64,000 nt of DNA. Origin: Minisyncoccota bacterium (GTDB taxonomy: Bacteria > Patescibacteriota > Minisyncoccia > Phycocordibacterales > Phycocordibacteraceae). Below the pieces are notes generated by a model, which worked only from the letters and a program-made list of their open reading frames with translations, had not been told where the DNA came from and did no database searches. The stretch covers positions 85,864 to 149,863 of the forward strand of contig DASPLK010000002.1 of the NCBI GenBank assembly GCA_035627595.1. The letters are read 5' to 3'. Below are positions 1 to 64,000 of this stretch, one piece after another (positions within the stretch are counted from its first letter, which is position 1; every line of letters starts with the position of its first letter). A program made the position numbers and the translations under genes.

Positions 1-701
1 TCGCGCTCCTTACGAATGATGCGCGTACTGAGGAACATCTCGCATCGTTGACCGACAATGAGCTTCTGCGCCAGGGCGCGCAAATGAAGGCTGATGATAT
101 GGCAGAGAAAGGATACTTCTCCCACACCGGTCCCGACGGTTCGCAGCCATGGAAGTGGTTTTCCCTTGCAGGATACCGCTACCAATTCGCTGGAGAGAAC
201 CTTGCGGTCAATTTCACAGAGTCCGAAGATGTGGTTGCAGCGTGGCTCAAGTCGCCATCACACCGCGCAAATATTCTTAAGAAAGATTTTACCGAGATAG
301 GCATTGGTATTGCGACTGGAACCTATAAAGGCAAAGAGGCAGTTTTTGTAGTGCAGTTCTTCGGCAAGCCCGCTCCCCAGGGACTAGCGCAGGTTGGTGG
401 CGCTGACGGCTCGAGAGTCGCTGCTGATGCGTTCCTGCATTCAGAACAGGTGCTCGGTACCAGTACGTCACTCGTCGGGCAATTCCTGACGTCCCCAGAC
501 TCCCCGCAGAAGCAGGCGTTCTACGTACTTCTCGGCGTTTTTCTCATACTGTTGGTCGTAGGGTTTGTATTTGGAAAGAGGTTCCCAAAGCTTTGGCCAA
601 CCATTGCCATTTTGCTCGCGCTCGCGATTCTGCTTGGTTTTGCGCTTTACCACAAGGAGCATCTTTTAGGGCAGCCGTACATAGAAAGTCAGGCTTCGTA
701 G
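1..701 (+). CDS. CAP/SCP (cysteine-rich secretory protein family) domain protein, 5' end cut by window edge; C-terminal TM helix
   Basis: Frame is open back to nt 1 (annotated TTG at 48 is probably internal). The GYFSHTGPDG...SPSHRANIL...IGIGIA motifs align with the paralog at 39357-40277. Confidence 0.6.
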   Translation, partial: ALLTNDARTEEHLASLTDNELLRQGAQMKADDMAEKGYFSHTGPDGSQPWKWFSLAGYRYQFAGENLAVNFTESEDVVAAWLKSPSHRANILKKDFTEIGIGIATGTYKGKEAVFVVQFFGKPAPQGLAQVGGADGSRVAADAFLHSEQVLGTSTSLVGQFLTSPDSPQKQAFYVLLGVFLILLVVGFVFGKRFPKLWPTIAILLALAILLGFALYHKEHLLGQPYIESQAS

Positions 702-743
702 GCTTCACGTAGGCTACAGGCTCATGAGCGTATTGATGCGCTT

Positions 744-1118
744 ATGAGAAACCATTCAGTCTGGAAGAAATACGGGTATGCCTGGGCGACGTTATTCCTA
801 TTTGCATTCTCGCTCGCAGGGCATTGGATGTTTGGCTGGTATGCGTACGTAGAAGAACAGAGAGAGCATGGAGAGCCTCCCGTTGTCGCAAGCTATACGA
901 TCGAAATGATGCGCGACACGCTAGAGAACTGGCAGTCGGAGTTCCTGCAACTCATTTGGCAGGTCGCCGGTCTCGCGTATCTGTTTTACCTAGGTTCACC
1001 CCAGTCCAAGGAGGGTGACGACCGAAAGGAGGAGAAGTTGGATGAGATTCTTCGCGCTGTTGCCAAGGATGGCGATGAAAAGATAAAGAAGCTCGACAAG
1101 AAGTACGGCAAGGCCTAA
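744..1118 (+). CDS. hypothetical small membrane protein (1 TM, Lys/Glu-rich tail)
   Basis: 124-aa ORF with a hydrophobic N-terminal segment; no recognisable family. Confidence 0.35.
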   Translation: MRNHSVWKKYGYAWATLFLFAFSLAGHWMFGWYAYVEEQREHGEPPVVASYTIEMMRDTLENWQSEFLQLIWQVAGLAYLFYLGSPQSKEGDDRKEEKLDEILRAVAKDGDEKIKKLDKKYGKA

Positions 1119-1387
1119 GCACCCTCGCGCCACTCAGGCTTTTCACCGGTCCTCACGCAAATGTACATAAGGCTTCCGATCAATACGGAAACCCACAGGG
1201 CATGCGTAAGAACAGGGAAGAGGATGTCGAGAAAAGGCTCGCCAGTATGCTCGACTACGTAGTTGGTGAAGCGGCCGATGGACCATGCGAGCGCGGCGGC
1301 GTATACAAGAGTCACAACCCAGCCCTCCCAGGAGGAAGGGGTCCAGCCCCAGCCATACCGTTTAGTCCTAAACCACCGCTTCTTCAT
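1115..1387 (-). CDS. hypothetical small membrane protein (start uncertain; ORF extends to 1456)
   Basis: The MKKRWF... start at 1387 leaves about 70 nt to the divergent frr start. Two predicted TM helices. Confidence 0.3.
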   Translation of the reverse strand: MKKRWFRTKRYGWGWTPSSWEGWVVTLVYAAALAWSIGRFTNYVVEHTGEPFLDILFPVLTHALWVSVLIGSLMYICVRTGEKPEWREGA

Positions 1388-1456
1388 AGCTTCATGATAG
1401 CAAAGCATACTAGGTATGAATGGCGCATTATGAAGAGCATTTGTTACACTAGGCAC

Positions 1457-2011
1457 ATGGCATACGACTTTCAGAAACTCAAAGACGGCATCAAAGAGAA
1501 CGAAGAGTGGCTCACGCGTGAGCTTTCCGGCGTCAGAACCGGACGGGCTACTCCGACGCTACTTGATAACGTAAAGCCGGATATATACGGCGCACGCACT
1601 CCTATTACCAATGTCGCCTCGGTTACCATCGAGGACGCGCGCACTTTGCGCATCGTTCCGTGGGACAAGTCGGTCGTAAAGTCGATCGAAAAGGGTATTA
1701 CGGAAGCAGATCTTGGCATCTCGGTCGCTGTAGATGATATGGGCCTTCGCGTCATCTTTCCGGAGTTAACCGCCGAGCGCAGGCAGCAGCTCGCAAAACT
1801 TGCCGGAGAAAAGACAGAGCACGCTAAAGTTACTCTCCGTGGATTGAGGAACGAGGCCATCAAGGATCTCGAAGCGGCGGAGAAAGAGGGCGGCATGAGC
1901 AAGGACGAGCTGTTCCGTCTGAAGGAGGATCTTCAGAAGATGATCGACGCTGCGAACATGCAGCTCGAGGCTATCACCAAGAAGAAGCAGGACGAGATCA
2001 CCACCCTCTAG
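1457..2011 (+). CDS. frr: ribosome recycling factor
   Basis: 185 aa from ATG 1457; MAYDFQKLKDG...LTAERRQQLAKLA... is a typical RRF sequence. Confidence 0.9.
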   Translation: MAYDFQKLKDGIKENEEWLTRELSGVRTGRATPTLLDNVKPDIYGARTPITNVASVTIEDARTLRIVPWDKSVVKSIEKGITEADLGISVAVDDMGLRVIFPELTAERRQQLAKLAGEKTEHAKVTLRGLRNEAIKDLEAAEKEGGMSKDELFRLKEDLQKMIDAANMQLEAITKKKQDEITTL

Positions 2012-2014
2012 TAC

Positions 2015-3121
2015 ATGGTATCCGCCATCATAATTTTCATTATCGTACTCGTTGCGCTCATCGTAGTGCATGAGTTCGGTCACTTCGTCGCCGCAAAGCT
2101 CTCGGGCATGCGTGTTGATGAGTTCGGTATCGGATACCCGCCCAAGGCAGCAGGCCGGAAGTGGCACGGGACCGAGTACACCCTTAACTGGCTTCCGTTT
2201 GGTGGCTTTGTCCGCATATACGGCGAGGACCAGCAGGCGGTCGATGAAGACCCTCAGGACGCAGAGCGTGCGTTCTTCAAGAAACCCCGCATCCTTCAGG
2301 CACTGGTGCTTGGGGCAGGCATCCTCATGAATCTCTTGTTCGCATGGCTCCTCCTTTCTCTAACCCTCGGCCTTGGCGCTACGCGAGCGCTTGAAGAGAG
2401 CGAGATTGGAAACGCCAATGACCCGTATGTTCTCGTCTCGAGTGTGATGCCCGGGTCTCCGGCTGAGGAAGCAGGCTTTATGCCGGGTGACCGCATCGTG
2501 CGCGCTACTGCCGGCGCTGATCTATTCCTAAGCGCGAGTGCAGATGAATTCACCTCATTTGTTTCAGGAGAGACCGATCCAATAACGTTTGTCGTCGAGA
2601 ACCAGGATGCGGAACGCACGCTTACGGCAACGCCACGCGCAGGGCTCTCGCCCGAGGATCCTGAGCGCAAAGTACTCGGTGTCGGTGTAGCTTCGGTCGG
2701 AATTGTAAAGACGCCGTGGCACGTGGCGCCTGTCGAAGGCCTCACGCTCACCTGGGAGCTTACGAAAGCAACCGCAGTCGGCCTCGTTCAGTTCTTCGGT
2801 AGTATCTTCACGCTCTCCGCCGATCTGTCGCAAGTTTCAGGACCGGTTGGCATAGCAGGGGCGGTGGGGGATGCTGCGGGAACGGGACTATCCGAGCTCC
2901 TGACGCTTACAGCGATTATCTCAATAAATCTTGCGCTCATTAACCTGCTGCCGATACCGGCTCTGGACGGCGGACGACTTCTTTTTGTCGCCATTGAGGC
3001 GGTCATTAGGCGCCCCTTACCACGGAAGTTCCAGGCTTGGGTGAATGCTGCCGGATTCGCGTTCCTCATCTTGCTCATGATCGTCGTGACCGCAAGCGAT
3101 CTGTTCAAGATCGCAGGCTAG
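2015..3121 (+). CDS. rseP: RseP-like site-2 protease (M50 zinc metalloprotease with PDZ domain)
   Basis: HEFGHF zinc motif, an internal PDZ-like segment, and a C-terminal LLPIPALDGG motif; 4 nt after frr. Confidence 0.85.
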   Translation: MVSAIIIFIIVLVALIVVHEFGHFVAAKLSGMRVDEFGIGYPPKAAGRKWHGTEYTLNWLPFGGFVRIYGEDQQAVDEDPQDAERAFFKKPRILQALVLGAGILMNLLFAWLLLSLTLGLGATRALEESEIGNANDPYVLVSSVMPGSPAEEAGFMPGDRIVRATAGADLFLSASADEFTSFVSGETDPITFVVENQDAERTLTATPRAGLSPEDPERKVLGVGVASVGIVKTPWHVAPVEGLTLTWELTKATAVGLVQFFGSIFTLSADLSQVSGPVGIAGAVGDAAGTGLSELLTLTAIISINLALINLLPIPALDGGRLLFVAIEAVIRRPLPRKFQAWVNAAGFAFLILLMIVVTASDLFKIAG

Positions 3122-3129
3122 AAAACGAA

Positions 3130-3157
3130 GACGCCGTGTCCCGAAGGACACGGCGTC
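3130..3157. terminator. bidirectional hairpin between convergent rseP and gmk
   Basis: GACGCCGTGTCC-cgaa-GGACACGGCGTC perfect 12-bp stem. Confidence 0.55.
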
Positions 3158-3162
3158 GGCCG

Positions 3163-3750
3163 TTACAGGCCGCAAAGTTTGTCGTTGACCGCAGCGACTA
3201 CTTGCGGGAGGTCTTCAAGCGTCTTGCCGCCCGGGATGAAATGGAATGCCTCGGAAGAGGCTCCAATTTCTTCCGGCCAGGTACGCTCGAGCGACATCCG
3301 CTCATCAATGCCTACAGCTGATTCTCCGCGGCGAAGGAGCCGCTCGCGCAGCACCGCTTCGCCTGGGGACTCGAGATAGATCGAGACCACGGGCACCGTA
3401 AGGCCGTACTGTCCGCGGATGAACTCAGCAAGCTCGTGCACTTTGCTCGGCACCAAGATCATGATGCCGATGCCGCGCGGTTTGTCGCAGACATCGAACA
3501 CAGCGTTGCGGTCGGTGCCGTAGCTGACGTCGCCACGACTGACATGCCAGAGGAAGAACTGGGCGCGCACGAAGCGCTCAAAGTCTTCTTTGCTCACATA
3601 CTCGTACTCGCCCGGCAGGTCGCTCTCGCGCCTGCAGCGCGTCGTGACGCTCTGTATCATTCGAACGTCGGATCGTTGTCGCAAGAGTTCTCCTGCGAGG
3701 GTGGTCTTGCCGGAACCGGACATTCCGGTCAGCGTCAGTATGGCGGACAT
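3163..3750 (-). CDS. gmk: guanylate kinase
   Basis: P-loop GMSGSGKTT, and TTRxxR...YEYVSKEDF...VSYGT matches the guanylate kinase pattern. Start taken at M15 of the ORF. Confidence 0.7.
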   Translation of the reverse strand: MSAILTLTGMSGSGKTTLAGELLRQRSDVRMIQSVTTRCRRESDLPGEYEYVSKEDFERFVRAQFFLWHVSRGDVSYGTDRNAVFDVCDKPRGIGIMILVPSKVHELAEFIRGQYGLTVPVVSIYLESPGEAVLRERLLRRGESAVGIDERMSLERTWPEEIGASSEAFHFIPGGKTLEDLPQVVAAVNDKLCGL

Positions 3751-3857
3751 GGGAAACGCTCCAGTTGTTGCTCCGGTATCATTTAAGTACATCCAGAAGG
3801 AGTGTCAAATACTGGTGTTTTGCTCCTATAGGAACAACCTCGTATACTAGGGAATAC

Positions 3858-5102
3858 ATGCGCCAGTCAGCACTCTTCACCCGCACCCGCCGCGACGCGC
3901 CGTCTGATGAGACCGCGAAGAACGCGCAGCTCCTTATCCGCGCAGGATATGTGCATAAGGAAATGGCTGGTGTCTACTCCTATCTTCCCCTTGGCACACG
4001 CGTGCTGCAGAACATTGAGAATATTGTGCGCTCGGCGATGAACTTTGTTGATGGTCAAGAAATCCGTATGGCGACGCTGCATCCGTCTGAGCCGTGGAAA
4101 CAGACTGGGGGGTGGGACAACATTGACGTCTTGTTCAAGATCAATAGCCGAACCGAGCGGGAGTACGCACTCGGTCAGAGCGAGGAAGAGATTGTCACGC
4201 CAATCGGAAAAGAATATGCGGTCTCCTACAAGGACCTGCCGATGTCTGTCTATCAGATAGGACAGAAATATCGTGATGAGCTCCGCGCCAAGTCCGGCAT
4301 TATGCGCGGACGCGAGTTCACAATGAAGGACATGTATTCCTTTCACGCCACTCAGGAGGATTTCGATACGTACTACGAGCGCGTAAAGGAGATATATCTT
4401 CAGATCTTCTCCCTTTGCGGACTTACTGCGCGCGTGACAGAAGCGTCAGGCGGAAGCTTCACGGAGAAGCTTTCCTACGAATTCATGGTCCTTACCGATG
4501 CGGGTGAGGACGATATCCTGTACTGCACCGAGTGCACGCACTGCGTTAACGTTGAAGTTGCCAAGGACAAAGAGGGTGATACCTGTATGAAGTGCGAGAA
4601 GGGAACAATGCAGGCGGCCAAGGCGGCTGAGGTCGCTAACGTATTTGATCTCGGACAGAAGTACGCCAAGGACTTCGACTTCACTTTCAAGGATGCAGAG
4701 GGCAATGACCAGTATCCAATCATGGGTTGCTACGGCATTGGCATTACGCGCCTTATGGGCGTCATCGCAGAGGCGCTTTCGGACGACAAGGGTCTTGTCT
4801 GGCCGCACACGGTCGCTCCTTTTAAGTTCCATCTCGTATCGCTTGCGGGCGGTAATAAGGAGGTCGAGGAATACGCTGAAAAGTTGTACGAGGACATATC
4901 AAAACTTGGCGTACCGGTACTCTATGACGATCGTGAGCTTCATGCAGGCGAGAAGTTTGCAGACGCAGACCTCATCGGCATCCCAGTAAAAATAATCGTT
5001 GGAAAGAAGACGCTCGAGAGCGGACAGCTTGAGATCGTTGCGCGTGGAAGCGGCAAGGTCGATATGGTATCCCGCGAGCAGTTCTTCGGAACTGAAGCAT
5101 AG
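3858..5102 (+). CDS. proS: prolyl-tRNA synthetase (short form, no editing insertion)
   Basis: LLIRAGYV...LPLGTRVLQNIENIVR N-terminal ProRS signature; class II motifs; a Cys-rich insert (CTECTHC...CMKC). Confidence 0.85.
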   Translation: MRQSALFTRTRRDAPSDETAKNAQLLIRAGYVHKEMAGVYSYLPLGTRVLQNIENIVRSAMNFVDGQEIRMATLHPSEPWKQTGGWDNIDVLFKINSRTEREYALGQSEEEIVTPIGKEYAVSYKDLPMSVYQIGQKYRDELRAKSGIMRGREFTMKDMYSFHATQEDFDTYYERVKEIYLQIFSLCGLTARVTEASGGSFTEKLSYEFMVLTDAGEDDILYCTECTHCVNVEVAKDKEGDTCMKCEKGTMQAAKAAEVANVFDLGQKYAKDFDFTFKDAEGNDQYPIMGCYGIGITRLMGVIAEALSDDKGLVWPHTVAPFKFHLVSLAGGNKEVEEYAEKLYEDISKLGVPVLYDDRELHAGEKFADADLIGIPVKIIVGKKTLESGQLEIVARGSGKVDMVSREQFFGTEA

Positions 5103-5104
5103 GT

Positions 5105-6160
5105 ATGGTAAAGAAAGTACGCGGCAACTCTCTCTTCTCAAGCGATATCGGTATCGATCTCGGTACCGCAAACACGCTCGTGTACGTGCGTGGCAAAGGT
5201 ATTGTAATGAATGAGCCGTCGGTTGTGGCAGTTAACGATAAGACTGGTCAGGTGGTTGCGGTTGGAAAGGAAGCGAAGGTCATGCTCGGCAAGACTCCGC
5301 CGCATATCCGCGCGGTGCGCCCCCTTAGCCATGGCGTCATCTCCGACTTCGAGGTGACCCAGGAGCTTCTTGGTTATCTCATCACTAAGGCCTCAGGCGG
5401 CCGCGCGCGCCTATTTGGCCCGCGTGTTGTTGTTGGCGTTCCGACCGGCGTCACGAACGTTGAGAGTAGGGCAGTGAGGGACGCGGCGATGACTGCAGGT
5501 GCACGTGAGGTCTATATCATCGAGGAGCCGACCGCAGGGGCGATTGGCGCAAAGCTGCCTATCACAGCGGCGCAGGGCACGATGGTGCTCGATATCGGCG
5601 GCGGTACGACCGATATCGCGGTGCTCGCGCTCGGCGGTACGGTTGCCTCTAAGAGCTCGCAGGTAGCGGGCGACCGGTTCAATGAGAACATCATCGATTA
5701 CGTGCGTAGTGAGTTTCAGCTTGCGATCGGCGAGCGCACCGCCGAAGATGTAAAAATAGACATCGGTGCGGTACTTCCGCTGGATGAGCCTATGGAGAAG
5801 GCGATACGCGGTAGGGATCTCGCTACGGGTTTGCCGCGCGAGATTATCCTTACCGATACCCATGTGCGGGAGGCTCTCGCCGCATCCCTGGACTCATTGA
5901 TGGAGGCAATGAAAGAGGTTATCGAGAAAACGCCGCCCGAGCTTCTTTCAGATGTGCTCGAGCATGGCGTGACGGTATTCGGAGGCGGCGCACAGCTGCG
6001 GGGTCTTCCAGAACTTCTGGCCAAGATGCTTGGGGTCCCGGTCCATGTCGCCTCCGATCCTTTGACGGCGGTTGTGCGCGGTACGGGCATTGTGACCGAG
6101 GACCCGCGTGCTTGGGGCGAAATATTCATGCATGAAGAGGCAATTCTCACGAAGCGGTAG
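5105..6160 (+). CDS. mreB: rod shape-determining protein MreB
   Basis: DLGTANTLVY...GGGTTDIAVL actin-like ATPase motifs. Confidence 0.9.
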   Translation: MVKKVRGNSLFSSDIGIDLGTANTLVYVRGKGIVMNEPSVVAVNDKTGQVVAVGKEAKVMLGKTPPHIRAVRPLSHGVISDFEVTQELLGYLITKASGGRARLFGPRVVVGVPTGVTNVESRAVRDAAMTAGAREVYIIEEPTAGAIGAKLPITAAQGTMVLDIGGGTTDIAVLALGGTVASKSSQVAGDRFNENIIDYVRSEFQLAIGERTAEDVKIDIGAVLPLDEPMEKAIRGRDLATGLPREIILTDTHVREALAASLDSLMEAMKEVIEKTPPELLSDVLEHGVTVFGGGAQLRGLPELLAKMLGVPVHVASDPLTAVVRGTGIVTEDPRAWGEIFMHEEAILTKR

Positions 6161-6890
6161 CAGAGGACTTTTGTCCGGAGGACGCATACCGGCGCTCGTC
6201 GTCGCGGTAGTGCTCGTTGTACTTCTTATCCTTGGGCTCGTATTTCCGGCAGCACTCGTTTCCTTTGCGCGTCCGTTGTGGTCTGCGGGCACGGGGATCA
6301 CTGCCGCGGTCGGTAATGTCATGCCCGAGAATCCGACAGCTCTCAAAGAGGAGCGCGACCGTCTCGAGGCGGAACTTACAGCGCGTTCGAACGAGCTCTA
6401 TGCACTACAGGCGCAGACTGATGATTTAGCGCGCCTTGGCGATACGGAGGACCGCATCATTGCAGGCGTGCTCGCGCGCCCACCCATGTCTCCGTACGAC
6501 ACACTTATCGTAGAGCCTGAAGCCCCTGTGCGTGAGGGAGCGCAGACCTACGGAATTGGGGGAGCACCCATCGGTACTGTTTCGCGTGCTGACGTGGGTA
6601 GTGCTCACATATCGTTCTATTCGACAGCGGGGCGCTCGACCTTAGGCTGGGCGGGAGAGGCGCGCATACCGGTCGAACTAATTGGAGTTGGCAGCGGCGC
6701 GTTTCGAGTAATGGTCACTAAGGACGCGGGCATCGTAGTGGGTGATCTCGTGTACGTGCCAGGGCCGGGCGCGCTCCCGATCGGCAGCGTCGCACGTATC
6801 GACACAAATCCATCGTCCCCTTCATCGACCCTTTTCATACGTCCGCTCGTAAGTCCCTTCTCGCTCACGTGGGTTTCCATTGAGCGCTAG
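6132..6890 (+). CDS. mreC: rod shape-determining protein MreC
   Basis: N-terminal TM, coiled coil (ERDRLEAELTARSNELYALQ), then a beta-rich domain; sits between mreB and mreD. Start uncertain (overlaps the mreB 3' end). Confidence 0.6.
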   Translation: MKRQFSRSGSRGLLSGGRIPALVVAVVLVVLLILGLVFPAALVSFARPLWSAGTGITAAVGNVMPENPTALKEERDRLEAELTARSNELYALQAQTDDLARLGDTEDRIIAGVLARPPMSPYDTLIVEPEAPVREGAQTYGIGGAPIGTVSRADVGSAHISFYSTAGRSTLGWAGEARIPVELIGVGSGAFRVMVTKDAGIVVGDLVYVPGPGALPIGSVARIDTNPSSPSSTLFIRPLVSPFSLTWVSIER

Positions 6891-6898
6891 CAAGCAGC

Positions 6899-7144
6899 AT
6901 GGTACGCGCGATACTCATCATCCTCGCCATGGTAGCGCCCTTCACCATGCCTTGGGCGTATGCGGTACTGCTAGGTCTCATAGCGTCCTATTTCTTTCCG
7001 CCTACAGCATTAGTCATGGGTACTCTGTTTGAGGTTCTCTACGGACAGGGTACGGTACCGTACGCGTTCTTTATAGGAGCTGTTATCTTCACGCTCATGC
7101 TCGGCGTGCGCCGTTTTGTGAAGACGCGTATCATGGACGCATGA
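6899..7144 (+). CDS. mreD: MreD-like small polytopic membrane protein
   Basis: 81 aa, all hydrophobic, in the canonical mreC-mreD-pbp2 position. Confidence 0.45.
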   Translation: MVRAILIILAMVAPFTMPWAYAVLLGLIASYFFPPTALVMGTLFEVLYGQGTVPYAFFIGAVIFTLMLGVRRFVKTRIMDA

Positions 7145-8820
7145 GATGGGGTAAGCGCAGGAAGCGTGCGCTGGAGCTCGCGCCGGACGAGATATTCCTC
7201 GATTCCTATAACATTCCCGACTTCGATCAGGGACGCCTTGAGGGACGCCTCGAGAAGCCGCTGCCAGAACGCGTATACCTTGGCCTTTTAGGTGCAGTCG
7301 CGCTTATATTCGTCGCTTTGGTCACGCAGGCGGCAAACCTCGGCATCATACAGGGTGAGAAATATGCTGCGCAGAGCGAGCGCAACCGTCTGCGGCCAGA
7401 AGTCCTCTTTGCAGAGCGCGGCGCAATAGTCGACAGAAACGGGGTACCGCTTGTTGAGAATGAGCCAGGAGCGGACGGATACCCGGATCGCAACTATCGC
7501 GCTCCAGGTTTCTCGCTTCTCCTAGGCTACGTCTCATACCCGAAGAAGGATAAGTCGGGCTTCTACTACGATACTGAAATCAAGGGACTTGCAGGTGCTG
7601 AGCTTCAGTTTGAGGAGCGACTGAAGGGACAGAACGGAACGCTTCTAGTCGAGGAGAATGCGCTCGGTCAGATACAGTCGCAGGGAAGCGTTCGCCAGCC
7701 AGTGCCGGGAGAGACGGTATCACTAGCAATAGATTATCGAGCGCAGGAAGCGCTTTATGATGCGGTGAAAGAGGTTGCCGACATGATCCCGTACCAGGGC
7801 GGCGCAGCGGTCCTTATGGACGTCACGACCGGAGAGGTACACGCCCTGGTGTCATATCCAGAATATGACTCGAATGTACTTTCCAAGGGTCAGCCGGCCG
7901 ATCTTATCGAGGGATACCTGTCTGACTTCCGTCAGCCGTACCTGAATCGACCAGTCGCAGGTCTATATACCCCAGGATCCATCGTGAAGCCCGTGGTCGC
8001 TGCAGGGGCGCATCACGATGGTGTCATAGCTGCCGCAACGGCAATCGTCTCTACGGGATCTATTTCCATACCAAACCCATACAATCCGTCCAACCCGACC
8101 ATCTTCCGTGATTGGAAGGCACACGGTGCAACCGACATGCGTCAATCGATCGCGGTCTCCTCGGATGTGTATTTCTATACGATCGGTGGTGGCTTTAACG
8201 GACAGAAGGGGCTTGGCATAGAGCGGCTTGCATTCTGGTACCGTGCGTTTGGCTATACAGATCCGACGGGCATCGATCTCTCGGGTGAGAAGTCTGGCTT
8301 CGTACCAACTCCAGCGTGGAAAGAGGAGACTTATGATGAGCCGTGGCGCATCGGCAATACCTTCCACACCGCGATCGGGCAGTACGCGATGCAGGTGACG
8401 CCGCTAGAGGCGGTACGTGCGACCGCTGCAATCGCGAACGGCGGCAAGCTTGTCGTTCCCACGATAGAGAAGGGAAAACCGATACAAGGACATTCGATTG
8501 CCATTAATCCTGAAGCGCTCCGTGTTGTGCGTGAGGGTATGCGCCTCAGTGTCACCGAAGGAACAGCGCTCGGTCTCAATGATCTTTCATATATGAAGGC
8601 TGCTGGAAAGACGGGAACCGCGCAGCTCGGCGCTAACAATGAGTGGTACAACACATGGCTAGTAGGCTTCTTCCCGTACGACAATCCAAAGTACGCCTTT
8701 GCCGTGGTTATGGAGCGCGCCCCGGCAGGCACTGCCATTGGCGGCGTATACGTTGCGCACAAAGCATTCTCTAAGCTCCGCCAGACGGCCCCAGAGTACT
8801 TCGGATTATCCGCAGATTGA
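7141..8820 (+). CDS. mrdA: penicillin-binding protein 2 (peptidoglycan D,D-transpeptidase)
   Basis: SxxK (GSIVKP), SxN (SSD) and KTG (KTGTAQ) motifs; N-terminal TM. Confidence 0.85.
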   Translation: MRWGKRRKRALELAPDEIFLDSYNIPDFDQGRLEGRLEKPLPERVYLGLLGAVALIFVALVTQAANLGIIQGEKYAAQSERNRLRPEVLFAERGAIVDRNGVPLVENEPGADGYPDRNYRAPGFSLLLGYVSYPKKDKSGFYYDTEIKGLAGAELQFEERLKGQNGTLLVEENALGQIQSQGSVRQPVPGETVSLAIDYRAQEALYDAVKEVADMIPYQGGAAVLMDVTTGEVHALVSYPEYDSNVLSKGQPADLIEGYLSDFRQPYLNRPVAGLYTPGSIVKPVVAAGAHHDGVIAAATAIVSTGSISIPNPYNPSNPTIFRDWKAHGATDMRQSIAVSSDVYFYTIGGGFNGQKGLGIERLAFWYRAFGYTDPTGIDLSGEKSGFVPTPAWKEETYDEPWRIGNTFHTAIGQYAMQVTPLEAVRATAAIANGGKLVVPTIEKGKPIQGHSIAINPEALRVVREGMRLSVTEGTALGLNDLSYMKAAGKTGTAQLGANNEWYNTWLVGFFPYDNPKYAFAVVMERAPAGTAIGGVYVAHKAFSKLRQTAPEYFGLSAD

Positions 8821-8869
8821 CGCCCCACAAGGAGCACGTAGAATACGAGGAACTAGTAAGTTAATTCTC

Positions 8870-9343
8870 ATGATGACCGAGCAGGAAACAATGGTGAGCC
8901 AGGAGAAGTTCGACGAGATGGTGAAGGAACTCGAGAACTTAAAGACGGTTCGCCGCACCGAGATCGCTAAGAATCTCGAATACGCACGTTCGCTCGGCGA
9001 TCTCTCCGAGAACGCAGAGTACCAGGAAGCACGCGAACTTCAGGCAGCCACCGAAGAGCGTATCAGGAAGCTTGAGGAGCTCGTTAAGCGTGCCAAGATC
9101 GTAACCGATGGCAAGAAGAAGGACATCGTTGGCTTCGGTTCCAAAGTCACCATCAAGCGCGATGGAACATCTGAGCCGCATGAGTACACCATCGTTGGAA
9201 GCGAGGAGGCAGATATGCGTGAGCGCAAGCTCTCTCATGTGTCGCCACTTGGCGCAGCACTCATGGGCAAGAAGAAGGGGGAAGTGTTCACCTTCGAGAC
9301 CCCAGGCGGCAAGCAAACCTACGCCATCGAAAAGGTATCCTAG
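8870..9343 (+). CDS. greA: transcription elongation factor GreA
   Basis: LSENAEYQEARE...IVG...GKKKGE signature; start at the ATG pair 8870/8873. Confidence 0.85.
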   Translation: MMTEQETMVSQEKFDEMVKELENLKTVRRTEIAKNLEYARSLGDLSENAEYQEARELQAATEERIRKLEELVKRAKIVTDGKKKDIVGFGSKVTIKRDGTSEPHEYTIVGSEEADMRERKLSHVSPLGAALMGKKKGEVFTFETPGGKQTYAIEKVS

Positions 9344-9393
9344 CAAGAAGGCCGCAAACGCGGCCTTCTTCATTTCCATGCTAGTATGCCCTC

Positions 9394-10959
9394 ATGTTTT
9401 GGGCAGACCGAATCGCAAAGGAAATACAAAAGGAGAAAGGTGGCCTTAGTCGCCCGCTTATCATTCGCGACGAAAAGACCCTTTCCGGACGCGTACATGT
9501 GGGAAGCATGCGGGGACTCGCCATTCATGCGCTAGTCGCTGAGGTTTTGGACGAGTATGGGATCAAGAACACCTTCCTCTGGGAACATAATGATTTCGAT
9601 CCATTCGATTCCATACCGCCGCAGCTAGACGAGTCGGTGTACCGAGAGCATCTCGGAAAACCTTTGTATCTCGTCCCGTCGCCGGAGCCTGGCTATGACA
9701 ACTATGCGGAGTTTTATGGCGCTGAGTTCGAAGGTGTACACCGTAAGTTCGGTGCGACGCCCTCCTACTACCGTGCATACCGCGACCTATACGGTGCAGG
9801 GAAGATGGACGCACAGATCAGAACCGCACTTGATCGAGTTTCTGATATACGCCGCATCCTTAAGGAAGTTTCAGGATCGGTGAAGGATGAGAGCTGGCTT
9901 CCCGTATCGGTTGTATGTGAGAAGTGTAAGAAGATGATGACCACTCGCGCGTACGACTGGGATGGTGAGACCGTGGCGTATACCTGTGAGCGCACTCCTG
10001 ACGAATGCGTGCCATGCGGACATGAGGGACGAGTCGCTCCTTTCTCAGGCGCCGCGAAGCTCTTCTGGAAGGTTGAGTGGGCCGCAAAGTGGGTCGCAAT
10101 GGGTGTCGATGTCGAGGGCGGTGGCAAAGACCATTCCACAAAGGGCGGCGCGCGCGACGTTGCGAATCATATTGCGCGGGAAGTGTTCGGCATAGATTCG
10201 CCGTTTGATATTCCATACGAGTTCTTCCTCGTCGGCGGAAAGAAGATGTCTTCATCAAAAGGTAGGGGTTCTTCAGCAAAGGACATGTCTGAGCTCTTTA
10301 CGCCTGAGCTGTTCAGGCTGCTCCTGATCGGTAAGGAGCCTATGCAGCAGATTGATGTGGATCCAGAAGGTGACTCCGTGCCGCGCATGTACGACTGGTA
10401 TGACGATCTTGCGCAGATGGTCAGGGAGGGCATTGCCGACGATTTCACCCGCCTCTACGCACTAGCTCAGTTGCCTGAGGATCAGGCAGAGATATCAGCG
10501 CCATGGCAGCTTCGCTTCAGCCAGCTTTCTTTTATCGTACAGATGCCGCATATGGATCTCATTACCGAGGCTGCGCGGATAAAGGGCGCCGTTCTTACGC
10601 AGGAAGAGGAAACGAAGCTCAGTGAGCGGGCAGGATACGCACGTTTCTGGCTTGAGATGTACGCGCCTGAATCTGCGCGCTATGTACTCCAGGAGGTAGT
10701 GCCCACCGTCTCATTTTCCGAAGCGCAGAAGGCCGCATTCAAAGCCCTTATGACTTTTGTCGATGAGGAGCGTACGGGAGAGGAGGTGCATGCATTCCTG
10801 CACGCGCTTAAGACCGATATCCCGATTTCCCCGAAGGAGCTCTTCTCCGGAATCTACGAACTTTTCTTAGGTCGTACATCTGGTCCTAAAGCAGGTTGGT
10901 TCCTCTCGGTCTTGCCGCGAGACTATGTCCTCAATCGCCTAAAGAAGGGAAGCGCATAA
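9394..10959 (+). CDS. lysK: class I lysyl-tRNA synthetase
   Basis: FWADRIA...SGRVHVGSMRG (HIGH-like) and KMSSSKG (KMSKS) are typical of class I LysRS. Confidence 0.8.
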   Translation: MFWADRIAKEIQKEKGGLSRPLIIRDEKTLSGRVHVGSMRGLAIHALVAEVLDEYGIKNTFLWEHNDFDPFDSIPPQLDESVYREHLGKPLYLVPSPEPGYDNYAEFYGAEFEGVHRKFGATPSYYRAYRDLYGAGKMDAQIRTALDRVSDIRRILKEVSGSVKDESWLPVSVVCEKCKKMMTTRAYDWDGETVAYTCERTPDECVPCGHEGRVAPFSGAAKLFWKVEWAAKWVAMGVDVEGGGKDHSTKGGARDVANHIAREVFGIDSPFDIPYEFFLVGGKKMSSSKGRGSSAKDMSELFTPELFRLLLIGKEPMQQIDVDPEGDSVPRMYDWYDDLAQMVREGIADDFTRLYALAQLPEDQAEISAPWQLRFSQLSFIVQMPHMDLITEAARIKGAVLTQEEETKLSERAGYARFWLEMYAPESARYVLQEVVPTVSFSEAQKAAFKALMTFVDEERTGEEVHAFLHALKTDIPISPKELFSGIYELFLGRTSGPKAGWFLSVLPRDYVLNRLKKGSA

Positions 10960-10965
10960 GAAGAA

Positions 10966-10993
10966 CGGCCCCAGAAGGGGCCGTTTGAGTTTG
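10966..10993 (+). terminator. rho-independent terminator after lysK
   Basis: CGGCCCC-agaa-GGGGCCG followed by TTTGAGTTTG. Confidence 0.6.
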
Positions 10994-11004
10994 CAGATGA
11001 TTTT

Positions 11005-11265
11005 TTAGTAGAGTTCACGGTCGGTGGCGTGGTAGTAGTCGCGGGTCTGGCGTCCAAGACTTTCGTTGTATTGGTCGTCAGTCCCGCGCGTAAGGAACGG
11101 AGCCCGGTGCGTGATGCCGTGATCCTTGCATGCGCTGGTGTCGATTTCCTCCGTGCAATAGGGGCGGGGGATCGGCGGCAGCGCCTGGACGGGGGTGTTC
11201 TGGATGGAATCTCCCGGTTCGACTCCACGCATCCATGCAGGAACAGTATTGCTGGTCTCAGTCAT
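11005..11265 (-). CDS. hypothetical small protein (86 aa)
   Basis: ATG preceded by GGAGAATAGCG (Shine-Dalgarno spacing fits); no family recognised. Confidence 0.35.
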   Translation of the reverse strand: MTETSNTVPAWMRGVEPGDSIQNTPVQALPPIPRPYCTEEIDTSACKDHGITHRAPFLTRGTDDQYNESLGRQTRDYYHATDRELY

Positions 11266-11317
11266 CGCTATTCTCCAAGGTGCATGTGGTTCATTGTGTA
11301 CCGTTTCGTTCTAAAAC

Positions 11318-11348
11318 GGCGAGAGCCCGATCCTTTCGGTCGGGCTCT
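11318..11348. other. perfect 11-bp stem hairpin GAGAGCCCGAC/GTCGGGCTCTC in the mraZ upstream region
   Basis: Inverted repeat seen directly. On the minus strand it follows a possible 32-codon hydrophobic ORF (about 11377-11470). Confidence 0.4.
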
Positions 11349-11614
11349 CGCTTCATTTCTCCTTCTCGTCTTACTTCGTGGAGGAAACCTCAAGCGAAAC
11401 CCCGACCGGTTTAATTAGGCCGAAGTACACAAAGGTTGCGAAGACGAATGTATTTATTGCACTCTTCATTACTTCTTAGGATAGGCTTCTTCATCTTATG
11501 TGTCAACGTTCATGGGGATAACAGAATGAGGAGTGGGAGAAAGTGTCATATACTGGCATACATGTGGGAGAAAGTGGGATGAGATTCCACCACCTCCTGC
11601 GCCTACTTCCTACT

Positions 11615-12049
11615 ATGTTCATCGGAGAATACCGCCACACATTCGATACGAAGAACAGAATTTCGCTACCAGCGAAATTCAGGAAGGAACTTGGCGCATC
11701 TGTGGTTGTTACGCGCGGTCTTGATAAGTGTCTCTTCGTATACGCAAAGAGTGCGTGGAAGAAGGAAGCTGAGAAGATTGCTCGCCACTCAACGGGAAGC
11801 GCAGCAGGCCGCGGCCTTTCACGACTTATGCTTGCTGGCGCGGTAGAAGCTGATGTTGATTCAGCAGGCCGCATCCTCGTGCCTGACTACTTGCGTTCGT
11901 TTGCGAGTCTTTCTGATAAGGGTGTTATTGCTGGGGTTTCAGATCGTGTCGAGATTTGGGACGAGAACGCATGGGAGGCGTACACGAAGACCATTGAGTC
12001 TGAAGCTGATGCTTTTGCTGAGAAGCTCGGCGACCAGGGAGTCCTATAA
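11615..12049 (+). CDS. mraZ: transcriptional regulator MraZ
   Basis: MFIGEYRHTFDTKNRISLPAKFR... duplicated MraZ fold; first gene of the division/cell-wall cluster. Confidence 0.85.
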   Translation: MFIGEYRHTFDTKNRISLPAKFRKELGASVVVTRGLDKCLFVYAKSAWKKEAEKIARHSTGSAAGRGLSRLMLAGAVEADVDSAGRILVPDYLRSFASLSDKGVIAGVSDRVEIWDENAWEAYTKTIESEADAFAEKLGDQGVL

Positions 12050-12052
12050 CGT

Positions 12053-13006
12053 ATGGAGACCAAGCACGACAGCGTCCTCTTTAACGAAACTATCGAATGG
12101 CTTGATATTGAGCCGGGAGATACGGTCGTAGACGCTACCCTTGGCGGGGCAGGGCACTTCAAGGCTATGCTCTCTGCGCTTGGTCCGCAGGGAGCGCTTG
12201 TGGGCATCGATGCAGATCATGACGCCATCCTGCGCGCGCAGAAGGTCGTGGATAGTGATCTTAGGTGTGAAAAGGCTGCCATCCATCTTGTCGAGAACAA
12301 TTTCCGCAACCTTGAGTCGATTGTGGAGGAAGCTGGGGTAGGTGCGCCCGACAAGATCCTCTTCGATCTAGGTTGGAGCTCGTTTCAGCTTACACGGGGC
12401 CGCGGCTTCTCCTTTAAGGCTGATGAGCCGCTTCTCATGACCTATGGCAACCCAGAGGAGGCAGAGACCGCAGCTGACCTCGTCAACAGTGCAAGTGAGG
12501 AAGAGCTCTCAGACATTATTTTTACATACGGTGAAGAGCGCTTCGCGCGCGGCATCGCTAAGTCGATCGTTCGAGAGCGAAAAACAAAAAGCATTCTTAC
12601 AACAGCCGATCTCGTTGCCGCTGTCGAAAAGGGAACGCCGTCCTGGTACCACCATCGACGTCTCCACCCGGCAACAAAGACCTTCCAGGCGCTGCGTATC
12701 GCGGTTAACGACGAGCTGGGCGCCCTACGTGAGGGCCTCGCTGCGGCGCTCCGTGTTGTGAATCCTGGCGGCCGCATCGCAGTTATTACTTTCCACAGCA
12801 TCGAGGACCGCATTGTTAAAAGCATGTTCCGCGACGCAGCGTACGCGGGGAAAGGGTGCCTCGGTACTAAGAAACCCATTGTGCCTTCCGAGGAGGAACT
12901 CACAGTGAATCCTCGCGCACGCAGCGCGAAGCTGCGCGTGTTCCTGCGTGAGGATGTCGCACCGTCTAAAAGCTCTTTATTTCATAATCACGTAGCCTAT
13001 GTCTGA
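12053..13006 (+). CDS. rsmH: 16S rRNA (cytosine1402-N4)-methyltransferase
   Basis: FNETIEWLDIEPGDTVVDATLGGAGH SAM-binding start; mraZ-rsmH synteny. Confidence 0.9.
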   Translation: METKHDSVLFNETIEWLDIEPGDTVVDATLGGAGHFKAMLSALGPQGALVGIDADHDAILRAQKVVDSDLRCEKAAIHLVENNFRNLESIVEEAGVGAPDKILFDLGWSSFQLTRGRGFSFKADEPLLMTYGNPEEAETAADLVNSASEEELSDIIFTYGEERFARGIAKSIVRERKTKSILTTADLVAAVEKGTPSWYHHRRLHPATKTFQALRIAVNDELGALREGLAAALRVVNPGGRIAVITFHSIEDRIVKSMFRDAAYAGKGCLGTKKPIVPSEEELTVNPRARSAKLRVFLREDVAPSKSSLFHNHVAYV

Positions 13007-13283
13007 TAAACTCATCCCCGTCCTCGGTTCAGTAACCGCACTCCTCATAGGCGTTTATGTCACGCTCGTGGTCACCACAATCTATTTTGCTACCTGGCAG
13101 ACCCAGGGCATCGCCCAGATACGCGAGCTCGAGGGCACCATCGCATCTCTTGAGACTGACTACTATGCTGCTATCGAGCGCATCAACCGCACCGATCCGA
13201 TGGCGCATGGCCTTTCTGCTCCCATTGCCGTCCGCTATGTAGCGGCAACCGAGGGCACCAACGTTTCGTTCGCAAGCCGCTAG
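12999..13283 (+). CDS. ftsL: FtsL-like cell division protein
   Basis: 94 aa, single TM plus coiled coil, between rsmH and ftsI. Confidence 0.5.
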   Translation: MSDKLIPVLGSVTALLIGVYVTLVVTTIYFATWQTQGIAQIRELEGTIASLETDYYAAIERINRTDPMAHGLSAPIAVRYVAATEGTNVSFASR

Positions 13284-13284
13284 T

Positions 13285-15015
13285 ATGCGCAGGGCGTTCC
13301 GGCTGAAGCTCCGCATTCTCTCCGGCGTCCTCTTCGTCTTTACACTTCTTCTCGTTACCCGGCTCTACTTTGTGCAGGTAGTGCATGGGTCTGACTATGC
13401 GCTCCGTGCTGAGCGTCAGTATGTAAGCTCGAGCCAGCAACTCTATGACCGCGGCTCCATTTATTTCACCCGGAAGGACGGGACGTACCTTTCTGCAGCG
13501 ACTTTGGCGACTGGCTTCACGCTTGCGGTAGACGCAAAGCGCATTGAAGATCCAGAAGCGGCATACGCTGCGCTTGCGGCTATTGTCCCAATTGAGTACG
13601 AGGCGTTTATGGCTGCTGTTGCTAAGACCGATGATCCGTACGAAGTTATCGCTCGGCGCGTTCCAGACGCGGCTGGCCGGCAAATCGGAGAGCTTGAGAT
13701 TCCAGGCGTCATAGTAGAGCGCGAACGCTGGCGTACGTACCCAGCTGGCTCTATGGCTGCGCAGACCATAGGATTTGTCGCCTACGATAACGACAATACG
13801 CTCGCCGGCAGGTTTGGACTTGAGCGCTATTACAACGACGTGCTCGATCATAAGGCAGACGGTCTCTTCGGCAATTTTTTCGCGGAGTTGTTTGCGAATC
13901 TTGATAGCGTGATGGTCGACGCGCGAAGTGCGCGCCAGGGAGACCTCATCACCTCCATTGAGCCTATGGTTCAGGAGAAGCTCAATCAGGTGCTTGAAGA
14001 CGCACATGCGCGCTATGGCGCCCGAGAGACTGCGGCGATCATCATGGATCCAAAGACAGGCGAAATCATCGCTATGGATTCAATACCAGGGTTCAATCCT
14101 AACGACTTCTCGAAAGCTGATCCAACGACTTTCAATAATCCTTTGGTTGAACACGTGTATGAGTTCGGTTCGATTGTAAAGACGCTTACTGTCGCTGCAG
14201 GCCTTGATGCAGGGGTCATACGCCCAGAGACGACATACAACGATGTTGGCTGTATTACTGTCAATACACGCACGATCTGTAACTACGATCTAAAAGCTCG
14301 CGGCGTCGTTCCTATGCAAGAAGTACTTTCTCAGTCGCTAAACCTCGGCGTCTCATTCATAACTGACCGCCTTGGGCATGATGCATTCCGCACATACTTC
14401 AAGGATCTCGGTATAGGTACCGAGACCGGTATCGATCTGCCTGACGAAACGCGCGGCATTATCAATAACCTTGAGAGCCCGCGCGATGTCGAGTACTTTA
14501 ATGCATCGTTCGGCCAGGGTATTGCCGTAACTCCGGTCGGCATGGTCCGCGCGCTTTCATCGCTCGCGAACGACGGCAAGATTGTGACGCCGCACCTCGT
14601 GAAGGCGGTGCGCCTTGAATCTGGCGTTACCAAGAATCTCACCTGGGGAGAATCCGAGCGCGTGTTTTCCGAGAAGGCAGCAGAAGAAACTACGCAGATA
14701 CTTGTAAATGTTGTAGATGATGCGCTCGCGGGCGGTACAAAATCGATTCCTGAGATGAGCGTTGCTGCGAAGACCGGTACCGCACAGATACCGTCGCCGA
14801 CAGGCGGCTACTATGACGACCGGTACCTACACTCATTCTTCGGCTACTTCCCGGCGTACGAGCCGCGGTTCGTTATCCTGCTCTATATTAGGGAGCCGGG
14901 AGGCGTTCAGTATGCATCGGAGACCCTCACGGAGCCGTTCTTTGAACTTACGCATTTCCTTATAAACTATTACGATATCCCTCCAGATAGAGCTTCCTAT
15001 GAAACGACTCGCTAG
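13285..15015 (+). CDS. ftsI: penicillin-binding protein 3 / FtsI transpeptidase
   Basis: GSIVKT (SxxK), SQSLN (SxN), KTGTAQ (KTG); N-terminal TM. Confidence 0.85.
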   Translation: MRRAFRLKLRILSGVLFVFTLLLVTRLYFVQVVHGSDYALRAERQYVSSSQQLYDRGSIYFTRKDGTYLSAATLATGFTLAVDAKRIEDPEAAYAALAAIVPIEYEAFMAAVAKTDDPYEVIARRVPDAAGRQIGELEIPGVIVERERWRTYPAGSMAAQTIGFVAYDNDNTLAGRFGLERYYNDVLDHKADGLFGNFFAELFANLDSVMVDARSARQGDLITSIEPMVQEKLNQVLEDAHARYGARETAAIIMDPKTGEIIAMDSIPGFNPNDFSKADPTTFNNPLVEHVYEFGSIVKTLTVAAGLDAGVIRPETTYNDVGCITVNTRTICNYDLKARGVVPMQEVLSQSLNLGVSFITDRLGHDAFRTYFKDLGIGTETGIDLPDETRGIINNLESPRDVEYFNASFGQGIAVTPVGMVRALSSLANDGKIVTPHLVKAVRLESGVTKNLTWGESERVFSEKAAEETTQILVNVVDDALAGGTKSIPEMSVAAKTGTAQIPSPTGGYYDDRYLHSFFGYFPAYEPRFVILLYIREPGGVQYASETLTEPFFELTHFLINYYDIPPDRASYETTR

Positions 15016-16276
15016 AAACATTGTCGCAACCATCCTCGCCATTTTGGCGCGCGCAGTGCTAAGGAAGTACCGCCCTGGCGTAGTTATGGTCACGGGTAGC
15101 GTAGGGAAAACTTCGACCAAGGATGCGGTCGCGGCAGTCGTCAGAGATCATTTTTTCTCGCGCGCAAGTGAGAAGAGCTATAACAGCGAGTTCGGCGTGC
15201 CGCTCACCATCATCGGTTCCAAGAATCCTTGGTCCAATCCTATTCGATGGCTGAAGGTCTTTCAGGATGCGCTTGCGCTCATCATGCTCCCAAGTCACTA
15301 TCCGAAGCTTCTAGTGCTTGAGGTAGGAGCAGACAGTCCCGGCGATCTTGAGCGCATCCTTCGTATCGCGACACCGGACGTCGTCGTCGTTACGAAGCTT
15401 CCAGAGCTTCCGGTACACGTGGAGTTCTATGCGAGCCCCAACGCAGTTCGCGAAGAGGAGTTTGAACCGGCATACGCGCTTAATGCAGGCTCTCCGCTCA
15501 TTATCTCTGCTGATGATCCCTACGCACGCGAGATGGCGAAGCCGCTTCCTGTACGCACCATCACCTACGGATTTGATGAGGACGCGGAGATACATATCGC
15601 TGACCCTAAGGTTCGTATCGAAGATGGGGAGCCGGTAGGTATGGAAGCGCGACTCCTGTACCAGGGCTCCTCTTATCCGCTTATCGTACGTGGTGCGCTA
15701 GGACGCCAGCAGCTCTACGCCCCTGCCGCAGCACTTGCGGTTGCTCTCTCGCTCTCCATGCCCCTTGAGGAGGCCCTGAAGGCTATTGAGGGGTACGAAC
15801 CACCCCCGGGTCGCTCCCGCATCCTGCCGGGCAAGAACGGGTCTATCTTGATCGACGATTCCTATAACTCTTCGCCTGCAGCGGTCGAAGAAGCACTTGG
15901 CGCTATGAGCCTCGTACCAGGGAAGCGGCGCATTGCGGTACTGGGCGATATGCTTGAGCTTGGCAGGTATTCCAAGCGGGAGCATGAGCGTATCGGGGAG
16001 CTTGCAGCCGCTGCGGCTGACGTCGTAGTTGCGGTAGGCGGCCGTGCGCATGTGATTGCTGAGGCTGCTGAGCGTGAAGGGAGAAGTGAGGTCTTTGCGT
16101 ACGAGACATCCAAAGAAGCGGCGACGCTACTTCCTGAGATTGTAGGAGAAGGGGACATTGTGCTCATCAAAGGATCTCAGAGTATTCGCACAGAACGAAT
16201 CGTCGAGGTGCTTCTTCGAGACATGGGAGACCGCACAAAGCTCGTACGACAAGATAGGGAATGGAAGAGTCGCTAG
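14999..16276 (+). CDS. murF: Mur ligase, MurF-like (UDP-MurNAc-tripeptide--D-Ala-D-Ala ligase) lacking the usual N-terminal domain
   Basis: GSVGKTSTKD P-loop at residue ~33, YNSEFGVPLT, and IDDSYNSSP at the C-terminus match MurF. Confidence 0.75.
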   Translation: MKRLARNIVATILAILARAVLRKYRPGVVMVTGSVGKTSTKDAVAAVVRDHFFSRASEKSYNSEFGVPLTIIGSKNPWSNPIRWLKVFQDALALIMLPSHYPKLLVLEVGADSPGDLERILRIATPDVVVVTKLPELPVHVEFYASPNAVREEEFEPAYALNAGSPLIISADDPYAREMAKPLPVRTITYGFDEDAEIHIADPKVRIEDGEPVGMEARLLYQGSSYPLIVRGALGRQQLYAPAAALAVALSLSMPLEEALKAIEGYEPPPGRSRILPGKNGSILIDDSYNSSPAAVEEALGAMSLVPGKRRIAVLGDMLELGRYSKREHERIGELAAAAADVVVAVGGRAHVIAEAAEREGRSEVFAYETSKEAATLLPEIVGEGDIVLIKGSQSIRTERIVEVLLRDMGDRTKLVRQDREWKSR

Positions 16277-16319
16277 GGCTTCATTTTTAGAGGCTCATCT
16301 GGTATAACTTCCTGGTACA

Positions 16320-16391
16320 GGCCCTATCGTCTAGCGGTTAGGACGTCGCCCTCTCACGGCGAAAACCGGGGTTCGATTCCCCGTAGGGTCA
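16320..16391 (+). tRNA. tRNA-Glu (anticodon CUC)
   Basis: 72-nt cloverleaf folded by hand: 7-bp acceptor stem GGCCCTA/TAGGGTC, anticodon loop CTCTCAC, T-loop TTCGATT. Confidence 0.85.
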
Positions 16392-16455
16392 CAGCATTCC
16401 GGATTTAAACAATTAGCTTGGATTACTTGTAGTTTCTGTCTGTTACAGTGGCAGC

Positions 16456-16779
16456 ATGATTCTGCGCGCAATAGTATTTTCCTTACTCCTATCAGTAAGT
16501 CTGCCTTATACTGCCTCTGCCTGTTTACCACCACCTGGTTGGGAACCAAAGTATCTTAGCGGCTCCGACATATTCATACAGACAGGAGAGTCTTTCGGAA
16601 GTACTTATACTAATCTGCATGAGTACTTTCCTATGTACTCCAATGGGCCTACTTCGTGCGGAACAATTACTCACTACATAAGAAAGGATGCCGCTATTGG
16701 CGGCAGCCTTGTACTTGCACTAGGTATCATTGGAATGATCTTAATGTGGATCAAGCTTCGTAAGAAAAACCCACGTTAA
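16456..16779 (+). CDS. hypothetical secreted/anchored small protein (signal peptide, C-terminal TM plus basic tail), low GC
   Basis: 107 aa. GC is visibly lower than the flanks (AT-rich codons). Lies immediately 3' of tRNA-Glu. Confidence 0.5.
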   Translation: MILRAIVFSLLLSVSLPYTASACLPPPGWEPKYLSGSDIFIQTGESFGSTYTNLHEYFPMYSNGPTSCGTITHYIRKDAAIGGSLVLALGIIGMILMWIKLRKKNPR

Positions 16780-16792
16780 CGCAACGCTCTCC

Positions 16793-16856
16793 CTAGCAGG
16801 TACCATTTGCCGAGCTCCAATATAATCTGGTTCCAATTCGCACTAATGTGGGTCAC
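16793..16856 (+). repeat. copy 1 of a ~60-nt direct repeat (core AGCTCC...CTGgTTCCAATTCgCACTAAtGTGGGTCAC)
   Basis: Aligned by eye with copy 2 (about 80% identity). Begins 14 nt after the stop of ORF 16456-16779. Confidence 0.5.
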
Positions 16857-16995
16857 ATAGACTTTGTGCCTAAAATACAAGCTCCTACAAGGCGACCACA
16901 GTAGTCGCTAGAACACTGTTTGATTATTTCTCGCAAAGAGCGCATATTGCATCCCAGAACCAGGCCACTTTTGGCGCTCAACTCAGGAGGTTCTG

Positions 16996-17226
16996 ATGCC
17001 AGACATTCTGGACGACTGGAAAGACTTCCCCAAGGTCGGCTTGATCGTTAACGGGGAAAAGAAATTCTACCCTTTGTCCGAGGCTGTTCCTCTGTGGGAT
17101 AGCGGTTTCCTCAAGGTTGAAGACTCTCGCGAGCTTCTTCTTGAAGACTTCAGCATCCGCGAAATGACCGACGACGAGAACAGGGCGTTCCAACAACGGA
17201 CGGATGAATTTTCTGCCAGCAAGTGA
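16996..17226 (+). CDS. hypothetical acidic small protein (76 aa)
   Basis: ATG preceded by AGGAGG at -6; ORF lies between the two repeat copies. Confidence 0.5.
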   Translation: MPDILDDWKDFPKVGLIVNGEKKFYPLSEAVPLWDSGFLKVEDSRELLLEDFSIREMTDDENRAFQQRTDEFSASK

Positions 17227-17256
17227 GGTCTGGATGTAGCCCGATTTCGTCACGGG

Positions 17257-17286
17257 AGCCCCGCCACCATCTAGGTGCGCGGGGCT
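17257..17286 (+). terminator. hairpin after ORF 16996-17226
   Basis: AGCCCCGC-13 nt loop-GCGGGGCT followed by ACTTCATTATCT. Confidence 0.4.
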
Positions 17287-17314
17287 ACTTCATTATCTAG
17301 AGACCTTCCAAAGG

Positions 17315-17372
17315 CTAGCCAGGTACTAAGCTCCTGTACCAACTGATTCCAATTCTCACTAACGTGGGTCAC
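17315..17372 (+). repeat. copy 2 of the ~60-nt direct repeat
   Basis: CTAGCCAGGTAC...AGCTCC...CTGaTTCCAATTCtCACTAAcGTGGGTCAC; about 520 bp from copy 1. Confidence 0.5.
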
Positions 17373-17385
17373 CACATAATAGGAA

Positions 17386-17430
17386 ATCGCCCGGACCAAA
17401 AGGAACGGGCGATTCCTTTGTCCGGGCGAT
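17386..17430 (-). terminator. long imperfect hairpin (about 19 bp stem) directly after stop of minus-strand ORF 17430-17678
   Basis: ATCGCCCGGACCAAAAGGAA-cgggcg-ATTCCTTTGTCCGGGCGAT. Confidence 0.55.
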
Positions 17431-17678
17431 CAATCGGGAAGGTCGATGTCGAATGTAACACGGCCGATCTTCTTCTTGGCGTCGATGACCTGGACTTGCA
17501 CGCCCGTGCAGTCCGGATCTACGAACGGTTTGCCGTCTAAAGCGCCCACGTTCAGGCCGCACCTGCCAGATGCAAGGAGTAGTTCCTGCACAAGCGGCAC
17601 ATCCGTCTTCTTGAGCATGTTCTCCGGATCATCGCTAAGAGGCGATTTGCCCGGATCTTGCTCTGTCTTTCTGGGCAT
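17430..17678 (-). CDS. hypothetical small protein (83 aa)
   Basis: ATG at 17678 preceded by AAGGAGG at -6. The longer ORF listed in the track (to 17993) overlaps the truB 3' end and is probably over-extended. Confidence 0.5.
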   Translation of the reverse strand: MPRKTEQDPGKSPLSDDPENMLKKTDVPLVQELLLASGRCGLNVGALDGKPFVDPDCTGVQVQVIDAKKKIGRVTFDIDLPD

Positions 17679-17736
17679 AGCGTCCTCCTTTGCCAGCTCC
17701 TTAAGTAGGATAGCCCGGACGGCTGGGTTGGCAAAC

Positions 17737-18534
17737 CTAGTATGACCTAGTCCAGAAGTGAAATGGAAAAGTGCGATAGCGACCGATGCGCGTTCGTTTG
17801 ATAGAAAGCGCGAGCCCCTTTGTGCCAAGAGATTTGCCAATGCTCCCTGCAAGCGTACGCATGTACGCACCACTGCCGCAAATAACGCGAATTTTAAGGA
17901 ATGGGTAAGTAGTATTGGCCTTAAGAAGCTCCTGCCACGCCGGGCGAATAGTGTTGATACGGAAATCTGCACCGAGCGCTTTAGACGGCTCATCGCTCGT
18001 AGGTGTATGTGAAAGGATACTCTCTACGCGGGAAGTAAGTTCCTGCGAAGATAGTGCACCGACATCTATAAGATCAATGCGATAGAAGATTTCCTCGTGT
18101 GTCGGTATCTCTATTGAATCGAGCGTCCCCTCAAGTGCGTACAAAAAGAGCGGTTTGCCGGCAACTGTCTTAGACGAGAAAGCGGGGTATGCACGCTCAT
18201 GTATACCGACCTCGTCTTTGAGAGCGCCCTGTATGCGATCTCTAGAAGGGGAAACGGTAGGACCGATGGTCGGTATGCCAAGCACATCCCCCGTATCACT
18301 TCCAACGCCTAGAAGCACCTCTACCTCATACTCCTTATCAAGACCCGTGTACCTCTTCTGCTTTTTACACTCGTCACCAATAAGCAGGAGAAGCTTGCCG
18401 GAAGCCATCGGATCGAGGCGTCCTGCATAAGAGAGAGGAACGTCCTTTCCAATCTTTTGTGCCTCCCGAAACATCTCTACAGCCTCAAGGGGCGTCTGAC
18501 CGAGTGGCTTATTGATAATGGCATAGCGCTGCAT
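17737..18534 (-). CDS. truB: tRNA pseudouridine(55) synthase TruB-like
   Basis: YAGRLDPMASGKLLLLIGDE resembles the TruB catalytic motif (TLDPxAxGxL). Start taken at MQRYAIINKP; N-terminal extension in the track is doubtful. Confidence 0.7.
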   Translation of the reverse strand: MQRYAIINKPLGQTPLEAVEMFREAQKIGKDVPLSYAGRLDPMASGKLLLLIGDECKKQKRYTGLDKEYEVEVLLGVGSDTGDVLGIPTIGPTVSPSRDRIQGALKDEVGIHERAYPAFSSKTVAGKPLFLYALEGTLDSIEIPTHEEIFYRIDLIDVGALSSQELTSRVESILSHTPTSDEPSKALGADFRINTIRPAWQELLKANTTYPFLKIRVICGSGAYMRTLAGSIGKSLGTKGLALSIKRTRIGRYRTFPFHFWTRSY

Positions 18535-18634
18535 ACGTGGACGATACCAGATAAAGAGAAAACCGCTCAGACCCCAAAGGATACTAAGCGGCTCTCTTGG
18601 CCGTTCTGGCCAAGGAATGAACGTTCTGTTCGGT

Positions 18635-18979
18635 TTAATGGTGCACCGGACGCTGCGTGCCTGAGGCGTTGAACGGGATGCGCATGGCCGAGTAGCCGAA
18701 ACGCGTACCGATTGTTTCCTCAAGCCGGAGCAATTCTTCCCAGAACTCTCGCTCGCTGGTGATGAGGGCGACGCGATCGAAGACGAGCTTGTCTTTAATC
18801 GACGACACCTTGATCTCGCCTCCGTAGTGGCGCTGGAACTCCAGGAGTTCCGCAGCGATTGAGATTTCAGGGCCGATATTCACCCATCCGAATATTGCGA
18901 TCGGAACCCCTTCAGGTCGGATCGTGGGGCAACGCGGATGGACGATGCACGCACGGCAGTCTTTTGACAACTCACACAT
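18635..18979 (-). CDS. hypothetical protein, possibly RbfA-like by position upstream of truB; start uncertain
   Basis: Weak similarity (…AMRIPF… vs RbfA …AMRLRIVPEL…) and the conserved rbfA-truB synteny. N-terminal CxxC...C...C stretch may be non-coding. Confidence 0.3.
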   Translation of the reverse strand: MCELSKDCRACIVHPRCPTIRPEGVPIAIFGWVNIGPEISIAAELLEFQRHYGGEIKVSSIKDKLVFDRVALITSEREFWEELLRLEETIGTRFGYSAMRIPFNASGTQRPVHH

Positions 18980-19073
18980 TTGATAGACCTCATCATTTGA
19001 TTGATGTTAGTCCACCATCACCGAACCCCGCTTATATATACCAGATAGCGTAGTGAAAAGAAACGGAAGCGAA

Positions 19074-19391
19074 TTAGTGCCGCGTTTCGTCCTCGAGGTC
19101 GAGTTCATACTGCGAGCCAACGGATGCCTCCGGCTTCTGCGCAATAGGACGCGTTTCAAAATACTTGCGTGCACGCTCTGCAGCTTGGCGCAGCCTACTA
19201 GCTCCAATGAACTGTTCCGGCGGGATATCGAGCGAAGATGCGTCCACAGAAACGCCGGTCTGCACGACCTGCTTTGTTTCAGGATTAAATGCAAAGGTGG
19301 CGCTCGACTGCCTGTCAATTACGACCTCAATTCGCGAAGGGTCGCCCTTGTATGGCTTGATTCGGTCAAAGGAAGAGGGGGCTGATTCCAT
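19074..19391 (-). CDS. hypothetical small protein
   Basis: The annotated GTG at 19421 lies inside a terminator hairpin, so the internal ATG at 19391 is used. No Shine-Dalgarno. Weak call. Confidence 0.25.
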   Translation of the reverse strand: MESAPSSFDRIKPYKGDPSRIEVVIDRQSSATFAFNPETKQVVQTGVSVDASSLDIPPEQFIGASRLRQAAERARKYFETRPIAQKPEASVGSQYELDLEDETRH

Positions 19392-19411
19392 AGAGAGAGT
19401 ATAACAAAATG

Positions 19412-19432
19412 AGGGTGGCACGGGGCCACCCT
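19412..19432 (-). terminator. rho-independent terminator after the two-gene operon 20162-19440
   Basis: AGGGTGGC-acggg-GCCACCCT; the minus strand then reads TTTTGTTAT. Confidence 0.55.
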
Positions 19433-19439
19433 CGAAGGT

Positions 19440-19847
19440 TCATAGAGAAATTGTTTCAGCGAGTCGCTGCTGATTGTGTGCGGCAAGTTGTTGGGTGCGA
19501 AGCGCGACAATCTCCTTCCGCTTCTCGCGCACGCTTCTAACGAATCGCTTTATGACTCGATAGTACGCCATCCCGATCAGATGGTACGCGCGCTTCTGTG
19601 GGAAGGGAACAGGCAACTTGTAAGCCATTTCTCGCACAAGCAGATACAAGGCTTCACCCTTGATGTCCCGCCGTTCCTCAATCCGAGCTCGCTCACGGAC
19701 TTCCTCGCAAAGTACGATCATGCGCCGTGCGATGTGTGCGGATGTTCCCGTAAGCGGCGTGAAGTCGACAAGCATCTCGCCTTTATCAGTTACCGCCGTC
19801 TCTTTGATCGCTTCTACGACCACTTCCAAACGAACTCGATATCCCAT
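19440..19847 (-). CDS. hypothetical protein (135 aa), second gene of a coupled pair
   Basis: ATG at 19847 overlaps the stop of the upstream gene (GAGGAGGAA TAG ATG), a strong coupling Shine-Dalgarno; followed by a terminator. Confidence 0.5.
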   Translation of the reverse strand: MGYRVRLEVVVEAIKETAVTDKGEMLVDFTPLTGTSAHIARRMIVLCEEVRERARIEERRDIKGEALYLLVREMAYKLPVPFPQKRAYHLIGMAYYRVIKRFVRSVREKRKEIVALRTQQLAAHNQQRLAETISL

Positions 19848-20162
19848 CTATTCCTCCTCTCGGATGAGCAGATGAGTATCGTCCTGCACCTCTTTGAGCG
19901 CGTATGTAACGGCGCGCTTGAATCGGGCTTCTGGAATCGCGTCAGGACAGGGAAGCGGCAGAGCTGCACCCCCTACGAACTTCCTGATGCGTGGTCGCCA
20001 GAACGGCTTGCGCGCAGGATCAAGGGCAAGCCCCTCATTCCTGCGTATGCGAGCCAGATCCGCCTGCACATAGGCACAGATGAGCGTTGCGGTGCTCTCA
20101 GCCTCGCGTTGCGCTCCCTGTACCAGGATTTCTCTACCAGCCTCCCCTTGAAGGAGGCTCAT
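19848..20162 (-). CDS. hypothetical protein (about 104 aa), first gene of a coupled pair
   Basis: ATG at 20162 with GGAG at -10; same strand as upstream gatB/yqeY. Confidence 0.45.
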   Translation of the reverse strand: MSLLQGEAGREILVQGAQREAESTATLICAYVQADLARIRRNEGLALDPARKPFWRPRIRKFVGGAALPLPCPDAIPEARFKRAVTYALKEVQDDTHLLIREEE

Positions 20163-20238
20163 GCGAACTATCTCCACTTATGCCTCCTCAGGTTTGACTG
20201 GAAGGAAAAATATACCTTAAAAATACTTACTCGTCAAA

Positions 20239-20694
20239 CTATGAGAGAAGGGAATCAACGACTTCCTTGACGTCATTGCCATCCGCGCGCCCCTTAACCT
20301 CCTGCATGACTGCGCCCATAAAGCGGCCCATGTCCTTTTTCTCGGAGATGCCAAGCTCGGCCATCTTCGCGCGAGCGATAGTCTCAAGCTCCTCGCGACC
20401 CATCTGCTCAGGGAGAAACGATTCGATGATCGTGAGCTCCTCGCGCTCAGGCGCAGCCAAGTCGTCGCGCCCGCCGGCAGTGAACTGCTCGATGGAGTCC
20501 TTGCGCTGGTTAGCGGCCCGCTTTATCACCGCGATAGCCTCATCGTCGGCCAAGAACTCATCTGGTTTACGCTTCTTCGCGACCACCTCGTTTGTCATGG
20601 CAGACACCAAAGAACGGATTGTCCTGAGGCGCACCTCGTCCTTGGCGCGCATGGCGTCAGGAATACCTGCTTTGAGTGTCTCGTGTAGCGTCAT
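20239..20694 (-). CDS. yqeY: GatB/YqeY domain protein
   Basis: RAKDEVRLRTIRSL...KDMGRFMGAVMQEVKGRADG is the typical YqeY sequence. Confidence 0.85.
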   Translation of the reverse strand: MTLHETLKAGIPDAMRAKDEVRLRTIRSLVSAMTNEVVAKKRKPDEFLADDEAIAVIKRAANQRKDSIEQFTAGGRDDLAAPEREELTIIESFLPEQMGREELETIARAKMAELGISEKKDMGRFMGAVMQEVKGRADGNDVKEVVDSLLS

Positions 20695-20737
20695 ATGCCC
20701 TATAGACTAGCATGTACGGGGTATACTCCTAAGTACT

Positions 20738-23416
20738 ATGGAGAATCACCCTTGGCACTCGTTTACCCTTCCTGATGTTACTGACCGGCTTGGCACCGAT
20801 ATGAAGATGGGCCTTTCACGCGCGGCTGCTGCCGAGCGACTCAAAAAAGGTACGAACCGTCTTCCATCACCACATAGGGAGACATTTTTCAGCCGTATTG
20901 CTCGCCAGTTTGCGAGTCCCATCGCCATCGTACTCCTCTTTGCCGCAGGCGCGACACTATTTCTTTTCCATTACACGGATGCGCTCGTCATCTTCATCGC
21001 GCTCATCGTGAATGTGGTCATGGGGCTTGTCCAGGAAGGGAGAGCATCGCGCGCATTTGAGGCTCTACAGAAAAGCGAGGCGAAGTTTGCCATGGTCTTT
21101 CGAGATGGGCAGGCGCAAAAGATACCCGCTGAGGAACTGGTACCAGGCGATTTAGTCGCGCTTGCGACCGGTAACGCAGTGCCGGCAGATATTCGCCTCA
21201 CGGAAGCGCACAGCCTCTCCATTAGCGAAGCGGCGCTCTCGGGCGAGTGGGTTGCGGTAGAGAAGTCGGTAGGAGAGGCACCAGAAGCCGCTCCTCTAGT
21301 CGAGCGGAGTGGCATGGCGTACTCAGGCACGCTCGTTGTGGGAGGAACCGGGCAGGGCATCGTTGTTGCAACCGGAGCCGGTACTGAGCTAGGCGCAATT
21401 GCTGCAGAGCTAGGTAAGAACAAACGCACGGAGACCCCGCTTATGCGCGACATTAGGGAAGTGGCGCGGCTTTTGGTTGGCGCTGCTATCGCAATTCTGG
21501 TCGTGGTCCTATTTCTTGGATATCTCAGAGAGATGCCGTTTGGTGACATGCTCTTTATTGCGATCGCTCTTGCGGTTTCCTCAGTCCCTGAGGGTCTTCC
21601 AGCAGCTGTGACGGTTGTGCTTGCGCTTGGAATGGAGCGCATCCTTAAGAAGGGAGGACTTGTGAGGAACCTGCTCGCAGCAGAAACTTTGGGTACGACA
21701 AGCATCATCCTTACCGATAAGACCGGCACTCTCACCAAGGGTAATATCAAGGCAGCTGGGTTTGCGACGCTCTCTGGTACTACCGAGGACGCAGATGGAA
21801 AGCTCGCCCAGGCCATGCTGAAAGCGGCGGTGCTCGCCTCAGATGGCTATATTGAGGAAGTAGACGCACCCACCCCGGAAGAAGAGAAGATCGTCGCACA
21901 TGGCCGTCCGGTAGAACAGGCGATACTTCTTGCTGCTTTGCGCTCCGGCATCGGTGAAGCGCATGTGCGCGAACTACATCCGCGCATCGATATTTTGCCA
22001 TTTGCCTCGGAGCGACGATTCGGAGCCATGCTCGTGAAAGAGGATGGTGGACATGTCGCATACATCACCGGCGCCCCTGAAGCGCTTGTGCCGCATGCAA
22101 CCCATGCGCGCACCCTTTCCGGTCGCGCAAAGCTCGGCAAGGAGTACTCCGCACTCTTTGAGGATGCGCTTACGCGTTCGACGCGTGATGGAAAGCGCGT
22201 GCTTGCGGTCGCGCGCCTTGAGACCAAGGCAGATGCATTCCCGACCGATGAGGCGGGACGTATTGATTTCATTGAGGGGCTTGAACTCCTTGGCTTCATT
22301 ATCTTTTCGGACGAAATACGTGATGAAGCGCGCGCGGCAGTGCTCTCCATGCGCGATGCGGGCGCCCGTGTCCTTATGCTCACTGGCGACAATCCCGAAA
22401 CCGCGCTCTACGTGGCGCGCGAGACTGGGATCGCAGATGCTGGTGATCGCGCGTACACGGGTGCTGAGCTCAAGGATCTATCGGATGAGGAGGTGCTTCG
22501 CATCCTTCGGGAAAACCGCGTATTCGCTCGTGTTGCGCCCTCAGATAAGCTCCGAATCGCACGCCTACTAACAGGCGCAGGGGAGGTGGTCGCAATGACG
22601 GGAGACGGCGTCAACGACGCCCCGGCTCTTGAAGCGGCCTCGATCGGCGTTGCGGTAGGGTCTGGTACCGATGTAGCCAAGGAAGCAGCTGACCTTGTTC
22701 TTTTAGGAGACAGCTTCTCGGTCATCACCCATGCCATTCGCGAGGGCAGACGCCTGCGTGATAACTTCAAGAAGATATTCGCGTACATGCTCTCGACCAA
22801 CTTCAGTGAAGTTGTCCTCATCTCCTTCGCGCTTATCCTCGGCATGCCACTTCCGCTCCTTCCAACGCAGATACTCTGGTCTAACCTCGTGGAGGGCGGA
22901 CTCATGAACTTCGCGTATGCGTTTGAGCCTCTCTACCCATCCGTCATGAAGCGCAAGCCGACCGATACAGATATTCGAAAAGTGCTTTCGAAGAAGGTGC
23001 TCTGGCTTATTGGTTCTGTAGGCGTCATTACTGCCGGCTTCCTCTCGATGATCTACCTCTACCTAGTTGCAGCAGGTGTTCCTGAGCTTGAGATCCAGAC
23101 GCTTATGTTCATCGGCATCTCTATCAGCACCATGTTCACGGCCTTCTCTCTTAAGAGCTTCGGCACGCCTATATGGAAAATTGACTTCTTCTCGAACAAA
23201 TTCCTTATGGTATCGGTCGCTGCTTCCGTCACCTTACTCTGGGCGGCACTCTACCTTGATCCGATCCAGGCGATCGTAAAGACCGTTACGCCGTCTGCCG
23301 AGCAGCTCCTGTTCTTCGTCTTCGTCGGTCTCGTGAATCTGGCGACTGTAGAGCTCGCTAAGTGGATGATTTTCATCCGTCCGGAATCGCGTCCAGCGCT
23401 CGCTCCGGTATACTAG
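20738..23416 (+). CDS. P-type cation-transporting ATPase (PMCA/SERCA-like, likely Ca2+/Mg2+)
   Basis: DKTGTLT phosphorylation motif, TGDGVNDAPAL hinge, about 10 TM segments. Confidence 0.9.
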   Translation: MENHPWHSFTLPDVTDRLGTDMKMGLSRAAAAERLKKGTNRLPSPHRETFFSRIARQFASPIAIVLLFAAGATLFLFHYTDALVIFIALIVNVVMGLVQEGRASRAFEALQKSEAKFAMVFRDGQAQKIPAEELVPGDLVALATGNAVPADIRLTEAHSLSISEAALSGEWVAVEKSVGEAPEAAPLVERSGMAYSGTLVVGGTGQGIVVATGAGTELGAIAAELGKNKRTETPLMRDIREVARLLVGAAIAILVVVLFLGYLREMPFGDMLFIAIALAVSSVPEGLPAAVTVVLALGMERILKKGGLVRNLLAAETLGTTSIILTDKTGTLTKGNIKAAGFATLSGTTEDADGKLAQAMLKAAVLASDGYIEEVDAPTPEEEKIVAHGRPVEQAILLAALRSGIGEAHVRELHPRIDILPFASERRFGAMLVKEDGGHVAYITGAPEALVPHATHARTLSGRAKLGKEYSALFEDALTRSTRDGKRVLAVARLETKADAFPTDEAGRIDFIEGLELLGFIIFSDEIRDEARAAVLSMRDAGARVLMLTGDNPETALYVARETGIADAGDRAYTGAELKDLSDEEVLRILRENRVFARVAPSDKLRIARLLTGAGEVVAMTGDGVNDAPALEAASIGVAVGSGTDVAKEAADLVLLGDSFSVITHAIREGRRLRDNFKKIFAYMLSTNFSEVVLISFALILGMPLPLLPTQILWSNLVEGGLMNFAYAFEPLYPSVMKRKPTDTDIRKVLSKKVLWLIGSVGVITAGFLSMIYLYLVAAGVPELEIQTLMFIGISISTMFTAFSLKSFGTPIWKIDFFSNKFLMVSVAASVTLLWAALYLDPIQAIVKTVTPSAEQLLFFVFVGLVNLATVELAKWMIFIRPESRPALAPVY

Positions 23417-23421
23417 GGAGC

Positions 23422-24459
23422 ATGGAAGTGATCCTCGCCCTCCTCGTTTTCCTTGTTATTCAGAGCGTTGTGCTTTGGTTCTTCTTCGGCCGATCAAAGA
23501 AGGAGGATGGCTCAGGCCTCATGCTCATGCAGCGCCTTGAGGCAATGGAGCGCGCCTTGGATTCCCGCATGGCCGAATCAAGTCGCCAAACGCACGAAAC
23601 CATGCGCACCCAGCTTGGCGAGTCCTCCCGACTCATTAAAGAGATTACCGAGGAGATCACCTCAGTTAAGGAGATTGGCCGGCAGACTGGTGACTTCGCG
23701 AAGGAGTTAAAGTCTCTGTCAGATGTCCTCAAGAACCCCAAACAGCGCGGCGTCGTAGGTGAGTATTATCTAGAAACGGTCCTCAGGAATGTCTTGCCGC
23801 CAGGCATGTATCAGATGCAATATCCGTTTGGAAATGGCGAGATAGTCGATGCGGTCGTGTTTATCGACAAGAAGGTGGTACCGGTAGACTCGAAGTTTTC
23901 TCTTGAGAATTACAACCGCTTCATCCAAGCAGTAGACGCTACAGAGCGCGCGGCCTTGGAGAAGGCATTCGTAAATGACCTAAAACTTCGCATACAGGAG
24001 ACAGCGAAATATATCCGTCCGGAGGAGGGCACCATGGACTTTGCGTTCATGTTCATACCTTCCGAAGCCATCTACTACGATCTTCTCGTGAATACGGTCG
24101 GGGCAGGAGAGGAGGAGAACCTAATCCAGCGGGCGGCAAGTAAGCACAAGATCATCATCGTCTCGCCGACCTCGTTCCTCGCATACCTCCAGACGGTGCT
24201 CCAGGGACTCAAAGCGCTCGAAATCGAGCAGAAGGCGGTAGAGATTCAGAAACGGGTGGGAGAGCTCGGGAAGCATGTGGGCGCGTACGAGGAGTACTAT
24301 CGTAAGCTCGGCGTGGCGTTAGGAACTACGGTGTCTCATTACAATTCTGGGTATAAGGAGCTCCAGAAGATAGACAAGGATGTCTACAGGATCGCGGAAA
24401 GTAAGGCTGGAATCGAGGCGCAGCTCTTGGATAAGCCGGGAGAGCAGGGGGAGGATTAG
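23422..24459 (+). CDS. rmuC: DNA recombination protein RmuC
   Basis: N-terminal TM, long coiled coil, C-terminal RmuC nuclease-like region (FMFIPSEAIYY). Confidence 0.8.
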   Translation: MEVILALLVFLVIQSVVLWFFFGRSKKEDGSGLMLMQRLEAMERALDSRMAESSRQTHETMRTQLGESSRLIKEITEEITSVKEIGRQTGDFAKELKSLSDVLKNPKQRGVVGEYYLETVLRNVLPPGMYQMQYPFGNGEIVDAVVFIDKKVVPVDSKFSLENYNRFIQAVDATERAALEKAFVNDLKLRIQETAKYIRPEEGTMDFAFMFIPSEAIYYDLLVNTVGAGEEENLIQRAASKHKIIIVSPTSFLAYLQTVLQGLKALEIEQKAVEIQKRVGELGKHVGAYEEYYRKLGVALGTTVSHYNSGYKELQKIDKDVYRIAESKAGIEAQLLDKPGEQGED

Positions 24460-24496
24460 CCTTGCTTTTTATAGGAAATGGCTTAGTATAGCCCTT

Positions 24497-24829
24497 ATGA
24501 ATTATGCCGTTATAAAGACAGGTGGTAAGCAGTACGTCGTCAAGCAGGGCGACCTTATCACCATTGAGAAGCTCGGGAGGGGTATCAATGCGCAGGACCT
24601 CAAGAGGGGGGATGCGCTCACGTTCTCTGAGGTACTTCTTACGGACGACGGCAAGGTGACGAACATCGGAGCTCCGATGATCAAGGGAGCAGAGGTGAAA
24701 GGCACCGTCTTCTCCGTCGGACGCCTTCCAAAGGTTGAGGTGGTCAAGTACAAGGCGAAGAGCAACTACCACAAGCGCCGCGGCCATCGCCAGCCGTTCG
24801 TAAAGGTAAAAATCGACTCCGTCGCATAA
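24497..24829 (+). CDS. rplU: 50S ribosomal protein L21
   Basis: MNYAVIKTGGKQYVV...KYKAKSNYHKRRGHRQPF. Confidence 0.9.
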   Translation: MNYAVIKTGGKQYVVKQGDLITIEKLGRGINAQDLKRGDALTFSEVLLTDDGKVTNIGAPMIKGAEVKGTVFSVGRLPKVEVVKYKAKSNYHKRRGHRQPFVKVKIDSVA

Positions 24830-24833
24830 GCCA

Positions 24834-24870
24834 AAGGCCCGCAGAAATGCGGGCCTTGACTTTATCTCTC
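24834..24870 (+). terminator. terminator after rplU
   Basis: AAGGCCCGC-agaaa-GCGGGCCTT followed by GACTTTATCTCTC. Confidence 0.6.
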
Positions 24871-25218
24871 CAAAAAACTAATAATTGCCTTGGCTGTTAG
24901 AGGAGGTGTCCGTGAGCCGTCAAACGCAGTGCCGTAGGCGCAAGGAAGCAAGGAAGCGGCGCGTGGAAGTACGCGTGCGCTGTCATGAGCCGAACCTCCG
25001 CAGGGAGCTCATCGGCAAGCATGTATACAGGGGCATTCCGCTCCGCGAAGGAAGGAAGCTTCTACTGTCTGGGCTCAACCACGCGCTCGATATCGTCTCG
25101 CACCAACTTTTGGGCGAGCGTGTCATAAGCGTCACTGTCGTTGCCGGCGCTGAAGACTATACTCGTCTCATGGGGCGCGGCGATCGGTGGCGTCCCGCGT
25201 GAATGCGGGACAACACAA

Positions 25219-25250
25219 GGCCGGGATCACAAGATCCCGGCCTTTGCTCT
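25219..25250. terminator. bidirectional terminator (end of recR and end of the GGA-rich noncoding segment)
   Basis: GGCCGGGATC-acaa-GATCCCGGCC followed by TTTGCTCT. Confidence 0.6.
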
Positions 25251-25854
25251 AGGTCTCCCTCCGGTTCTGAAAAGCAGCGGATAGGGTTTCCTTATCCGCA
25301 TATTCAAGCTCGGATCCGGTTGCAAGACCCCTGCCGAGCATTGAGAAACGGATGTGTTCGCGTAGTGGGCGGAGCACCTCGCGTATACGGTCTGCGGTAT
25401 GTTCGCCTTCGCTAGTCGCAGAGAGCGCGAGTACGATTTCTTTAAGAGAGCCTTTTGCTTTGCGCTCTACGAGCCGTACGAGCGCGTCTTCGCGTATTGC
25501 ACCCTTGCCTGAGAGGGTGAGCACTCCGCCAAGAACAAAGTAGCGTCCGCGATAGGTGCCGGCGCGCTCCACAGCAAGGAGGTCCTGATCCTTCTCGATA
25601 AGCATGAGGAGGGAGTCGTCTCTGGAAGTGTCTGCGCAGTAGTTACAAAGCGTACCCGTGCCGCTCCAGAAGCGCTTACAGTCCGCGCACTGGTGTACGT
25701 CGTTTGCCAGATCTTGTATGAGACGCGCGAGCTTGGCGCGGTCGCCGTGTGAGACGGCAAGTAGGTGGTATACGAAACGCTTCGCCTGACGCGGCCCTAT
25801 GCCCGGGAAGCGCGAGAACAGGGAAGTAAGCTCCTCGACACGGTCTGTAGCCAT
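25249..25854 (-). CDS. recR: recombination protein RecR
   Basis: FPGIGPRQAKRFVYHLL HhH motif, C4 zinc finger (CxxC...CxxC), Toprim segment. Confidence 0.9.
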   Translation of the reverse strand: MATDRVEELTSLFSRFPGIGPRQAKRFVYHLLAVSHGDRAKLARLIQDLANDVHQCADCKRFWSGTGTLCNYCADTSRDDSLLMLIEKDQDLLAVERAGTYRGRYFVLGGVLTLSGKGAIREDALVRLVERKAKGSLKEIVLALSATSEGEHTADRIREVLRPLREHIRFSMLGRGLATGSELEYADKETLSAAFQNRRET

Positions 25855-25857
25855 ACG

Positions 25858-27219
25858 CTAGAACTCGCCGCCCAGATCGCCGTATCCGCTCTTATCAAGC
25901 GGCTGGAAGGTCGTGCGCTTATCGTCAAAGTATAGATCGACCTTTCCGACTGGGCCATTACGATGCTTCTCGACCAGAATTTCCGCGATGTTCGGGCGGT
26001 CGCTGTCAGGGTTACGCTTGTCCTCTCTATGGATGAACATAACGACGTCCGCGTCCTGCTCGATGGAGCCCGAGTCGCGAAGATCCGAGAGGCGGGGCTT
26101 ACCACCCCGCTGCTCCACGGCACGAGATAGCTGGGAGAGAGCGAGGACCGGCACCTGGAGCTCACGGGCAAGTCCCTTAAGGGAGCGGGAAATCTCAGTA
26201 ACCTGCTGCACCATGGAATCGGTCGCCTTGGTATTGGTCGGCGCCATGAGCTGAAGGTAGTCAACCACAATGAGGCCGATACCATGTTCGCGCTTCAGAC
26301 GGCGCGCGACTGCACGCATGGCCAGGATGTTATTGCCCGGCTTGTCGTCGATGAATATAGGCGCCTTAGAAAGTGCCTCAAGCGCATCACGGATACGTCC
26401 AAAGTCTTCTTCATCGCGAACGCCACCCGTGCGGAGCTTCCAAGAGTTCACGTAGCTCTCGGAAGAGAGCATGCGGTCGATAAGCTGCTCGGAACTCATC
26501 TCGAGCGAAAAGATGCCCACCGGTACGTTGTGCCTGACAGCTGCGTTACGTGCGATATCAAGCGCCAGGGAGGTCTTACCCATAGACGGACGCGCTGCGA
26601 GGATGACCAGGTCTGACGGGTGAAGACCAGAAAGGAGGGAGTCGAGATCCGGAAAACCGGTCGGGACTCCACGGATGGAGCCGTCCTGTTTCGAGAGCGC
26701 CTCGATACGGTCCCAGGCGTCATCCATCTTGTCTTTGATGGCAACGAACTTATGAACTGCCGACTGGTTGCCGATCGCATAGATCATCTTCTCTGCCTCA
26801 TCCAGAACGATCGCGTGATCCTGGCTCTCGTCGTATGCGTTTTCAGTTATTTGATACGCGCAATCAATAAGGGCGCGCATGACATGCTTTCTGGCGACCA
26901 GCTCCGCGTAGTGGTGGTAGTTGCCAGGCGAAGGAGAGGCTGCAACCAGTTCTGCGATATACGCCCTTCCGCCGATGCGCTCGAGCTGGCCGTTTGCCTG
27001 CAGGCGCTCAGACAGGGAAAGGATATCGATAGGCTCACCGCGATCAGAAAGTTCGCGCATGCCCTCATAAATGGCACGGTGCTTATCCGCATAGAAGGAA
27101 TCAGGGCGCACCATGTCACCGACATCGTGTATGGCGTCAGGCTTCAAAAGAAGCGAACCCAAAAGGGCACGCTCGGACTCGAGACTCTGCGGGGGGATGC
27201 GTAGGGTGGGGTCGGCCAT
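25858..27219 (-). CDS. dnaB: replicative DNA helicase DnaB
   Basis: N-terminal DnaB domain (ESERALLGSLL), Walker A (ARPSMGKTS), RecA-like C-terminal; no intein. Confidence 0.9.
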   Translation of the reverse strand: MADPTLRIPPQSLESERALLGSLLLKPDAIHDVGDMVRPDSFYADKHRAIYEGMRELSDRGEPIDILSLSERLQANGQLERIGGRAYIAELVAASPSPGNYHHYAELVARKHVMRALIDCAYQITENAYDESQDHAIVLDEAEKMIYAIGNQSAVHKFVAIKDKMDDAWDRIEALSKQDGSIRGVPTGFPDLDSLLSGLHPSDLVILAARPSMGKTSLALDIARNAAVRHNVPVGIFSLEMSSEQLIDRMLSSESYVNSWKLRTGGVRDEEDFGRIRDALEALSKAPIFIDDKPGNNILAMRAVARRLKREHGIGLIVVDYLQLMAPTNTKATDSMVQQVTEISRSLKGLARELQVPVLALSQLSRAVEQRGGKPRLSDLRDSGSIEQDADVVMFIHREDKRNPDSDRPNIAEILVEKHRNGPVGKVDLYFDDKRTTFQPLDKSGYGDLGGEF

Positions 27220-27233
27220 TGACCCTCATTGTA

Positions 27234-28721
27234 TCAGCGCGGCAGGGGACTAAGAAGGGTGCCGGAAGGCCCGTCCTCCACACGATATCCCCGGTTTTCG
27301 AGGTGGATACGTATGCGGTCCGCATCAAGGAAGTTTTTCTCTTTGCGGGCCCTGTCGCGCTCTTCGATGAGCGCTCTAATGTCCTCCGGAAGCTCTGAAA
27401 GGGCGTATGGGCGGCTTCTTACCGGCGGATTAGTGAGTGAAAGGCCGAGAATGGGGTCAGCTGCAACAACGACGCCCCACGCTTCCTTGGCGGTCAGAAC
27501 GTCGTCCTTGAGACACTCCCACAGGTATGCGATGGCCTGCGGCGTGGAGAGATCCTCTCGAAGGAGAGCGATGATACGACGCGAGGCATCGGTGGGCTTC
27601 GTCTCTCCCTTGGCATCTATGCCAACCTCTTCACAAATCTTCCAGAGCCGCATAAGCGCCTCTTGCGATGCCTCTAGTGCCTCCCAGGAGAAGGAGAGCG
27701 GGGTACGGTAGTGGGCCTGAAGGAAGAAGTAGCGGAGAGCAAGCGGGTGCATGCCGCGCTCTTCGATATCGGAGAGATAAATGTCGTTCTTTAGAGATTT
27801 CGAGATCTTATCGCCTCCAATGGTGAGGAATGCACCGTGTACCCAATAGCGGGCGAGTGGGACGTTGTTAGCGCTCTCTGACTGCGCAATCTCATTGTTG
27901 TGGTGAACGCTTATGTGATCCATACCGCCAGTATGAATATCAATGGTCTCGCCAAGGAGTGCCTTGGCCATGGCGGAGCACTCTATATGCCATCCTGGAT
28001 TTCCAAAACCCCATGGTGAATCCCACTGCTGGAGATCGTTTGGCTTTGCGCGACGCCAAAGGGCAAAATCCGCAGGGTTACGCTTTTCCTTGTTCTCTTT
28101 GATGCGGCCGTGCATAGCGAGCTTTGCGCGGTCTGGAAGCGTGTCGGCGGTACCGTGCTTCACGACCTCCTCCGGTACACCGCCCAATTTCCCATAGTCG
28201 GGGAATGTAGAGACGTCGAAATAGACACCATCTTTAATACGGTATGTATGACCCCGAGCTTCTAGTACCTTTATAAGTGCTATCTGTTCTTCTATGTAAC
28301 CGGTCGCCTTCGGAAAAAGTATCTCCTTCGTATCTATATTGAGCCGCGCGATATCTTCAATAAACAGAGTCGCATACCGATTCGCGATGTCCTCGGGTCG
28401 AACCTTCTCGCGCTCGGCACCAAGCGCCATTTTGTCTTCTCCTTCTTCCGCATCGCCAACTAAATGGCCCACATCTGTGATGTTAATGACACGGCGTACA
28501 TGGCTGCCGGAAGCTGAGAGGGTTCGTGCAAGTACATCTGAGAACACATACGCCTTTAGGTTCCCGATATGTGCACGGTCGTACACCGTCGGTCCACAGG
28601 AATAAAGAGTCGCAATCCCTGCTTTCAATGGTGCAAATGCCTCTCGCTTACCCGAAAGTGTGTTTGTCAGGAATATGGGCGTAGTATTAGGAAGCTCCTT
28701 CTTTTTGAAGAATTGCAGCAT
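27234..28721 (-). CDS. cysS: cysteinyl-tRNA synthetase
   Basis: LYSCGPTVYDRAHIGNL (HIGH) and KISKSLKN (KMSKS). Confidence 0.9.
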   Translation of the reverse strand: MLQFFKKKELPNTTPIFLTNTLSGKREAFAPLKAGIATLYSCGPTVYDRAHIGNLKAYVFSDVLARTLSASGSHVRRVINITDVGHLVGDAEEGEDKMALGAEREKVRPEDIANRYATLFIEDIARLNIDTKEILFPKATGYIEEQIALIKVLEARGHTYRIKDGVYFDVSTFPDYGKLGGVPEEVVKHGTADTLPDRAKLAMHGRIKENKEKRNPADFALWRRAKPNDLQQWDSPWGFGNPGWHIECSAMAKALLGETIDIHTGGMDHISVHHNNEIAQSESANNVPLARYWVHGAFLTIGGDKISKSLKNDIYLSDIEERGMHPLALRYFFLQAHYRTPLSFSWEALEASQEALMRLWKICEEVGIDAKGETKPTDASRRIIALLREDLSTPQAIAYLWECLKDDVLTAKEAWGVVVAADPILGLSLTNPPVRSRPYALSELPEDIRALIEERDRARKEKNFLDADRIRIHLENRGYRVEDGPSGTLLSPLPR

Positions 28722-28743
28722 ACGGAAACGATACCACGGCCCG

Positions 28744-29667
28744 CTAGAGCCACTTCTTCAGTCGGAAGAAGAGGAATATGATCATCGAACTGAAAATCAT
28801 AAGGAGAACGATAAGGAAGAAGCCCATAGGATGGTTGACGATAGGCATGTTGCCCTCGCTGATGTTCATGCCAAAAAGGCCTGCGAGCGCCACCGGTGGG
28901 AAGGTGATGAAGGTCATGATGGTAAGCGTTTTCATCACATCGTTCTGCGAGGTGTTAAGCAAAGAATCGTTCGTCTGTCGGAGTTCGGTAGCTACTGCCT
29001 TGTAGGATGCAACCAAAGCTGCGACATGGTCGCGGTGCGCGCTTATATGCGCTGCATTCGTTGCGAATGCTTTCCCAAAGAATGCAGGCGTCTGCAGCTC
29101 GCGCAGGAACACCTCCAGGGATTCCGCATGTCGGCCAAGCGCTGTGTCGAACCTGAGAAGGATACGGCTTGCCTCGGAAATGTTGCGCACCGCCTGCCGC
29201 TCCTTGCCTGAGAAGATGTCGCGCTCGATACGCTCAAGGGAGATGGCGATATGCTCGGCTTCTTGGCGTATGGCGCCATACAGTCGGCGCATGATTCGCT
29301 CTAGAAGCTCGCTTGTGGTTGAGTCTGTCGCGGGCATACCGATAAGCTCCTCAGCCTCAAATACACGCTGCAGATTGTGTATAGACTCGATGACCTCATA
29401 GCGCGAGGTAATAAGGAAATTCTTGCCAACAATAAAGTCAACTTCTTGATTCTTCGCGCCGCCGGTAACTTCCGTCGTCGGGAAATGAAGAATCATATAA
29501 AGGTACTTGGGAAATGTGACGACAATAGGGTAGGGAGTCGGAGTCACAATTTCCTCTTCGACGCGCGGGTCGATATCGAATTCCGTCATGACGGCCTGGA
29601 GTTCATTTGGAGTAGGACATTCCATGTCCACCCAAGTAACTTTGCCGCGCGTGCGCCTCGTGATCAT
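28744..29667 (-). CDS. corA: CorA-family magnesium/cobalt transporter
   Basis: GMN motif (LFGMNISEG) before two C-terminal TM helices; start taken at MITRRTRGKV. Confidence 0.7.
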   Translation of the reverse strand: MITRRTRGKVTWVDMECPTPNELQAVMTEFDIDPRVEEEIVTPTPYPIVVTFPKYLYMILHFPTTEVTGGAKNQEVDFIVGKNFLITSRYEVIESIHNLQRVFEAEELIGMPATDSTTSELLERIMRRLYGAIRQEAEHIAISLERIERDIFSGKERQAVRNISEASRILLRFDTALGRHAESLEVFLRELQTPAFFGKAFATNAAHISAHRDHVAALVASYKAVATELRQTNDSLLNTSQNDVMKTLTIMTFITFPPVALAGLFGMNISEGNMPIVNHPMGFFLIVLLMIFSSMIIFLFFRLKKWL

Positions 29668-29746
29668 ACCCTCGTAGTATAGCAACGCACATGCGTATGC
29701 GTGCGTTCTTTGCACACCTTTCATGCGCGCGTGATACACTTCTCGC

Positions 29747-30991
29747 ATGCAAGAGGAGGGTAACGACGGACGCTCATTTGCGAAGACCGCGCGGCTCGCG
29801 GTCGCGTTTGCTCTCGTACTCGTCATTGGCTTTGCGGGCGGCGTTACGGCAAGTGCAACCGGCACATCGCGAATTTTTAGTACGTCACTATTCAGCGGGC
29901 TTTCCGCAGAACCTGACGAGTCGGCAGATCTCTCTGATTTTTGGAGGGCGTGGAATGTCCTTGGTCAGCGATTTGTACCGACAACCGCTTCAAGCACTGA
30001 TCCGACCACACAGGAGCGTATTTGGGGTGCTATAGAGGGTCTTGCTGAGTCGTACGGAGATCCGTATACCATCTTCCTTCCGCCAGAAGAGGCGAAGATG
30101 TTCGAAGAAGACATCAGCGGCAACTTTGAGGGTGTCGGCATGGAGTTAGGTCTAAACCCTGATGGCGCGCTTACAGTCATCGCTCCTTTGAAGGACACTC
30201 CTGCTGAGCGTGCAGGTATTCTCACAGGCGACATCATCGTATCAATCAATGATCGATCGGCAGAGGGCATGACGACTGACGAAGCCGTAAAAATCATCCG
30301 CGGTCCGAAGGGAACTACGGTGACCTTCCGTATGCTCCGCGCTGGTGAGGTTATCGAAATACCGGTTGTGCGCGCAGTCATTGACGTGCCGACCATCAGC
30401 ACAACGTACGAAGACGGCATCTTTACGATTGCGCTCTACTCCTTTACCGCAAACTCCGCACAGAAGTTCTCACAAGCACTCGCAGAGTTTCGCGCATCGG
30501 GTGCCGAGAACCTTATCGTCGACTTGCGTGGCAACCCGGGCGGATACCTTGATGCGGCTGTACAGATGGCAAGTCGCTTCCTCCCTAAGGGCACTGAAGT
30601 TGTAACCGAGGACTATAAGGGTAATCGAGAGAACCTCGTCCACCGCAGCTCAGGTTTGGGTGGCGTGCCAGACACGGCGAAGGTTGTCGTTCTCATCAAT
30701 CAGGGTTCTGCTTCTGCGTCTGAGATCCTTGCAGGCGCACTTCAAGACGCGGATCGCGCTACGCTCATTGGCGCCCGCTCATTCGGCAAGGGGTCGGTCC
30801 AAGAGCTGATCGATCTTGGCGGCGGCTCACTTAAAGTCACTGTTGCGCGCTGGCTCACACCATCTGGCCGTTCGATATCCGATGGTGGCCTTACGCCGGA
30901 CATTGAAATTGAACGCACTGTCGACGATATGAAAGCGGATCGGGATCCGCAGATGGACCGCGCCATTCAGTTTTTAAAGACAGGCAAATAA
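29747..30991 (+). CDS. ctpA: carboxyl-terminal processing protease (S41) with PDZ domain
   Basis: N-terminal TM, PDZ segment, DLRGNPGGYL S41 catalytic motif. Confidence 0.85.
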   Translation: MQEEGNDGRSFAKTARLAVAFALVLVIGFAGGVTASATGTSRIFSTSLFSGLSAEPDESADLSDFWRAWNVLGQRFVPTTASSTDPTTQERIWGAIEGLAESYGDPYTIFLPPEEAKMFEEDISGNFEGVGMELGLNPDGALTVIAPLKDTPAERAGILTGDIIVSINDRSAEGMTTDEAVKIIRGPKGTTVTFRMLRAGEVIEIPVVRAVIDVPTISTTYEDGIFTIALYSFTANSAQKFSQALAEFRASGAENLIVDLRGNPGGYLDAAVQMASRFLPKGTEVVTEDYKGNRENLVHRSSGLGGVPDTAKVVVLINQGSASASEILAGALQDADRATLIGARSFGKGSVQELIDLGGGSLKVTVARWLTPSGRSISDGGLTPDIEIERTVDDMKADRDPQMDRAIQFLKTGK

Positions 30992-30996
30992 CAGGG

Positions 30997-31033
30997 AAGG
31001 CCGCATGGGGTTACCACGCGGCCTTTCTTTTCG
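30997..31033. terminator. bidirectional terminator between ctpA and the minus-strand ORF
   Basis: AAGGCCGC-13 nt-GCGGCCTT followed by TCTTTTCGG. Confidence 0.6.
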
Positions 31034-31037
31034 GTAT

Positions 31038-31652
31038 TCAACTACCGATTGCGCTACGCATATAGCGTACGAGCGCTTTGGGGTTGGCGCACTCGGCCAC
31101 ATGCTGCCAAAGCAACTCACGACAGCTCTGTTCTTCGTCGAGCATCGCCATGCCCTCGTAGTCGCGGAAATCAATGGTCGGCGTATGACCGCACAGGTCA
31201 AACAGCCATGACGACTGTGACCAGGTGGTGATGCAGTCGTAACCGAATTCCACGCGAAGCGGTTCAGCGGCGGCGTCTTGCTTACCACCGATGAAAACCT
31301 CGTCGAAGATGACGACAGCTTCCTCAGTGAGAACAATGCCCCACTGGTGCTCCCAGCCGACACCCGCACTACTGACTGCGCCCCATATTGTGAGCGGGCC
31401 TCGTAGTCGAATGAGCTCCAGGATCTCAGGCTGGCGGCCCGCCGTAGCGAGACCTTTCAAGCCCATAGCGATGCGTCCGGCCCGAGTACGCTTCCTCCGT
31501 GCCGCACGCCATTCCTGGTTGCGGTACGAAAGGCGACGTTTGGCGAGGCTCTCCTCCAAACTCACCACCTTTTGGGCAGCAGCGTTCCGCACCGCCGCTA
31601 TTTCTGATGCCGCTTGTGCAGCCAGATCATGTACAAGTGCCTGTTGGCCCAT
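31038..31652 (-). CDS. hypothetical protein (possibly NERD-like nuclease-related domain)
   Basis: 204 aa; GLKG...HQWGIVLTEEAVVIFDEVF loosely resembles the NERD core. Weak. Confidence 0.4.
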   Translation of the reverse strand: MGQQALVHDLAAQAASEIAAVRNAAAQKVVSLEESLAKRRLSYRNQEWRAARRKRTRAGRIAMGLKGLATAGRQPEILELIRLRGPLTIWGAVSSAGVGWEHQWGIVLTEEAVVIFDEVFIGGKQDAAAEPLRVEFGYDCITTWSQSSWLFDLCGHTPTIDFRDYEGMAMLDEEQSCRELLWQHVAECANPKALVRYMRSAIGS

Positions 31653-31775
31653 GTGTCCCTCCTACCATCTGACGGCCCCCTGCGGTACGTCCTTGCACAT
31701 ATAGCCACATTTCTCTATGTCTGGCAACGCACCGAAGTTGCGTGATGAGTGCCCAAAAGGTACCATGCACGCACT

Positions 31776-32201
31776 ATGAAAGTCGTACTTCTAAAGGACG
31801 TTCGCGATATCGGCCGTGCACACACCACGGTAGATGTTTCGGATGGCCATGCCCTAAACTTCCTTATTCCTCGCAAGCTCGCCGTACTTGCAACTAACTC
31901 CGCCCTTAAGCAGGCGTCGGTTCGTGTAAAGGCGGTCTCTGATCGCAAAGAGCTCGATGTGAAGCTTGTAGAAGAGCGCCTTGCAGCGCTCGCCGAAGAA
32001 CCAGTCACTATCATTAAGAAGGCTAATGAGCAGGGACACCTCTATGACGGAGTTGATGCAAAGGAGATCGCAGAGGCAGCTAAACTCCCTGAGGAGGTAA
32101 TCCGCATTGAGAAGCCGTTCAAGGAACTTGGTGCTTTCGAAGTTCCGGTTTCGTATGGTGACGCGTTCGGAAAGTTCACCCTCAAGGTTGAAGCAGAATA
32201 G
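31776..32201 (+). CDS. rplI: 50S ribosomal protein L9
   Basis: MKVVLLKDVRDIGRAHTTVDVSDGHALNFLIPRKLA is a typical L9 N-terminus. Confidence 0.85.
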   Translation: MKVVLLKDVRDIGRAHTTVDVSDGHALNFLIPRKLAVLATNSALKQASVRVKAVSDRKELDVKLVEERLAALAEEPVTIIKKANEQGHLYDGVDAKEIAEAAKLPEEVIRIEKPFKELGAFEVPVSYGDAFGKFTLKVEAE

Positions 32202-32214
32202 GGATGGGAAGTAG

Positions 32215-32248
32215 AAAACGCCGCATGTCCAAGGACGTGCGGCGTTTT
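32215..32248. terminator. bidirectional terminator after rplI
   Basis: AAAACGCCGCA-12 nt-TGCGGCGTTTT. Confidence 0.6.
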
Positions 32249-32259
32249 CCCATGATTGC

Positions 32260-32832
32260 TCAGAGGCGGATCGGGTTCTCCCGAACATTCCTCCACCGGC
32301 GAGCATGTGCGCGAGCAGCGGATGCTTTGCCCCAAGGCGTTTGGCTGTAGATATGTCCGCAGGCGTAAGCGCTGAACAGAAAGCCGAGTAACCAGCCAGC
32401 CGGCCAATGTCCTCTCAGCCAATTGAGCGCATCCAGGAAGCTCGGCGGCAGATCCAGACCGAGGGGCCTCTCGTACTTCTCAAGCTCGGTCCTGAGCAAG
32501 CCCTGAGCCTCCACAGCGTCTGCCGCTTTCGTACGTTCGCCATTGAGCTCCTCAACAAGAAGATCATATCGTGCCGCGAGCGGCGTGAAGATGGCGATGC
32601 GGCAGATGTCCGAAGCGGTGTTACCTGCGTCGAGCGTGTACGGCCTCCCATACACGAGGTATGGATGATTCTGCTGGAGATGGTTTAGATCCCTCTCCGA
32701 CAGGCCGTTCTCAGTACGCATAGAAGCGACGCAGTCGCTGACGAGCTCAGCAGAGCTCCGCTCGCGCTCCTGGGCCGCGGTTGCGGTAGCCAAGAGCGCA
32801 AACACGCTGGTCGCCAAGACAAGCTTTCTCAT
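32260..32832 (-). CDS. hypothetical secreted protein with C-terminal TM and Arg-rich tail
   Basis: Signal peptide MRKLVLATSVFALLATATAA, C-terminal hydrophobic segment then RAHARRWRNVREN. Confidence 0.45.
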   Translation of the reverse strand: MRKLVLATSVFALLATATAAQERERSSAELVSDCVASMRTENGLSERDLNHLQQNHPYLVYGRPYTLDAGNTASDICRIAIFTPLAARYDLLVEELNGERTKAADAVEAQGLLRTELEKYERPLGLDLPPSFLDALNWLRGHWPAGWLLGFLFSAYACGHIYSQTPWGKASAARAHARRWRNVRENPIRL

Positions 32833-32949
32833 GGGTAGTTCTCCCCCTTAAAGGTCCAAAGGCGCAGAGTGCACCTTTTCTTTTCCCGGTACGACCCTAT
32901 CACACAAAAGCCCCCGGGTGAACCGGGGGCTTTTGTGAAGATGTATCGC

Positions 32950-33228
32950 TTAGGCAGGGAGGACGTGGACGATCTTCTTGCGGCGGGTGTTGCCGTCGAA
33001 GTTGGTCTTCCGCATCTCACCGAACTTCACGACGCCCGTAACCATCGAGAAGAGAGTGTGATCCTTGCCTACGCGTACGTTCTGGCCAGGCTCGACCTTC
33101 GTACCGCGTTGGCGGACGATGATCATACCCGGAGCTGCTTTGGCGCCGTCAGCAAGCTTAACACCGAGGTATTTCGGGTTCGATGTGTTTAGGTTTTTTG
33201 CTGATCCGCCCGCTTTCGTACTTGCCAT
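32950..33228 (-). CDS. rpmA: 50S ribosomal protein L27
   Basis: [28 protein letters not shown]... Confidence 0.9.
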
Positions 33229-33250
33229 AGTGGTATCCTGTTAGGTATCC

Positions 33251-33664
33251 ATGACTATACCAGCACTGGGTAGCCAAATCAAGCGTTTCCTGGGTCGGAT
33301 ACCCACCGATGCCCTTATCGTAGCAGTCATATTTCTAACCGCCACGCTCTCCTTTGGGTTGGGGGTTCTGGCAGGGAAGGACATGGAAACGGCCGAACGT
33401 CCTGGGATTTGGATTGAGGAACGTCCAGTTGAGGCCGCAGACCTCTCCGCCGCAGCTCAGGGAGTAATTGGGGAAGGGGAGGATGACGTCGATCCTATCG
33501 TCCAGGGAGGGCAATATGTCGCTTCAAAGAGTGGAGAGGCCTACTATCTCCCATGGTGTGGTGGGGTCTCCAGAATAAAGGAGGAGAACAGGGTATGGTT
33601 TGATTCAAAGGAAGAAGCTGAGGCGAAAGGGTATAGGCCAGCTAAGAATTGTAAGGGCATCTGA
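33251..33664 (+). CDS. membrane-anchored protein with C-terminal Ada-like metal-binding domain
   Basis: N-terminal TM; C-terminal YYLPWCGG...NRVWFDSKEEAEAKGYRPAKNC resembles the Ada N-terminal Zn-binding fold motif. Confidence 0.45.
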   Translation: MTIPALGSQIKRFLGRIPTDALIVAVIFLTATLSFGLGVLAGKDMETAERPGIWIEERPVEAADLSAAAQGVIGEGEDDVDPIVQGGQYVASKSGEAYYLPWCGGVSRIKEENRVWFDSKEEAEAKGYRPAKNCKGI

Positions 33665-33678
33665 TATCCTAGGGGTAC

Positions 33679-34275
33679 ATGATCGCTCTTGATGTTGAAA
33701 CGACGGGTCTCGACCCTAAAACCTGTTCGATAGTCTCCCTGGGCGCGGTTGATACCGACCACCCGGAGAACCAGTTCTATGACGAGTGCGGCGTGTGGGA
33801 AGGTGCGCATCTTTCGGACGAGGCACTCGCTATTCACGGCTTTACAAGGGAAGAGCTTACGAACGGCTCTCGAAAAAGCGAAGCGGAGCTCATAAGGGCA
33901 TTCGTTGCCTGGGCATGCGATCGTCCGGAGAACAGGACATTCGTCGCGCAGAATGTCTCCTTTGACCACGAATTTGTGCTCCAAGCTTGCAAGAGGGCAG
34001 GGGTAGAGTTTCCGTTCGCCAAAAGAACACTCGATATTCATTCCTTAGTTTGGATGCACATGGAGTATGCAGGTGTGCCGCAGCCGGTGGGGAACAAGCA
34101 CTCACTCATAAGTCTCGACTTCGCGCTTCGCTACTGCGGTATTCCAGAAGAGCCCAAGCCTCACAATGCACTCACCGGAGCGTTATCCCATGCGGAAGTG
34201 TTTGCGCGCGTAGCGTATACTAAAAAATTATTGCCCGACTTTAGTTCCTTCGACATACCATGGCAGACAAGTTAG
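33679..34275 (+). CDS. DnaQ-like 3'-5' exonuclease (DEDDh family)
   Basis: Exo I ALDVETTG, Exo II FDHEF, Exo III HNALTGALSHAEV. Confidence 0.75.
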   Translation: MIALDVETTGLDPKTCSIVSLGAVDTDHPENQFYDECGVWEGAHLSDEALAIHGFTREELTNGSRKSEAELIRAFVAWACDRPENRTFVAQNVSFDHEFVLQACKRAGVEFPFAKRTLDIHSLVWMHMEYAGVPQPVGNKHSLISLDFALRYCGIPEEPKPHNALTGALSHAEVFARVAYTKKLLPDFSSFDIPWQTS

Positions 34276-35075
34276 ATACCACACAGGGGCCGATCCCAGC
34301 AGACGCATCTACCGTTCCAAGCGTCGAACCATTGCGCGAGCTTCCGGAAGTTCCTGAAAAGCACCATGCCATGAGCCAGGTGCTTCAACAGGCGATTGCA
34401 GAAGGGAAACATGAGGTGCCGGAAAGTCCTGCGCCTTTGGTTTGCAAACCTCGCGAGCTTGAGAGCTGGAGGGTATTTAAGATCATGTCAGAGTTCGTTG
34501 AAGGGTTCGACCTTATTAAGAAGTATGGTCTCGCTGCGTCCATTTTTGGTACTGCGCGCCAGAGCTTTGATGATCAGGTATATAAGGATGCGGAGGAGCT
34601 TGCGGGACGTCTTGCAAAGCACGGTTTTGCAATCATTACAGGCGGCTCTGCTGGCATCATGGAAGCGGCTAACAAGGGGGCGTATGAAGCAGGTGGCGCA
34701 TCCATCGGCCTCAACATCGAGCTTCCTATGGAGCAGCACACTAACCACTACACGACCGAAGCAATGAGCTTTGACCACTTCTTCGTAAGGAAGGTCATGC
34801 TCACATTCGCGTCCGAGGTCTACATTTATTTCCCGGGAGGCTTCGGCACCTTGGATGAGTTCACAGAGATAGCGACTCTTGTTCAGACCAGGAAAATCCG
34901 CAAGGTACCGATCGTTCTCTACGGCAAGGAGTACTGGGAGCCATTCACGAAGATCTTCGAAGAGCGGCTCCTTAAGGAATACAACGCAATCGATGCGGCT
35001 GACCTTGATCTCTACAGAGTCGTCGATTCAGTGGACGAGGCGTTCGAGTACATTGTTGCCAACGTCAGGTGCTAG
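34260..35075 (+). CDS. LOG family protein (TIGR00730 Rossmann fold; cytokinin riboside 5'-monophosphate phosphoribohydrolase-like)
   Basis: GGSAGIMEAANKGA...PGGFGTLDEFTE is the LOG family signature. Confidence 0.8.
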   Translation: MADKLDTTQGPIPADASTVPSVEPLRELPEVPEKHHAMSQVLQQAIAEGKHEVPESPAPLVCKPRELESWRVFKIMSEFVEGFDLIKKYGLAASIFGTARQSFDDQVYKDAEELAGRLAKHGFAIITGGSAGIMEAANKGAYEAGGASIGLNIELPMEQHTNHYTTEAMSFDHFFVRKVMLTFASEVYIYFPGGFGTLDEFTEIATLVQTRKIRKVPIVLYGKEYWEPFTKIFEERLLKEYNAIDAADLDLYRVVDSVDEAFEYIVANVRC

Positions 35076-35100
35076 AGTCACCAAGAAAGCAAAGAAGAAT

Positions 35101-35135
35101 GGGCTGCCCGTACGGGCAGCCCATCTGCATTCATT
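35101..35135 (+). terminator. terminator after the LOG gene
   Basis: GGGCTGCCCG-ta-CGGGCAGCCC followed by ATCTGCATTCATTG. Confidence 0.6.
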
Positions 35136-35607
35136 GTAACGATCCTGCCGCAGGTATCGCATTCGAATCCCTGCTTCGTAGGTCGCATATCCGCTCCGCA
35201 TCGACAGCGATTGGCTGCCGCACGAAGCCAGTGAAAATGTAATCCGTGCATGGGTACAACTCCTCCTTTGACTTGCCCAAAGCCACAGTAATAGGAGTAC
35301 GTTCAAGACACAAGTTTCAGAACTCGATGGATTGAAAGAGTAGGGGAGTCGCCTTTCCCAATCCTCTAGATCAATCAGCATAAAGCACCTCCCCTGGCTC
35401 CCCCGCCACCTCTTGGGGGAAGGGGTAACTCCGCTTCCCAGCCTATACATCTTGCTGCGAAACTTCCTCGCAATCGAGCATGTCAATAATATTTTCAGAG
35501 AACGGTCGGGAAGAGAAGTGCACCTGCTAAACGATAGGAGAATAGAGTCGTATACAGCCCCAGCTTCTCTAGGTATTGTTCGCACAATATATCTTTTGCG
35601 AAATCCC

Positions 35608-35698
35608 ATAAAACCCAGTAAATAGGCTGTGGATTTGGGTCTGCTTTCCTTAAGCATGTCCTATTCCCCATTATACGGCCTATTTACTGGGTTTTGAT
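35608..35698. repeat. perfect ~20-bp inverted repeat (ATAAAACCCAGTAAATAGGC) with a 50-nt spacer
   Basis: Arms read directly from the sequence; located in a 770-bp low-GC noncoding stretch. Confidence 0.55.
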
Positions 35699-35700
35699 GA

Positions 35701-35724
35701 ACTGTCAACGCCACTGTCAACGCT
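35701..35724 (+). repeat. tandem 12-nt direct repeat ACTGTCAACGCC/ACTGTCAACGCT
   Basis: Two adjacent copies immediately 3' of the inverted repeat. Confidence 0.5.
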
Positions 35725-35843
35725 TACTTTCCCGAAATTTTGCCGGAAAAGTAGGCACTTCCCCCAACTATCAAAAATAATTAGGGAGTGGGCCGTTTTT
35801 AAGGCTTCTCGTGTGACCGAGATTTGTGCAGGAGCATATCTAT

Positions 35844-36386
35844 CTAGCCGAAATTAGCATTTAAGATCCAGCCGATTAACGCTCCAATAGGGAGCGTGGC
35901 TAGTATGGTCAATACTACTTTTACTAGACTTGGATACTTACTTAGAACTGTCTCAGTAAAGGACATTGGTTCTAAGAAGTCGTAGCCCGGCTCCCCTATC
36001 TCAAACTTACCCAGATAGCGTGGGCTCGGAACAAGGTACTTTTCCTCGATACAGTAGTTAATGAGTCTGTCTATTTGGTCCATCCGCTGCTTCGCTCGGG
36101 CAAAAGATGGTGACGACACATCCAGCTCGTCCGAGGTTGTTCTTGGATCAGGAATACGTAGAACTCTTCTAACTGTATCTCTGTAATTCTCGAGATACAT
36201 GTTCTCAAGCAGGATAGCTTGGATTCCAATAATGTTCGCACTGTTTCCTACCCATGCCCAATCTGGAACGCTATTTCGCCTAGACTTGTCTAGAATCTTT
36301 AATAGTTTCTGTGCGCGGAACTGCTTGTACATCAGGCTAATACTATCAGCTATCGCGACCCAGTATGGGTAATTTTGGTACAACAT
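35844..36386 (-). CDS. hypothetical protein with C-terminal TM helix (low GC, foreign-looking)
   Basis: 180 aa; AT-rich codon usage unlike neighbouring genes; C-terminal VVLTILATLPIGALIGWIL. Confidence 0.5.
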   Translation of the reverse strand: MLYQNYPYWVAIADSISLMYKQFRAQKLLKILDKSRRNSVPDWAWVGNSANIIGIQAILLENMYLENYRDTVRRVLRIPDPRTTSDELDVSSPSFARAKQRMDQIDRLINYCIEEKYLVPSPRYLGKFEIGEPGYDFLEPMSFTETVLSKYPSLVKVVLTILATLPIGALIGWILNANFG

Positions 36387-36392
36387 TAATGC

Positions 36393-36532
36393 TACTTGCC
36401 GTGGGTTACCTCCCGGTCTTTCAGAGATTCGCTCAGCTCACTTAAGTGACTTGAGACAAGCCGACTCAGCTCAATCAGTTCCTCCAATTCCTTCTTAATC
36501 TGATTTGCGTTCGTGATGCTACCATTCTTCAT
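36393..36532 (-). CDS. possible 46-aa coiled-coil peptide directly upstream of the 180-aa gene (coordinates approximate)
   Basis: MKNGSITNANQIKKELEELIELSRLVSSHLSELSESLKDREVTHGK; stop is 6 nt before the next ATG. No Shine-Dalgarno. Weak. Confidence 0.2.
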
Positions 36533-36569
36533 GGAGTGTAATTTTTACTAGTTACTAATCACTTCGCGC

Positions 36570-36752
36570 ATGACGATATGGCAAATCTCACCTCAGCACT
36601 TTGATACCGAGGAAGGTAGGATGAAGATCATTGAGACGATCGACACAATCCGTGGCCTACAAGGCCACATTGAGACTAAGCTACAAGCACTTCAGGATCG
36701 TGTGTACGATGATCAAGACCTACCAAGTCCTGGTATAGAGAATCCTCAATAA
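36570..36752 (+). CDS. hypothetical small protein (60 aa)
   Basis: Divergent from the minus-strand pair; followed by a strong hairpin. Confidence 0.35.
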   Translation: MTIWQISPQHFDTEEGRMKIIETIDTIRGLQGHIETKLQALQDRVYDDQDLPSPGIENPQ

Positions 36753-36770
36753 CTCTAAGAGAGGTTGAGT

Positions 36771-36812
36771 AACGAAATACGAGTTACCGAAACCGGCAAC
36801 TCGTATTTCGTT
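36771..36812 (+). terminator. 15-bp perfect-stem hairpin AACGAAATACGAGTT/AACTCGTATTTCGTT
   Basis: Seen directly, 19 nt after the stop of ORF 36570-36752. Confidence 0.55.
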
Positions 36813-37000
36813 GTCAGTTGAATCTACCTATATCTTTTGCGATAAACAATATAAAAGCTGCCGAATATATCTCTCTTCAGGCGCTGCAAGTTACAGCCCC
36901 TTCCCTCGCTGTATGGCGGCCCACCGAAGCCATTTCTTGCGTATCCGAGATTCACATTGGAGATATTATTTTTGTTCTATCAGCCAATAAATAGTAAGTA

Positions 37001-37030
37001 GAAAACCGCGTCATAAGGCGCGGCTTTCTA
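37001..37030 (-). terminator. hairpin after the minus-strand membrane-protein gene
   Basis: AAAGCCGCG-ccttatga-CGCGGTTTT on the minus strand, followed by a T-rich run. Confidence 0.4.
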
Positions 37031-37047
37031 TTTAGAGTGTCGGTTGC

Positions 37048-37449
37048 CTAAGCGGAAGGTCGTAGAAGCGGGTTGTATGATTCCCGATTCTTCCACAGAA
37101 GATAGATATTAAGGAGAAGCATTATGTTCCCCATTACTGCCCCACTCGTAAACAATCCTCCATCAAGGACGAGGTGGAACGCGACAACGTTCACCGTAAT
37201 CGGCGCAATAAGAAGCGCGGCAAGCGCTTCGCGACGGGTCCAGAGTGCAATGAGCGCGACTATGAGCACTGCCGCCATCATGTAGTTGATGTACATTATC
37301 TGGACGAGCATTTCGATGAACGCGAAGGCCTGATCGGTGTTGTAGAGGTCGCGGGTCGCCTCGCCGAGCGCACCAGTCGATCCTACGATGGGAAGCAAAA
37401 GGATAAGCGAGAGAATGGCCTTGGCACCAATGTGAATGATGTTCTTCAT
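37048..37449 (-). CDS. small polytopic membrane protein (DoxX-like, 4 TM)
   Basis: 133 aa, four hydrophobic helices. Confidence 0.5.
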   Translation of the reverse strand: MKNIIHIGAKAILSLILLLPIVGSTGALGEATRDLYNTDQAFAFIEMLVQIMYINYMMAAVLIVALIALWTRREALAALLIAPITVNVVAFHLVLDGGLFTSGAVMGNIMLLLNIYLLWKNRESYNPLLRPSA

Positions 37450-37515
37450 ATAAAAATTCTAGCACCTAACAAGGTGCTGGACTTACGAGTTAACAGAACG
37501 CACGGACGCGTGCGC

Positions 37516-37971
37516 CTACTTCTTCTTTACTACCTTTGTAGCTTTCTTTACAGGAGCCTCAGCAGCCTCTACAGGTAGGTGCTTGCGTACCTCTGCAGAA
37601 AACTCGGTAGATCGGTTAAGAGACTCAACGGCAACGGCAAGTCGCTCCAAAGTCTCATTCATAACCTTAATCTGCTTGCTTAGATCCTGAACCTGACCGT
37701 CGATGGCTGGTGCTGGTGTTGAGTGTGTAGGACGAGGTGAGAACTTCCTGTCGTCAGAGCCATAGCGAGAAGGCGCACGCTTCTCATCCTTAACAAAACA
37801 GTCAGCGCAATGCACTGGCTTCTTGCCGTTAGGGCGAAACGGAACCTGGCACCGCTTATGACAGTTCGCGCACTCAGCGTCATAGAGTTCTTTTTTGAAT
37901 GCCTGACCGCCTCCAGAGGGAGTGTGCTTTTTGAAGCTTCCGGTGCGAGCAAATTTCTTGTATTCAGCCAT
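37516..37971 (-). CDS. zinc-ribbon protein (CxxC-x17-CxxC) with Lys-rich C-terminal tail
   Basis: ECANCHKRCQVPFRPNGKKPVHCADCF; tail KKATKVVKKK. Confidence 0.55.
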   Translation of the reverse strand: MAEYKKFARTGSFKKHTPSGGGQAFKKELYDAECANCHKRCQVPFRPNGKKPVHCADCFVKDEKRAPSRYGSDDRKFSPRPTHSTPAPAIDGQVQDLSKQIKVMNETLERLAVAVESLNRSTEFSAEVRKHLPVEAAEAPVKKATKVVKKK

Positions 37972-38005
37972 GGTGTAAAGATTATGACGCTAAGCCGGCT
38001 CGATA

Positions 38006-38076
38006 AGAGAAAGTGTTTACGGCTTAGTTGTAAAAGGGGCAGAACTTGTCTGCATAAGCCGTAAACACTTTATCTC
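38006..38076. promoter_or_regulatory. large palindrome (about 21-bp arms GAGA-AAAGTGTTTACGGCTTA, 28-nt spacer) upstream of the zinc-ribbon gene
   Basis: Arms read directly; centred about 75 nt upstream of the ATG at 37971. No T-tract on either side, so not a canonical terminator. Confidence 0.5.
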
Positions 38077-38162
38077 ATGGAGGAAGGCAACGTTATGTAC
38101 AGAATAATACAGTTTTAAGTCTGAGTCAAGAGTCAGACATGAAGCGCACGATATGGCTTACC

Positions 38163-39071
38163 TTATATAGAAACCTGGTACGCCTCCTCTAGAGCGGCAA
38201 GGTCAAACTTCTTCATCTTGAGAAATGCTTGTGTGACCCCATTCACCTGATCAGGGCTTCCCTCTCGCATCATCTCGTCGAGCCTAGTTGGAGTGATCTG
38301 CCAGGATACGCCGAACTTATCCTTGAGCCAGCCACACTGCTCAGACTCAGGAGCGGCTGAAAGCTTCTCCCAATAGTAGTCGATCTCATCCTGCGTATCG
38401 CAGCGGACCATGAGAGAGATGCCCTCATTGAATCCGAACTGATGAGGATGGGCGCTGTCCATTGCCGTGAACCACTGACCCTCGATCTGAAAATCACTGA
38501 ACATGACCGTTCCTTCCTTGTCTGGTTCCATACCGGCAGGATACCGCGAGATGGTGCCAAGCTTGGAGTCGCTAAATACCGACATGTAGAAGTTTGCTGC
38601 TTCCTCAGCTCTGCCGCTAACCTCCCCAACAAACATAAGGGATGGAATAATAAACGGCCGCTCCTCCCCTTCTGGATTTGTGAGGATGAGCTGCCAGGAT
38701 ACGCCGAATCTATCCTCAATCCATCCGAAGCGCTTACTGAACGGATACTCCTGAAGTGGCATACGTTCTGTTCCATCCTCTGAAAGCTTTTCCCATAAGG
38801 AGTTCAACTTCTCCTCCGCATCCGCGTCCCTCGACGGATCGAAGTTCAGCATGAACGAAATTGCAGGATTGATCTTAAAATATGGGCCAGCACTGATGGC
38901 CATGAAGGAGTATCCTGAGAGATCGAACGCGACCGTGTCAGCATCGCCCGAAGGCGTGTCGTGCAGAGTCGTAATATTTACTATTCTTGAGTTCTCAAAA
39001 GCCGAAACATAGAATTCGGCGGCTTCCTTGGCCTCTGTATCAAACCAGAGATGAGGGACAATTTTCTGCAT
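38163..39071 (-). CDS. tandem-duplicated VOC/PhnB-like (3-demethylubiquinone-9 3-methyltransferase family) protein
   Basis: Two repeats, each with IVPHLWF/IIPSLMF ... FYVSAF/FYMSVF ... RFGVSWQL/KFGVSWQI. Confidence 0.75.
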   Translation of the reverse strand: MQKIVPHLWFDTEAKEAAEFYVSAFENSRIVNITTLHDTPSGDADTVAFDLSGYSFMAISAGPYFKINPAISFMLNFDPSRDADAEEKLNSLWEKLSEDGTERMPLQEYPFSKRFGWIEDRFGVSWQLILTNPEGEERPFIIPSLMFVGEVSGRAEEAANFYMSVFSDSKLGTISRYPAGMEPDKEGTVMFSDFQIEGQWFTAMDSAHPHQFGFNEGISLMVRCDTQDEIDYYWEKLSAAPESEQCGWLKDKFGVSWQITPTRLDEMMREGSPDQVNGVTQAFLKMKKFDLAALEEAYQVSI

Positions 39072-39101
39072 ATACTACAAATCTAGCATGACCGACATGC
39101 C

Positions 39102-39335
39102 CTAGAGCGCTTGTACGGGAAGTCGCACGAATACCTCACCCTCTTGGCGAGCTCGATTCCGTGCATCAACGTACTTGAGCGAGCTATACGCAGCCACAGC
39201 AGCAAGCATACCTGCAGGAATATGGCTAAGACTAAGCGCCGTAAGAAGGCCCAGAAGTGCGCTGAGCCAGAAGTCTGAGCTACCTGAAGCCCAGGGGTTC
39301 GGAAGTAGTTTTGAGTCATCCATGCCACTCATCAT
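39102..39335 (-). CDS. hypothetical small membrane protein
   Basis: 77 aa with one TM; an alternative overlapping frame (39083-39328) is also open. Confidence 0.3.
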   Translation of the reverse strand: MMSGMDDSKLLPNPWASGSSDFWLSALLGLLTALSLSHIPAGMLAAVAAYSSLKYVDARNRARQEGEVFVRLPVQAL

Positions 39336-39356
39336 GAGTGGCAGATACTGAAGGGT

Positions 39357-40277
39357 TTATGAGCCTAAGAGCGCAGATACTTGATCAATAACACCGCGCA
39401 TAAATCCGGTGACCTGCTGGTGCCAGCGCACAGACACCTCTCTCCCGATTTCGCGCATCTCTTCTGGAGCTGCTACTTGAGTATCTGCAGTCGTGCCGGT
39501 GCGCAGCTCGACAGGAATTGCGGAGGTCGAGATAACTAATGGGATCGGGTCGGTAGAGGACGCCGAGAATAGTCGCACGGTGGAGGTCGCAAGCAATGGC
39601 TCAACAATTGGCTTCGTTAATTCCTTAACCTCGGCTACAACCTTATTCTCGGTAATAGGCTTAGGCGCTAACGGTGTAGGAGTTGCGATTGGCTTTGCTG
39701 GCGGAGTCTTTACCGGTGTGACGGGCTTTGAGGCAACCGTAACGGGTTTAGGTGCGGCTGGAACTGCCACAGGCTTTGGGGTCGCGAGCATCTGGACTAC
39801 GAAAAGCGCAGGCTTCCCTTTGTAGGTACCCTCAGCAACACCAATGCCCATATGGGAAAACTTTGGATCAAGGAGGTTCCTGCGGTGACCAGGGGAACCC
39901 ATCCAGGCGGACACGACGCTTTCCTCGTCCATGATGTTTGCTGTAAGGTTCTCTCCTACATACTGGTATTTGTAACCAACTTGATCTAGCCAGTGCATTG
40001 GCGTCTCACCATCGGGAGAAACATGGGCATAGTACGCCTCCTCGGCCATATCTTCGGCCTTGAGCTGCGCGGCACGCATGATAAGCGGGTTCAATGAAAG
40101 CTGCGCCACACCCTCGGCCTTACGCTCTTCGTTTGAGAGCGAAAAGACGCTTGCGGCACGGACGGAGGCACCAAGCTCGACGGGCTGTGCAGGCTCAGGC
40201 GAAGCAGGAGCTTCTATCAAAGTTCCTGCAGCAAGGACGCCCACAGCTAGCGCTATAAGAAGTAAGTCGCGGACCAT
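39357..40277 (-). CDS. CAP/SCP domain secreted protein with Pro/Lys/Thr-rich repeat linker
   Basis: Signal peptide, (KPV/TP)n low-complexity region, then the CAP domain (paralog of the gene at 1-701). Confidence 0.75.
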   Translation of the reverse strand: MVRDLLLIALAVGVLAAGTLIEAPASPEPAQPVELGASVRAASVFSLSNEERKAEGVAQLSLNPLIMRAAQLKAEDMAEEAYYAHVSPDGETPMHWLDQVGYKYQYVGENLTANIMDEESVVSAWMGSPGHRRNLLDPKFSHMGIGVAEGTYKGKPALFVVQMLATPKPVAVPAAPKPVTVASKPVTPVKTPPAKPIATPTPLAPKPITENKVVAEVKELTKPIVEPLLATSTVRLFSASSTDPIPLVISTSAIPVELRTGTTADTQVAAPEEMREIGREVSVRWHQQVTGFMRGVIDQVSALLGS

Positions 40278-40372
40278 TGCCGTGACTATACAATAATTAT
40301 CGCATAGTAGCAATGTTATATACACAACGGTCCGGAGCTAGTCCGGACCGTTGTGGCTACCTACTTTAGGAG

Positions 40373-40609
40373 CTAGTTAACTGGGACGTCGTCGCCTACG
40401 ACCTCCTGATCAGCAGAGCTGTCGAGGACCATGACGCCGCTACGATTGTGGATGTTCGGAGCAGTATTGAGTGCAGTCGTCGCGTCAGTCGTATCAATCG
40501 TCCTGACGTCACCTGCAGCGTCAACATACGCGAACATTTGCGCATGCGTTAGAGCAGGGCCTGCAACGAGACTTGCAAGCGCAACTGCAGCGAGGAATAT
40601 CTTCTTCAT
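40373..40609 (-). CDS. hypothetical small secreted protein
   Basis: MKKIFLAAVALASLVAGPALTHAQ signal peptide; 78 aa. Confidence 0.4.
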   Translation of the reverse strand: MKKIFLAAVALASLVAGPALTHAQMFAYVDAAGDVRTIDTTDATTALNTAPNIHNRSGVMVLDSSADQEVVGDDVPVN

Positions 40610-40705
40610 GTCGTTCTTTCGTTTATTCGTTAACGTGCATCTCTGCGTGAGCACAGCAGTAACGATAAGAAACTAGTTATGAACACAAGATGAAGACTTC
40701 ATCTT

Positions 40706-40954
40706 CTACCCTTCCTTCTCTAGATGACGCGTAAAATGCTGCTTAATCGTTGAGTCCAGTGCGCGACTGAAGTCTATTGCGTGCTTGGGCGAGAGTACTA
40801 CTTCTGCGATGAGCTGACCGCTCGGGCTATTTGGTCGCAGGTATGCAAACTGCAAAATAACTGAGTCATCTGATACGTTCACCTGAGTAGCATTCGAGAA
40901 CGCAGGCTTCGCGTTCTGCGGCATTGTTATTGATATCTGTTTCTGGTCGGCCAT
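40706..40954 (-). CDS. DUF3467-like small protein
   Basis: …VSDDSVILQFAYLRPNSPSGQLIAEVVLSP… resembles DUF3467 from memory; start at the internal ATG. Confidence 0.45.
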   Translation of the reverse strand: MADQKQISITMPQNAKPAFSNATQVNVSDDSVILQFAYLRPNSPSGQLIAEVVLSPKHAIDFSRALDSTIKQHFTRHLEKEG

Positions 40955-40964
40955 GTGTGTATTA

Positions 40965-41159
40965 TTAGCGTTCGCCCCTGAAGAATTCCCCAAGACCCTC
41001 AACCCAACCCGTGAGGAAGCCCCATCCATTTCGTACCAAGTCTATGATGAAGGAAAAGTTATCCTGCGTCTGCGGGTCTTGAACGAGTTCCCGCAAGGAT
41101 ACGCCGAAAAACGAGAGCGCGAGAACGCCGAATGCAACCCAAAATACCATCTTTAGCAT
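40965..41159 (-). CDS. hypothetical small membrane protein
   Basis: 64 aa, one TM, directly upstream of the DUF3467 gene. Confidence 0.3.
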   Translation of the reverse strand: MLKMVFWVAFGVLALSFFGVSLRELVQDPQTQDNFSFIIDLVRNGWGFLTGWVEGLGEFFRGER

Positions 41160-41197
41160 ATCAATCAGTATAGCAACCGCTGGGGTAGAATGGGGTC

Positions 41198-41821
41198 ATG
41201 AAGGGTGAACATGAGGAACAAGCGCTAAGGCACTTCAAGAAGTCCGATCCAGTCCTCTACAGAGCTGCCAAGCGTCACAAAGGGACTATCATCTCCCGCA
41301 TAGCACCTAAGCGAGGTGCTGACGCCCTATTTGCCTCTCTCGCCTCATCTGTGGTCTCTCAACAGCTTTCCACAAAGGCGGCAGCGACGATATGGGAACG
41401 GCTTAGAACAGCTTCAGGAGGCGCGGTGACTGCAGACACTATCGCACTGCTTAAGGAGGAGGATATGCGCGCGGCTGGCCTCTCAGCGGCCAAAGTGCGG
41501 ACACTTAAGGAGCTATCGAAAGCCGTAAAAGACGGACTCGACCTCCCTTCCCTACGGAAGGTGCCCGAAGAAGAAGCCATAGCTTCCCTCACCCGTGTAT
41601 GGGGTATTGGAACCTGGACAGCTGAGATGTTCCTAATATTTGCGCTCGGTCGCCTTGATGTATTCTCTCCCGGCGATCTTGGCGTCGTGCGTGCCATAGA
41701 GGAACTCTATGGCTTAGAGAAAGACTCTCACAAGAACGAGTACATCGCGATTGCGGAGCGCTGGGCTCCGTATCGTTCGGTTGCGTGCTTAATATTGTGG
41801 CGGCATAGGGACCAGCCATAA
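41198..41821 (+). CDS. alkA: DNA-3-methyladenine glycosylase II-like (HhH-GPD, AlkA family)
   Basis: HhH-GPD motif WGIGTWTAEMFLIFALGRLDVFSPGDLGV. Confidence 0.8.
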   Translation: MKGEHEEQALRHFKKSDPVLYRAAKRHKGTIISRIAPKRGADALFASLASSVVSQQLSTKAAATIWERLRTASGGAVTADTIALLKEEDMRAAGLSAAKVRTLKELSKAVKDGLDLPSLRKVPEEEAIASLTRVWGIGTWTAEMFLIFALGRLDVFSPGDLGVVRAIEELYGLEKDSHKNEYIAIAERWAPYRSVACLILWRHRDQP

Positions 41822-41857
41822 GCGAAAGACGGCCTCAAGAAGGCCGTCAAACGCATG

Positions 41858-43144
41858 CTATAGATATGCTCTAGGATTCAGGTATCCGTTAGGCGGAGCG
41901 ATCGGAATCGTAACCGTCGGACCACTCCTACACGTGTACTGCTTAAACGAAAGCGAGCTCGAATTATAAACGGTGAAGTGGAGGTGCGGTCCGGTCGCGT
42001 ATCCGGTCATACCGGAGGAACCTACGATCTGTCCGGACGTAACGACCGAGCCCTTTGCAACCTCAATTGAGGAAAGGTGCGCGTAAAGCGTGGAGAGGCC
42101 GTTGCCATGCCTGACGATAACCCATTTTCCATACTGACAGTTCTGCACTGCGCCGTGATTCACCTCCTGGACCGTGCCGGCAAGCGCGGCACGCACCGGC
42201 GTACCGACCGCGGCAGCGAAGTCCATGCCGTCGTGTGTACCAGATGCATAAAGACGCCCTGAATCAGATGTGCGACCAAACTCCTGGGTAACGCGGATGC
42301 TATCCAGCGGCCAGCGAAGCACGCCAGGGCCAGCTGGCGGAACGGTAGTCGTATCTGCCTGCTTCAACATTGAGGAGAGTTGGAAGAGCGCAGACTGGAA
42401 GGATGCTGCCTCAGCGCGCTTCTGATCGATGAGCTTCTGGTATGCAGCCTCCTCTGCCTTGGTCTGGCTTAGTAGCTCGTTCTTCGCAGCACGCGTCGCG
42501 TCGAGTGAGCCTTTCTGTCCTGAAAGCTCGCTGCTAAGACTGGAGAGCAAGCGTCGCGACTCAGACACCTGTTCTTCCTGGCCCTCTAGCTCTTCCTTAA
42601 TCGCTGCAAGATTGATGCTGTGGTCGCGCACTGCTGACTTGAATGCGACGATCTGATCTGCAGCTGTCCATGCATCTGAAAGAGACTGTGCAGAAAAAAG
42701 CTGCTCGACAAGCGTTGTGTCATCGGCCATAGCGATCTTGCGTATGGTCTCAGCAAGCACTTCCTGCTCAAGTGAGATAGTCTCCTCGCTATCGTTAATT
42801 TGGTACCGCAGATCTTCGAGCATGAGGTTCTGCGCATCTATCTTTGACTGTGTCGAGCGTATCTGCGCGTTTAGCTTTGCGCGCTGCGTATCAAGAGAGG
42901 ATATGGAGGTCTGCAGGGTCTGCTTTTGGCTGCCGAGCGAGTTGAGTTGGCGCTGGTATCCAGCGATCTCGGCTTCAAGTGCCTGGATCTGCTTATTATG
43001 GTTCTCGATCTGCGCGCGGATCTGATCAACTGACTGTGCACTTGTGGCACCGGGATTGAGAAGTACGCCTATCAATACTGCAGAAGCAGCAAACAAAACG
43101 AGACCAGATACGACGTGCGCAGAGAGCGTACGGAGGAACATCAT
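41858..43144 (-). CDS. M23 (LytM) peptidase with long N-terminal coiled coil (EnvC-like)
   Basis: Signal/TM, about 250-aa coiled coil, C-terminal HxxxD...HLHF M23 motifs. Confidence 0.8.
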   Translation of the reverse strand: MMFLRTLSAHVVSGLVLFAASAVLIGVLLNPGATSAQSVDQIRAQIENHNKQIQALEAEIAGYQRQLNSLGSQKQTLQTSISSLDTQRAKLNAQIRSTQSKIDAQNLMLEDLRYQINDSEETISLEQEVLAETIRKIAMADDTTLVEQLFSAQSLSDAWTAADQIVAFKSAVRDHSINLAAIKEELEGQEEQVSESRRLLSSLSSELSGQKGSLDATRAAKNELLSQTKAEEAAYQKLIDQKRAEAASFQSALFQLSSMLKQADTTTVPPAGPGVLRWPLDSIRVTQEFGRTSDSGRLYASGTHDGMDFAAAVGTPVRAALAGTVQEVNHGAVQNCQYGKWVIVRHGNGLSTLYAHLSSIEVAKGSVVTSGQIVGSSGMTGYATGPHLHFTVYNSSSLSFKQYTCRSGPTVTIPIAPPNGYLNPRAYL

Positions 43145-44571
43145 TTCTCTAGTATACCAAGCGCGTGGCGTACACGAGAAGTAGCTTCATGAAGTCCTAG
43201 AATATATACGAGGGTGAACGGATCCGGCGACCGCTCCTTCCCAGAAAGCGCGTAGCGTAGCGGCCAGAGCACCGCTCCCCTGCCCCCATCCTCCTTGGCA
43301 ACACTGTCCGCATAGGGCATGAGATGCGCTTTGATGCCCTCGACGCCAGCTCCTTCGGGCATCTCAGAAAGTCGCGTCGCAATGTGCGTAAGGTGCGCCT
43401 TAGTGCTGCCCGATACCACTTCCTTTGCAGTCAGGAGAGAGGAATCAAGTTCTGGCGCTTCAAATACATATGACAGCTCGCCTTGGACAAGCGCACGCGC
43501 GTCGCCTAGTGTGGTTGCGCGCTCCTTAAGTTCAGGAACCAGGCGCATGAGTCGACCAGTATCAGGTGCGTCAATTCCGCCGATACAAATAAAGTCTGCA
43601 TCAGAAAGCTTCCGCATCCAGTCCTGATTAATGTGAAGAAGCTTCTCCTCATTGAACTGCGCTCCAGAGCGCTGGACCCGAGAAAGATCAAAGAGATTGA
43701 TCAGCTCCGTTGCAGAAAATATCTCTTCATCTGTGCCTGGATTCCATCCAAGCAGAGCGAGGAAGTTGACCATGGCTTCTGGCAGGTACCCCTCTGCGCG
43801 GTACTCAAGCAGGTCCTTAGCGCCATCGCGCTTGCCGAGCTTCTTATTGCCTCCCTCTCCCATAATGGGTGGCATGGTCGCGATCTCCGGGCGATCGATG
43901 CCAAGCGCCTCATAGAGTGAGAGGAACTTAGGGGTTGAGGAGATGAACTCCTGCCCGCGCATGATATGCGTCACTTTCATCTCGTAGTCGTCGATGATAT
44001 GCGCGAAGTTATATGTCGGGTAGCCGTCGCCCTTAATGAGTATGAAGTCATCTAGCGCTTCCTCACCTGCGGTCAATTCGCCGCGTACAAGATCGTTCCA
44101 GGTATAGCGCTTTATTTCAGGTACGCGAAAACGGAGTGGCGTCTTTCCGTCCCATTCCATAATGGTGTCTGGACGGTGGTCCCTAAACAGGAACGGGCGC
44201 TTCTCCTCTTCGGCCTTCTTACGGAATGATTCAAGCTCGTCCTGGGTATACGGATCTGGATACGCGTAGCCTTTGTTGATGAGTTCGCGAGCGAAGCGGT
44301 GATGGCTTTCGATGCGTGCTGACTGGAGGTACGGCTCATACGGGCCGCCCTTATCGATGCTCTCATCCCATTCAATACCAAGCCATTTGAGGCACTCCAT
44401 GATGTGGCCGATCGAACCCTCTACTTCGCGGTTCTTATCAGTATCTTCGATACGCAGAATGAACTGCCCGCCGTGCTTTCTGGCATAGAGCCATGCGTAA
44501 AGCGCAGTGCGCACGTTTCCAACGTGCATAAATCCGGTTGGGCTTGGAGCAAATCGAGTGCGTACGGTCAT
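43141..44571 (-). CDS. gltX: glutamyl-tRNA synthetase
   Basis: RFAPSPTGFMHVGNVRTALYAW (HIGH region) and the KLGKRDG region. Confidence 0.9.
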   Translation of the reverse strand: MTVRTRFAPSPTGFMHVGNVRTALYAWLYARKHGGQFILRIEDTDKNREVEGSIGHIMECLKWLGIEWDESIDKGGPYEPYLQSARIESHHRFARELINKGYAYPDPYTQDELESFRKKAEEEKRPFLFRDHRPDTIMEWDGKTPLRFRVPEIKRYTWNDLVRGELTAGEEALDDFILIKGDGYPTYNFAHIIDDYEMKVTHIMRGQEFISSTPKFLSLYEALGIDRPEIATMPPIMGEGGNKKLGKRDGAKDLLEYRAEGYLPEAMVNFLALLGWNPGTDEEIFSATELINLFDLSRVQRSGAQFNEEKLLHINQDWMRKLSDADFICIGGIDAPDTGRLMRLVPELKERATTLGDARALVQGELSYVFEAPELDSSLLTAKEVVSGSTKAHLTHIATRLSEMPEGAGVEGIKAHLMPYADSVAKEDGGRGAVLWPLRYALSGKERSPDPFTLVYILGLHEATSRVRHALGILEK

Positions 44572-44574
44572 AAG

Positions 44575-45720
44575 CTATTTAGGCTCCTCGTGGGAAAGCG
44601 TTATTCGTAAGAGCTCTTCTGCGACCGTGCGAGCGGCGTCCTGGTTGCCAAAAAGCGCGCCGCGCTCTGACATCTGGTTTGAGAGCGCGCGGTCGGCGGT
44701 AATGCGACGCACTTCAGAGGCTAGAAGATGCGGCGTCATATTCTCCTGCTCAAGTACCACCGCAGCACCCGACTGAGCATAGGAGTACGCGTTAGTGCGT
44801 TGGTCGTGGCTTATGCTCTCGGGTATTGGAATAAGTATGGAGGGACGCCTCCAAAGCGCTATCTCAGCAATAGCAGTCGAACCTGCTCTTGAGACGATGA
44901 GGTGGGCCGCGCCTGCTGCCTGGCGCATGGTTTCAAGCGATAGATAGGGGAAGACGTGATACCGCTCCTTGTGCGATGTACCCTCGAGAATAACAGGCGC
45001 GGTACGCTCCACTTCCGCAAAGTTGTCCTTCCCTGTTTGGTGGATCACGTTTACGTACTCGACCATTTCTGGAAGCGCGCCAAGAACTGTCTCGTTAATT
45101 GCGCGGGAACCAGTAGAGCCGCCAAGGATAAGCACCGTGGGGACTGATGGATCAAGTGAAAGCGAAGCCACGCCGCCAGCTGGATCGAGATCTGCAAGGC
45201 GCTTTCGTAGTGGTATACCCGTAACGGCAATCTTTGCTCGTGTCTTTGCAGGAAAGTAATTCTCTGCGTTCGGGAACGCGATCGCAATGCGTTTTGCAAA
45301 CTTGGCGGCAAGTAGGTTCGCGCGTCCTGGTTTCGCGTCTGACTCGTGGATGATAACTGGTATCCCAAGTATGCGTGCTGCAAGCACAGTCGGCACACTC
45401 GCATAGCCACCCTTAGAGAAGACAACGTCCGGATAGATCTTAAAGAGTGTGGCTACGCATCCGAGTATGCCCCAGAATGTAGTAAATAAATCGACGACGT
45501 TCTGAACGGATGCGTAGCGTCGCATCTTCCCTGCCCTACTAGGGATATAAATAATCTCGTTCTCAAGTAGCGCAGACGGATCAAAAGGCGTTGGCGCGAC
45601 ATAGAAGAGCTGCGGTGCGACAAGATGCTGCTCTCGTGAGATGTCCCGGATAGCCTCCGCAACCGCGATTATGGGGTAGAAATGGCCGCCCGTGCCGCCA
45701 CCGGTGAATACGATCTTCAT
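44575..45720 (-). CDS. murG: UDP-GlcNAc:MurNAc-pentapeptide GlcNAc transferase MurG
   Basis: MKIVFTGGGTGGHFYP N-terminus. Confidence 0.9.
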   Translation of the reverse strand: MKIVFTGGGTGGHFYPIIAVAEAIRDISREQHLVAPQLFYVAPTPFDPSALLENEIIYIPSRAGKMRRYASVQNVVDLFTTFWGILGCVATLFKIYPDVVFSKGGYASVPTVLAARILGIPVIIHESDAKPGRANLLAAKFAKRIAIAFPNAENYFPAKTRAKIAVTGIPLRKRLADLDPAGGVASLSLDPSVPTVLILGGSTGSRAINETVLGALPEMVEYVNVIHQTGKDNFAEVERTAPVILEGTSHKERYHVFPYLSLETMRQAAGAAHLIVSRAGSTAIAEIALWRRPSILIPIPESISHDQRTNAYSYAQSGAAVVLEQENMTPHLLASEVRRITADRALSNQMSERGALFGNQDAARTVAEELLRITLSHEEPK

Positions 45721-45760
45721 ACAGGTACGCTGAGTATAGCACCCAAAAGGGCCGTATCTG

Positions 45761-46867
45761 CTAGGCCGTACGTCGCCTCTTAGTGCGGTGCGCTGCGACG
45801 TTCAAGATGATACCGACTGAAGCCAGGGCGCATAAAAGCGCCGTGCCGCCGTGGGACACAAATGGGAGCGGCAGTCCCGTCAGCGGCATTATGCCGAGCA
45901 TGGCGCCGATATTAAGAAATGCGGAGAATGTGATAAGGAGCGTGAGGCCGGCCGCGGCGAGTGCCCCGAAAGTATTGGCAGCCTCTGCGGCGATCATGAG
46001 CCCACGGGTCGCAAACGCAGTAAATAGGAGTACTAGCAAAACGGTACCGAAGAATCCGAACTCCTCTCCGAAGACCGCAAACACCGAGTCGCCGACCGGC
46101 TCCGGAAGATAGTTAAACTTCTGAACGCTTTGTCCGTACCCGCGGCCGAGAACGCCTCCTGAGCCTATGGCGATAAGGGACTGCTGTATCTGATATCCAG
46201 AAGTGAGTGAGTTTTGCGAAGGGTCAATGAACGTCTGCACGCGATTCATTAGGTATGGGCGTGTCGCAATCAGAACGGAAATACCTATAAGTCCAATGAT
46301 GCCTATGATCACGAAATCACGTAGGCGCGCGCCTGCTAGGAAATAGAGCGCGACAGACGTGGCTCCAAGAATGAGCACGGTCGAGGTGTTTGGTTGTGCC
46401 AGAAGCAACAGGGACGGAACGCCGACAATAATACCGAACGGTATAAGCCCATACCTGAACTCATGCAGCTTTGCTTTCATATTTGCCAGGTACGCAGCAA
46501 GCATCAGGATGACGCCTATCTTGAGAAATTCTGCCGGCTGTACGGTGACAAAACCAAAATCAAGCCAGCGGGTCGCGCCGTTAGTCGTGAGTCCAAGCGG
46601 TGTAAACACGAGAGCGGTAAGTATGACGCTACCAACATACAAAGGCACAATGCCTTTCAGTAGAAGCTTCGGTGGAGCAAATCGGAGTCCAATGAGGAGT
46701 GCGATGCCCGGGATAAGTCCAAGAACCAGCTGCGTGATCGCAAGGCGCCATGGCGCACCGTCAGCTCGTGCAAGAAGTCCGAGTGCGGCTGAGGCAAACA
46801 TAGCAATGCCGCTCACCACGAGGGTGAGGACGATTAGCGCGAAAAGGCGATCACCAGAAAGTCGCAT
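45761..46867 (-). CDS. ftsW: SEDS family peptidoglycan polymerase FtsW/RodA
   Basis: 10-TM SEDS topology; lies between mraY and murG. Confidence 0.85.
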   Translation of the reverse strand: MRLSGDRLFALIVLTLVVSGIAMFASAALGLLARADGAPWRLAITQLVLGLIPGIALLIGLRFAPPKLLLKGIVPLYVGSVILTALVFTPLGLTTNGATRWLDFGFVTVQPAEFLKIGVILMLAAYLANMKAKLHEFRYGLIPFGIIVGVPSLLLLAQPNTSTVLILGATSVALYFLAGARLRDFVIIGIIGLIGISVLIATRPYLMNRVQTFIDPSQNSLTSGYQIQQSLIAIGSGGVLGRGYGQSVQKFNYLPEPVGDSVFAVFGEEFGFFGTVLLVLLFTAFATRGLMIAAEAANTFGALAAAGLTLLITFSAFLNIGAMLGIMPLTGLPLPFVSHGGTALLCALASVGIILNVAAHRTKRRRTA

Positions 46868-46903
46868 GCTTCCCTATTCTAGCGCACCTCTGCTATGCAC
46901 CTG

Positions 46904-47965
46904 TTACTTAAGGAGCGCGAGCGCGACGCCAAAGATACCTGCAATGATGGTAACCACCCAGTAGCGCATGGTGACTTTGTATGCGGGCCAGCCAATTGCC
47001 TCGAAATGGTGGTGGATAGGCGCAACGCGAAAGAGCTTTCGTTTGAAAAACTTCTTCCAGAGAACCTGAAGCACGTTCGTAAAGACGGTCGCGGCAAGCG
47101 GAAGCGCAATAATCGGAAGGACAAACACACCAACGCCCTCGCCAAGAACGTCCGCAGAGAACGCGGTGACCGCAAGGGCCATAGTAAGCGCCATACTGCC
47201 TGTCTCTGATAAGTAGAAGCGCGCCGGCGGGATATTAAACCAAGTGAAAGCGAGCAGGGCTCCAGAGACGACCGCTGAGAAAGCTGCGAGCGAGATCTGA
47301 GTCTGCGCGAACGCGATGCCCGCATAGGCCATAAATATAATCGCAAATACGCCGCCGGCGAGGCCGTCTATGCCGTCGATGACACCGCTAGCATAAAGTG
47401 CGAGCGTCACAACTACAAAGAACAGTATGAATAGCTGCCCAAGCGGAATCGCCTCTAGAAAAGGTACGCCGACGGCGGCAACGCCGAGCTTTGCATAAAA
47501 CCACCAGCCTGCGAACGTCGCGAATGCAGCAACTAGCAGCAATCGCTTTAAAAGTGACAGTCCTCCCTTGCTCTGCGTCACCTCAAGAACATCGTCAATG
47601 AGGCCGACGGCGCCGCCGATAAGCAATGCTGCGAGCGGTAGCCACGTCTGCTCGCGCGTAACAAAATCAAGAAGTGAGAACGATCCATCAAGGAAAAACC
47701 CGAGGGCGGAGAAAAAGAGTGCAGTAAGAGCAACCGTGCTCCAGATAAGAATGCCTCCCATTCTGGGCACATTAACTTCACGCTCCTTATGAAGCTCGTT
47801 AAATAACGGGGTGCCGTTTCCATCTCCCATGCCCTTGTGCTTCCCTGCCTTTTTCTTCCAGGCCTTATGTTTATACAGGTAGTGCGTCAGGACCGGAGCT
47901 GACGCGATTCCTATCGCAAAGGCGACGACAAACGGGATGAGGACTCGTGCAGCGTCAAGGATCAT
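46904..47965 (-). CDS. mraY: phospho-N-acetylmuramoyl-pentapeptide transferase MraY
   Basis: Polytopic; DD..GL.. and H.HFE-like motifs (HHHFEAIGW). Confidence 0.9.
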   Translation of the reverse strand: MILDAARVLIPFVVAFAIGIASAPVLTHYLYKHKAWKKKAGKHKGMGDGNGTPLFNELHKEREVNVPRMGGILIWSTVALTALFFSALGFFLDGSFSLLDFVTREQTWLPLAALLIGGAVGLIDDVLEVTQSKGGLSLLKRLLLVAAFATFAGWWFYAKLGVAAVGVPFLEAIPLGQLFILFFVVVTLALYASGVIDGIDGLAGGVFAIIFMAYAGIAFAQTQISLAAFSAVVSGALLAFTWFNIPPARFYLSETGSMALTMALAVTAFSADVLGEGVGVFVLPIIALPLAATVFTNVLQVLWKKFFKRKLFRVAPIHHHFEAIGWPAYKVTMRYWVVTIIAGIFGVALALLK

Positions 47966-48912
47966 GAGGGTGTCGTTCCTGCAAAGTGTGCGAACGCCGC
48001 GTCCATAAGCCGCTTCACATCGCTGAACCTGCCATCGATCGTGGAGCCGAGCACTACCACTGCGACCGGATGCCCAAACCCGGCATCGAATACGACTGCA
48101 AGGTTTCCGCCGGCAAGGTCAGTAAAGCCGGTCTTGGATAGGAGCGCACCCGGTACTTCAACTACTCCCTGATTCGTATTCCTCATTTCATGCGGAATGC
48201 CGGTTTCAGAAACAACAGAAACAGTCGATTTGGTGGTCGTATACGCAAGCTCGGGTGCCGCCTCAAGCAGAGCGCCAGCAAGGAGCGCTACATCACGCGC
48301 TGATCCGTAACCGCCGGAGACCTCTGCATCCTCATCAAGTCCCGTACCGTTAAGCGCGTATGTCTGAGAGAGGTGTGCTGCCTGAGCTGCGCTTGCCATG
48401 AGTGCGGAACCGGCAATGCCGCGCTTTTTTTGCGCTGCCTCGGCTATAGCCGCTGCTGCATCATTAGAAGACGCAACAAGTGCAAGCTCTGCTGCGTCGC
48501 GGAATGTGAATACCTCACCTTCAATAAAGCCGCTCTCGCCTTCAGCTGAGAGTGCGGATGCTGTTATGGTCACTGGCGCATCATCCTCAAGTGTTGTGGC
48601 GCCAGCATATACAGTTAGAAGCTTTGTGAGGGATGCGAGCGGAAGCTGCGCCTCTGCGTTCTCTGCATATAGAGTCTCGCCCGTTGTAAGGTCGTATACG
48701 ATTGCTGCCTTGCCCTGTATGCGCATGCCGGCAAAAGCATCAGGACGAGGTGCCTCGACGACCGGTTCAGGCACTGGCTCCTCTTTCAATAACATTGGAG
48801 CTGCGAATGCCGCTCCCGCAAGCACTGCTGTGCTGCCAAGTATCGCGATGCTCATCTGAATGAGCGTACGGTCGCGCTTTGCTTTCTGGTCGATAGTGTC
48901 CTTAAGCGTCAT
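47962..48912 (-). CDS. D-alanyl-D-alanine carboxypeptidase (S11, low-molecular-weight PBP)
   Basis: SxxK (ASLTKL), SxN (SSND), KTG (KTGFT). Confidence 0.75.
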   Translation of the reverse strand: MTLKDTIDQKAKRDRTLIQMSIAILGSTAVLAGAAFAAPMLLKEEPVPEPVVEAPRPDAFAGMRIQGKAAIVYDLTTGETLYAENAEAQLPLASLTKLLTVYAGATTLEDDAPVTITASALSAEGESGFIEGEVFTFRDAAELALVASSNDAAAAIAEAAQKKRGIAGSALMASAAQAAHLSQTYALNGTGLDEDAEVSGGYGSARDVALLAGALLEAAPELAYTTTKSTVSVVSETGIPHEMRNTNQGVVEVPGALLSKTGFTDLAGGNLAVVFDAGFGHPVAVVVLGSTIDGRFSDVKRLMDAAFAHFAGTTPS

Positions 48913-49453
48913 GATCGGTTGTTACAGGCTCCGCACGTTCAGCCAGTACTGCGGACAGTTCCGCAAACTGTGGAAGCTCCTCCTTCTTAGTAACGCCAAG
49001 ATGTGCCAGTGCGTCGACGGTAGTGGTATAGCGTGCACGACGCTTATCCTCCTGGTCTTCTGTGCGCTCTATAAGACCGCGCAGCAGTAGTGAACGAATG
49101 GCGGCGCCCGAATTCACGCCGCGAATCCAGTCGATCTCGCCGCGGGTGGCGCTGCCCTGGTAGAGGATGATGGCGAGCGCCTCGAGTCCAGCCTTTCCAA
49201 GATCTTTCGAGAGCTCACTCTCGCGAAGCTTCTTAACTATAGCCGCTGCGTCGGGGGCCGTGCGGAGCTCGAGCTCGTCCTCGGTCTCAATTAGCGCGAG
49301 CCCCCTGCCCTCGAGATCCTTTCGTAGCTCAGCCGCAGCTGCGTTTATGAGGTCCATGGTGACCTCAAAGAGTCCCGCCAGGCGGCGTTTAGACATGGAT
49401 TCGCCCGCTGCGAAGAGGACCGCTTCGAGCGCCTGTGAAGGAGAAAGCTGCAT
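48902..49453 (-). CDS. scpB: segregation and condensation protein B
   Basis: LEAVLFAAGESMS...ILYQGSATRGEIDWIRGV winged-helix pair. Confidence 0.8.
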   Translation of the reverse strand: MQLSPSQALEAVLFAAGESMSKRRLAGLFEVTMDLINAAAAELRKDLEGRGLALIETEDELELRTAPDAAAIVKKLRESELSKDLGKAGLEALAIILYQGSATRGEIDWIRGVNSGAAIRSLLLRGLIERTEDQEDKRRARYTTTVDALAHLGVTKKEELPQFAELSAVLAERAEPVTTDHDA

Positions 49454-49509
49454 AGTAGCTTTAGAATACCGCACAAAACGGTGCGGGCAACCCGTCAACT
49501 GGGGCTATA

Positions 49510-50289
49510 ATGGTTGCCATGACCTTATTGGACAGCATCCTCCTCGGCGCGCTTGAGGGCTTCACCGAGTTCCTGCCGATCTCCTCGACGGGACACCTTA
49601 TCCTTGCAAGTGAATTACTTGGTCTTTCGTCATCAGACTTCGTCAAAAGCTTCATGATTGCTGTGCAGCTAGGCGCTATCGCAGCAGTCGTCCTTCTCTA
49701 CTTCAAGAAGTTTCTCGATGTTGAGGTCATCAAACGCCTCATTGTCGGCTTCATTCCGACCGGCATCATCGGCTTCACGCTGTACCAGCTCATCAAGGAT
49801 TACCTGATCGGCAATTCGTACATCGTGGTAGCCGCACTTCTACTGGGAGGTATAGCACTTATTGCTTTTGAGCTCCTACATAAGGAATCTGACGAGGAGC
49901 CGGCTGAGATACGCTCCCTTCCCTACAAGCAGGTTGCCCTGGTCGGACTTTTCCAATCAGTGGCCATGATTCCCGGCGTTTCGCGCTCAGCTGCGACTAT
50001 TGTGGGCGGTCTTTTAATAGGCATGCGCCGAGCAACCATTGTTGAGTTCTCGTTCCTATTGGCTGTGCCTACCATGGCCGCCGCGACCGGATACGACATA
50101 CTGAAGAGCTTCGATACATTTCCGACCGACGGGTTCGGCCTTCTAGCCGCAGGCTTCGTTACCTCACTGATCGTCGCGCTTCTTTCGATGAAGCTTCTCA
50201 TCGGATTTGTTAAGGAGCACACGTTTATCCCGTTTGGTATCTACCGCATCGTACTCGCGGCCCTGTTCTTCGTATTCGTGCTGCTCTAG
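49510..50289 (+). CDS. uppP: undecaprenyl-diphosphate phosphatase
   Basis: GFTEFLPISSTGHL signature. Confidence 0.9.
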   Translation: MVAMTLLDSILLGALEGFTEFLPISSTGHLILASELLGLSSSDFVKSFMIAVQLGAIAAVVLLYFKKFLDVEVIKRLIVGFIPTGIIGFTLYQLIKDYLIGNSYIVVAALLLGGIALIAFELLHKESDEEPAEIRSLPYKQVALVGLFQSVAMIPGVSRSAATIVGGLLIGMRRATIVEFSFLLAVPTMAAATGYDILKSFDTFPTDGFGLLAAGFVTSLIVALLSMKLLIGFVKEHTFIPFGIYRIVLAALFFVFVLL

Positions 50290-50291
50290 CA

Positions 50292-50897
50292 CTACACGTT
50301 GGTCATTATCTCAGCGACTAACTCTGGAAACTCTTCCTGATTAAAGTGCGCGCGGTCAGCAAATACGGATGCACGTGCATGCGGAAGCGCTGCCTGGTAT
50401 CTGGAAAGCTCTGAGTACGGTACGACGGTATCGTCAGTGCTGTGGTAGAGATGGATACGGCCGCCTTGTGCAGAGAACTTTTCAAGCGAGTTAGGTAGGG
50501 CGAAATCTGCAAGCGTCGTGATTGAATCGGTAGCTGCGTAGGGCGCCGCGACAAGATAGGTTGATGAAATGCGCACCGGCACATCATTCTCAGAAAGGTA
50601 TTTTGCAAGGAAAAGGCCGCCAAGCGAATGGCCGACCAATACCACGCCATCGCGCAGGTACGGGACTATTTTCTCAAACCATATTTTCCACTCTTCGTAC
50701 TTCGCGTTGTACTTGCTCGGCATGCTAGGACGAAGTACGTCGAACGTCTCACCGAGTGTCTCCGGAAGACGCTTTTTCCAATCCTTGTAGTCAGGACGCA
50801 TGGGATCGTACTCCCATGAGCGAAGTGCCTCGAGATACTGATTGTAAGTATCAAACGTCTCCCCGCCGTGTATTACTACTACCTGCCGCTTATCCAT
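50292..50897 (-). CDS. alpha/beta hydrolase (RBBP9/YdeN-like serine hydrolase)
   Basis: GHSLGG nucleophile elbow. Confidence 0.7.
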   Translation of the reverse strand: MDKRQVVVIHGGETFDTYNQYLEALRSWEYDPMRPDYKDWKKRLPETLGETFDVLRPSMPSKYNAKYEEWKIWFEKIVPYLRDGVVLVGHSLGGLFLAKYLSENDVPVRISSTYLVAAPYAATDSITTLADFALPNSLEKFSAQGGRIHLYHSTDDTVVPYSELSRYQAALPHARASVFADRAHFNQEEFPELVAEIMTNV

Positions 50898-51627
50898 ACT
50901 TCGGTGTTGTGGGCGCCGTGTTCGTTATTTTGATGTCCGCAAAATGATCGTGCTGCGCCGCATCAACAACACCCTGCTTCACGAGCTCAAGGAGCGCAAG
51001 GAACGAAACAATAACCTCTACCTTCTCCTTGGCACCACCTGAAAATTCTTTAAAGGAGACTGCAAGCGCGGTCTGCACACGATCCGTGAGGCGGTCCATC
51101 ATCTCCTCGATGGTGATTAGTGGCTTCACACGCACCTCCGGAAGCTGCTCCTGCTTCTCCGCTTCGGTGAGTGCGTTTCGAAGCGCGGCTGTAAGTGTTT
51201 CAGGACTGAGGTCGCGAGACGGCGCGAACATGGGCTCAGGCGCACGCTCGCCGCGCGAGACCAAGACAGCTCTGCCAAAGATACGCGAGAGCTCACGAGC
51301 CGCTTCACGAGCCTTCTCATACATGAGGAGGCGCCTCTTAAGATCCTCGACGTCCTCCTCCTCATCCTCAGAGAGCGCAAGCTCCGGAATCAAAGACTTT
51401 GATTTTATGAGAAGTAGGGTCGCCGCGACTGAAATGAAATTCGCAGCCTCCTCCATTGGAAACTCTGCCTGACCCCTGACGTGCTGAATGAAATCGTCGG
51501 TAACCTCCGCAAGTGAAAGCTCATTGACGTGTAGCTTACGCTTCTCGATAAGGTCAAGGAGAAGCTCCAAGGGGCCTTCATAGGATGCGGTGCGCACTGT
51601 GTAGCTGGGCGTGGTTACGCTTTCCAT
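50890..51627 (-). CDS. scpA: segregation and condensation protein A
   Basis: YEGPLELLLDLIEKRKLHVNELSLAEVTDDF. Confidence 0.8.
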   Translation of the reverse strand: MESVTTPSYTVRTASYEGPLELLLDLIEKRKLHVNELSLAEVTDDFIQHVRGQAEFPMEEAANFISVAATLLLIKSKSLIPELALSEDEEEDVEDLKRRLLMYEKAREAARELSRIFGRAVLVSRGERAPEPMFAPSRDLSPETLTAALRNALTEAEKQEQLPEVRVKPLITIEEMMDRLTDRVQTALAVSFKEFSGGAKEKVEVIVSFLALLELVKQGVVDAAQHDHFADIKITNTAPTTPKYG

Positions 51628-53030
51628 GCTTCGATAAAGCGGATCATGAGCCTCACCGGGGCGCCGGCCGCACCCTTCGCCAACTCATCGCCTGGCGCCG
51701 CGGTCATTCTTGGCGCTATGTCGATATGCGCCCATGGGCATCCGAGTTCCTTAGCGAACTGCCAAAGGAACATACCGCCCTCAGTCGCGCCGCCGTAACG
51801 ACCCGCAGTGCCACTTGCTACGTTCGCAAGGTCAGCGAACGTTCCCCTGATGCAATTTTCATACTCGTCCCACATTGGAAGTCGCCATACATAATCGCCG
51901 GACTCCTCGCCAAGAGTGGTAAGTTGCTCTGCAAGCGCATCATCACGAGTAAGCAGGCCGCTCGCGTAGTCGCCTAGCGCAATATGTGCGGCACCCGTTA
52001 GAGTCGCCGCATCAAGTACGACGGATGGCTTGTAGCGCTTCGCGTATGTAAGCGCATCGGCAAGAACGAGACGTCCCTCCGCGTCGGTATTCAATACTTC
52101 GATGGTCTTTCCAGAAAGCGATCTTAGGATGTCGCCCGGACGCGTTGCAGATCCCGATGGCATATTCTCCGCCGACGGGATAAGACCAATGACGTGTTTC
52201 TTAATTCCAAGACGTGCAGCAAGCGCAACTGTGTGAATGACTGCGGAAGCACCCGACATGTCCATGTGCATCTCGTAAATGCCAGTCGAGGGCTTGAGAT
52301 TGAGGCCGCCTGAATCAAACGTAATACCTTTTCCAGCCAGGACTATTGGCTTCCCTGCCCCTCCTTTGTACTCCATGACGGTGAACGTCGGTTCTTCGGA
52401 GGAGCCAGCGGCAACGCCCAAAATTGCACCCATACCGAGCTTCTTCATTTGGGCCCCGCCTAGGGTTGTAACGGTGATCGGAAGGCCGTTAGCGGCTGCT
52501 TTTGCGGCTTTGGCGAGCCCTCGCGGAGTCATATCCCCGCCTGGAGTATTTGAGAGCGCACGGCACTCGTTCACCGCCTGGCCGATCATTTGACCCTTCT
52601 TTGCGGCTGCCTCAATAGTCTTCGAGCTCGGGCTCGTAATGACGATCTCCTCCACCTCGTTAAAGCCGTTCTTAGGCTCCGTCTTGAACTGGGTGAACTC
52701 GAAGTTCGCCATTTCGAAGTTCTCCGCAGCAAGCTCGGACAAACGCTCCGGAGATATGTCGCCGAGGTTCTTAAATATGAAGGGGCTTTCTGAGAAATCG
52801 AGCGTAATCTTCCGCTTCTTATGCAGCTTTGCTGTTTGTACGATCGCGCGGCAGAGGATAATGAACCGACGTTGGTTCATATCGTTTCCCTTTCCTGCTC
52901 CTATTTCGAGGGTGTCGATGCCGCCCTCGCGAACCAATCGGCGAACACTCCTATCCTCCTCGATAAGGCGGATGCGGGTGTAGCTGGGTGCGATATCCTT
53001 CAGTGCCTTCTTGGAGAATGTGAACTTCAT
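51615..53030 (-). CDS. pepA: leucyl aminopeptidase (M17)
   Basis: NTDAEGRLVLADAL signature. Confidence 0.85.
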   Translation of the reverse strand: MKFTFSKKALKDIAPSYTRIRLIEEDRSVRRLVREGGIDTLEIGAGKGNDMNQRRFIILCRAIVQTAKLHKKRKITLDFSESPFIFKNLGDISPERLSELAAENFEMANFEFTQFKTEPKNGFNEVEEIVITSPSSKTIEAAAKKGQMIGQAVNECRALSNTPGGDMTPRGLAKAAKAAANGLPITVTTLGGAQMKKLGMGAILGVAAGSSEEPTFTVMEYKGGAGKPIVLAGKGITFDSGGLNLKPSTGIYEMHMDMSGASAVIHTVALAARLGIKKHVIGLIPSAENMPSGSATRPGDILRSLSGKTIEVLNTDAEGRLVLADALTYAKRYKPSVVLDAATLTGAAHIALGDYASGLLTRDDALAEQLTTLGEESGDYVWRLPMWDEYENCIRGTFADLANVASGTAGRYGGATEGGMFLWQFAKELGCPWAHIDIAPRMTAAPGDELAKGAAGAPVRLMIRFIEAWKA

Positions 53031-54490
53031 TATTTCTGTTCCTTAATGGTAAGGCCGAGCTCTTTGAGCTGGACGGGGTTTATGGCGGACGGCGCGCCGG
53101 TCATGAGGTCCTTCCCTTCACCGGTCTTAGCGAATGCGATGACCTCGCGGATGTTGGGCTGGTTTTCAAGAAGCATGACGATGCGGTCGATGCCGGGCGC
53201 GAACCCGCCATGGGGCGGCGTGCCGAATGAGAAGGCATCGAGCATATGGCCGAACTTCGCACGCTGCTCCTCTTCATCCATGCCAAGAAGATTGAATACC
53301 TGCTTTTGCTCTTCCTGCTTGTGTATACGGATGGAGCCTGAGGAGAGCTCGTATCCATTTAGGACGAGATCGTACGCGTTTGCGCGTATAGAGAAGAGGT
53401 CCTCGCCCTTCAAGAACTTCTCCTTATCCTCAGGCTTTACCGAACAAAACGGATGGTGCGCAGCCTGTATGGAGCCGTCCTCCATCTTCTCGAACATTGG
53501 GAAGTCGACGACCCACGCAAACGCGAGCTCATTGGGATCTTCTTTGTTCTCCCTTAGATCGGGCTTATCGGAGCCATACTTCTCCATGGACTCCGCATAG
53601 GTTAGGCGTGGGAATGGAATCTGGGTGATCTTCTTCTCTGGATAGAGGGTCTTCACGAGTTCGATGAACATCGCCTCGGTGTATGAGAGAACATCCTCCT
53701 GCTCGACGAATGACATCTCATAGTCGAGCTGCGTAAACTCGGGCTGTCTGTCGCCGCGGGTATCCTCGTCACGCATACACCTGGCGACCTGGAAGTACTT
53801 CTCAAAGCCGGCAACCATCAAAAGCTGCTTGAACTGCTGTGGGGACTGCGGAAGGACGTAGAACTTGCCCTGTTCAAGGCGGCTGGGCACCACGTACTCG
53901 CGCGATCCTTCCGGCGTGCCCTTCATCATCATCGGCGTCTCTACCTCGATGAAGCCGTTCTGGTGCATGTAGTCGCGGAAGAAAGAAATGATTTTATCGC
54001 GCATACGAATGTTGCGCTGCATGCGTGGGGAGCGAAGGTCCAAGTACCGATACTTCATGCGTACTGATTCGTCGACGCCGATTGTGTCACCCGAGATATC
54101 AAACGGTACCGGTTCGCTCGCATTAAGGATCTCAATGCCCTTGATCTCGAGCTCGATATCACCGTTTACCTTATCGGCCTGGATATTGCGCTCGGGGCGC
54201 TTGTTTACGATGCCCTCAATGCGAACTACGTACTCATTCCTCACCTCTTTAGCGGTCTCCATGAGCGCTTCGTCGCCCGGGAGCACCACGCCCTGGACCA
54301 TGCCCGACGCGTCCCTGAAATCAAAGAACACAAGCTTTCCCTGGTCCCTCCGTACATCCACCCAGCCGCTTATAGAAACGGTCTCGCCGACATGTGCGCC
54401 CAAATCCCCTATCAAAATGCGGTCCTTCATATAGGTATCAAAGTAGCACGCCCCGCCCCGTTTTCGTAGTTTGGGGAGGGGCGTGATCAT
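53030..54490 (-). CDS. aspS: aspartyl-tRNA synthetase (bacterial-type but lacking the GAD insertion domain)
   Basis: QSPQQFKQLLM and YGSDKPDLR signatures. DLR is followed within about 15 aa by WVVDFPMFE, so the roughly 110-aa GAD insert is absent (486 aa total). Confidence 0.85.
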   Translation of the reverse strand: MITPLPKLRKRGGACYFDTYMKDRILIGDLGAHVGETVSISGWVDVRRDQGKLVFFDFRDASGMVQGVVLPGDEALMETAKEVRNEYVVRIEGIVNKRPERNIQADKVNGDIELEIKGIEILNASEPVPFDISGDTIGVDESVRMKYRYLDLRSPRMQRNIRMRDKIISFFRDYMHQNGFIEVETPMMMKGTPEGSREYVVPSRLEQGKFYVLPQSPQQFKQLLMVAGFEKYFQVARCMRDEDTRGDRQPEFTQLDYEMSFVEQEDVLSYTEAMFIELVKTLYPEKKITQIPFPRLTYAESMEKYGSDKPDLRENKEDPNELAFAWVVDFPMFEKMEDGSIQAAHHPFCSVKPEDKEKFLKGEDLFSIRANAYDLVLNGYELSSGSIRIHKQEEQKQVFNLLGMDEEEQRAKFGHMLDAFSFGTPPHGGFAPGIDRIVMLLENQPNIREVIAFAKTGEGKDLMTGAPSAINPVQLKELGLTIKEQK

Positions 54491-54748
54491 GGCCAGTCGG
54501 ATATGTTACGGAATATCCGATCACTGTGGTTCCTTCTTCTTGAGCCAACACCAGATAAGCGAACCAGTGACGAGGACTGACGCGACCGCCGCAACATAAC
54601 CGAACGCTGCGAAGGATAGCGTGTTGTCTTCGTTGAGAATTGGCGGTAGAGACATCGGGCTCCCTTTCCGTGTACAGCGCAGTGCAATCCACTACCTCTT
54701 CATTTTCGTACGCAGACGCGTAGACGGGAATAGCAGCGAGGTGCGTAA

Positions 54749-55702
54749 CTAGCGGACGCCAATCGCACTGCGAACTTCTTGCATCTTCTTCTCTGCGGCC
54801 TTACATGCGCGCTTACCTCCGTCCTTCAAGATAGACTCAACTCTTCGCTCGTTACCAGATAGCTTTGCGTATCGCTCACGCATTGGTGCGAAGTACGTGT
54901 TCAAGTCATCTGCAAGCGCCTCCTTAAGTGCTTTGTACTTTCCCTTGTGCTCCTCATACAACGCCGCAAGCTCTGTCTCAGTGCGTACGAGCTTGTGTAT
55001 GGCGTATACATTCTCCGGCCGCTCGCCGGAGGAGTCAGTTACGATAGACATTACGCGCTCGAGGGTTTCTTCGGGAGTGGCAAACATACGAATAGTATTG
55101 CCATAACTCTTGCTCATCTTCTGTCCATCTATGCCTGGCACAGTCGCAACCTCATCCATGATGTATTCCTTCGGAAGGCGGAAGGTCTCACCGAAGACGC
55201 GGTTGAATTTCTCAGCGGTATCCCGGGCGTACTCAATGTGCTGCTTTTGGTCCTGGCCCACGGGCACGAGTGCCGTATCGTATAGGAGTATGTCGGCAGC
55301 CATGAGCATCGGGTAATTGAAAGTGCCCACGCTTATTTCCTTCCCCTTCGCTTCCGCGTCTTTGTACGCATGCGCACGCTCAAGATACGGGATGGTGGTG
55401 ATGGTGTCGAATATCCAGGCAAGCTCGGTGTGTGCAAATACATCCGACTGACGGAAGATTGTGACCTTCTTCGGATCAAGTCCTGCAGCTAGATAGCTCA
55501 TAGCAAGCTCTCTTGTGAGGCGCCGCATTTCTGTTTGGTCTTGAATGAAGTTGAGAGCGTGGTAGTCCGCGATCATCACAAATATCTCGTGCTCACCCTT
55601 TTGTGCGAGATCAACATACTGACGCACAGCCCCAAAATAGTTGCCAATATGGAGGTCGCCGGTCGGCTTTACGCCGGAGAGTATGACAGGCTTCTTGTTC
55701 AT
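54749..55702 (-). CDS. trpS: tryptophanyl-tRNA synthetase
   Basis: SGVKPTGDLHIGNY (HIGH) and KMSKSYGN. Confidence 0.9.
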   Translation of the reverse strand: MNKKPVILSGVKPTGDLHIGNYFGAVRQYVDLAQKGEHEIFVMIADYHALNFIQDQTEMRRLTRELAMSYLAAGLDPKKVTIFRQSDVFAHTELAWIFDTITTIPYLERAHAYKDAEAKGKEISVGTFNYPMLMAADILLYDTALVPVGQDQKQHIEYARDTAEKFNRVFGETFRLPKEYIMDEVATVPGIDGQKMSKSYGNTIRMFATPEETLERVMSIVTDSSGERPENVYAIHKLVRTETELAALYEEHKGKYKALKEALADDLNTYFAPMRERYAKLSGNERRVESILKDGGKRACKAAEKKMQEVRSAIGVR

Positions 55703-55806
55703 GTTCGTACGATAGCATGCCGGCTTGTGCACATAAGCACTTGCCAATAGTAATCTTCATTATATAATATAAATCTGGCTGTTCATTCACAATATAGGAG
55801 GGTTGG

Positions 55807-56391
55807 GTGGAACCAATCATTCAACGACCACTTGATGGCACGCTCGACACCGAAATGGTGGTCGCAGCGATGCTCCGGCCGCTCTTGAACGCGGCTGAAA
55901 GTGCCCGGCAACTTGCCGAGCACTACAACCACTTCAAGGTGGGCGCCTCGGTGCTTGCACTGAAGGAGTCTGCAGAGGTCGGTTCAATCGGCATCTTCGC
56001 CGGCTGGAACCGGAAGCTGAAGTCAGGCCCGTGCAAGGACCGACGGTGTGCCGAGATGCACGCCATGTGGGATGCGTTCGAGTCTGGCTACAAGCGGATC
56101 CTCGCAGTTGCGGTCCATGCGCCGCATCAAGCAGATGACGCGACTGGGCTCGACCTGGGCGTACTTATCTGCTGCGGGTACTGCCGCAACAGCTTCCGCG
56201 CGCTCATGCAGATGCAAATGCTCGTCGACCCCGATGTTTTATTCCATTTCAGGAACGCACAGACGGGCTTCGCGCTCTCTCTCACCTTGGGGGAATTGCT
56301 CGCGCGATGCGGTGGCGACCGCGATCCAGCCATCTACACGCTGGGCACGCCCGTTACGGGCCTGCTTCAGCAAGCGGGGCGATCTCCTTGA
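55807..56391 (+). CDS. cytidine/deoxycytidylate deaminase-family zinc enzyme (CDA-like)
   Basis: CAEMHA and CCGYCR match the C/H-A-E ... PCxxC zinc-binding pattern. Confidence 0.55.
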   Translation: MEPIIQRPLDGTLDTEMVVAAMLRPLLNAAESARQLAEHYNHFKVGASVLALKESAEVGSIGIFAGWNRKLKSGPCKDRRCAEMHAMWDAFESGYKRILAVAVHAPHQADDATGLDLGVLICCGYCRNSFRALMQMQMLVDPDVLFHFRNAQTGFALSLTLGELLARCGGDRDPAIYTLGTPVTGLLQQAGRSP

Positions 56392-56420
56392 GAGGTCGTC
56401 CCGTCGCTATTTATATACAA

Positions 56421-64000: not shown

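Follow-up and report, generated by a model that had tools for sequence, protein, structure and literature searches.

Tandem integrase-less single-gene units downstream of tRNA-Glu in a Minisyncoccota genome and their probable origin from a family of large serine recombinase elements

What kind of genetic entity leaves two small open reading frames (ORFs), each followed by a copy of the same direct repeat, immediately downstream of a tRNA gene? The question is raised by a tRNA-Glu locus in the window, that is, the entire 64-kb stretch of Minisyncoccota DNA analyzed here, in which an initial sequence-only reading noticed this layout and suggested gene cassettes with attC-like recombination sites or duplicated att-type sites. 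The CPR bacteria (Patescibacteria) have very small genomes, and gene acquisition in this group is little understood. Comparison with other genomes and metagenomes indicates that the segment at 16393-17372 (980 bp) probably consists of two tandem, integrase-less, single-gene units inserted at the 3' end of tRNA-Glu, each ending in the repeat (hereafter R, with copies R1 and R2) and both belonging to a family of elements that encode large serine recombinases (LSR).

Organization of the tRNA-Glu locus

The tRNA-Glu(CUC) gene (16320..16392, plus strand; detected with ARAGORN and Rfam), with murF as its upstream neighbor and GGTTCGATTCCCCGTAGGGTCAC as its last bases (about 16370-16392), would represent attL of the array. 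As described in the sequence-only reading, it directly precedes a low-GC ORF of 107 aa (ORF1, 16456..16779, plus strand, taken from the ORF list) and, farther downstream, an acidic ORF of 76 aa with an AGGAGG Shine-Dalgarno sequence and a hairpin behind it (ORF2, 16996..17226, plus strand). The G+C content is 0.44-0.48 over 16350-17100 vs about 0.54-0.60 in the flanks. The insertion can be divided into unit A (464 bp, 16393..16856, plus strand), bounded by the tRNA end and the R1 end and comprising ORF1 and R1, and unit B (516 bp, 16857..17372, plus strand), comprising a left end, a promoter/leader region, ORF2, the hairpin and R2. The right end of unit A, R1 (16784..16856, plus strand; delineated by repeat search, nhmmer and translation), is of the predicted attR type and would carry a P-type half-site; R2 (17299..17372, plus strand; nhmmer and translation) would be the attR of both unit B and the whole insertion. 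The left end of unit B (16857 to about 16925, plus strand) contains a shared, conserved motif, which is missing in unit A, a low-G+C unit with a degenerate left end. The hairpin 3' of ORF2, the predicted cargo gene of unit B, is G+C-rich (17236..17288, GCCCCGC...GCGGGGC), is kept in the related locus L085 and is a likely terminator.

The core copies of the repeat (16813-16856 and 17329-17372) are 44-nt direct repeats with 82% identity and a spacing of 516 bp, in good agreement with the initial estimates of about 80% and 520 bp. When one indel is allowed, the repeat reaches about 75 nt (16784-16856 and 17299-17372), not the 60 nt first proposed, so that R1 begins 5 nt, rather than 14 nt, past the ORF1 stop codon. 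Within the window, the 30-nt core has exactly two occurrences, against 0 expected from 100 shuffles.

The product of ORF1 has a signal-peptide-like N-terminus, a C-terminal hydrophobic segment and a basic tail, and shows neither a homologue nor a family match. Given the codon score (0.03 bits/codon in frame, whereas the off-frame values are -0.45 to -0.54 and host genes score 0.54±0.13) and the GC3 value of 0.40, ORF1 looks coding yet foreign; a gene caller predicted just its last 48 aa. We regard it as an unsupported orphan and as putative cargo of unit A. To the right of the R2 junction, the native downstream flank of tRNA-Glu (17373..17430, assigned by homology to L006) lies outside the insertion and is followed by ORF3 (82 aa, 17430..17678, minus strand). 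The convergent ORF and the stem terminator that had been thought to close the region are indeed present, the latter as a bidirectional, terminator-like inverted repeat (I5, 17386-17430) common to the flank and ORF3, but ORF3 is a host-side orphan gene outside the cassette array, with host-like codon usage (0.45 bits/codon), no homologue and only itself as a database match.

Coding nature of R and its link to large serine recombinases

In an nhmmer search with a profile of 60 R copies from outside the window, R1 and R2 were recovered with E = 8.7e-13 and E = 2e-14, respectively, and L085 and L134 carry the 30-nt core of R2 unchanged. Translated from the minus strand, R yields the peptide VTQVGQNWNQLVxELNxWxxFGRxL: R1 (16856->16776) gives 26 integrase-tail codons, VTHISANWNQIILELGKWYLLGRALR, and R2 (17372->17271) 33 such codons, VTHVSENWNQLVQELSTWLAFGRSLDNEVAPRT, each closed by a stop. 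This frame is open in 58 of the 60 copies and has a pN/pS ratio of 0.52 vs about 1-1.4 in four of the five other frames, with 0.57 in the antisense in-register frame; the third codon positions are the most variable, and residues beyond the scan pattern are conserved as well (W18 in 53/60, F21 in 40/60 and G22 in 45/60). Past its conserved part, the R2 reading frame extends into the hairpin at 17236..17288.

Two arrangements in other genomes account for this peptide. In L127, L160, L111 and L102, an LSR ORF continues in frame via V-T into the R peptide; the LSR of L127 is complete (a 594-codon open frame), and the R2 peptide of the window aligns to its residues 556-580 (E = 1e-5). In L106, L165, L136 and L150, an LSR of 503-508 aa with Resolvase, Recombinase and Zn_ribbon_recom domains adjoins tRNA-Glu, its ORF passes via ...LVT into the antisense of the tRNA, and R is located 4.1-5.2 kb away. 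A recombinase combining Resolvase, Recombinase and zinc-ribbon domains is found in representatives of both arrangements (L106, L165, L127 and L160), and LSR homologues are present at 13 R loci. As judged from the reading frames, these arrangements show R to be the C-terminal tail of large serine recombinases of about 500-590 aa and to be common to the window units and to integrase-bearing elements. The identification comes from the reading frames of the R loci and not from protein searching: an exhaustive search of representative proteins with R returned only ten predicted proteins of 37-73 aa and no long ones. That R corresponds to the displaced 3' end of an integrase ORF on the opposite strand had escaped the sequence-only reading.

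All the LSR evidence comes from other genomes. In agreement with the initial observation, no integrase was found in the 64-kb window, either by tblastn with four LSRs or, among the window genes scanned, by a search for recombinase domains. Ten candidate integrase ORFs of the window turned out to encode housekeeping proteins.

The same coding signature could reflect an independent micro-gene of about 26-40 aa, for example, a regulator or an antitoxin-like peptide, that travels with cassettes and resembles the integrase only secondarily. Apart from the open frame and the pN/pS ratio, this possibility draws on residues past codon 25 that are common to some R sub-families and on the small proteins containing R that gene callers predicted. 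However, neither a Shine-Dalgarno sequence nor a consistent promoter precedes the GTG, the apparent start is an in-frame Val codon of the LSR ORFs in L127, L160, L111 and L102, the frame past codon 25 closes at the first stop supplied by the adjoining cargo or hairpin, and the R peptide matches no Pfam or NCBIfam family. We consider an independent micro-gene unlikely; under the preferred reading, the ORFs of 26-54 aa that are sometimes annotated on R would be integrase fragments rather than genes.

Insertion past the end of tRNA-Glu

In genomes that lack R, the sequence adjoining tRNA-Glu on its right is homologous, starting with base 1, to the sequence on the right of R. At least 8 genome pairs show this homology immediately behind GGTCAC, among them L133 vs L112 (96% over 138 nt), L128 vs L048, L173 vs L169, L110 vs L048/L012/L031 and window R2 vs L006, the relative in which the sequence that follows R2 directly flanks tRNA-Glu. 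Because the homology starts at the first base, cargo and R together form an insertion placed precisely behind the GGTCAC that ends the tRNA gene; as the alignments show, the insertion is precise relative to empty sites and involves a very short shared core. The proposal that the repeats are att-type sites is borne out in this respect. The end of R would be a P-type half-site and the end of tRNA-Glu a chromosomal B-type half-site. The predicted junction of the empty site is CCCCGTAGGGTCAC joined to CACATAATAGGAAATCGCCC, and the predicted circle junctions are CTAACGTGGGTCAC joined to ATAGACTTTGTGCC for unit B, CTAATGTGGGTCAC joined to AGCATTCCGGATTT for unit A, and CTAACGTGGGTCAC joined to AGCATTCCGGATTT for both units together.

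The designation of this tRNA-Glu as an integration hotspot is supported by the 80 relatives (GTDB species-representative genomes), in which the interval between tRNA-Glu and truB is hypervariable, ranging from about 55 bp to about 6 kb; L018 and L053 have empty sites, with tRNA-Glu and truB only about 55 bp apart, the direct adjacency that had been suggested as a check. Among these relatives, R is found in L054 only. Exact look-ups of TruB, MurF and ORF2 for population polymorphism returned the same genome alone.

We propose that R is the right-end attachment arm of Paceibacterota mobile elements that integrate past the terminal GGTCAC of tRNA-Glu by means of a large serine recombinase. Because the LSR either abuts tRNA-Glu with R at a distance or runs into R, attP would lie within the integrase gene, about 25-35 codons ahead of the stop. 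Given this location of attP, integration would provide the integrase with a short new tail from the antisense of the tRNA and leave the original tail segment, R, stranded as attR on the opposite side of the element. Such re-tailing is seen among the family members, where the LSR ends in antisense tRNA if integrated and in R otherwise. The window units would then have been inserted by an LSR supplied in trans; if new units enter at the tRNA, ORF2 with R2 would have arrived first and ORF1 with R1 later, beside the tRNA. These units might still be mobilisable or might be deletion relics. Canonical serine integrases recombine attP with attB only, so that the textbook reaction does not account for the stacking of several units at a single tRNA.

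At the junction, the window tRNA and R share 7-8 identical bases, which alone is not above chance; the shared stretch is GGGTCAC(A) only, and the alignment score does not exceed the background. The motif GGTTCnAnT is 28 nt away from the junction in R but 23 nt away in the tRNA. In a published structural model of serine integrases, the attP half-site is about 5 bp longer than the attB half-site, and the spacing difference may be suggestive of this 5-bp offset.

The resemblance to the tRNA also bears on the possibility that the units are remnants of tyrosine-integrase islands and the repeats decayed, displaced 3' ends of tRNA-Glu. R ends in GGGTCAC as the tRNA does, and contains a T-loop-like stretch, GGTTCCAAT; the type of R found in the left copy of L085 and the second copy of L134 reads TTTCCCGTTAGGGTCACA vs TTCCCCGTAGGGTCACA in the tRNA; and exact copies of 15-24 nt of the tRNA 3' end lie downstream of the gene in some relatives. 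Nevertheless, the R-vs-tRNA score is no better than that of 11-13% of random windows, no Rfam model matches R at the gathering threshold and none, the tRNA model included, at E <= 10 over 16393-17736, and R is protein-coding and common to serine-recombinase elements, with no tyrosine integrase seen at any R locus. This origin of the repeats appears very unlikely.

Cassette-like arrays and known systems

The search for the repeat beyond the window, which the sequence-only reading had recommended, identified 75 metagenome loci by pattern scan and 79 loci in all when nhmmer was added, with R behind unrelated genes in dozens of them. R is often located 0.4-5 kb downstream of a tRNA-Glu on the same strand, and such a gene (CUC or UUC) lies to the left of R in 25 of the 79 loci. 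At least two R copies occur at 13 loci, with three in L112, the longest row; the ORF-then-repeat layout thus recurs in other genomes as arrays of one to three units. R marks what appears to be a widespread family of tRNA-Glu-targeting mobile elements, of which we found no prior description in the literature. A loose R pattern gave 8 matches in a viral collection, none of which was judged a true R copy. One of these, in L097, sits in an ORF that, read by eye, resembles a phage large terminase.

Unit B has counterparts in other genomes. ORF2 has six homologues, each of 76 aa, with 62-91% identity, and its structural model is a confident small alpha/beta fold (pLDDT 82) that, at E <= 0.001, matches nothing among PDB and viral structures; the protein matches no family. 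The unit is also present in L085, L099 and L089, in differing array positions and contexts: it is in position 1 in L099, in position 2 in the window and behind a different unit in L085, whose sequence aligns at 84% from the left repeat through the last base of R2. A purely local duplication of the ORF2 promoter, UTR or terminator, with no role in mobility, might be suspected from the presence of R on both sides of ORF2 in the window, L085 and L089 and from a sigma-70-like match within R2, but is hardly credible considering that this match is absent from R1, that the ORF2 homologues of L086 and L098 lack R, that R follows unrelated genes elsewhere, that the R2 core is identical to copies in foreign genomes while R1 and R2 are merely 82% identical, and that in L099 a genuine tRNA-Glu 3' end occupies the place of R1, followed by the same ORF2 leader. 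The outcome that the sequence-only reading had set against its own proposal, namely, a repeat found only twice, as a duplicated promoter or UTR, at an invariable locus, is not what the comparison revealed.

Integron cassettes are generally promoterless, and attC is an imperfect palindrome that forms a bulged single-stranded hairpin. The periodicity of ORFs and repeats, with up to three units in a row at a single chromosomal position and a recombination site after each gene, is reminiscent of such cassettes moved by an IntI tyrosine recombinase, but there is next to no chance that the units are of this type: neither strand of R1 or R2 folds as single-stranded DNA better than shuffles do (z = +0.56, -1.62, +0.72 and -0.91), RNAalifold yields no consensus structure for six R copies (-0.92 kcal/mol, 5 pairs), no intI, attI or Pc platform was found at the locus or among the window genes scanned, the units carry their own conserved leader, Shine-Dalgarno sequence and hairpin terminators, and R codes for a serine recombinase tail. 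The integron half of the original proposal, including the folding expected of attC, thus did not hold.

The SCC and pseudo-SCC elements of staphylococci come closer. There, LSRs (Ccr) direct insertion to the 3' end of a single conserved gene, rlmH (orfX), the elements are stacked in tandem, each bounded by a direct repeat of the att sequence, and arrays include recombinase-less units with the same repeats that are thought to be moved by enzymes supplied in trans. The target here is a tRNA gene and not a protein-coding one, the units are very small, with one gene in 0.3-0.8 kb, the 75-nt repeat is the end of an integrase ORF, and the hosts are CPR bacteria. An attP inside the integrase ORF, a tRNA target, and a split or re-tailed integrase whose displaced coding piece stays behind at the opposite element end are familiar from the archaeal SSV1 and from the Myxococcus phage Mx8 (intP to intX). 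Those integrases are tyrosine recombinases, unlike the serine recombinases here, and the int gene of SSV1 is divided into two large parts, N and C, whereas in this family the last 25-35 or so codons are swapped. The literature search on this point listed only a 2026 NAR article about viruses and plasmids of archaea (PMC13107129). Like cis-mobilisable elements (CIMEs) and other products of tandem accretion at tRNA genes, the window units are integrase-less, have att sites of the autonomous type and are stacked at a tRNA; each shares R with the LSR-bearing elements and contains one small ORF and no recombinase. The classical cases, in contrast, depend on tyrosine integrases, and 15-60 nt of the tRNA itself are duplicated in them, whereas here the overlap with the tRNA amounts to only about 7 nt and the repeat belongs to the element.

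The locus can be viewed as a recurrent, precisely bounded site of gene gain at tRNA-Glu, with a 75-nt marker by which insertions can be detected in metagenomes. If confirmed, the family would provide a tRNA-targeting serine integrase with attP in its own ORF, integrase-less single-gene units in stacked arrays, and, in R, a bioinformatic handle for cataloguing the flexible genes of Paceibacterota. Serine integrases serve as tools in genome engineering, and the exchange of tails would suggest a new means of directionality control. A bolder and considerably more doubtful extension is that CPR bacteria possess a cassette-accretion system, integron-like in function but driven by a serine integrase, in which units are captured, stacked and reshuffled at tRNA-Glu. 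The integrase of such a system would be encoded elsewhere, on helper elements of 4-5 kb, its tail swap upon integration could act as a built-in directionality switch, and each unit would combine its own promoter and terminator with a conserved left end of about 65 nt and the 75-nt R as the right end. Consensus promoter-like hexamers are present in L134.

The repeat pair and the variable tRNA-Glu locus

The central observation of the sequence-only reading, a direct repeat pair and small ORFs next to tRNA-Glu, holds. The window is part of a 317-kb Paceibacterota (CPR) contig assembled from metagenome data (ENA ERZ27252484, k141_293992). Behind the predicted tRNA-Glu(CUC) gene (16320-16392), a repeat search of the region returned one strong direct repeat, with two 44-nt copies (16813-16856 and 17329-17372) that are 82% identical and 516 bp apart; its 30-nt core occurs twice in the 64 kb compared to zero occurrences in 100 shuffles. 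The three small ORFs between tRNA-Glu and truB (ORF1 to ORF3), the Shine-Dalgarno sequences and the hairpins are present as described, and the G+C content falls to 0.44-0.48 across 16350-17100. In the independent Logan assembly of SRR7003767, contigs are broken within the tRNA-Glu gene, at window positions 16349-16363 (L002 ends at ~16349 and L004 starts at ~16363), which may reflect several contexts sharing that tRNA in the sample.

The gene order murF - tRNA-Glu(CUC) - truB - yqeY is kept in the relatives represented by 80 loci around murF homologues, fetched from GTDB species-representative genomes. The murF-truB distance ranges from 157-170 bp (L053, L018), with truB ~55 bp past the tRNA, up to about 6 kb, bearing out the initial view of tRNA-Glu as an integration hotspot. 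None of ORF1, ORF2 and ORF3 is present in any of the 80 loci. In about a third of the relatives, tRNA-Glu is on the opposite strand relative to murF, at a variable distance (compared with window 16320-16392: L007, L009, L015, L016, L028, L029, L034, L036, L039, L048, L050, L052, L054, L055, L058, L064, L066), and in L054 and L174 the entire tRNA-Glu - cargo - repeat block is inverted, which suggests recurrent inversion at this site. The truB-yqeY distance is likewise variable, and this interval is a second variable spot adjoining the first; in the window (18635-20177, minus strand) it holds four consecutive small genes (114, 115, 135 and 109 aa), for which neither family searches nor tblastn against the 80 relatives gave a match.

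Precise insertion at tRNA-Glu and the origin of the repeat

The repeat, hereafter R, spans ~75 nt (R1, 16784-16856; R2, 17299-17372). A pattern built from six copies (AGYTC-N11-GRTTCCAAT-N12-GKGTCAC) matched 75 metagenome loci, with conservation extending well beyond the pattern positions, and an nhmmer profile identified R in 79 fetched loci. A same-strand tRNA-Glu (CUC or UUC) is located 0.4-5 kb to the left of R in 25 of the 79, and 13 contain two or three copies. The ORF-then-repeat layout recurs outside the window.

We compared the 500 nt to the right of each R with the 500 nt to the right of each tRNA-Glu. Many pairs show a match, from position 1, between the sequence right of R and the sequence right of tRNA-Glu in an R-less genome, and the left side is R in one genome and the tRNA in the other (L133 vs L112, 96% over 138 nt; L128 vs L048 and L007; L110 and L105 vs L048, L012, L031 and L033; L173 vs L169; L152 vs L040; L143 vs L144). 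This supports the reading of the repeats as att-like sites and shows that the cargo together with R is a precise insertion. In the window, it is the sequence right of R2 (CACATAATAGGAAATCGCCCGG…), and not the window's own tRNA-Glu right flank, that corresponds to the native tRNA-Glu flank in the relative L006; hence 16393-17372 is inserted DNA, and these bounds place ORF3 and truB on the host side. Codon usage is host-like for ORF3 and not for ORF1.

A strong hairpin and, after it, a ~125-170-nt element that is absent from the window lie behind tRNA-Glu in relatives (L007, with two in tandem, L009, L012, L014, L028, L031, L033, L041, L042, L048, L058, L061, L072 and L080; also the start of L086). 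The element repeats the tRNA 3' end in inverted orientation at its left end (GTGACCYNA…CGGGGAATCGAAG) and in direct orientation at its right end (TTCCCCGTNAGGTC), and it folds into a long closing stem enclosing internal hairpins. It has no Rfam match, and tmRNA was ruled out on checking; because it lies to the right of R in R-bearing genomes, the element is host flank.

The minus-strand frame of R is open in 58 of 60 distinct copies, whereas the other five frames contain stops in 24 to all 60. Its pN/pS is 0.52; four of the remaining frames have values of about 1 to 1.4, and the fifth, the antisense in-register frame, has 0.57. Third codon positions are the most variable. The peptide consensus is V-T-Q-V-G-Q-N-W-N-Q-L-V-x-E-L-N-x-W-x-x-F-G-R-x-L, past which the frame is of variable length (26-54 aa total). 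R is not a free gene. At four loci (L106, L165, L136, L150), a 503-508-aa large serine recombinase (LSR; Resolvase, Recombinase and Zn_ribbon_recom domains) abuts tRNA-Glu on the minus strand; its ORF reads …K-L-V-T followed by 8-12 residues from the antisense of the tRNA, and R lies at the opposite end of the element, 4.1-5.2 kb away. At four others (L127, with a complete 594-codon ORF, L160, L111, L102), the recombinase ORF runs in frame via V-T into the R peptide; the R2 peptide of the window aligns to L127 residues 556-580. Since the two junctions share one reading frame through GTG-ACC, any such element must, in its excised (attP) form, code for an integrase whose C-terminus is the R peptide. 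R is therefore a displaced integrase-gene 3' end, and the integrase ORF contains attP.

The junction sequence GGGTCAC is common to R and the tRNA, as is a GGTTCnAnT motif further in, whose distance from the junction is 28 nt for R and 23 nt for the tRNA. In the structural model of serine integrases, the attP half-site is 5 bp longer than the attB half-site, a difference to which the motif offset may correspond.

The attC-like sites also proposed for the repeats, and structured RNA in general, are ruled out by the folding and Rfam searches: single-strand folds of R1 and R2, on both strands, gave no hairpin better than shuffled sequence (z +0.72 to -1.62), six R copies from four genomes share no consensus structure (-0.92 kcal/mol), and R has no Rfam match. 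A promoter-like match is confined to R2 and is not found in R1.

LSR homologues are encoded in 13 R loci. Distant LSRs occur roughly 0-430 bp from tRNA-Glu in the fetched relatives L019, L035, L021 and L077, and another elsewhere in the L030 locus; the homology search found no LSR in the 64-kb window, in agreement with the initial remark that no integrase is present. In L111, the recombinase frame running into R (oriented 2793-2867) passes through two R-like segments in series (…VVTPESLDWNTLEGMVLLLRKLFF… then …VTQVGQNWNQLLTELEAWYSFGRALEAERV, ending in a stop), a pattern resembling read-through of an older junction. In L143 (R at oriented 1555-1628), the R frame reads on into an ORF of 107 aa that carries an OmdA/YdeI domain (Pfam E = 3e-14); the ORF2 unit of L087-L089 is likewise followed by an OmdA gene. 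The LSR-bearing element of L132 has two tRNA genes, tRNA-Phe and tRNA-Ile (2116-2263), between its LSR and R, apparently as cargo.

Stacked units and their cargo

Unit A of the window (16393-16856) runs from a degenerate left end through the orphan ORF1 to R1, and unit B (16857-17372) from a ~65-nt left end through a conserved leader, ORF2 and a hairpin to R2. The left end of unit B is common to integrase-less units with other cargo in L148, L152, L128 and L134, and is also found in L099 and L085. R1 and R2 are only 82% alike, whereas L085 and L134 contain copies with exactly the R2 core; R1 and R2 therefore derive from different elements, not from a local duplication. L134 itself contains two units: tRNA-Glu is followed by a promoter-like sequence, a 136-aa ORF, a hairpin and an R of the window R2 type, and then by a promoter-like sequence, a 130-aa ORF, a hairpin, an R of the type found on the left in L085, and an MFS transporter.

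Homology between L085 and the window begins at the left repeat and ends with the final base of the right repeat; beyond these limits the two sequences are unrelated. The L099 contig starts inside a genuine tRNA-Glu 3' end (…GGGGTTCGATTCCCCGTGGGATCACA) that is directly joined to the ORF2 leader found after R1 in the window, with R after ORF2; thus, the left-repeat position is equivalent to the tRNA end. Judging from these alignments, the ORF2 unit would move as a block. In L099 it is the unit next to the tRNA, in the window it comes second, and in L085 it follows a different unit; these positions fit a gain of units through repeated site-specific insertion at tRNA-Glu. Canonical serine integrases do not use attL or attR as targets, and their reaction does not account for the stacking of units; units A and B may instead be deletion relics.

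Repeated insertion of such units would resemble the SCC/pseudo-SCC arrays at rlmH (serine recombinase, tandem units, recombinase-less members) and CIME accretion at tRNA genes, and the location of attP within the integrase gene is shared with SSV1 and Mx8. None of these brings together, as the present system does in CPR bacteria, a serine integrase, targeting of a tRNA gene, an exchanged integrase tail and tiny single-gene units; a full-text literature search found no description of a tRNA-Glu/R/serine-integrase system.

The cargo genes at R loci are mutually unrelated and encode small membrane proteins and CutA-like, nucleoside deoxyribosyltransferase-like, zinc-finger-like and other proteins. 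No homologue was found for the 107-aa ORF1 frame (16456-16779), which lacks a Shine-Dalgarno sequence and whose codon usage is weak and foreign-looking; it appears to encode a small protein of secreted or anchored type. In the public record, the gene caller took only the last 48 codons (16633-16779). ORF2 has six homologues (62-91% identity, all 76 aa) in differing gene neighbourhoods, and its predicted structure is a confident small alpha/beta fold (pLDDT 82) with no match in structure and family searches. Cargo genes seem to pass between cassette and non-cassette settings. In L086 (634-993) and L098 (684-1043), ORF2 is found without R, directly behind a 119-aa gene; the cargo of the tRNA-Glu/R unit in L148 is a 121-aa ORF that by eye resembles the L086 gene and matches the Pfam nucleoside 2-deoxyribosyltransferase family at E = 0.0011, below Pfam's cutoff.

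Follow-up and report, generated by a model that had tools for sequence, protein, structure and literature searches.

Between a LOG gene and the gene for a 133-aa protein, the window (the whole stretch of 64 kb analysed here) carries a region of low GC content with three small ORFs, several hairpins and a short tandem repeat (Table 1). A sequence-only reading had described positions 35076-37030 as a foreign low-GC island, and a windowed GC and tetranucleotide profile shows that the dip is real: GC is 0.459 across this interval and 0.541 across the 64 kb, the latter value replacing the ~57% that had been given for the flanks. For a core of 1,241 bp (35602-36842) GC falls to 0.442 (z = -3.8 against windows of the same size); only 0.16% of the same-size windows lie lower, and every one of them overlaps the core. 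The tetranucleotide deviation of the core is near-maximal as well (L1 0.465, with a maximum of 0.466 in the window). Thus a foreign segment does lie inside the island as first drawn, but its limits were wrong: 35076-35576 and 36843-37047 are native chromosomal DNA, orthologous to what flanks a conserved 28-bp site (described below) in relatives, and the foreign part is 35602-36842, a register that is arbitrary inside a 14-nt repeat (35588-36828 are equivalent limits). Similarly, about 500 bp of the 770-bp non-coding opening ascribed to the island are native spacer outside it. The strong hairpins placed at both outer ends do exist, but the outer pair are the terminators of the LOG gene and of the 133-aa gene, and the segment has two further hairpins of its own (35607-35699 and 36771-36812). 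The label DoxX-like, which had been attached to the neighbouring protein, finds no support in Pfam.

Table 1. Features of the segment and its flanks, in window positions.
Feature	Position	Strand	Remarks
Native chromosomal spacer between LOG gene and putative dif	35076-35576	.	GC 0.511; box GGGAAGAGAAGTGCACC common to the relative L115, where it lies left of the site
LOG gene terminator hairpin	35098-35125		within native left spacer
KOPS-like boxes, forward	AGGGGAG 35342; GGGGAAG 35416; GGGAAG 35508		native left spacer
attL, complete dif-type site	35577-35604	+	left arm TGTTCGCACAA, centre TATATC, right arm TTTTGCGAAAT
Putative inserted element	35602-36842	.	1,241 bp; absent in the relatives L114 and L115, deviant composition
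Long hairpin just inside attL	35607-35699	.	18-nt perfect arms 35610-35627 / 35678-35695
Tandem ACTGTCAACGC, two copies, period 12	35701-35723	+	iteron-like; 11-mer unit
AGTGGGCCG and CCGAGATT boxes	35786-35824	+	resemble boxes right of the putative dif in many relatives
ORF180, 180 aa	35844-36386	-	helical N-terminal part, C-terminal transmembrane helix (predicted)
ORF46, 46 aa	36392-36532	-	small, helical, putative coding; annotated VEA92_01485
ORF60, 60 aa	36570-36752	+	divergent, doubtful coding status
Hairpin just inside attR	36771-36812	.	19-bp stem; dG -18.7 kcal/mol, z -7.4
attR, hybrid site	36818-36845	+	unrelated left arm TTGAATCTACC, centre TATATC, right arm TTTTGCGATAA
Native right flank of putative dif	36843-37047	.	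orthologous to site flanks in relatives
KOPS-like box, reverse	CTTCCC 36900		native right flank
133-aa gene terminator hairpin	36999-37030		within native right flank

Hairpins, repeats and ORFs of the segment

The hairpin at the left end of the segment is very stable, with a dG of -24.4 kcal/mol as DNA (z = -7.7). The inverted repeat that forms it had been reported as a perfect 20-bp repeat; the repeat exists, but its perfect arms are 18 nt long, or 21 nt if one mismatch is allowed. When its arm was searched, as had been suggested, neither IMG/VR nor 2.2 Mb of loci contained a further copy of the hairpin. Next to it, the tandem reported as a 12-mer is confirmed as a tandem, although the repeated unit is an 11-mer present twice with a period of 12; it is absent from IMG/VR and from the loci searched and is unique to the element. 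Scanned permissively against Rfam, the island region (34900-37200) produced junk matches only, and at the gathering threshold the window together with seven related loci yielded just two tRNAs, both elsewhere in the window. A tRNA or tmRNA attachment site was considered and dismissed, there being none nearby.

The layout of the three ORFs, including the C-terminal helix of the 180-aa protein, is as the sequence-only reading had it. The hydrophobic peak of ORF180 spans residues 157-175, and the NCBI annotation makes this protein 162 aa long (VEA92_01480). ORF180 is the sole cargo ORF with homologues, and these are three and weak: two (of P0002, P0003 and P0134) emerged when 1.8 billion representatives were searched exhaustively with HMMER, and one more came from a profile search, P0002 alone having a named source, a Patescibacteria group bacterium. 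No close homologue of ORF180 was found among ~15 billion proteins, and no dif-like site lies near its relatives (contexts L081, L082 and L194/195). Searches of Pfam, PADLOC, PHROG and NCBIfam and a PDB profile search gave no match to ORF180, and its AlphaFold2 model, with a pLDDT of 53, is too poor for a fold search. ORF46 has neither homologues nor family matches, and ORF60, which is not in the protein collection, has no family matches either. As had been stated, none of the three ORFs contains a recombinase or transposase domain.

We also considered whether ORF46 and ORF180 form a two-gene cargo module of the abortive-infection or toxin-antitoxin-like kind, as their architecture had been taken to suggest: the tiny ORF46 stops 5 nt short of the start of ORF180, whose 180-aa product bears a membrane helix at its C-terminus. 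A small upstream ORF accompanies the P0002 homologue too, at a distance of ~350 nt, and the P0134 homologue is found amid small ORFs, one of which has a weak match to HTH_17. However, PADLOC returned 0 families for the three ORFs, nothing significant was found in Pfam, NCBIfam, PHROG or PDB, and the structure model is unusable. Furthermore, no conserved pairing is seen, since ORF46 has no homologues. We therefore regard a module of this kind as improbable.

A conserved 28-bp site with converging polar motifs

Within the 770-bp non-coding opening, positions 35577-35604 form a 28-bp imperfect palindrome with an 11-6-11 layout, which agrees with the anatomy of a dif site (two imperfect inverted arms of ~11 bp around a centre of 6-8 bp). 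Its 20-nt core was found, with at most 3 mismatches, in 129 of 161 related LOG-linked Paceibacterota loci. The full site occurs once in the 64-kb window and once per locus in 70 genome loci scanned over ~20 kb each; in the complete Paceibacterota chromosome OY969413.1 it lies near 245.6 kb. Throughout the 129 sites the core is invariant and an outer arm position covaries (positions 3/26 are TA in 77 and GC in 39); arm positions 3-8 and 10-11 are complementary, and hence palindromic, in most of them, and the pair 9/20 is asymmetric in all. At position 22 a G-to-A change is common.

A polar heptamer, RGGGRAG, converges on the site from either side. Counted over the related loci, AGGGAAG occurs 224 times forward and 14 times reverse to the left of the site, and 29 times forward and 228 times reverse to its right, independently of gene strand. 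Binned by 1 kb, RGGGRAG is everywhere at least 89% forward between -12 and -2 kb and at most 16% forward between +1 and +9 kb, and its density climbs toward the site, reaching 3.1 per kb in the final kb to the left (129 loci). The window alone displays the same polarity pattern to ~28 kb. Positions 35577-35604 are thus located at the inversion point of strand-polar motifs of the KOPS/AIMS type, and convergence of motif polarity on dif with rising density is the defining behaviour of KOPS, the FtsK-orienting polar sequences (PMC5357621, PMC2958812). Long-range complementarity between GGGAAG and CTTCCC flanks the site. A large non-coding RNA, made of a 24-nt conserved block and GGGAAG/CTTCCC pairing, was considered and rejected because the polarity reaches beyond 10 kb and does not depend on the strand of the genes.

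Gene orientation reverses at the site. GC skew does not: within +/-8 kb in 53 loci there is no inversion (+0.036 to the left, +0.033 to the right), and a per-ORF skew regression gave a small effect of side only. In the window the skew passes from +0.030 on the left to 0.000 on the right of the site. This missing skew shift in the 53 loci, which a dif at the replication terminus should display, counts against a dif reading, and as the skew has no inversion at the site it does not support a terminus location.

Two further observations connect the site with Xer recombination. Three related loci (L165, L168 and L078) carry an XerC/D-family gene at the position where the site is expected. The L165 gene, which matches the XerC model at E = 2e-69, has a dif-like site on either side, and close homologues of it are found in L168 and L078 (75.6% identical), the latter directly after LOG. 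The 64-kb window itself contains no xer or ftsK gene. In addition, the same site core is present on 31 IMG/VR contigs, and a viral contig (L084) has a tyrosine-recombinase match near the site. Four of the IMG/VR contigs were checked, and a Zot-like ATPase was found in three and a rolling-circle Rep in two (L109 has both). On L109 and six further contigs a left-arm-plus-centre copy and a full site lie 5.1-5.9 kb apart, that is, inovirus prophages are bracketed by the dif-type site. The inovirus prophages are low in GC; neither MurG homologues nor a cluster look-up yielded an organism name for their hosts, and the prophage compared with GenBank phages had no match among them.

Because RGGGRAG converges on it from left and right, because it brackets inovirus prophages and because an XerC/D-family gene occupies the expected site position in three loci, the 28-mer is most likely the chromosomal dif (Xer) site, where Xer binding and recombination are predicted. 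One may ask whether it could instead be an operator, an RNA hairpin or the attB of another recombinase, the 1.24 kb having arrived without Xer, by transposition with a long target duplication or by microhomology. The GC skew without inversion would fit this idea, as would the long-range GGGAAG/CTTCCC complementarity around the site and the change at position 22, which keeps a G-U pair only in the minus-strand transcript. Against it, the Rfam scans gave no RNA at the island, the would-be loop is the most conserved part and covariation is seen further out, a pattern shared with recombinase sites, and the GGGAAG/CTTCCC polarity continues for at least 10 kb on each side irrespective of gene strand, which argues against a local helix. 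Moreover, Rep/Zot prophages are bracketed by the site, an Xer gene is found beside it, and the element has neither terminal inverted repeats nor a transposase. A reading of this sort is hardly credible to us.

Empty sites in relatives and the junctions

The two closest relatives, L114 and L115 (LOG 89% identical), both have the site uninterrupted. In each, the site (...CGCACAATATATCTTTTGCGATAAA) is followed directly by sequence collinear with the window from 36843 onward. The collinearity runs past the terminator into the 133-aa gene in L114 (88% identical), and positions 8899-8953 of L115, ~80 nt to the right of its site, are 82% identical to window positions 36900-36954. The flank past 36842 gave its best flank scores against L115 and L114, and the outgroup L001/L117 is also without the segment. 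Since the site of L114 and L115 is uninterrupted and continues into the sequence that the window has after 36842, this comparison indicates that the 1,241-bp segment is an insertion into the predicted dif. The synteny check with related genomes thus upholds the idea of a foreign island: it is absent from this locus in L114 and L115, its ORFs are not conserved there and its composition is not uniform with that of the window.

The 14 nt TATATCTTTTGCGA are repeated exactly and in direct orientation, once at 35588-35601 and again 1,241 bp further on at 36829-36842. Consequently attL and attR are identical over the 6-bp centre and the 8 nt of right arm that follow it, and their left arms are unrelated. 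The right arm of attR, which has the top half-site score, matches the native dif right arm of L114 and L115 (their sites read ...TTTTGCGATAAA), and the outermost 3 nt of the attL right arm (AAT) derive from the element. The left end of the 14-nt repeat coincides with one boundary of the centre, and the junctions of the inovirus prophages break at the opposite boundary. The arm that the element conserves is the opposite of the one that, in our putative arm assignment, we take to resemble the XerC arm of E. coli dif. Altogether, three features of IMEX are seen: a position in the host dif by comparison with the empty sites of L114 and L115, a dif and a dif-like hybrid (attL and attR) in direct orientation with a common centre, and no integrase or transposase among the 180-, 46- and 60-aa ORFs screened. 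A tandem duplication was rejected as the origin of the arrangement, as 35602-35843 and 36843-37047 have nothing but the 14-mer and short boxes in common and the latter is the orthologue of the relatives' flank.

We also weighed the reverse polarity, in which the segment is ancestral dif-flank DNA that was lost in L114 and L115, for example through Xer-mediated deletion between dif and a pseudo-site. Just three close genomes are available for comparison, gene content beside dif varies on both sides among relatives, and the element contains the AGTGGGCCG and CCGAGATT boxes and a reverse-oriented CTTCCC, like the native right flank. On the other hand, ORF180 is absent also from the more distant L001/L117 and from all other related loci, the composition of the segment is near the most deviant in the window, and attR has the native right arm (GATAA) and the native flank, as a gain by integration predicts. 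Loss from the relatives is therefore very unlikely. The counterpart boxes right of dif in L114 read AAGTGGGCCGTTTC...CCGAGATTT; because native dif flanks contain the AGTGGGCCG and CCGAGATT boxes too, the element may have been cut from the dif flank of a different genome and not be a dedicated mobile element.

Integration route and relation to known Xer-dependent elements

Our preferred reading, to which we give a probability of roughly three in four, is that 35602-36842 is a small non-autonomous integrative element that entered the chromosomal dif of its Paceibacterota host via Xer-type site-specific recombination. The description that suits it best is that of an IMEX-like element, small and without an integrase, that exploits the host Xer system. 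A circular form would carry the attachment site TTGAATCTACC-TATATC-TTTTGCGAAAT, and the host Xer recombinase or recombinases would swap strands where the TATATC centre meets the arms. Such an exchange would rebuild a complete dif at attL, so that dimer resolution would be retained, and would leave attR crippled, so that excision should be inefficient. An integrase would be unnecessary for the element, and its absence would be explained by the insertion lying exactly in dif, as is the case for the cholera-toxin phage. The sequence-only reading had argued that without an integrase an element of mobile origin must be a remnant; this does not hold, as a segment inside a dif-type site with a duplicated site core is the signature of Xer-borrowing elements, which need none. 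As a speculation, the non-coding part of the element (the 93-nt hairpin and tandem 11-mer by attL, the second hairpin by attR) might be a satellite origin or packaging region, and the element may be a satellite mobilised by inoviruses using the same site. Its cargo may be inert.

Traces of movement were sought in several collections. The predicted circular junction had no match in IMG/VR, an exact search of metagenome contigs with the window's site and left flank gave no match, and no other copy of the ORFs, the junction, the hairpin or the 11-mer appeared in the protein collections, IMG/VR and 194 loci. Because no second copy, circular junction, further hairpin or 11-mer copy or close ORF180 homologue was found, mobility is deduced from one insertion.

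By the same integration route, the segment could be what decay has left of a larger IMEX, for instance of an inovirus-type prophage at dif that lost its replication and morphogenesis genes; it would then not be an intact miniature element or a satellite, and its cargo would be of another nature. The prophages of 5.1-5.9 kb bracketed by the same site on IMG/VR contigs are in keeping with this, and so is the content of the island, whose ORFs are all small or orphan and much of whose DNA is non-coding. The soluble part and C-terminal anchor of ORF180 presumably resemble some filamentous-phage coat proteins. However, tblastn and blastn of the island against the 31 site-bearing viral contigs revealed no similarity beyond the site itself, and the three ORFs have no significant PHROG match (one reaches E 0.12). 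Among PHROG and Pfam hits the best E values are 0.08-0.34, none of them to the inovirus hallmarks Zot or Rep. Furthermore, the prophage junctions retain the left arm and centre and this element the centre and right arm, and the hairpins at both of its ends are intact and very stable. Decay from a larger element thus appears unlikely, and we retain the small Xer-exploiting element as the preferred reading.

If this reading is correct, the paradox of a foreign island without an integrase would be resolved by a route through the host dimer-resolution machinery. The candidate dif and its polar motif are kept in >100 Paceibacterota genomes and could serve to locate dif or the terminus region, to verify that CPR MAGs are properly assembled and circularised, and to find integrated elements; the presence of the site on uncultivated inoviruses could help tie these to hosts. 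The putative dif also appears to be a hotspot of gene flux in small genomes, with gene content differing on both sides even in close relatives. A literature search found no published dif or IMEX for Patescibacteria (CPR). It is possible, though we put this tentatively, that the locus represents the first described Xer/dif system of this group, with a phylum-typical dif, (A/G)NNNCGCACAATATATCTTTTGCGNNN(T/A), the orienting motif RGGGRAG and a new class of miniature Xer-exploiting elements (1.24 kb with an attachment site, a hairpin and iteron-like repeats, and orphan cargo).

Several known systems can be compared with this arrangement. In xerS/difSL single modules, the recombinase gene directly adjoins its dif site (PMC5357621). 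L165, L168 and L078 are similar in having their XerC/D-family gene at the expected site position, bracketed in L165 by two dif-like sites, whereas the window has no xer gene in 64 kb and the centre of its site is 6 bp and not 11 bp long. The dif modules of Acinetobacter reside mostly on plasmids and are delimited by two full pdif sites that are inverted relative to each other (XerC/D-D/C). Here, in contrast, one full and one half site stand in direct orientation in what is probably the chromosomal dif, and the segment does not qualify as such a module, although kilobase-sized cargo, lack of a recombinase and limits set by Xer-type sites are common to both (PMC12907356, PMC11705084).

CTX-phi and VGJ-phi are Inoviridae that insert at dif via host XerCD, and the inovirus-like contigs are like them in that they carry the same 28-mer core, bracketing Zot/Rep prophages; classical IMEX of related or different hosts therefore use this site. 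Unlike the site-bearing inoviruses, to which it has no gene or DNA similarity, the island is ~5x smaller and has its hybrid site on the opposite side of the centre. The element further differs from TLC-phi, which is 4.7 kb long, and from the gonococcal genetic island (GGI) in measuring only 1.24 kb, in lacking replication, transfer and Xer-activating genes and in its host, a Patescibacteria (CPR) bacterium. The likeness to these two lies in the sites. TLC-phi and the GGI (57 kb) are IMEX whose attachment site consists of one Xer-binding arm and the central region, the other arm being divergent (PMC5357621), and the element described here likewise appears to occupy the chromosomal dif without an integrase of its own, between a full dif and a one-arm-plus-centre site in direct orientation whose other arm is divergent.

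A candidate dif site downstream of LOG

Loci around LOG homologues (80 genome and 80 metagenome loci) were compared with the window. The order L27-Ada-exonuclease-LOG upstream is conserved across these loci, and the DNA downstream of LOG is variable. By blastn, the island shared one short block with them, window 35579-35602, which dozens of genomes with only ~65% LOG protein identity carry unchanged. Once extended, the block forms a 28-mer arranged as 11-6-11. With up to three mismatches allowed, 129 of 161 loci contain its 20-nt core, 116 of these with the core facing the same way relative to LOG, and the full site is single in the window and in each of 70 genome loci scanned. The core is invariant, while the outer arm positions covary in a way that keeps the palindrome (positions 3/26: TA 77, GC 39); one arm position is always asymmetric. 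The dif site of E. coli is GGTGCGCATAA-TGTATA-TTATGTTAAAT; the 28-mer resembles it in layout and in its left arm, GTGCGCACAA.

The 28-mer is very probably a Xer-type dif site. In an unbiased screen for k-mers that switch strand preference at the site (with +/-300 nt left out), AGGGAAG ranked first: 224 forward and 14 reverse copies on the left, 29 and 228 on the right, with the same bias in genes on either strand and in intergenic DNA. The degenerate form RGGGRAG, counted in the window (1-64000) and in loci L001-L080 and L114-L193 within +/-12 kb of the 28-mer, was at least 89% forward in all 1-kb bins from -12 to -2 kb and at most 16% forward between +1 and +9 kb. Towards the site it becomes denser, from ~0.7 to 3.1 copies per kb, about four-fold in the last kb. 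In the window alone, GGGAAG is forward in 26/32 cases before 35.6 kb, and CTTCCC accounts for 22/28 after 35.4 kb. KOPS behave around dif as RGGGRAG does around the 28-mer (PMC5357621), and for archaea such polar-motif behaviour served as validation of dif sites predicted in silico (PMC2958812). RGGGRAG is a candidate FtsK-orienting (KOPS-like) motif of Paceibacterota. Gene orientation also flips at the site, with 85% of coding bases to its right on the minus strand. GC skew is the one negative among the dif tests, despite the inversion of polar motifs and gene orientation: no skew inversion was seen within +/-8 kb (+0.036 vs +0.033, 53 loci), the top strand being G-rich on both sides. The side effect in a regression was small, and the window skew goes from +0.030 to 0.000. 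This lowers the claim that the site lies at the replication terminus, not the claim that it is a Xer site.

Several other features accompany the site. A second, inverted dif-like site (...CGCAAAAGAT-N8-10-ATTGTGCG) lies 19-36 nt to the right of dif in at least 19 of 129 loci; its outer arm covaries with the right arm of dif, so that together they make a hairpin. This second site could be a trace of CTX-type elements with hairpin attP, or else a structure with a function. Conserved boxes, AAGTGGGCCG and CCGAGAT (or the inverse, TCTCGG), follow dif on its right at 30-150 nt in many genomes; the window has them twice, once within the element and once, with inverted GGCCCAC, in the native flank. 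The left side varies as well: LOG-to-dif distances run from ~13 nt to ~8 kb, the gap in the related locus L114 being ~2.2 kb longer than the 500-bp spacer of the window. Locus L014 carries a strong left-arm-plus-centre half-site, AAATCGCACAATATATCTGCTTGCGTTT, 3568 nt upstream of its dif; since this half-site is upstream of the conserved L27-Ada-exonuclease-LOG cluster, it and the full dif bracket housekeeping genes.

Positions of the features discussed in the window and in related loci
Feature	Sequence	Position	Strand	Remark
Candidate dif, attL (L-c-R')	window	35577-35604		follows native left flank
Element, 1,241 bp	window	35602-36842		between attL and attR
Second hairpin of element	window	36771-36812
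Hybrid site, attR (L'-c-R)	window	36818-36845		precedes native right flank
ORF180 (VEA92_01480)	window			neighbours VEA92_01485, VEA92_01490
Putative 57-aa ORF	window	35078-35251	minus	overlaps LOG terminator
133-aa protein gene	window	37048-37449	minus	right neighbour
LOG-dif spacer	window	35076-35576
LOG-dif gap	L114	1394-3600
AAGTGGGCCG/CCGAGAT boxes	window	35786-35824, 36914-36952
AAGTGGGCCG/CCGAGAT boxes	L001	2097-2125
AAGTGGGCCG/CCGAGAT boxes	L002	4015-4043
AAGTGGGCCG/CCGAGAT boxes	L114	3745-3770
Inverted second site	L073	11039-11125		at least 17 other loci besides L073 and L065
Inverted second site	L065	10976-11050
Site pair with inovirus-like prophage	L109	2623-8518		prophage enclosed by the two sites
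XerC/D-family gene region	L165	1751-2830; xer gene 1817-2773	minus	between dif-like sites, downstream of LOG region
XerC/D-family gene	L168	3365-4318		near-identical to that of L165
XerC/D-family gene	L078	3085-4032		75.6% identical to that of L165; directly after LOG

Composition and junctions of the island

The window belongs to a Candidatus Paceibacterota (Patescibacteria/CPR) MAG and has a GC content of 0.541. The sequence-only reading had placed a low-GC island at 35076-37030, where GC is indeed 0.459; it was essentially correct, except for the boundaries. The 1,241-bp element has a GC of 0.442, the lowest of all stretches of that length in the window (z = -3.8), with a near-maximal tetranucleotide deviation, and both this composition and its absence from the closest relatives (L114 and L115) bear out a foreign origin. 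An inverted repeat described as 20 bp and perfect is present, with a perfect length of 18 bp (21 with one mismatch), as part of a 93-nt hairpin (dG -24.4 kcal/mol, z -7.7). The tandem repeat was also found (ACTGTCAACGC x2), and a second hairpin of the element has a dG of -18.7 (z -7.4). The hairpins noticed at both outer ends exist but are the terminators of the flanking genes. One of those genes had been labelled DoxX-like; its 133-aa membrane protein matches no DoxX model in Pfam or NCBIfam and gives only weak matches, to TgpA_N and DUF2569. At the LOG end, a putative 57-aa ORF with a CxC...CxxC pattern is unannotated and absent from the protein collection.

The 14 nt TATATCTTTTGCGA, that is, the centre and first 8 nt of the right arm of dif, recur without change, in direct orientation and behind an unrelated left arm, 1,241 bp downstream. 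A comparable extra half-site was seen in only one other of 71 genome loci and in one metagenome locus (L165, at a xer gene). Comparison with the closest relatives is decisive. These are L114 (Ga0196976_1004906; LOG 89%, exonuclease 98% and 133-aa protein 88% identical to those of the window) and L115 (Ga0196971_1000013; LOG 89%). In both the site is uninterrupted (...CGCACAATATATCTTTTGCGATAAA) and its right arm ends in GATAA, as in the second copy of the window, whereas the first copy has GAAAT. The DNA that follows is collinear with the window from 36843 on: in L114 for ~200 nt, past the terminator and into the 133-aa gene, and in L115 with 82% identity between 8899-8953 and window 36900-36954. 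Left of the site, GGGAAGAGAAGTG(G/C)ACC is common to L115 and the window. The window therefore runs from native left flank through attL (L-c-R'), the element and attR (L'-c-R) to native right flank, the very arrangement that arises when dif (L-c-R) recombines with an element site (L'-c-R'). The segment is also absent from the more distant loci L001 and L117, and this, together with its foreign composition, favours gain over loss. We consider it roughly 75% probable that the island is a small, non-autonomous element whose insertion was mediated by Xer.

Gene content and proposed mobility

The three predicted ORFs and the C-terminal hydrophobic helix of the 180-aa protein were all confirmed. ORF180, ORF46 and ORF60 have no matches in Pfam, PADLOC, PHROGs, NCBIfam or PDB, which leaves the proposed abortive-infection role unsupported, and a recognisable defence module was rejected. 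ORF46 is annotated by NCBI and ORF60 is absent from the protein collection; neither has homologues. Among billions of proteins, ORF180 has three weak relatives (P0002, from a Patescibacteria group bacterium, P0003 and P0134). As P0002 and P0003, the two relatives that were aligned, match along its C-terminal hydrophobic tail with conserved residues in common, ORF180 represents a real but very rare family. Its relatives lie among small ORFs, one with a weak excisionase-type HTH match, and no dif-like site was found at their loci. An AlphaFold2 model of ORF180 was unusable (pLDDT 53).

We propose that host Xer recombinase(s) integrated a circular form whose site was TTGAATCTACC|TATATC|TTTTGCGAAAT, exchanging strands where the TATATC centre meets its arms. 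The 14-nt identity has its left end at the centre boundary; inovirus prophage junctions break at the hexamer's other boundary. After integration attL would stay a complete dif; attR has no recognisable left arm, so excision should be disfavoured. TLC-phi and the gonococcal island provide known cases of att sites that keep one arm and the centre (PMC5357621). A very stable hairpin lies just inside each att site, and a tandem 11-mer follows the left one; in the circle these would flank the attachment site and, speculatively, could be a region for packaging or an origin. AGTGGGCCG and CCGAGATT boxes, which are typical of the DNA right of a native dif, occur inside the element, which may therefore derive from the dif flank of another genome. 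No second copy of the element or of any part was found, so mobility rests on a single event.

Related sites and known Xer-exploiting elements

Two further lines of evidence for dif come from classical IMEX (integrative mobile elements exploiting Xer) that use the site and from a Xer gene next to it. Scanning IMG/VR for the core gave 31 contigs with GTCGCACAATATATCTTTTACGAC, mostly 4-11 kb long and 30-47% GC; among four checked, a Zot-like ATPase is encoded in three and a rolling-circle Rep in two. In seven contigs (L094, L101, L103, L107, L109, L110 and L112), 5.1-5.9 kb separate a full site from a copy of the left arm plus centre. In L109, the only one examined, an inovirus-like prophage (Zot, G2P-type Rep, DUF2726) lies between the two sites, and the cellular genes DUF3048 and MurG lie outside. 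The hosts of the seven are low in GC, 30-33% in most. An inovirus prophage was rejected as an identity for the element.

Locus L165 encodes a 318-aa XerC/D-family recombinase (XerC model E = 2e-69) between two dif-like sites. This xer gene looks as if it were a cassette in dif, an arrangement that recalls the xerS/difSL modules. Dif modules of the Acinetobacter type have two full sites in inverted orientation; this identity was rejected for our element, which has one full and one half site in the same orientation.

The lack of an integrase had been taken to mark a remnant, if the island was mobile in origin. That inference proved wrong: like IMEX, the element lies in dif, has dif at one end and a hybrid site at the other, and carries no integrase; it differs from them in that theirs is a demonstrated mobility. 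A limited literature search returned no dif site, KOPS-like motif or IMEX for Patescibacteria, nor this sequence. By its structure, then, the element appears to work like an IMEX, exploiting Xer/dif in a phylum where, within that search, the system had not been described, and a useful by-product for Paceibacterota is a candidate dif together with its polar motif.

Follow-up and report, generated by a model that had tools for sequence, protein, structure and literature searches.

An AT-rich, foreign-looking islet carrying an orphan membrane-protein gene adjoins the chromosomal dif site of a Candidatus Paceibacterota bacterium

INTRODUCTION

What kind of genetic element is represented by three short, closely spaced open reading frames (ORFs) that resemble no known genes? 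The cluster considered here consists of ORFs at 35844-36386 (minus strand, 180 aa), 36392-36532 (minus strand, 46 aa), and 36570-36752 (plus strand, 60 aa) of a 64-kb stretch of DNA, called the window below, and all three occupy the positions given in the original prediction. That prediction held that they could constitute a small toxin-antitoxin or abortive-infection-like module or, failing this, phage or plasmid debris.

[quoted passage not shown] More precisely, the trio falls within an AT-rich, foreign-looking islet of approximately 1.1 to 1.24 kb that adjoins the chromosomal dif site. Of the three ORFs, one looks like a real gene, encoding an orphan tail-anchored membrane protein. Paceibacterota have tiny genomes, no cultured representatives, and an obscure cell-cycle biology, and we found no description of a dif system in CPR bacteria in the searchable literature.

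A CHROMOSOMAL DIF SITE NEXT TO THE ORF CLUSTER

To the left of the cluster, positions 35574-35601 (plus strand) carry the sequence TGTTCGCACAA-TATATC-TTTTGCGAAAT, termed site 1, in which two imperfect inverted arms of 11 bp surround a 6-bp centre within a total of about 28 bp. Site 1 matches E. coli dif at 20 of 28 positions. Its arms are nearly symmetrical, as the reverse complement (TTGTGCGAA) of the left-arm sequence TTCGCACAA agrees with the right-arm sequence TTTTGCGAA at eight of nine positions. An organization of 11 + 6 + 11 bp is typical of dif, whose defining layout is a pair of 11-bp imperfect inverted arms with a central region of 6-8 bp (PMC5357621). Site 1 is the chromosome-dimer resolution site dif and, judging from its sequence, a candidate substrate of Xer-type tyrosine recombinases.

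The distribution of the motif fits this identification. Its 20-nt core is present as a single copy in the 64-kb window (0.01 expected by chance), and 67 of 80 related loci retain the core with at most three mismatches, once per locus and downstream of a gene of the LOG family. The motif is embedded in a long stretch of conserved non-coding DNA, and to its right synteny is lost in all 80 relatives, beyond the islet as well. The exact motif also adjoins inovirus-like prophages in IMG/VR viral contigs (Zot, PF05707, E = 1.8e-6); in the viral contig L083, about 460 bp separate the motif from a gene for a tyrosine recombinase (PF00589, E = 1.3e-22). Searches of the 64-kb window found neither Xer nor FtsK.

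Two KOPS-like words, AGGGAAG and GGGNAGGG, change strand exactly at the motif. In the relatives, AGGGAAG occurs 260 times on the plus strand and 22 times on the minus strand to the left of the motif, versus 18 and 201 times, respectively, to the right, and the corresponding counts for GGGNAGGG are 178 and 8 versus 10 and 91. Counted by direction, 446 copies of AGGGAAG point toward the motif and 37 point away from it, while GGGAAGGG is directed toward the motif 107 times and away from it seven times. The window itself is fully polarized, with 11 of 11 plus-strand copies of AGGGAAG to the left of the motif and 16 of 16 minus-strand copies to the right. A strand switch of polar words of this kind is the behaviour of KOPS (PMC5357621). 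The strand bias of ORFs likewise flips at the motif, such that the minus strand accounts for 87% of ORF length on the right side, and GC skew lends weak support to a terminus at this point. Thus, the inversion of both KOPS-like words and leading strand that marks a dif terminus is found at site 1.

A PARTIAL DIF DUPLICATE AND THE BORDERS OF THE ISLET

On the far side of the ORFs, positions 36818-36845 (plus strand) carry a partial duplicate of dif, TTGAATCTACC-TATATC-TTTTGCGATAA, termed site 2. Compared with site 1, its left arm is degenerate (2 of 11 positions), its centre is identical, and its right arm is retained at 9 of 11 positions. The two sites share an exact 14-mer comprising the centre and one arm, TATATCTTTTGCGA, which begins at 35588 and again at 36829 (36829-36842) on the same strand, 1241 bp apart. 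When the 6 kb around the sites were shuffled 3000 times, a 14-mer of site 1 recurred in just two shuffles, and the identity between the two sites sets in precisely at the junction of arm and centre. Sites 1 and 2 are therefore in direct orientation, as are the sites that flank IMEX elements, with the caveat that the right flank of site 1 resembles the DNA that follows dif in the relatives.

Homology to the relatives restarts directly past site 2, with a conserved chromosomal element, B, at 36850-36952 (minus strand; core ATGGCTTCGGTGGGCC ... GAGGGAAGGGG). Local alignments of B with the dif right flanks of loci L023, L024, L017, L032, L013, and L010 score 47, 46, 37, 35, 35, and 32, respectively, compared with 24 +/- 2 for shuffled sequences. 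Element B lies in the opposite orientation to its counterparts in these loci, and hence one or more additional rearrangements must have taken place. The ORFs are also bracketed by a second direct repeat (35806-35824 and 36934-36952, 15 of 19 positions identical), which together with the inversion of B points to a complex history.

The left border of the islet is less sharply drawn. Over its first 60-220 nt, the right flank of site 1 bears a weak resemblance to the DNA that follows dif in the relatives (mean similarity z of about 3.7), with CTTCCC boxes at +62 and +157 versus +57 and +161 in the relatives, and a hairpin resembling the left part of B at +205 versus +210. This likeness suggests that foreign DNA may start near 35825 rather than at the dif core, an outcome not expected from Xer integration in a single simple step.

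Stable hairpins are located just inside both sites. The first (I1, 35607-35697) is long and imperfect, begins 5 nt inside site 1, and has 30-nt arms that are 83% complementary; folded as DNA it reaches -24.4 kcal/mol (z = -7.5), a value that none of 200 shuffles matched. The second (I2, 36766-36816) ends 2 nt before site 2 and reaches -18.7 kcal/mol as DNA (z = -7.4). It is the perfect-stem hairpin that had been noticed after the 60-aa ORF, and its stem indeed comprises 15 perfect pairs followed by one mismatch and three more pairs (36771-36812). There is no T-tract on either strand of I2, and a terminator scan did not call it. Also present are two tandem copies of ACTGTCAACGC at 35701-35723 (plus strand, period 12, family D8) and, read from the sequence of the 37-nt spacer between the divergent ORFs, the predicted direct repeat TTACTAGTTACTAA at 36545-36558 (plus strand).

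FOREIGN COMPOSITION AND ABSENCE FROM RELATIVES

The GC content of the islet is 0.43-0.45, compared with 0.52-0.56 in its neighbourhood. An earlier description of the 180-aa gene as strongly AT-biased is accurate in a relative sense only: its GC content is indeed lower than that of the host, at 44.6% versus 54.4% for host genes. Each of the three ORFs has a positive coding score in its own frame, and these scores (0.15-0.23 bits per codon) are far lower than those of host genes (0.52 +/- 0.07, minimum 0.36).

The interior of the islet has no similarity to any of the 80 species-level relatives, and a tblastn search with the 60-aa ORF against all fetched loci gave no match. Metagenome scans with the lineage-specific left flank joined to dif, representing an empty site, and with hairpin I2, representing a second islet copy, each returned zero matches, and neither of these forms nor a circular junction was found. 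Between 35602 and 36842 the only ORFs are those of 180/162, 46, and 60/43 aa, and none carries a recombinase domain. As in IMEX elements, which have no integrase of their own, there is no integrase gene inside the islet. Replication, Rep, Zot, coat, transfer, and Xer-activation genes, which might have indicated an extrachromosomal stage, are likewise missing from it. If the islet is an IMEX, it must then be a remnant or non-autonomous.

These observations bear on the fallback proposal of phage or plasmid debris, which pointed in the right direction. The composition is foreign, the DNA is absent from the 80 related loci, it lies between dif and a partial duplicate, and homologues of the large ORF reside in mobile-element-like contexts. 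What did not materialize is similarity to phages or plasmids as such: matches were found neither by tblastn of the ORFs against phage and plasmid collections, nor by a family-profile scan of viral contigs, nor by tblastn of the ORFs against four dif-bearing viral contigs.

THE TAIL-ANCHORED MEMBRANE PROTEIN

The 180-aa ORF (35844-36386, minus strand) is the best coding frame of the region, yet its codon usage is atypical. Its likely product has 162 aa and begins at ATG 36332, which, rather than ATG 36386, is probably the true start. NCBI annotates the 162-aa product, and the N-termini of homologues align at ATG 36332. Furthermore, a host-type extended -10-like box, TGATAGTAT (36340-36348, minus strand), ends 7 nt before ATG 36332, and no such box precedes ATG 36386. 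Among 42 host gene starts, 12 have the pattern TGnTAnnnT ending 6-12 nt upstream, versus a background of 0.7%, and few genes of this genome (2 of 30) have a Shine-Dalgarno sequence. The 162-aa gene most likely has a leaderless-type promoter of its own, as predicted from these sequence features.

As originally described, the protein has a single C-terminal transmembrane helix (Kyte-Doolittle 19-residue mean of 2.33 at residues 157-175), and a C-terminal hydrophobic helix is also present in three of three distant homologues. An exhaustive HMMER search over 1.84 billion representatives retrieved only P0002 (E = 3.8e-6) and P0003 (E = 4.9e-4), to which a profile search added P0004 (E = 1.8e-12). 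The result is a real protein family of four members, seen in CPR bacteria only. Its members share a conserved core (E66, R69, T71, A98, D106, I113, Y117, G134, F137, P140, F143, L148, and Y151) in addition to the C-terminal helix. Comparison of mem133 with a 134-aa neighbour of P0002 showed the two to be unrelated.

The statement that the protein has no recognisable motif is borne out by the absence of matches in Pfam, PHROGs, or PADLOC. Searches for remote homology and structure, which had been suggested as a check, extended this outcome to the family: Pfam scans of every member gave noise (best RQC at E = 0.02), no PDB sequence scored below E = 0.6 in a profile search, and Foldseek against the PDB gave no match below E = 6, such that no characterised family or fold was detected. 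AlphaFold2 applied to the four-sequence alignment produced a model too poor to use (pLDDT 56, pTM 0.45). Our guess is that the protein might serve the element at the membrane in an accessory or exclusion-type function, and a further guess is that its cytoplasmic portion could be a helical, possibly winged-helix-like, domain.

THE SMALL ORFS

The coding status of both small ORFs is doubtful. The 46-aa ORF (36392-36532, minus strand; NCBI VEA92_01485) forms a singleton cluster with no homologue among 5.8 billion clusters, and neither a host-type promoter nor a Shine-Dalgarno sequence precedes it. The 60-aa ORF (36570-36752, plus strand) has an alternative 43-aa form that begins at ATG 36621, and other gene callers predict this shorter form. 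The internal ATG is preceded by GAGGAAGG, the only Shine-Dalgarno-like sequence of the cluster. The exact 60-aa product is missing from a collection of 15 billion proteins, in which the 43-aa form is a singleton, and neither the 46-aa nor the 60-aa ORF has a match in Pfam, PHROGs, or PADLOC. The 46-aa and 43/60-aa ORFs are specific to the lineage and may be unexpressed.

ORIGIN OF THE ISLET

The best reading, which we hold with slightly better than even confidence, is that the islet is a miniature or decayed IMEX-like element inserted at dif. Its source would have been a small circle, or a larger element that has since decayed, bearing a mimic of dif, and we infer that the host Xer machinery integrated it at the chromosomal site, as happens with IMEX elements. 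Such an event would have left dif intact at one end of the islet and, at the other, a one-armed site consisting of the centre and a single arm. A one-armed site would be expected to recombine poorly, and so the islet DNA would have become fixed. Weighing against this reading are the post-dif-like flank to the right of site 1, the inverted B, the failure to find an empty site, a circular junction, or another copy, the lack of replication, transfer, and Xer-activation genes in the islet and of Xer and FtsK genes in the window, and the modest, about twofold, excess of half-sites near dif among the relatives.

The most serious competing explanation, although we regard it as doubtful, is ordinary plasticity of the terminus. 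Illegitimate or homologous recombination could have brought a lineage-specific orphan gene into the hypervariable stretch beside dif, or reshuffled it there, with the 14-nt repeat arising as a by-product rather than through an Xer crossover; part of the dif region might, for example, have been duplicated during the rearrangement that inverted element B. The loss of synteny to the right of dif in all 80 relatives, which is not confined to the islet, is what such plasticity would produce. The inverted B, the second bracketing repeat, the similarity of the right flank of site 1 to post-dif DNA of the relatives, and the failure to find a second copy or an empty site fit as well. Against it, the repeat begins exactly where arm and centre meet and retains the complete centre together with the conserved portion of one arm, and homology to the relatives restarts right at site 2. 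The foreign composition of the islet and the presence of the same motif at the borders of integrated inovirus-like elements in the clade also argue for the IMEX-like reading.

The remaining possibilities carry far less weight. Toxin-antitoxin-type modules are common cargo of mobile DNA, and the compact layout recalls such a module: a short hydrophilic ORF precedes the membrane-protein gene, and another small ORF points away from them on the far side of a spacer that contains a repeat. The 46-aa ORF and the membrane protein would then form a toxin-antitoxin or abortive-infection-like pair, with the 60-aa ORF as its regulator. We nevertheless consider this reading unsupported and very unlikely. 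None of the three ORFs has a PADLOC, Pfam, or PHROGs match, even at E <= 1, and searches with the small ORFs turned up no homologue of either. Conserved adjacency is also lacking, since an equivalent upstream or divergent small ORF is missing from all three loci that carry homologues of the large ORF (L001, L002, and L087). The original prediction named a lack of conservation of the small ORFs as grounds for refuting it, and the small ORFs indeed are not conserved. The module was further thought to be co-translated, its upstream ORF ending 6 nt before ATG 36386. The measured distance is 5 nt, and this coupling relies on what is probably the wrong start codon. From the likely start at 36332 the gap is 59 nt and holds the gene's own promoter-like box, which undercuts the idea of co-translation.

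It is more improbable still that the motif is not dif but belongs to a structured element, RNA or DNA, that the ORF cluster merely adjoins. This idea draws on 18 related loci in which an inverted copy of the right arm occurs 18-72 nt further on, with a variable base that can always pair (G:C 9, A:T 4, C:G 2, G:T 3), and on the long conserved non-coding region in which the motif is embedded. However, Rfam scans of the window, of the local region at a permissive threshold, and of eight relatives yielded two tRNAs only, located elsewhere in the window, and the 20-nt core is nearly invariant without covariation. The exact coincidence of the motif with the switch in KOPS-like polarity and gene strand, together with its neighbouring prophages, favors dif, and a hairpin overlapping dif is compatible with dif function. 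A specific version, in which the motif and G-rich and C-rich boxes would form a large structured RNA with a closing helix, was dropped because the boxes are strand-polarised over +/-8 kb in the manner of KOPS.

Similarly remote is an extension of the IMEX-like reading in which the islet would be a still-active, non-autonomous miniature IMEX, or satellite. Its tail-anchored protein or a mini-ORF would then control Xer recombination at dif, in the manner of XafT, the activation factor of TLC-phi, or block superinfecting inoviruses that integrate at dif. Should this prove true, it would be the smallest Xer-exploiting element known and would give the first functional insight into how dif, Xer, and KOPS work in the Candidate Phyla Radiation.

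RELATION TO KNOWN SYSTEMS

Among known systems, the islet most resembles a miniature of the IMEX group, which includes Legionella LME-1, Vibrio TLC-phi, VGJ-phi, and CTX-phi, and the gonococcal genetic island. It shares with them a location at dif, the lack of its own integrase, a GC content below that of the host, and borders formed by an intact dif and a partly degenerate copy of it in direct orientation. The same arrangement is seen for LME-1, whose upstream dif is intact and whose downstream dif is modified (PMC9765430). Site 2 also parallels the attP of TLC-phi and the difGGI of the gonococcal island, in which the centre and one arm are conserved and the other arm is divergent (PMC5357621). 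In contrast, known IMEX elements span 5-57 kb, whereas the islet is about 1.2 kb long, has no replication, morphogenesis, or Xer-activation gene, and has yielded no excised form or second copy. It also differs in its ambiguous left boundary, the inverted flanking element B, and its CPR host.

Acinetobacter dif modules are flanked by two complete XerC/XerD sites in opposite orientation, whereas the sites of the islet are direct and one of them has lost an arm. These modules (pdif) are also found mostly on plasmids, while the islet sites are chromosomal and at the true dif. The islet is nonetheless similarly small, bounded by Xer sites, and free of a recombinase. The Acinetobacter modules have 1-5 kb of cargo, often one or two genes that include toxin-antitoxin pairs, and Xer-type borders, and they have no recombinase of their own, being moved by host XerC/D (PMC7399989, PMC12907356). 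With type II toxin-antitoxin and abortive-infection modules, the trio has only a superficial layout in common, and it differs in its lack of homology or conserved gene pairing and in a coupling deduced from a doubtful start codon.

Site 1 itself resembles canonical dif in systems such as E. coli XerCD-dif-FtsK and those with the single recombinases XerS, XerH, or XerL: it is a 28-bp motif at the strand inversion of G-rich octamers (GGGNAGGG-like). It differs in having clade-specific arms (TTCGCACAA and TTTTGCGAA). The ORF trio is of minor importance, amounting to one orphan membrane-protein gene and two doubtful mini-ORFs. Of broader use is the location of dif and of a KOPS-like polar word (AGGGAAG or GGGNAGGG) for a large group of Paceibacterota. 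These sequences provide a handle for locating termini in CPR MAGs, checking assemblies, and finding integrated mobile elements and their cargo. In these organisms dif is an insertion hot-spot, occupied by inovirus-like prophages and at least one tiny orphan islet.

Half-site copies near dif were also considered as a general signature among the relatives and were set aside, as their enrichment is only about twofold (20 versus a shuffled expectation of 10) and several fall inside conserved genes. One plausible extra islet emerged at locus L024, which has a pseudo-site at 9727 and a GC content of 0.47 versus 0.53-0.55.

The open reading frames and their genomic setting

The window is ordinary chromosome from a Candidatus Paceibacterota MAG, with genes that include those for MreB, MraW, TruB, a class I aminoacyl-tRNA synthetase, a P-type ATPase and two tRNAs. 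Within it, all three ORFs of the original prediction are present as open frames: a large ORF of 180 codons (35844-36386, minus strand), a 46-aa ORF (36392-36532, minus strand) and a 60-aa ORF (36570-36752, plus strand). That description was largely right. The 37-nt spacer separating the divergent ORFs does contain the repeat TTACTAGTTACTAA (36545-36558), and the hairpin reported 3' of the 60-aa ORF, with its 15-bp perfect stem, forms 15 perfect pairs and then three more after one mismatch. The errors concern the start codon of the large ORF, as discussed below, and the gap between the stop of the 46-aa ORF and the ATG at 36386, which measures 5 nt rather than 6.

A codon model was trained on 31 long ORFs of the host, and under it each of the three ORFs scores best in its own frame, at 0.15-0.23 bits per codon compared to 0.52 ± 0.07 (minimum 0.36) for host genes. 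Values of GC3 are 0.49, 0.44 and 0.62 for the 180-, 60- and 46-aa ORFs, respectively, and 0.61 for host genes. Overall GC content is 0.43-0.46 at ~35400-37000 versus 0.52-0.56 outside.

A probable dif site downstream of the LOG-family gene

The LOG-family gene upstream of the ORFs was used to fetch 80 related loci (L003-L082), among which synteny (p137, RNase T, LOG) is kept to position 35075 and is fully lost beyond. Downstream of LOG, the sequence TCGCACAATATATCTTTTGCGA (35580-35601) is near-invariant in 67 loci. Site 1 (35574-35601), which reads TGTTCGCACAA-TATATC-TTTTGCGAAAT, is identical to E. coli dif at 20 of 28 positions, and no Rfam family accounts for it. Its two 11-bp imperfect inverted arms and 6-bp centre are the known architecture of dif (PMC5357621).

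To look for strand-polarised words without prior bias, ±8 kb around this motif was scanned in 68 loci, which yielded AGGGAAG (446 copies directed toward the motif versus 37 away), GAAGGGAA (121:3), GGGAAGGG (107:7) and GGGCAGGG (75:4), each a variant form of the consensus for KOPS, GGGNAGGG, which points toward dif (PMC5357621). To the left of the motif, AGGGAAG occurs 260 times on the plus strand and 22 times on the minus strand, and to the right 18 and 201 times; the corresponding counts for GGGNAGGG are 178 and 8, then 10 and 91. In the window, every AGGGAAG left of the motif is on the plus strand (11/11) and every one to its right is on the minus strand (16/16). Right of the motif, the minus strand holds 87% of ORF length. 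GC skew is weakly informative on the position of the motif. Site 1 is very probably dif. The clade-wide form of the site, TTCGCACAA-TATATC-TTTTGCGAA, coincides with a perfect strand switch of the AGGGAAG and GGGNAGGG words, and this combination provides a terminus marker for these Paceibacterota. A literature search returned no paper on dif in Patescibacteria/CPR.

The 768 nt that follow the LOG-family gene (35076-35843) carry no coding signal in any frame, and a 209-aa ORF overlapping this stretch (35028-35657, minus strand) is spurious. Motifs colinear with those of relatives are present there, including TAGGGGAGTCG at 35341 and GGGGAAGGGGT at 35416; these are mostly KOPS-like words, which are dense around dif.

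Probably foreign DNA between dif and a partial copy

A repeat search revealed two exact copies of the 14-mer TATATCTTTTGCGA on one strand (35588 and 36829), one on either side of the ORFs. The second copy lies in site 2 (36818-36845; TTGAATCTACC-TATATC-TTTTGCGATAA), a partial duplicate of dif with a degenerate left arm (2/11), a centre identical to that of site 1, and a right arm that keeps all eight positions conserved in relatives. The block of identity between the two sites starts exactly at the arm/centre boundary. When the surrounding 6 kb was shuffled 3000 times, any 14-mer of the site turned up in only two shuffles. Just inside the sites are two highly stable hairpins, I1 (35607-35697, z = -7.5) and I2 (36766-36816, stem 36771-36812; -18.7 kcal/mol as DNA, z = -7.4). 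A T-tract is absent from I2, and a terminator scan made no call there. The segment between the sites contains no recombinase gene and has no counterpart in any of the 80 related loci.

A dif site and a one-armed copy flanking the ORFs would be the signature of an Xer-integrated element at dif. In LME-1, an intact dif lies upstream and a modified dif downstream, and the insertion is stabilised by the modification (PMC9765430); site 1 and site 2 show this intact-then-modified order. Similarly, the TLC-phi attP and difGGI keep the centre and one arm while the other arm is divergent (PMC5357621), as is also true of site 2. The islet is probably foreign, non-ancestral DNA at dif, which is the more secure claim. 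Capture by Xer is a weaker one that we favour only slightly, because the right flank of site 1, the inversion of a conserved element termed B, the missing empty site, circle or second copy, and a weak enrichment of half-sites all fit poorly with simple integration.

Similarity to relatives returns directly past site 2, where 36850-36952 matches element B with alignment scores of 47-32 in six relatives (L023, L024, L017, L013, L010 and L032) compared to a shuffle null of 24 ± 2. This element of ~70 nt (window 36881-36952, minus strand; core CCGAGATATGGCTTCGGTGGGC ... GAGGGAAGGG), possibly a tiny ORF starting MA(S/W)VG..., is situated in those relatives 230-290 nt to the right of dif (for example, L023 3858-3931, L024 12081-12119 and L017 9628-9665). 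In the window, B adjoins the partial dif copy and is inverted relative to the relatives, which calls for one or more additional rearrangements. Furthermore, the first 60-220 nt right of site 1 cannot clearly be called foreign, showing a weak likeness to the post-dif DNA of relatives (mean similarity z ~3.7). Reverse KOPS-like CTTCCC boxes occur here at +62 and +157, and in relatives at about +57 and +161; the stretch ends in a hairpin resembling the left part of B at +205 (35806-35824), and B begins at +210 in L023. This hairpin also directly repeats 36934-36952 (15/19). The start of the foreign DNA may thus lie at about 35825. Another possibility is that the element carries a donor's own post-dif region, as expected after Xer excision from another genome. 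The analysis turned up neither an empty site nor a circle junction nor a second copy of the islet, and half-site copies near dif in relatives reach only ~2x the shuffled expectation. As a putative Xer-associated insertion at dif, of a type already known, the islet is very small, and it is probably defunct.

Just past I1, a tandem repeat, ACTGTCAACGC(C)ACTGTCAACGC (35701-35723), precedes the near-palindrome ACTTTCCCGAAATTTTGCCGGAAAAGT. The repeat could be an iteron-like site for protein binding, or it could mark where transcription of the membrane-protein gene terminates.

A rare membrane-protein family

The large ORF represents a genuine gene. HMMER, run exhaustively against 1.84 billion representative proteins, recovered P0002 (166 aa, E = 3.8e-6) and P0003 (159 aa, E = 4.9e-4) in addition to the product of the ORF, and a profile search added P0004 (E = 1.8e-12; full ORF 178 aa). 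Patescibacteria or groundwater-type assemblies are the source of all of them; all share a hydrophobic C-terminal helix and conserve E66, R69, T71, A98, D106, I113, Y117, G134, F137, P140, F143, L148 and Y151. The gene defines a rare CPR-specific family.

Its true start is likely the ATG at 36332, giving 162 aa, because NCBI annotates this form, the N-termini of homologues align there, and this is the sole ATG with TGATAGTAT upstream, the box ending 7 nt before it. Shine-Dalgarno sequences are rare in this genome (2/30 genes), and at 12 of 42 start codons the extended -10-like word TGnTAnnnT lies upstream, with its end 6-12 nt from the codon (background 0.7%; window examples at 9394, 37449, 43144, 45720, 57823 and 62245), which together suggest that leaderless mRNAs are widespread in this organism.

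Searches of Pfam, PHROGs and PADLOC gave no match for any of the three ORFs, phage, plasmid and viral collections yielded nothing, and a PDB sequence search with the family returned nothing below E = 0.6. An AlphaFold2 model of the family (pLDDT 56) had no Foldseek match. Around 'IDxIINYCIxxKYL ... GxxFLxP' there is a helix / short-strand / helix arrangement. Together with weak RQC / PCI-type matches (E = 0.02-0.6), this is a hint, not evidence, of a winged-helix-like cytoplasmic domain. The genomic contexts of the homologues are mobile-looking: the P0004 gene is divergent to an excisionase-type HTH gene (phrog_66, E = 1.5e-9), and P0002 is a few kb from a serine recombinase and collagen-repeat, tail-fibre-like genes.

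The small ORFs

In a set of 15 billion proteins, each small ORF forms a cluster with no other member, and no homologue of the 46-aa ORF was found in 5.8 billion clusters. Neither has a host-type promoter; a 43-aa form of the 60-aa ORF has the Shine-Dalgarno-like GAGGAAGG upstream. Nothing resembling either is present beside homologues of the large ORF, and their status as genes is unsupported. Co-translation of the 46-aa and large ORFs had been proposed, but the likely start at 36332 is 59 nt away, across a promoter-like box, and therefore the two are probably not translationally coupled. With this argument gone, and with neither homology, conserved pairing nor conservation of the small ORFs, the toxin-antitoxin or abortive-infection reading is unsupported; missing conservation of the small ORFs is an outcome that the original prediction itself had named as refuting. 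The other suggestion, phage or plasmid debris, is broadly supported.

Viral contigs and other features near dif

What this analysis yielded on the side probably matters more than the three ORFs themselves, namely a dif consensus and KOPS-like word for a broad Paceibacterota set, and inovirus-like prophages at that dif. An exact 20-mer of the dif core is present in four IMG/VR contigs: L084 (274-293, minus strand), L086 (238-257, minus strand), L085 (9088-9107) and L083 (3340-3359). L084 and L086 are inovirus-like, carry the motif at the prophage edge, and encode Zot (PF05707, E = 1.8e-6), small coat-like proteins and a putative adsorption protein of 509-512 aa. Inoviruses are classic users of host Xer that integrate at dif (PMC5357621, PMC4246890). 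One dif-core contig is from a tailed phage, with the motif close to the contig end, and in L083 a gene for a tyrosine recombinase (PF00589, E = 1.3e-22) is separated from the motif by ~460 bp.

Beyond the islet, 37516-37971 (minus strand) codes for a protein of 151 aa that has a treble-clef zinc finger (PF23477, E = 1.3e-13) and a tail rich in lysine; neither it nor the neighbouring 133-aa membrane protein has a counterpart in the 80 related loci.

An inverted copy of the dif right arm, ATCTTTT[G/A/C]CG, lies 18-72 nt right of dif in 18 loci (L010, L021, L047, L049, L061, L062, L065, L067, L068, L071, L073, L075-L079, L082 and L086). Its variable base can always pair with that of the arm (G:C 9, A:T 4, C:G 2, G:T 3), and in many of these loci a second hairpin follows with the left-arm copies ATTGTGCG / CGCACAAT. 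The inverted repeat may form a hairpin that overlaps dif, or it may represent an inverted pseudo-dif, the latter reminiscent of the folded attP of CTX-phi. Also, in the related locus L024, 2.1 kb (9727-11825) separate a left-arm-type pseudo-site, TTTCGCACAAAATATC, from dif. The GC content of this stretch is 0.47, versus 0.53-0.55 in its flanks, and it codes for an orphan protein of 162 aa whose match to LPD3 is weak (E = 0.0013). It is possibly another dif-associated islet, located on the opposite side of dif.
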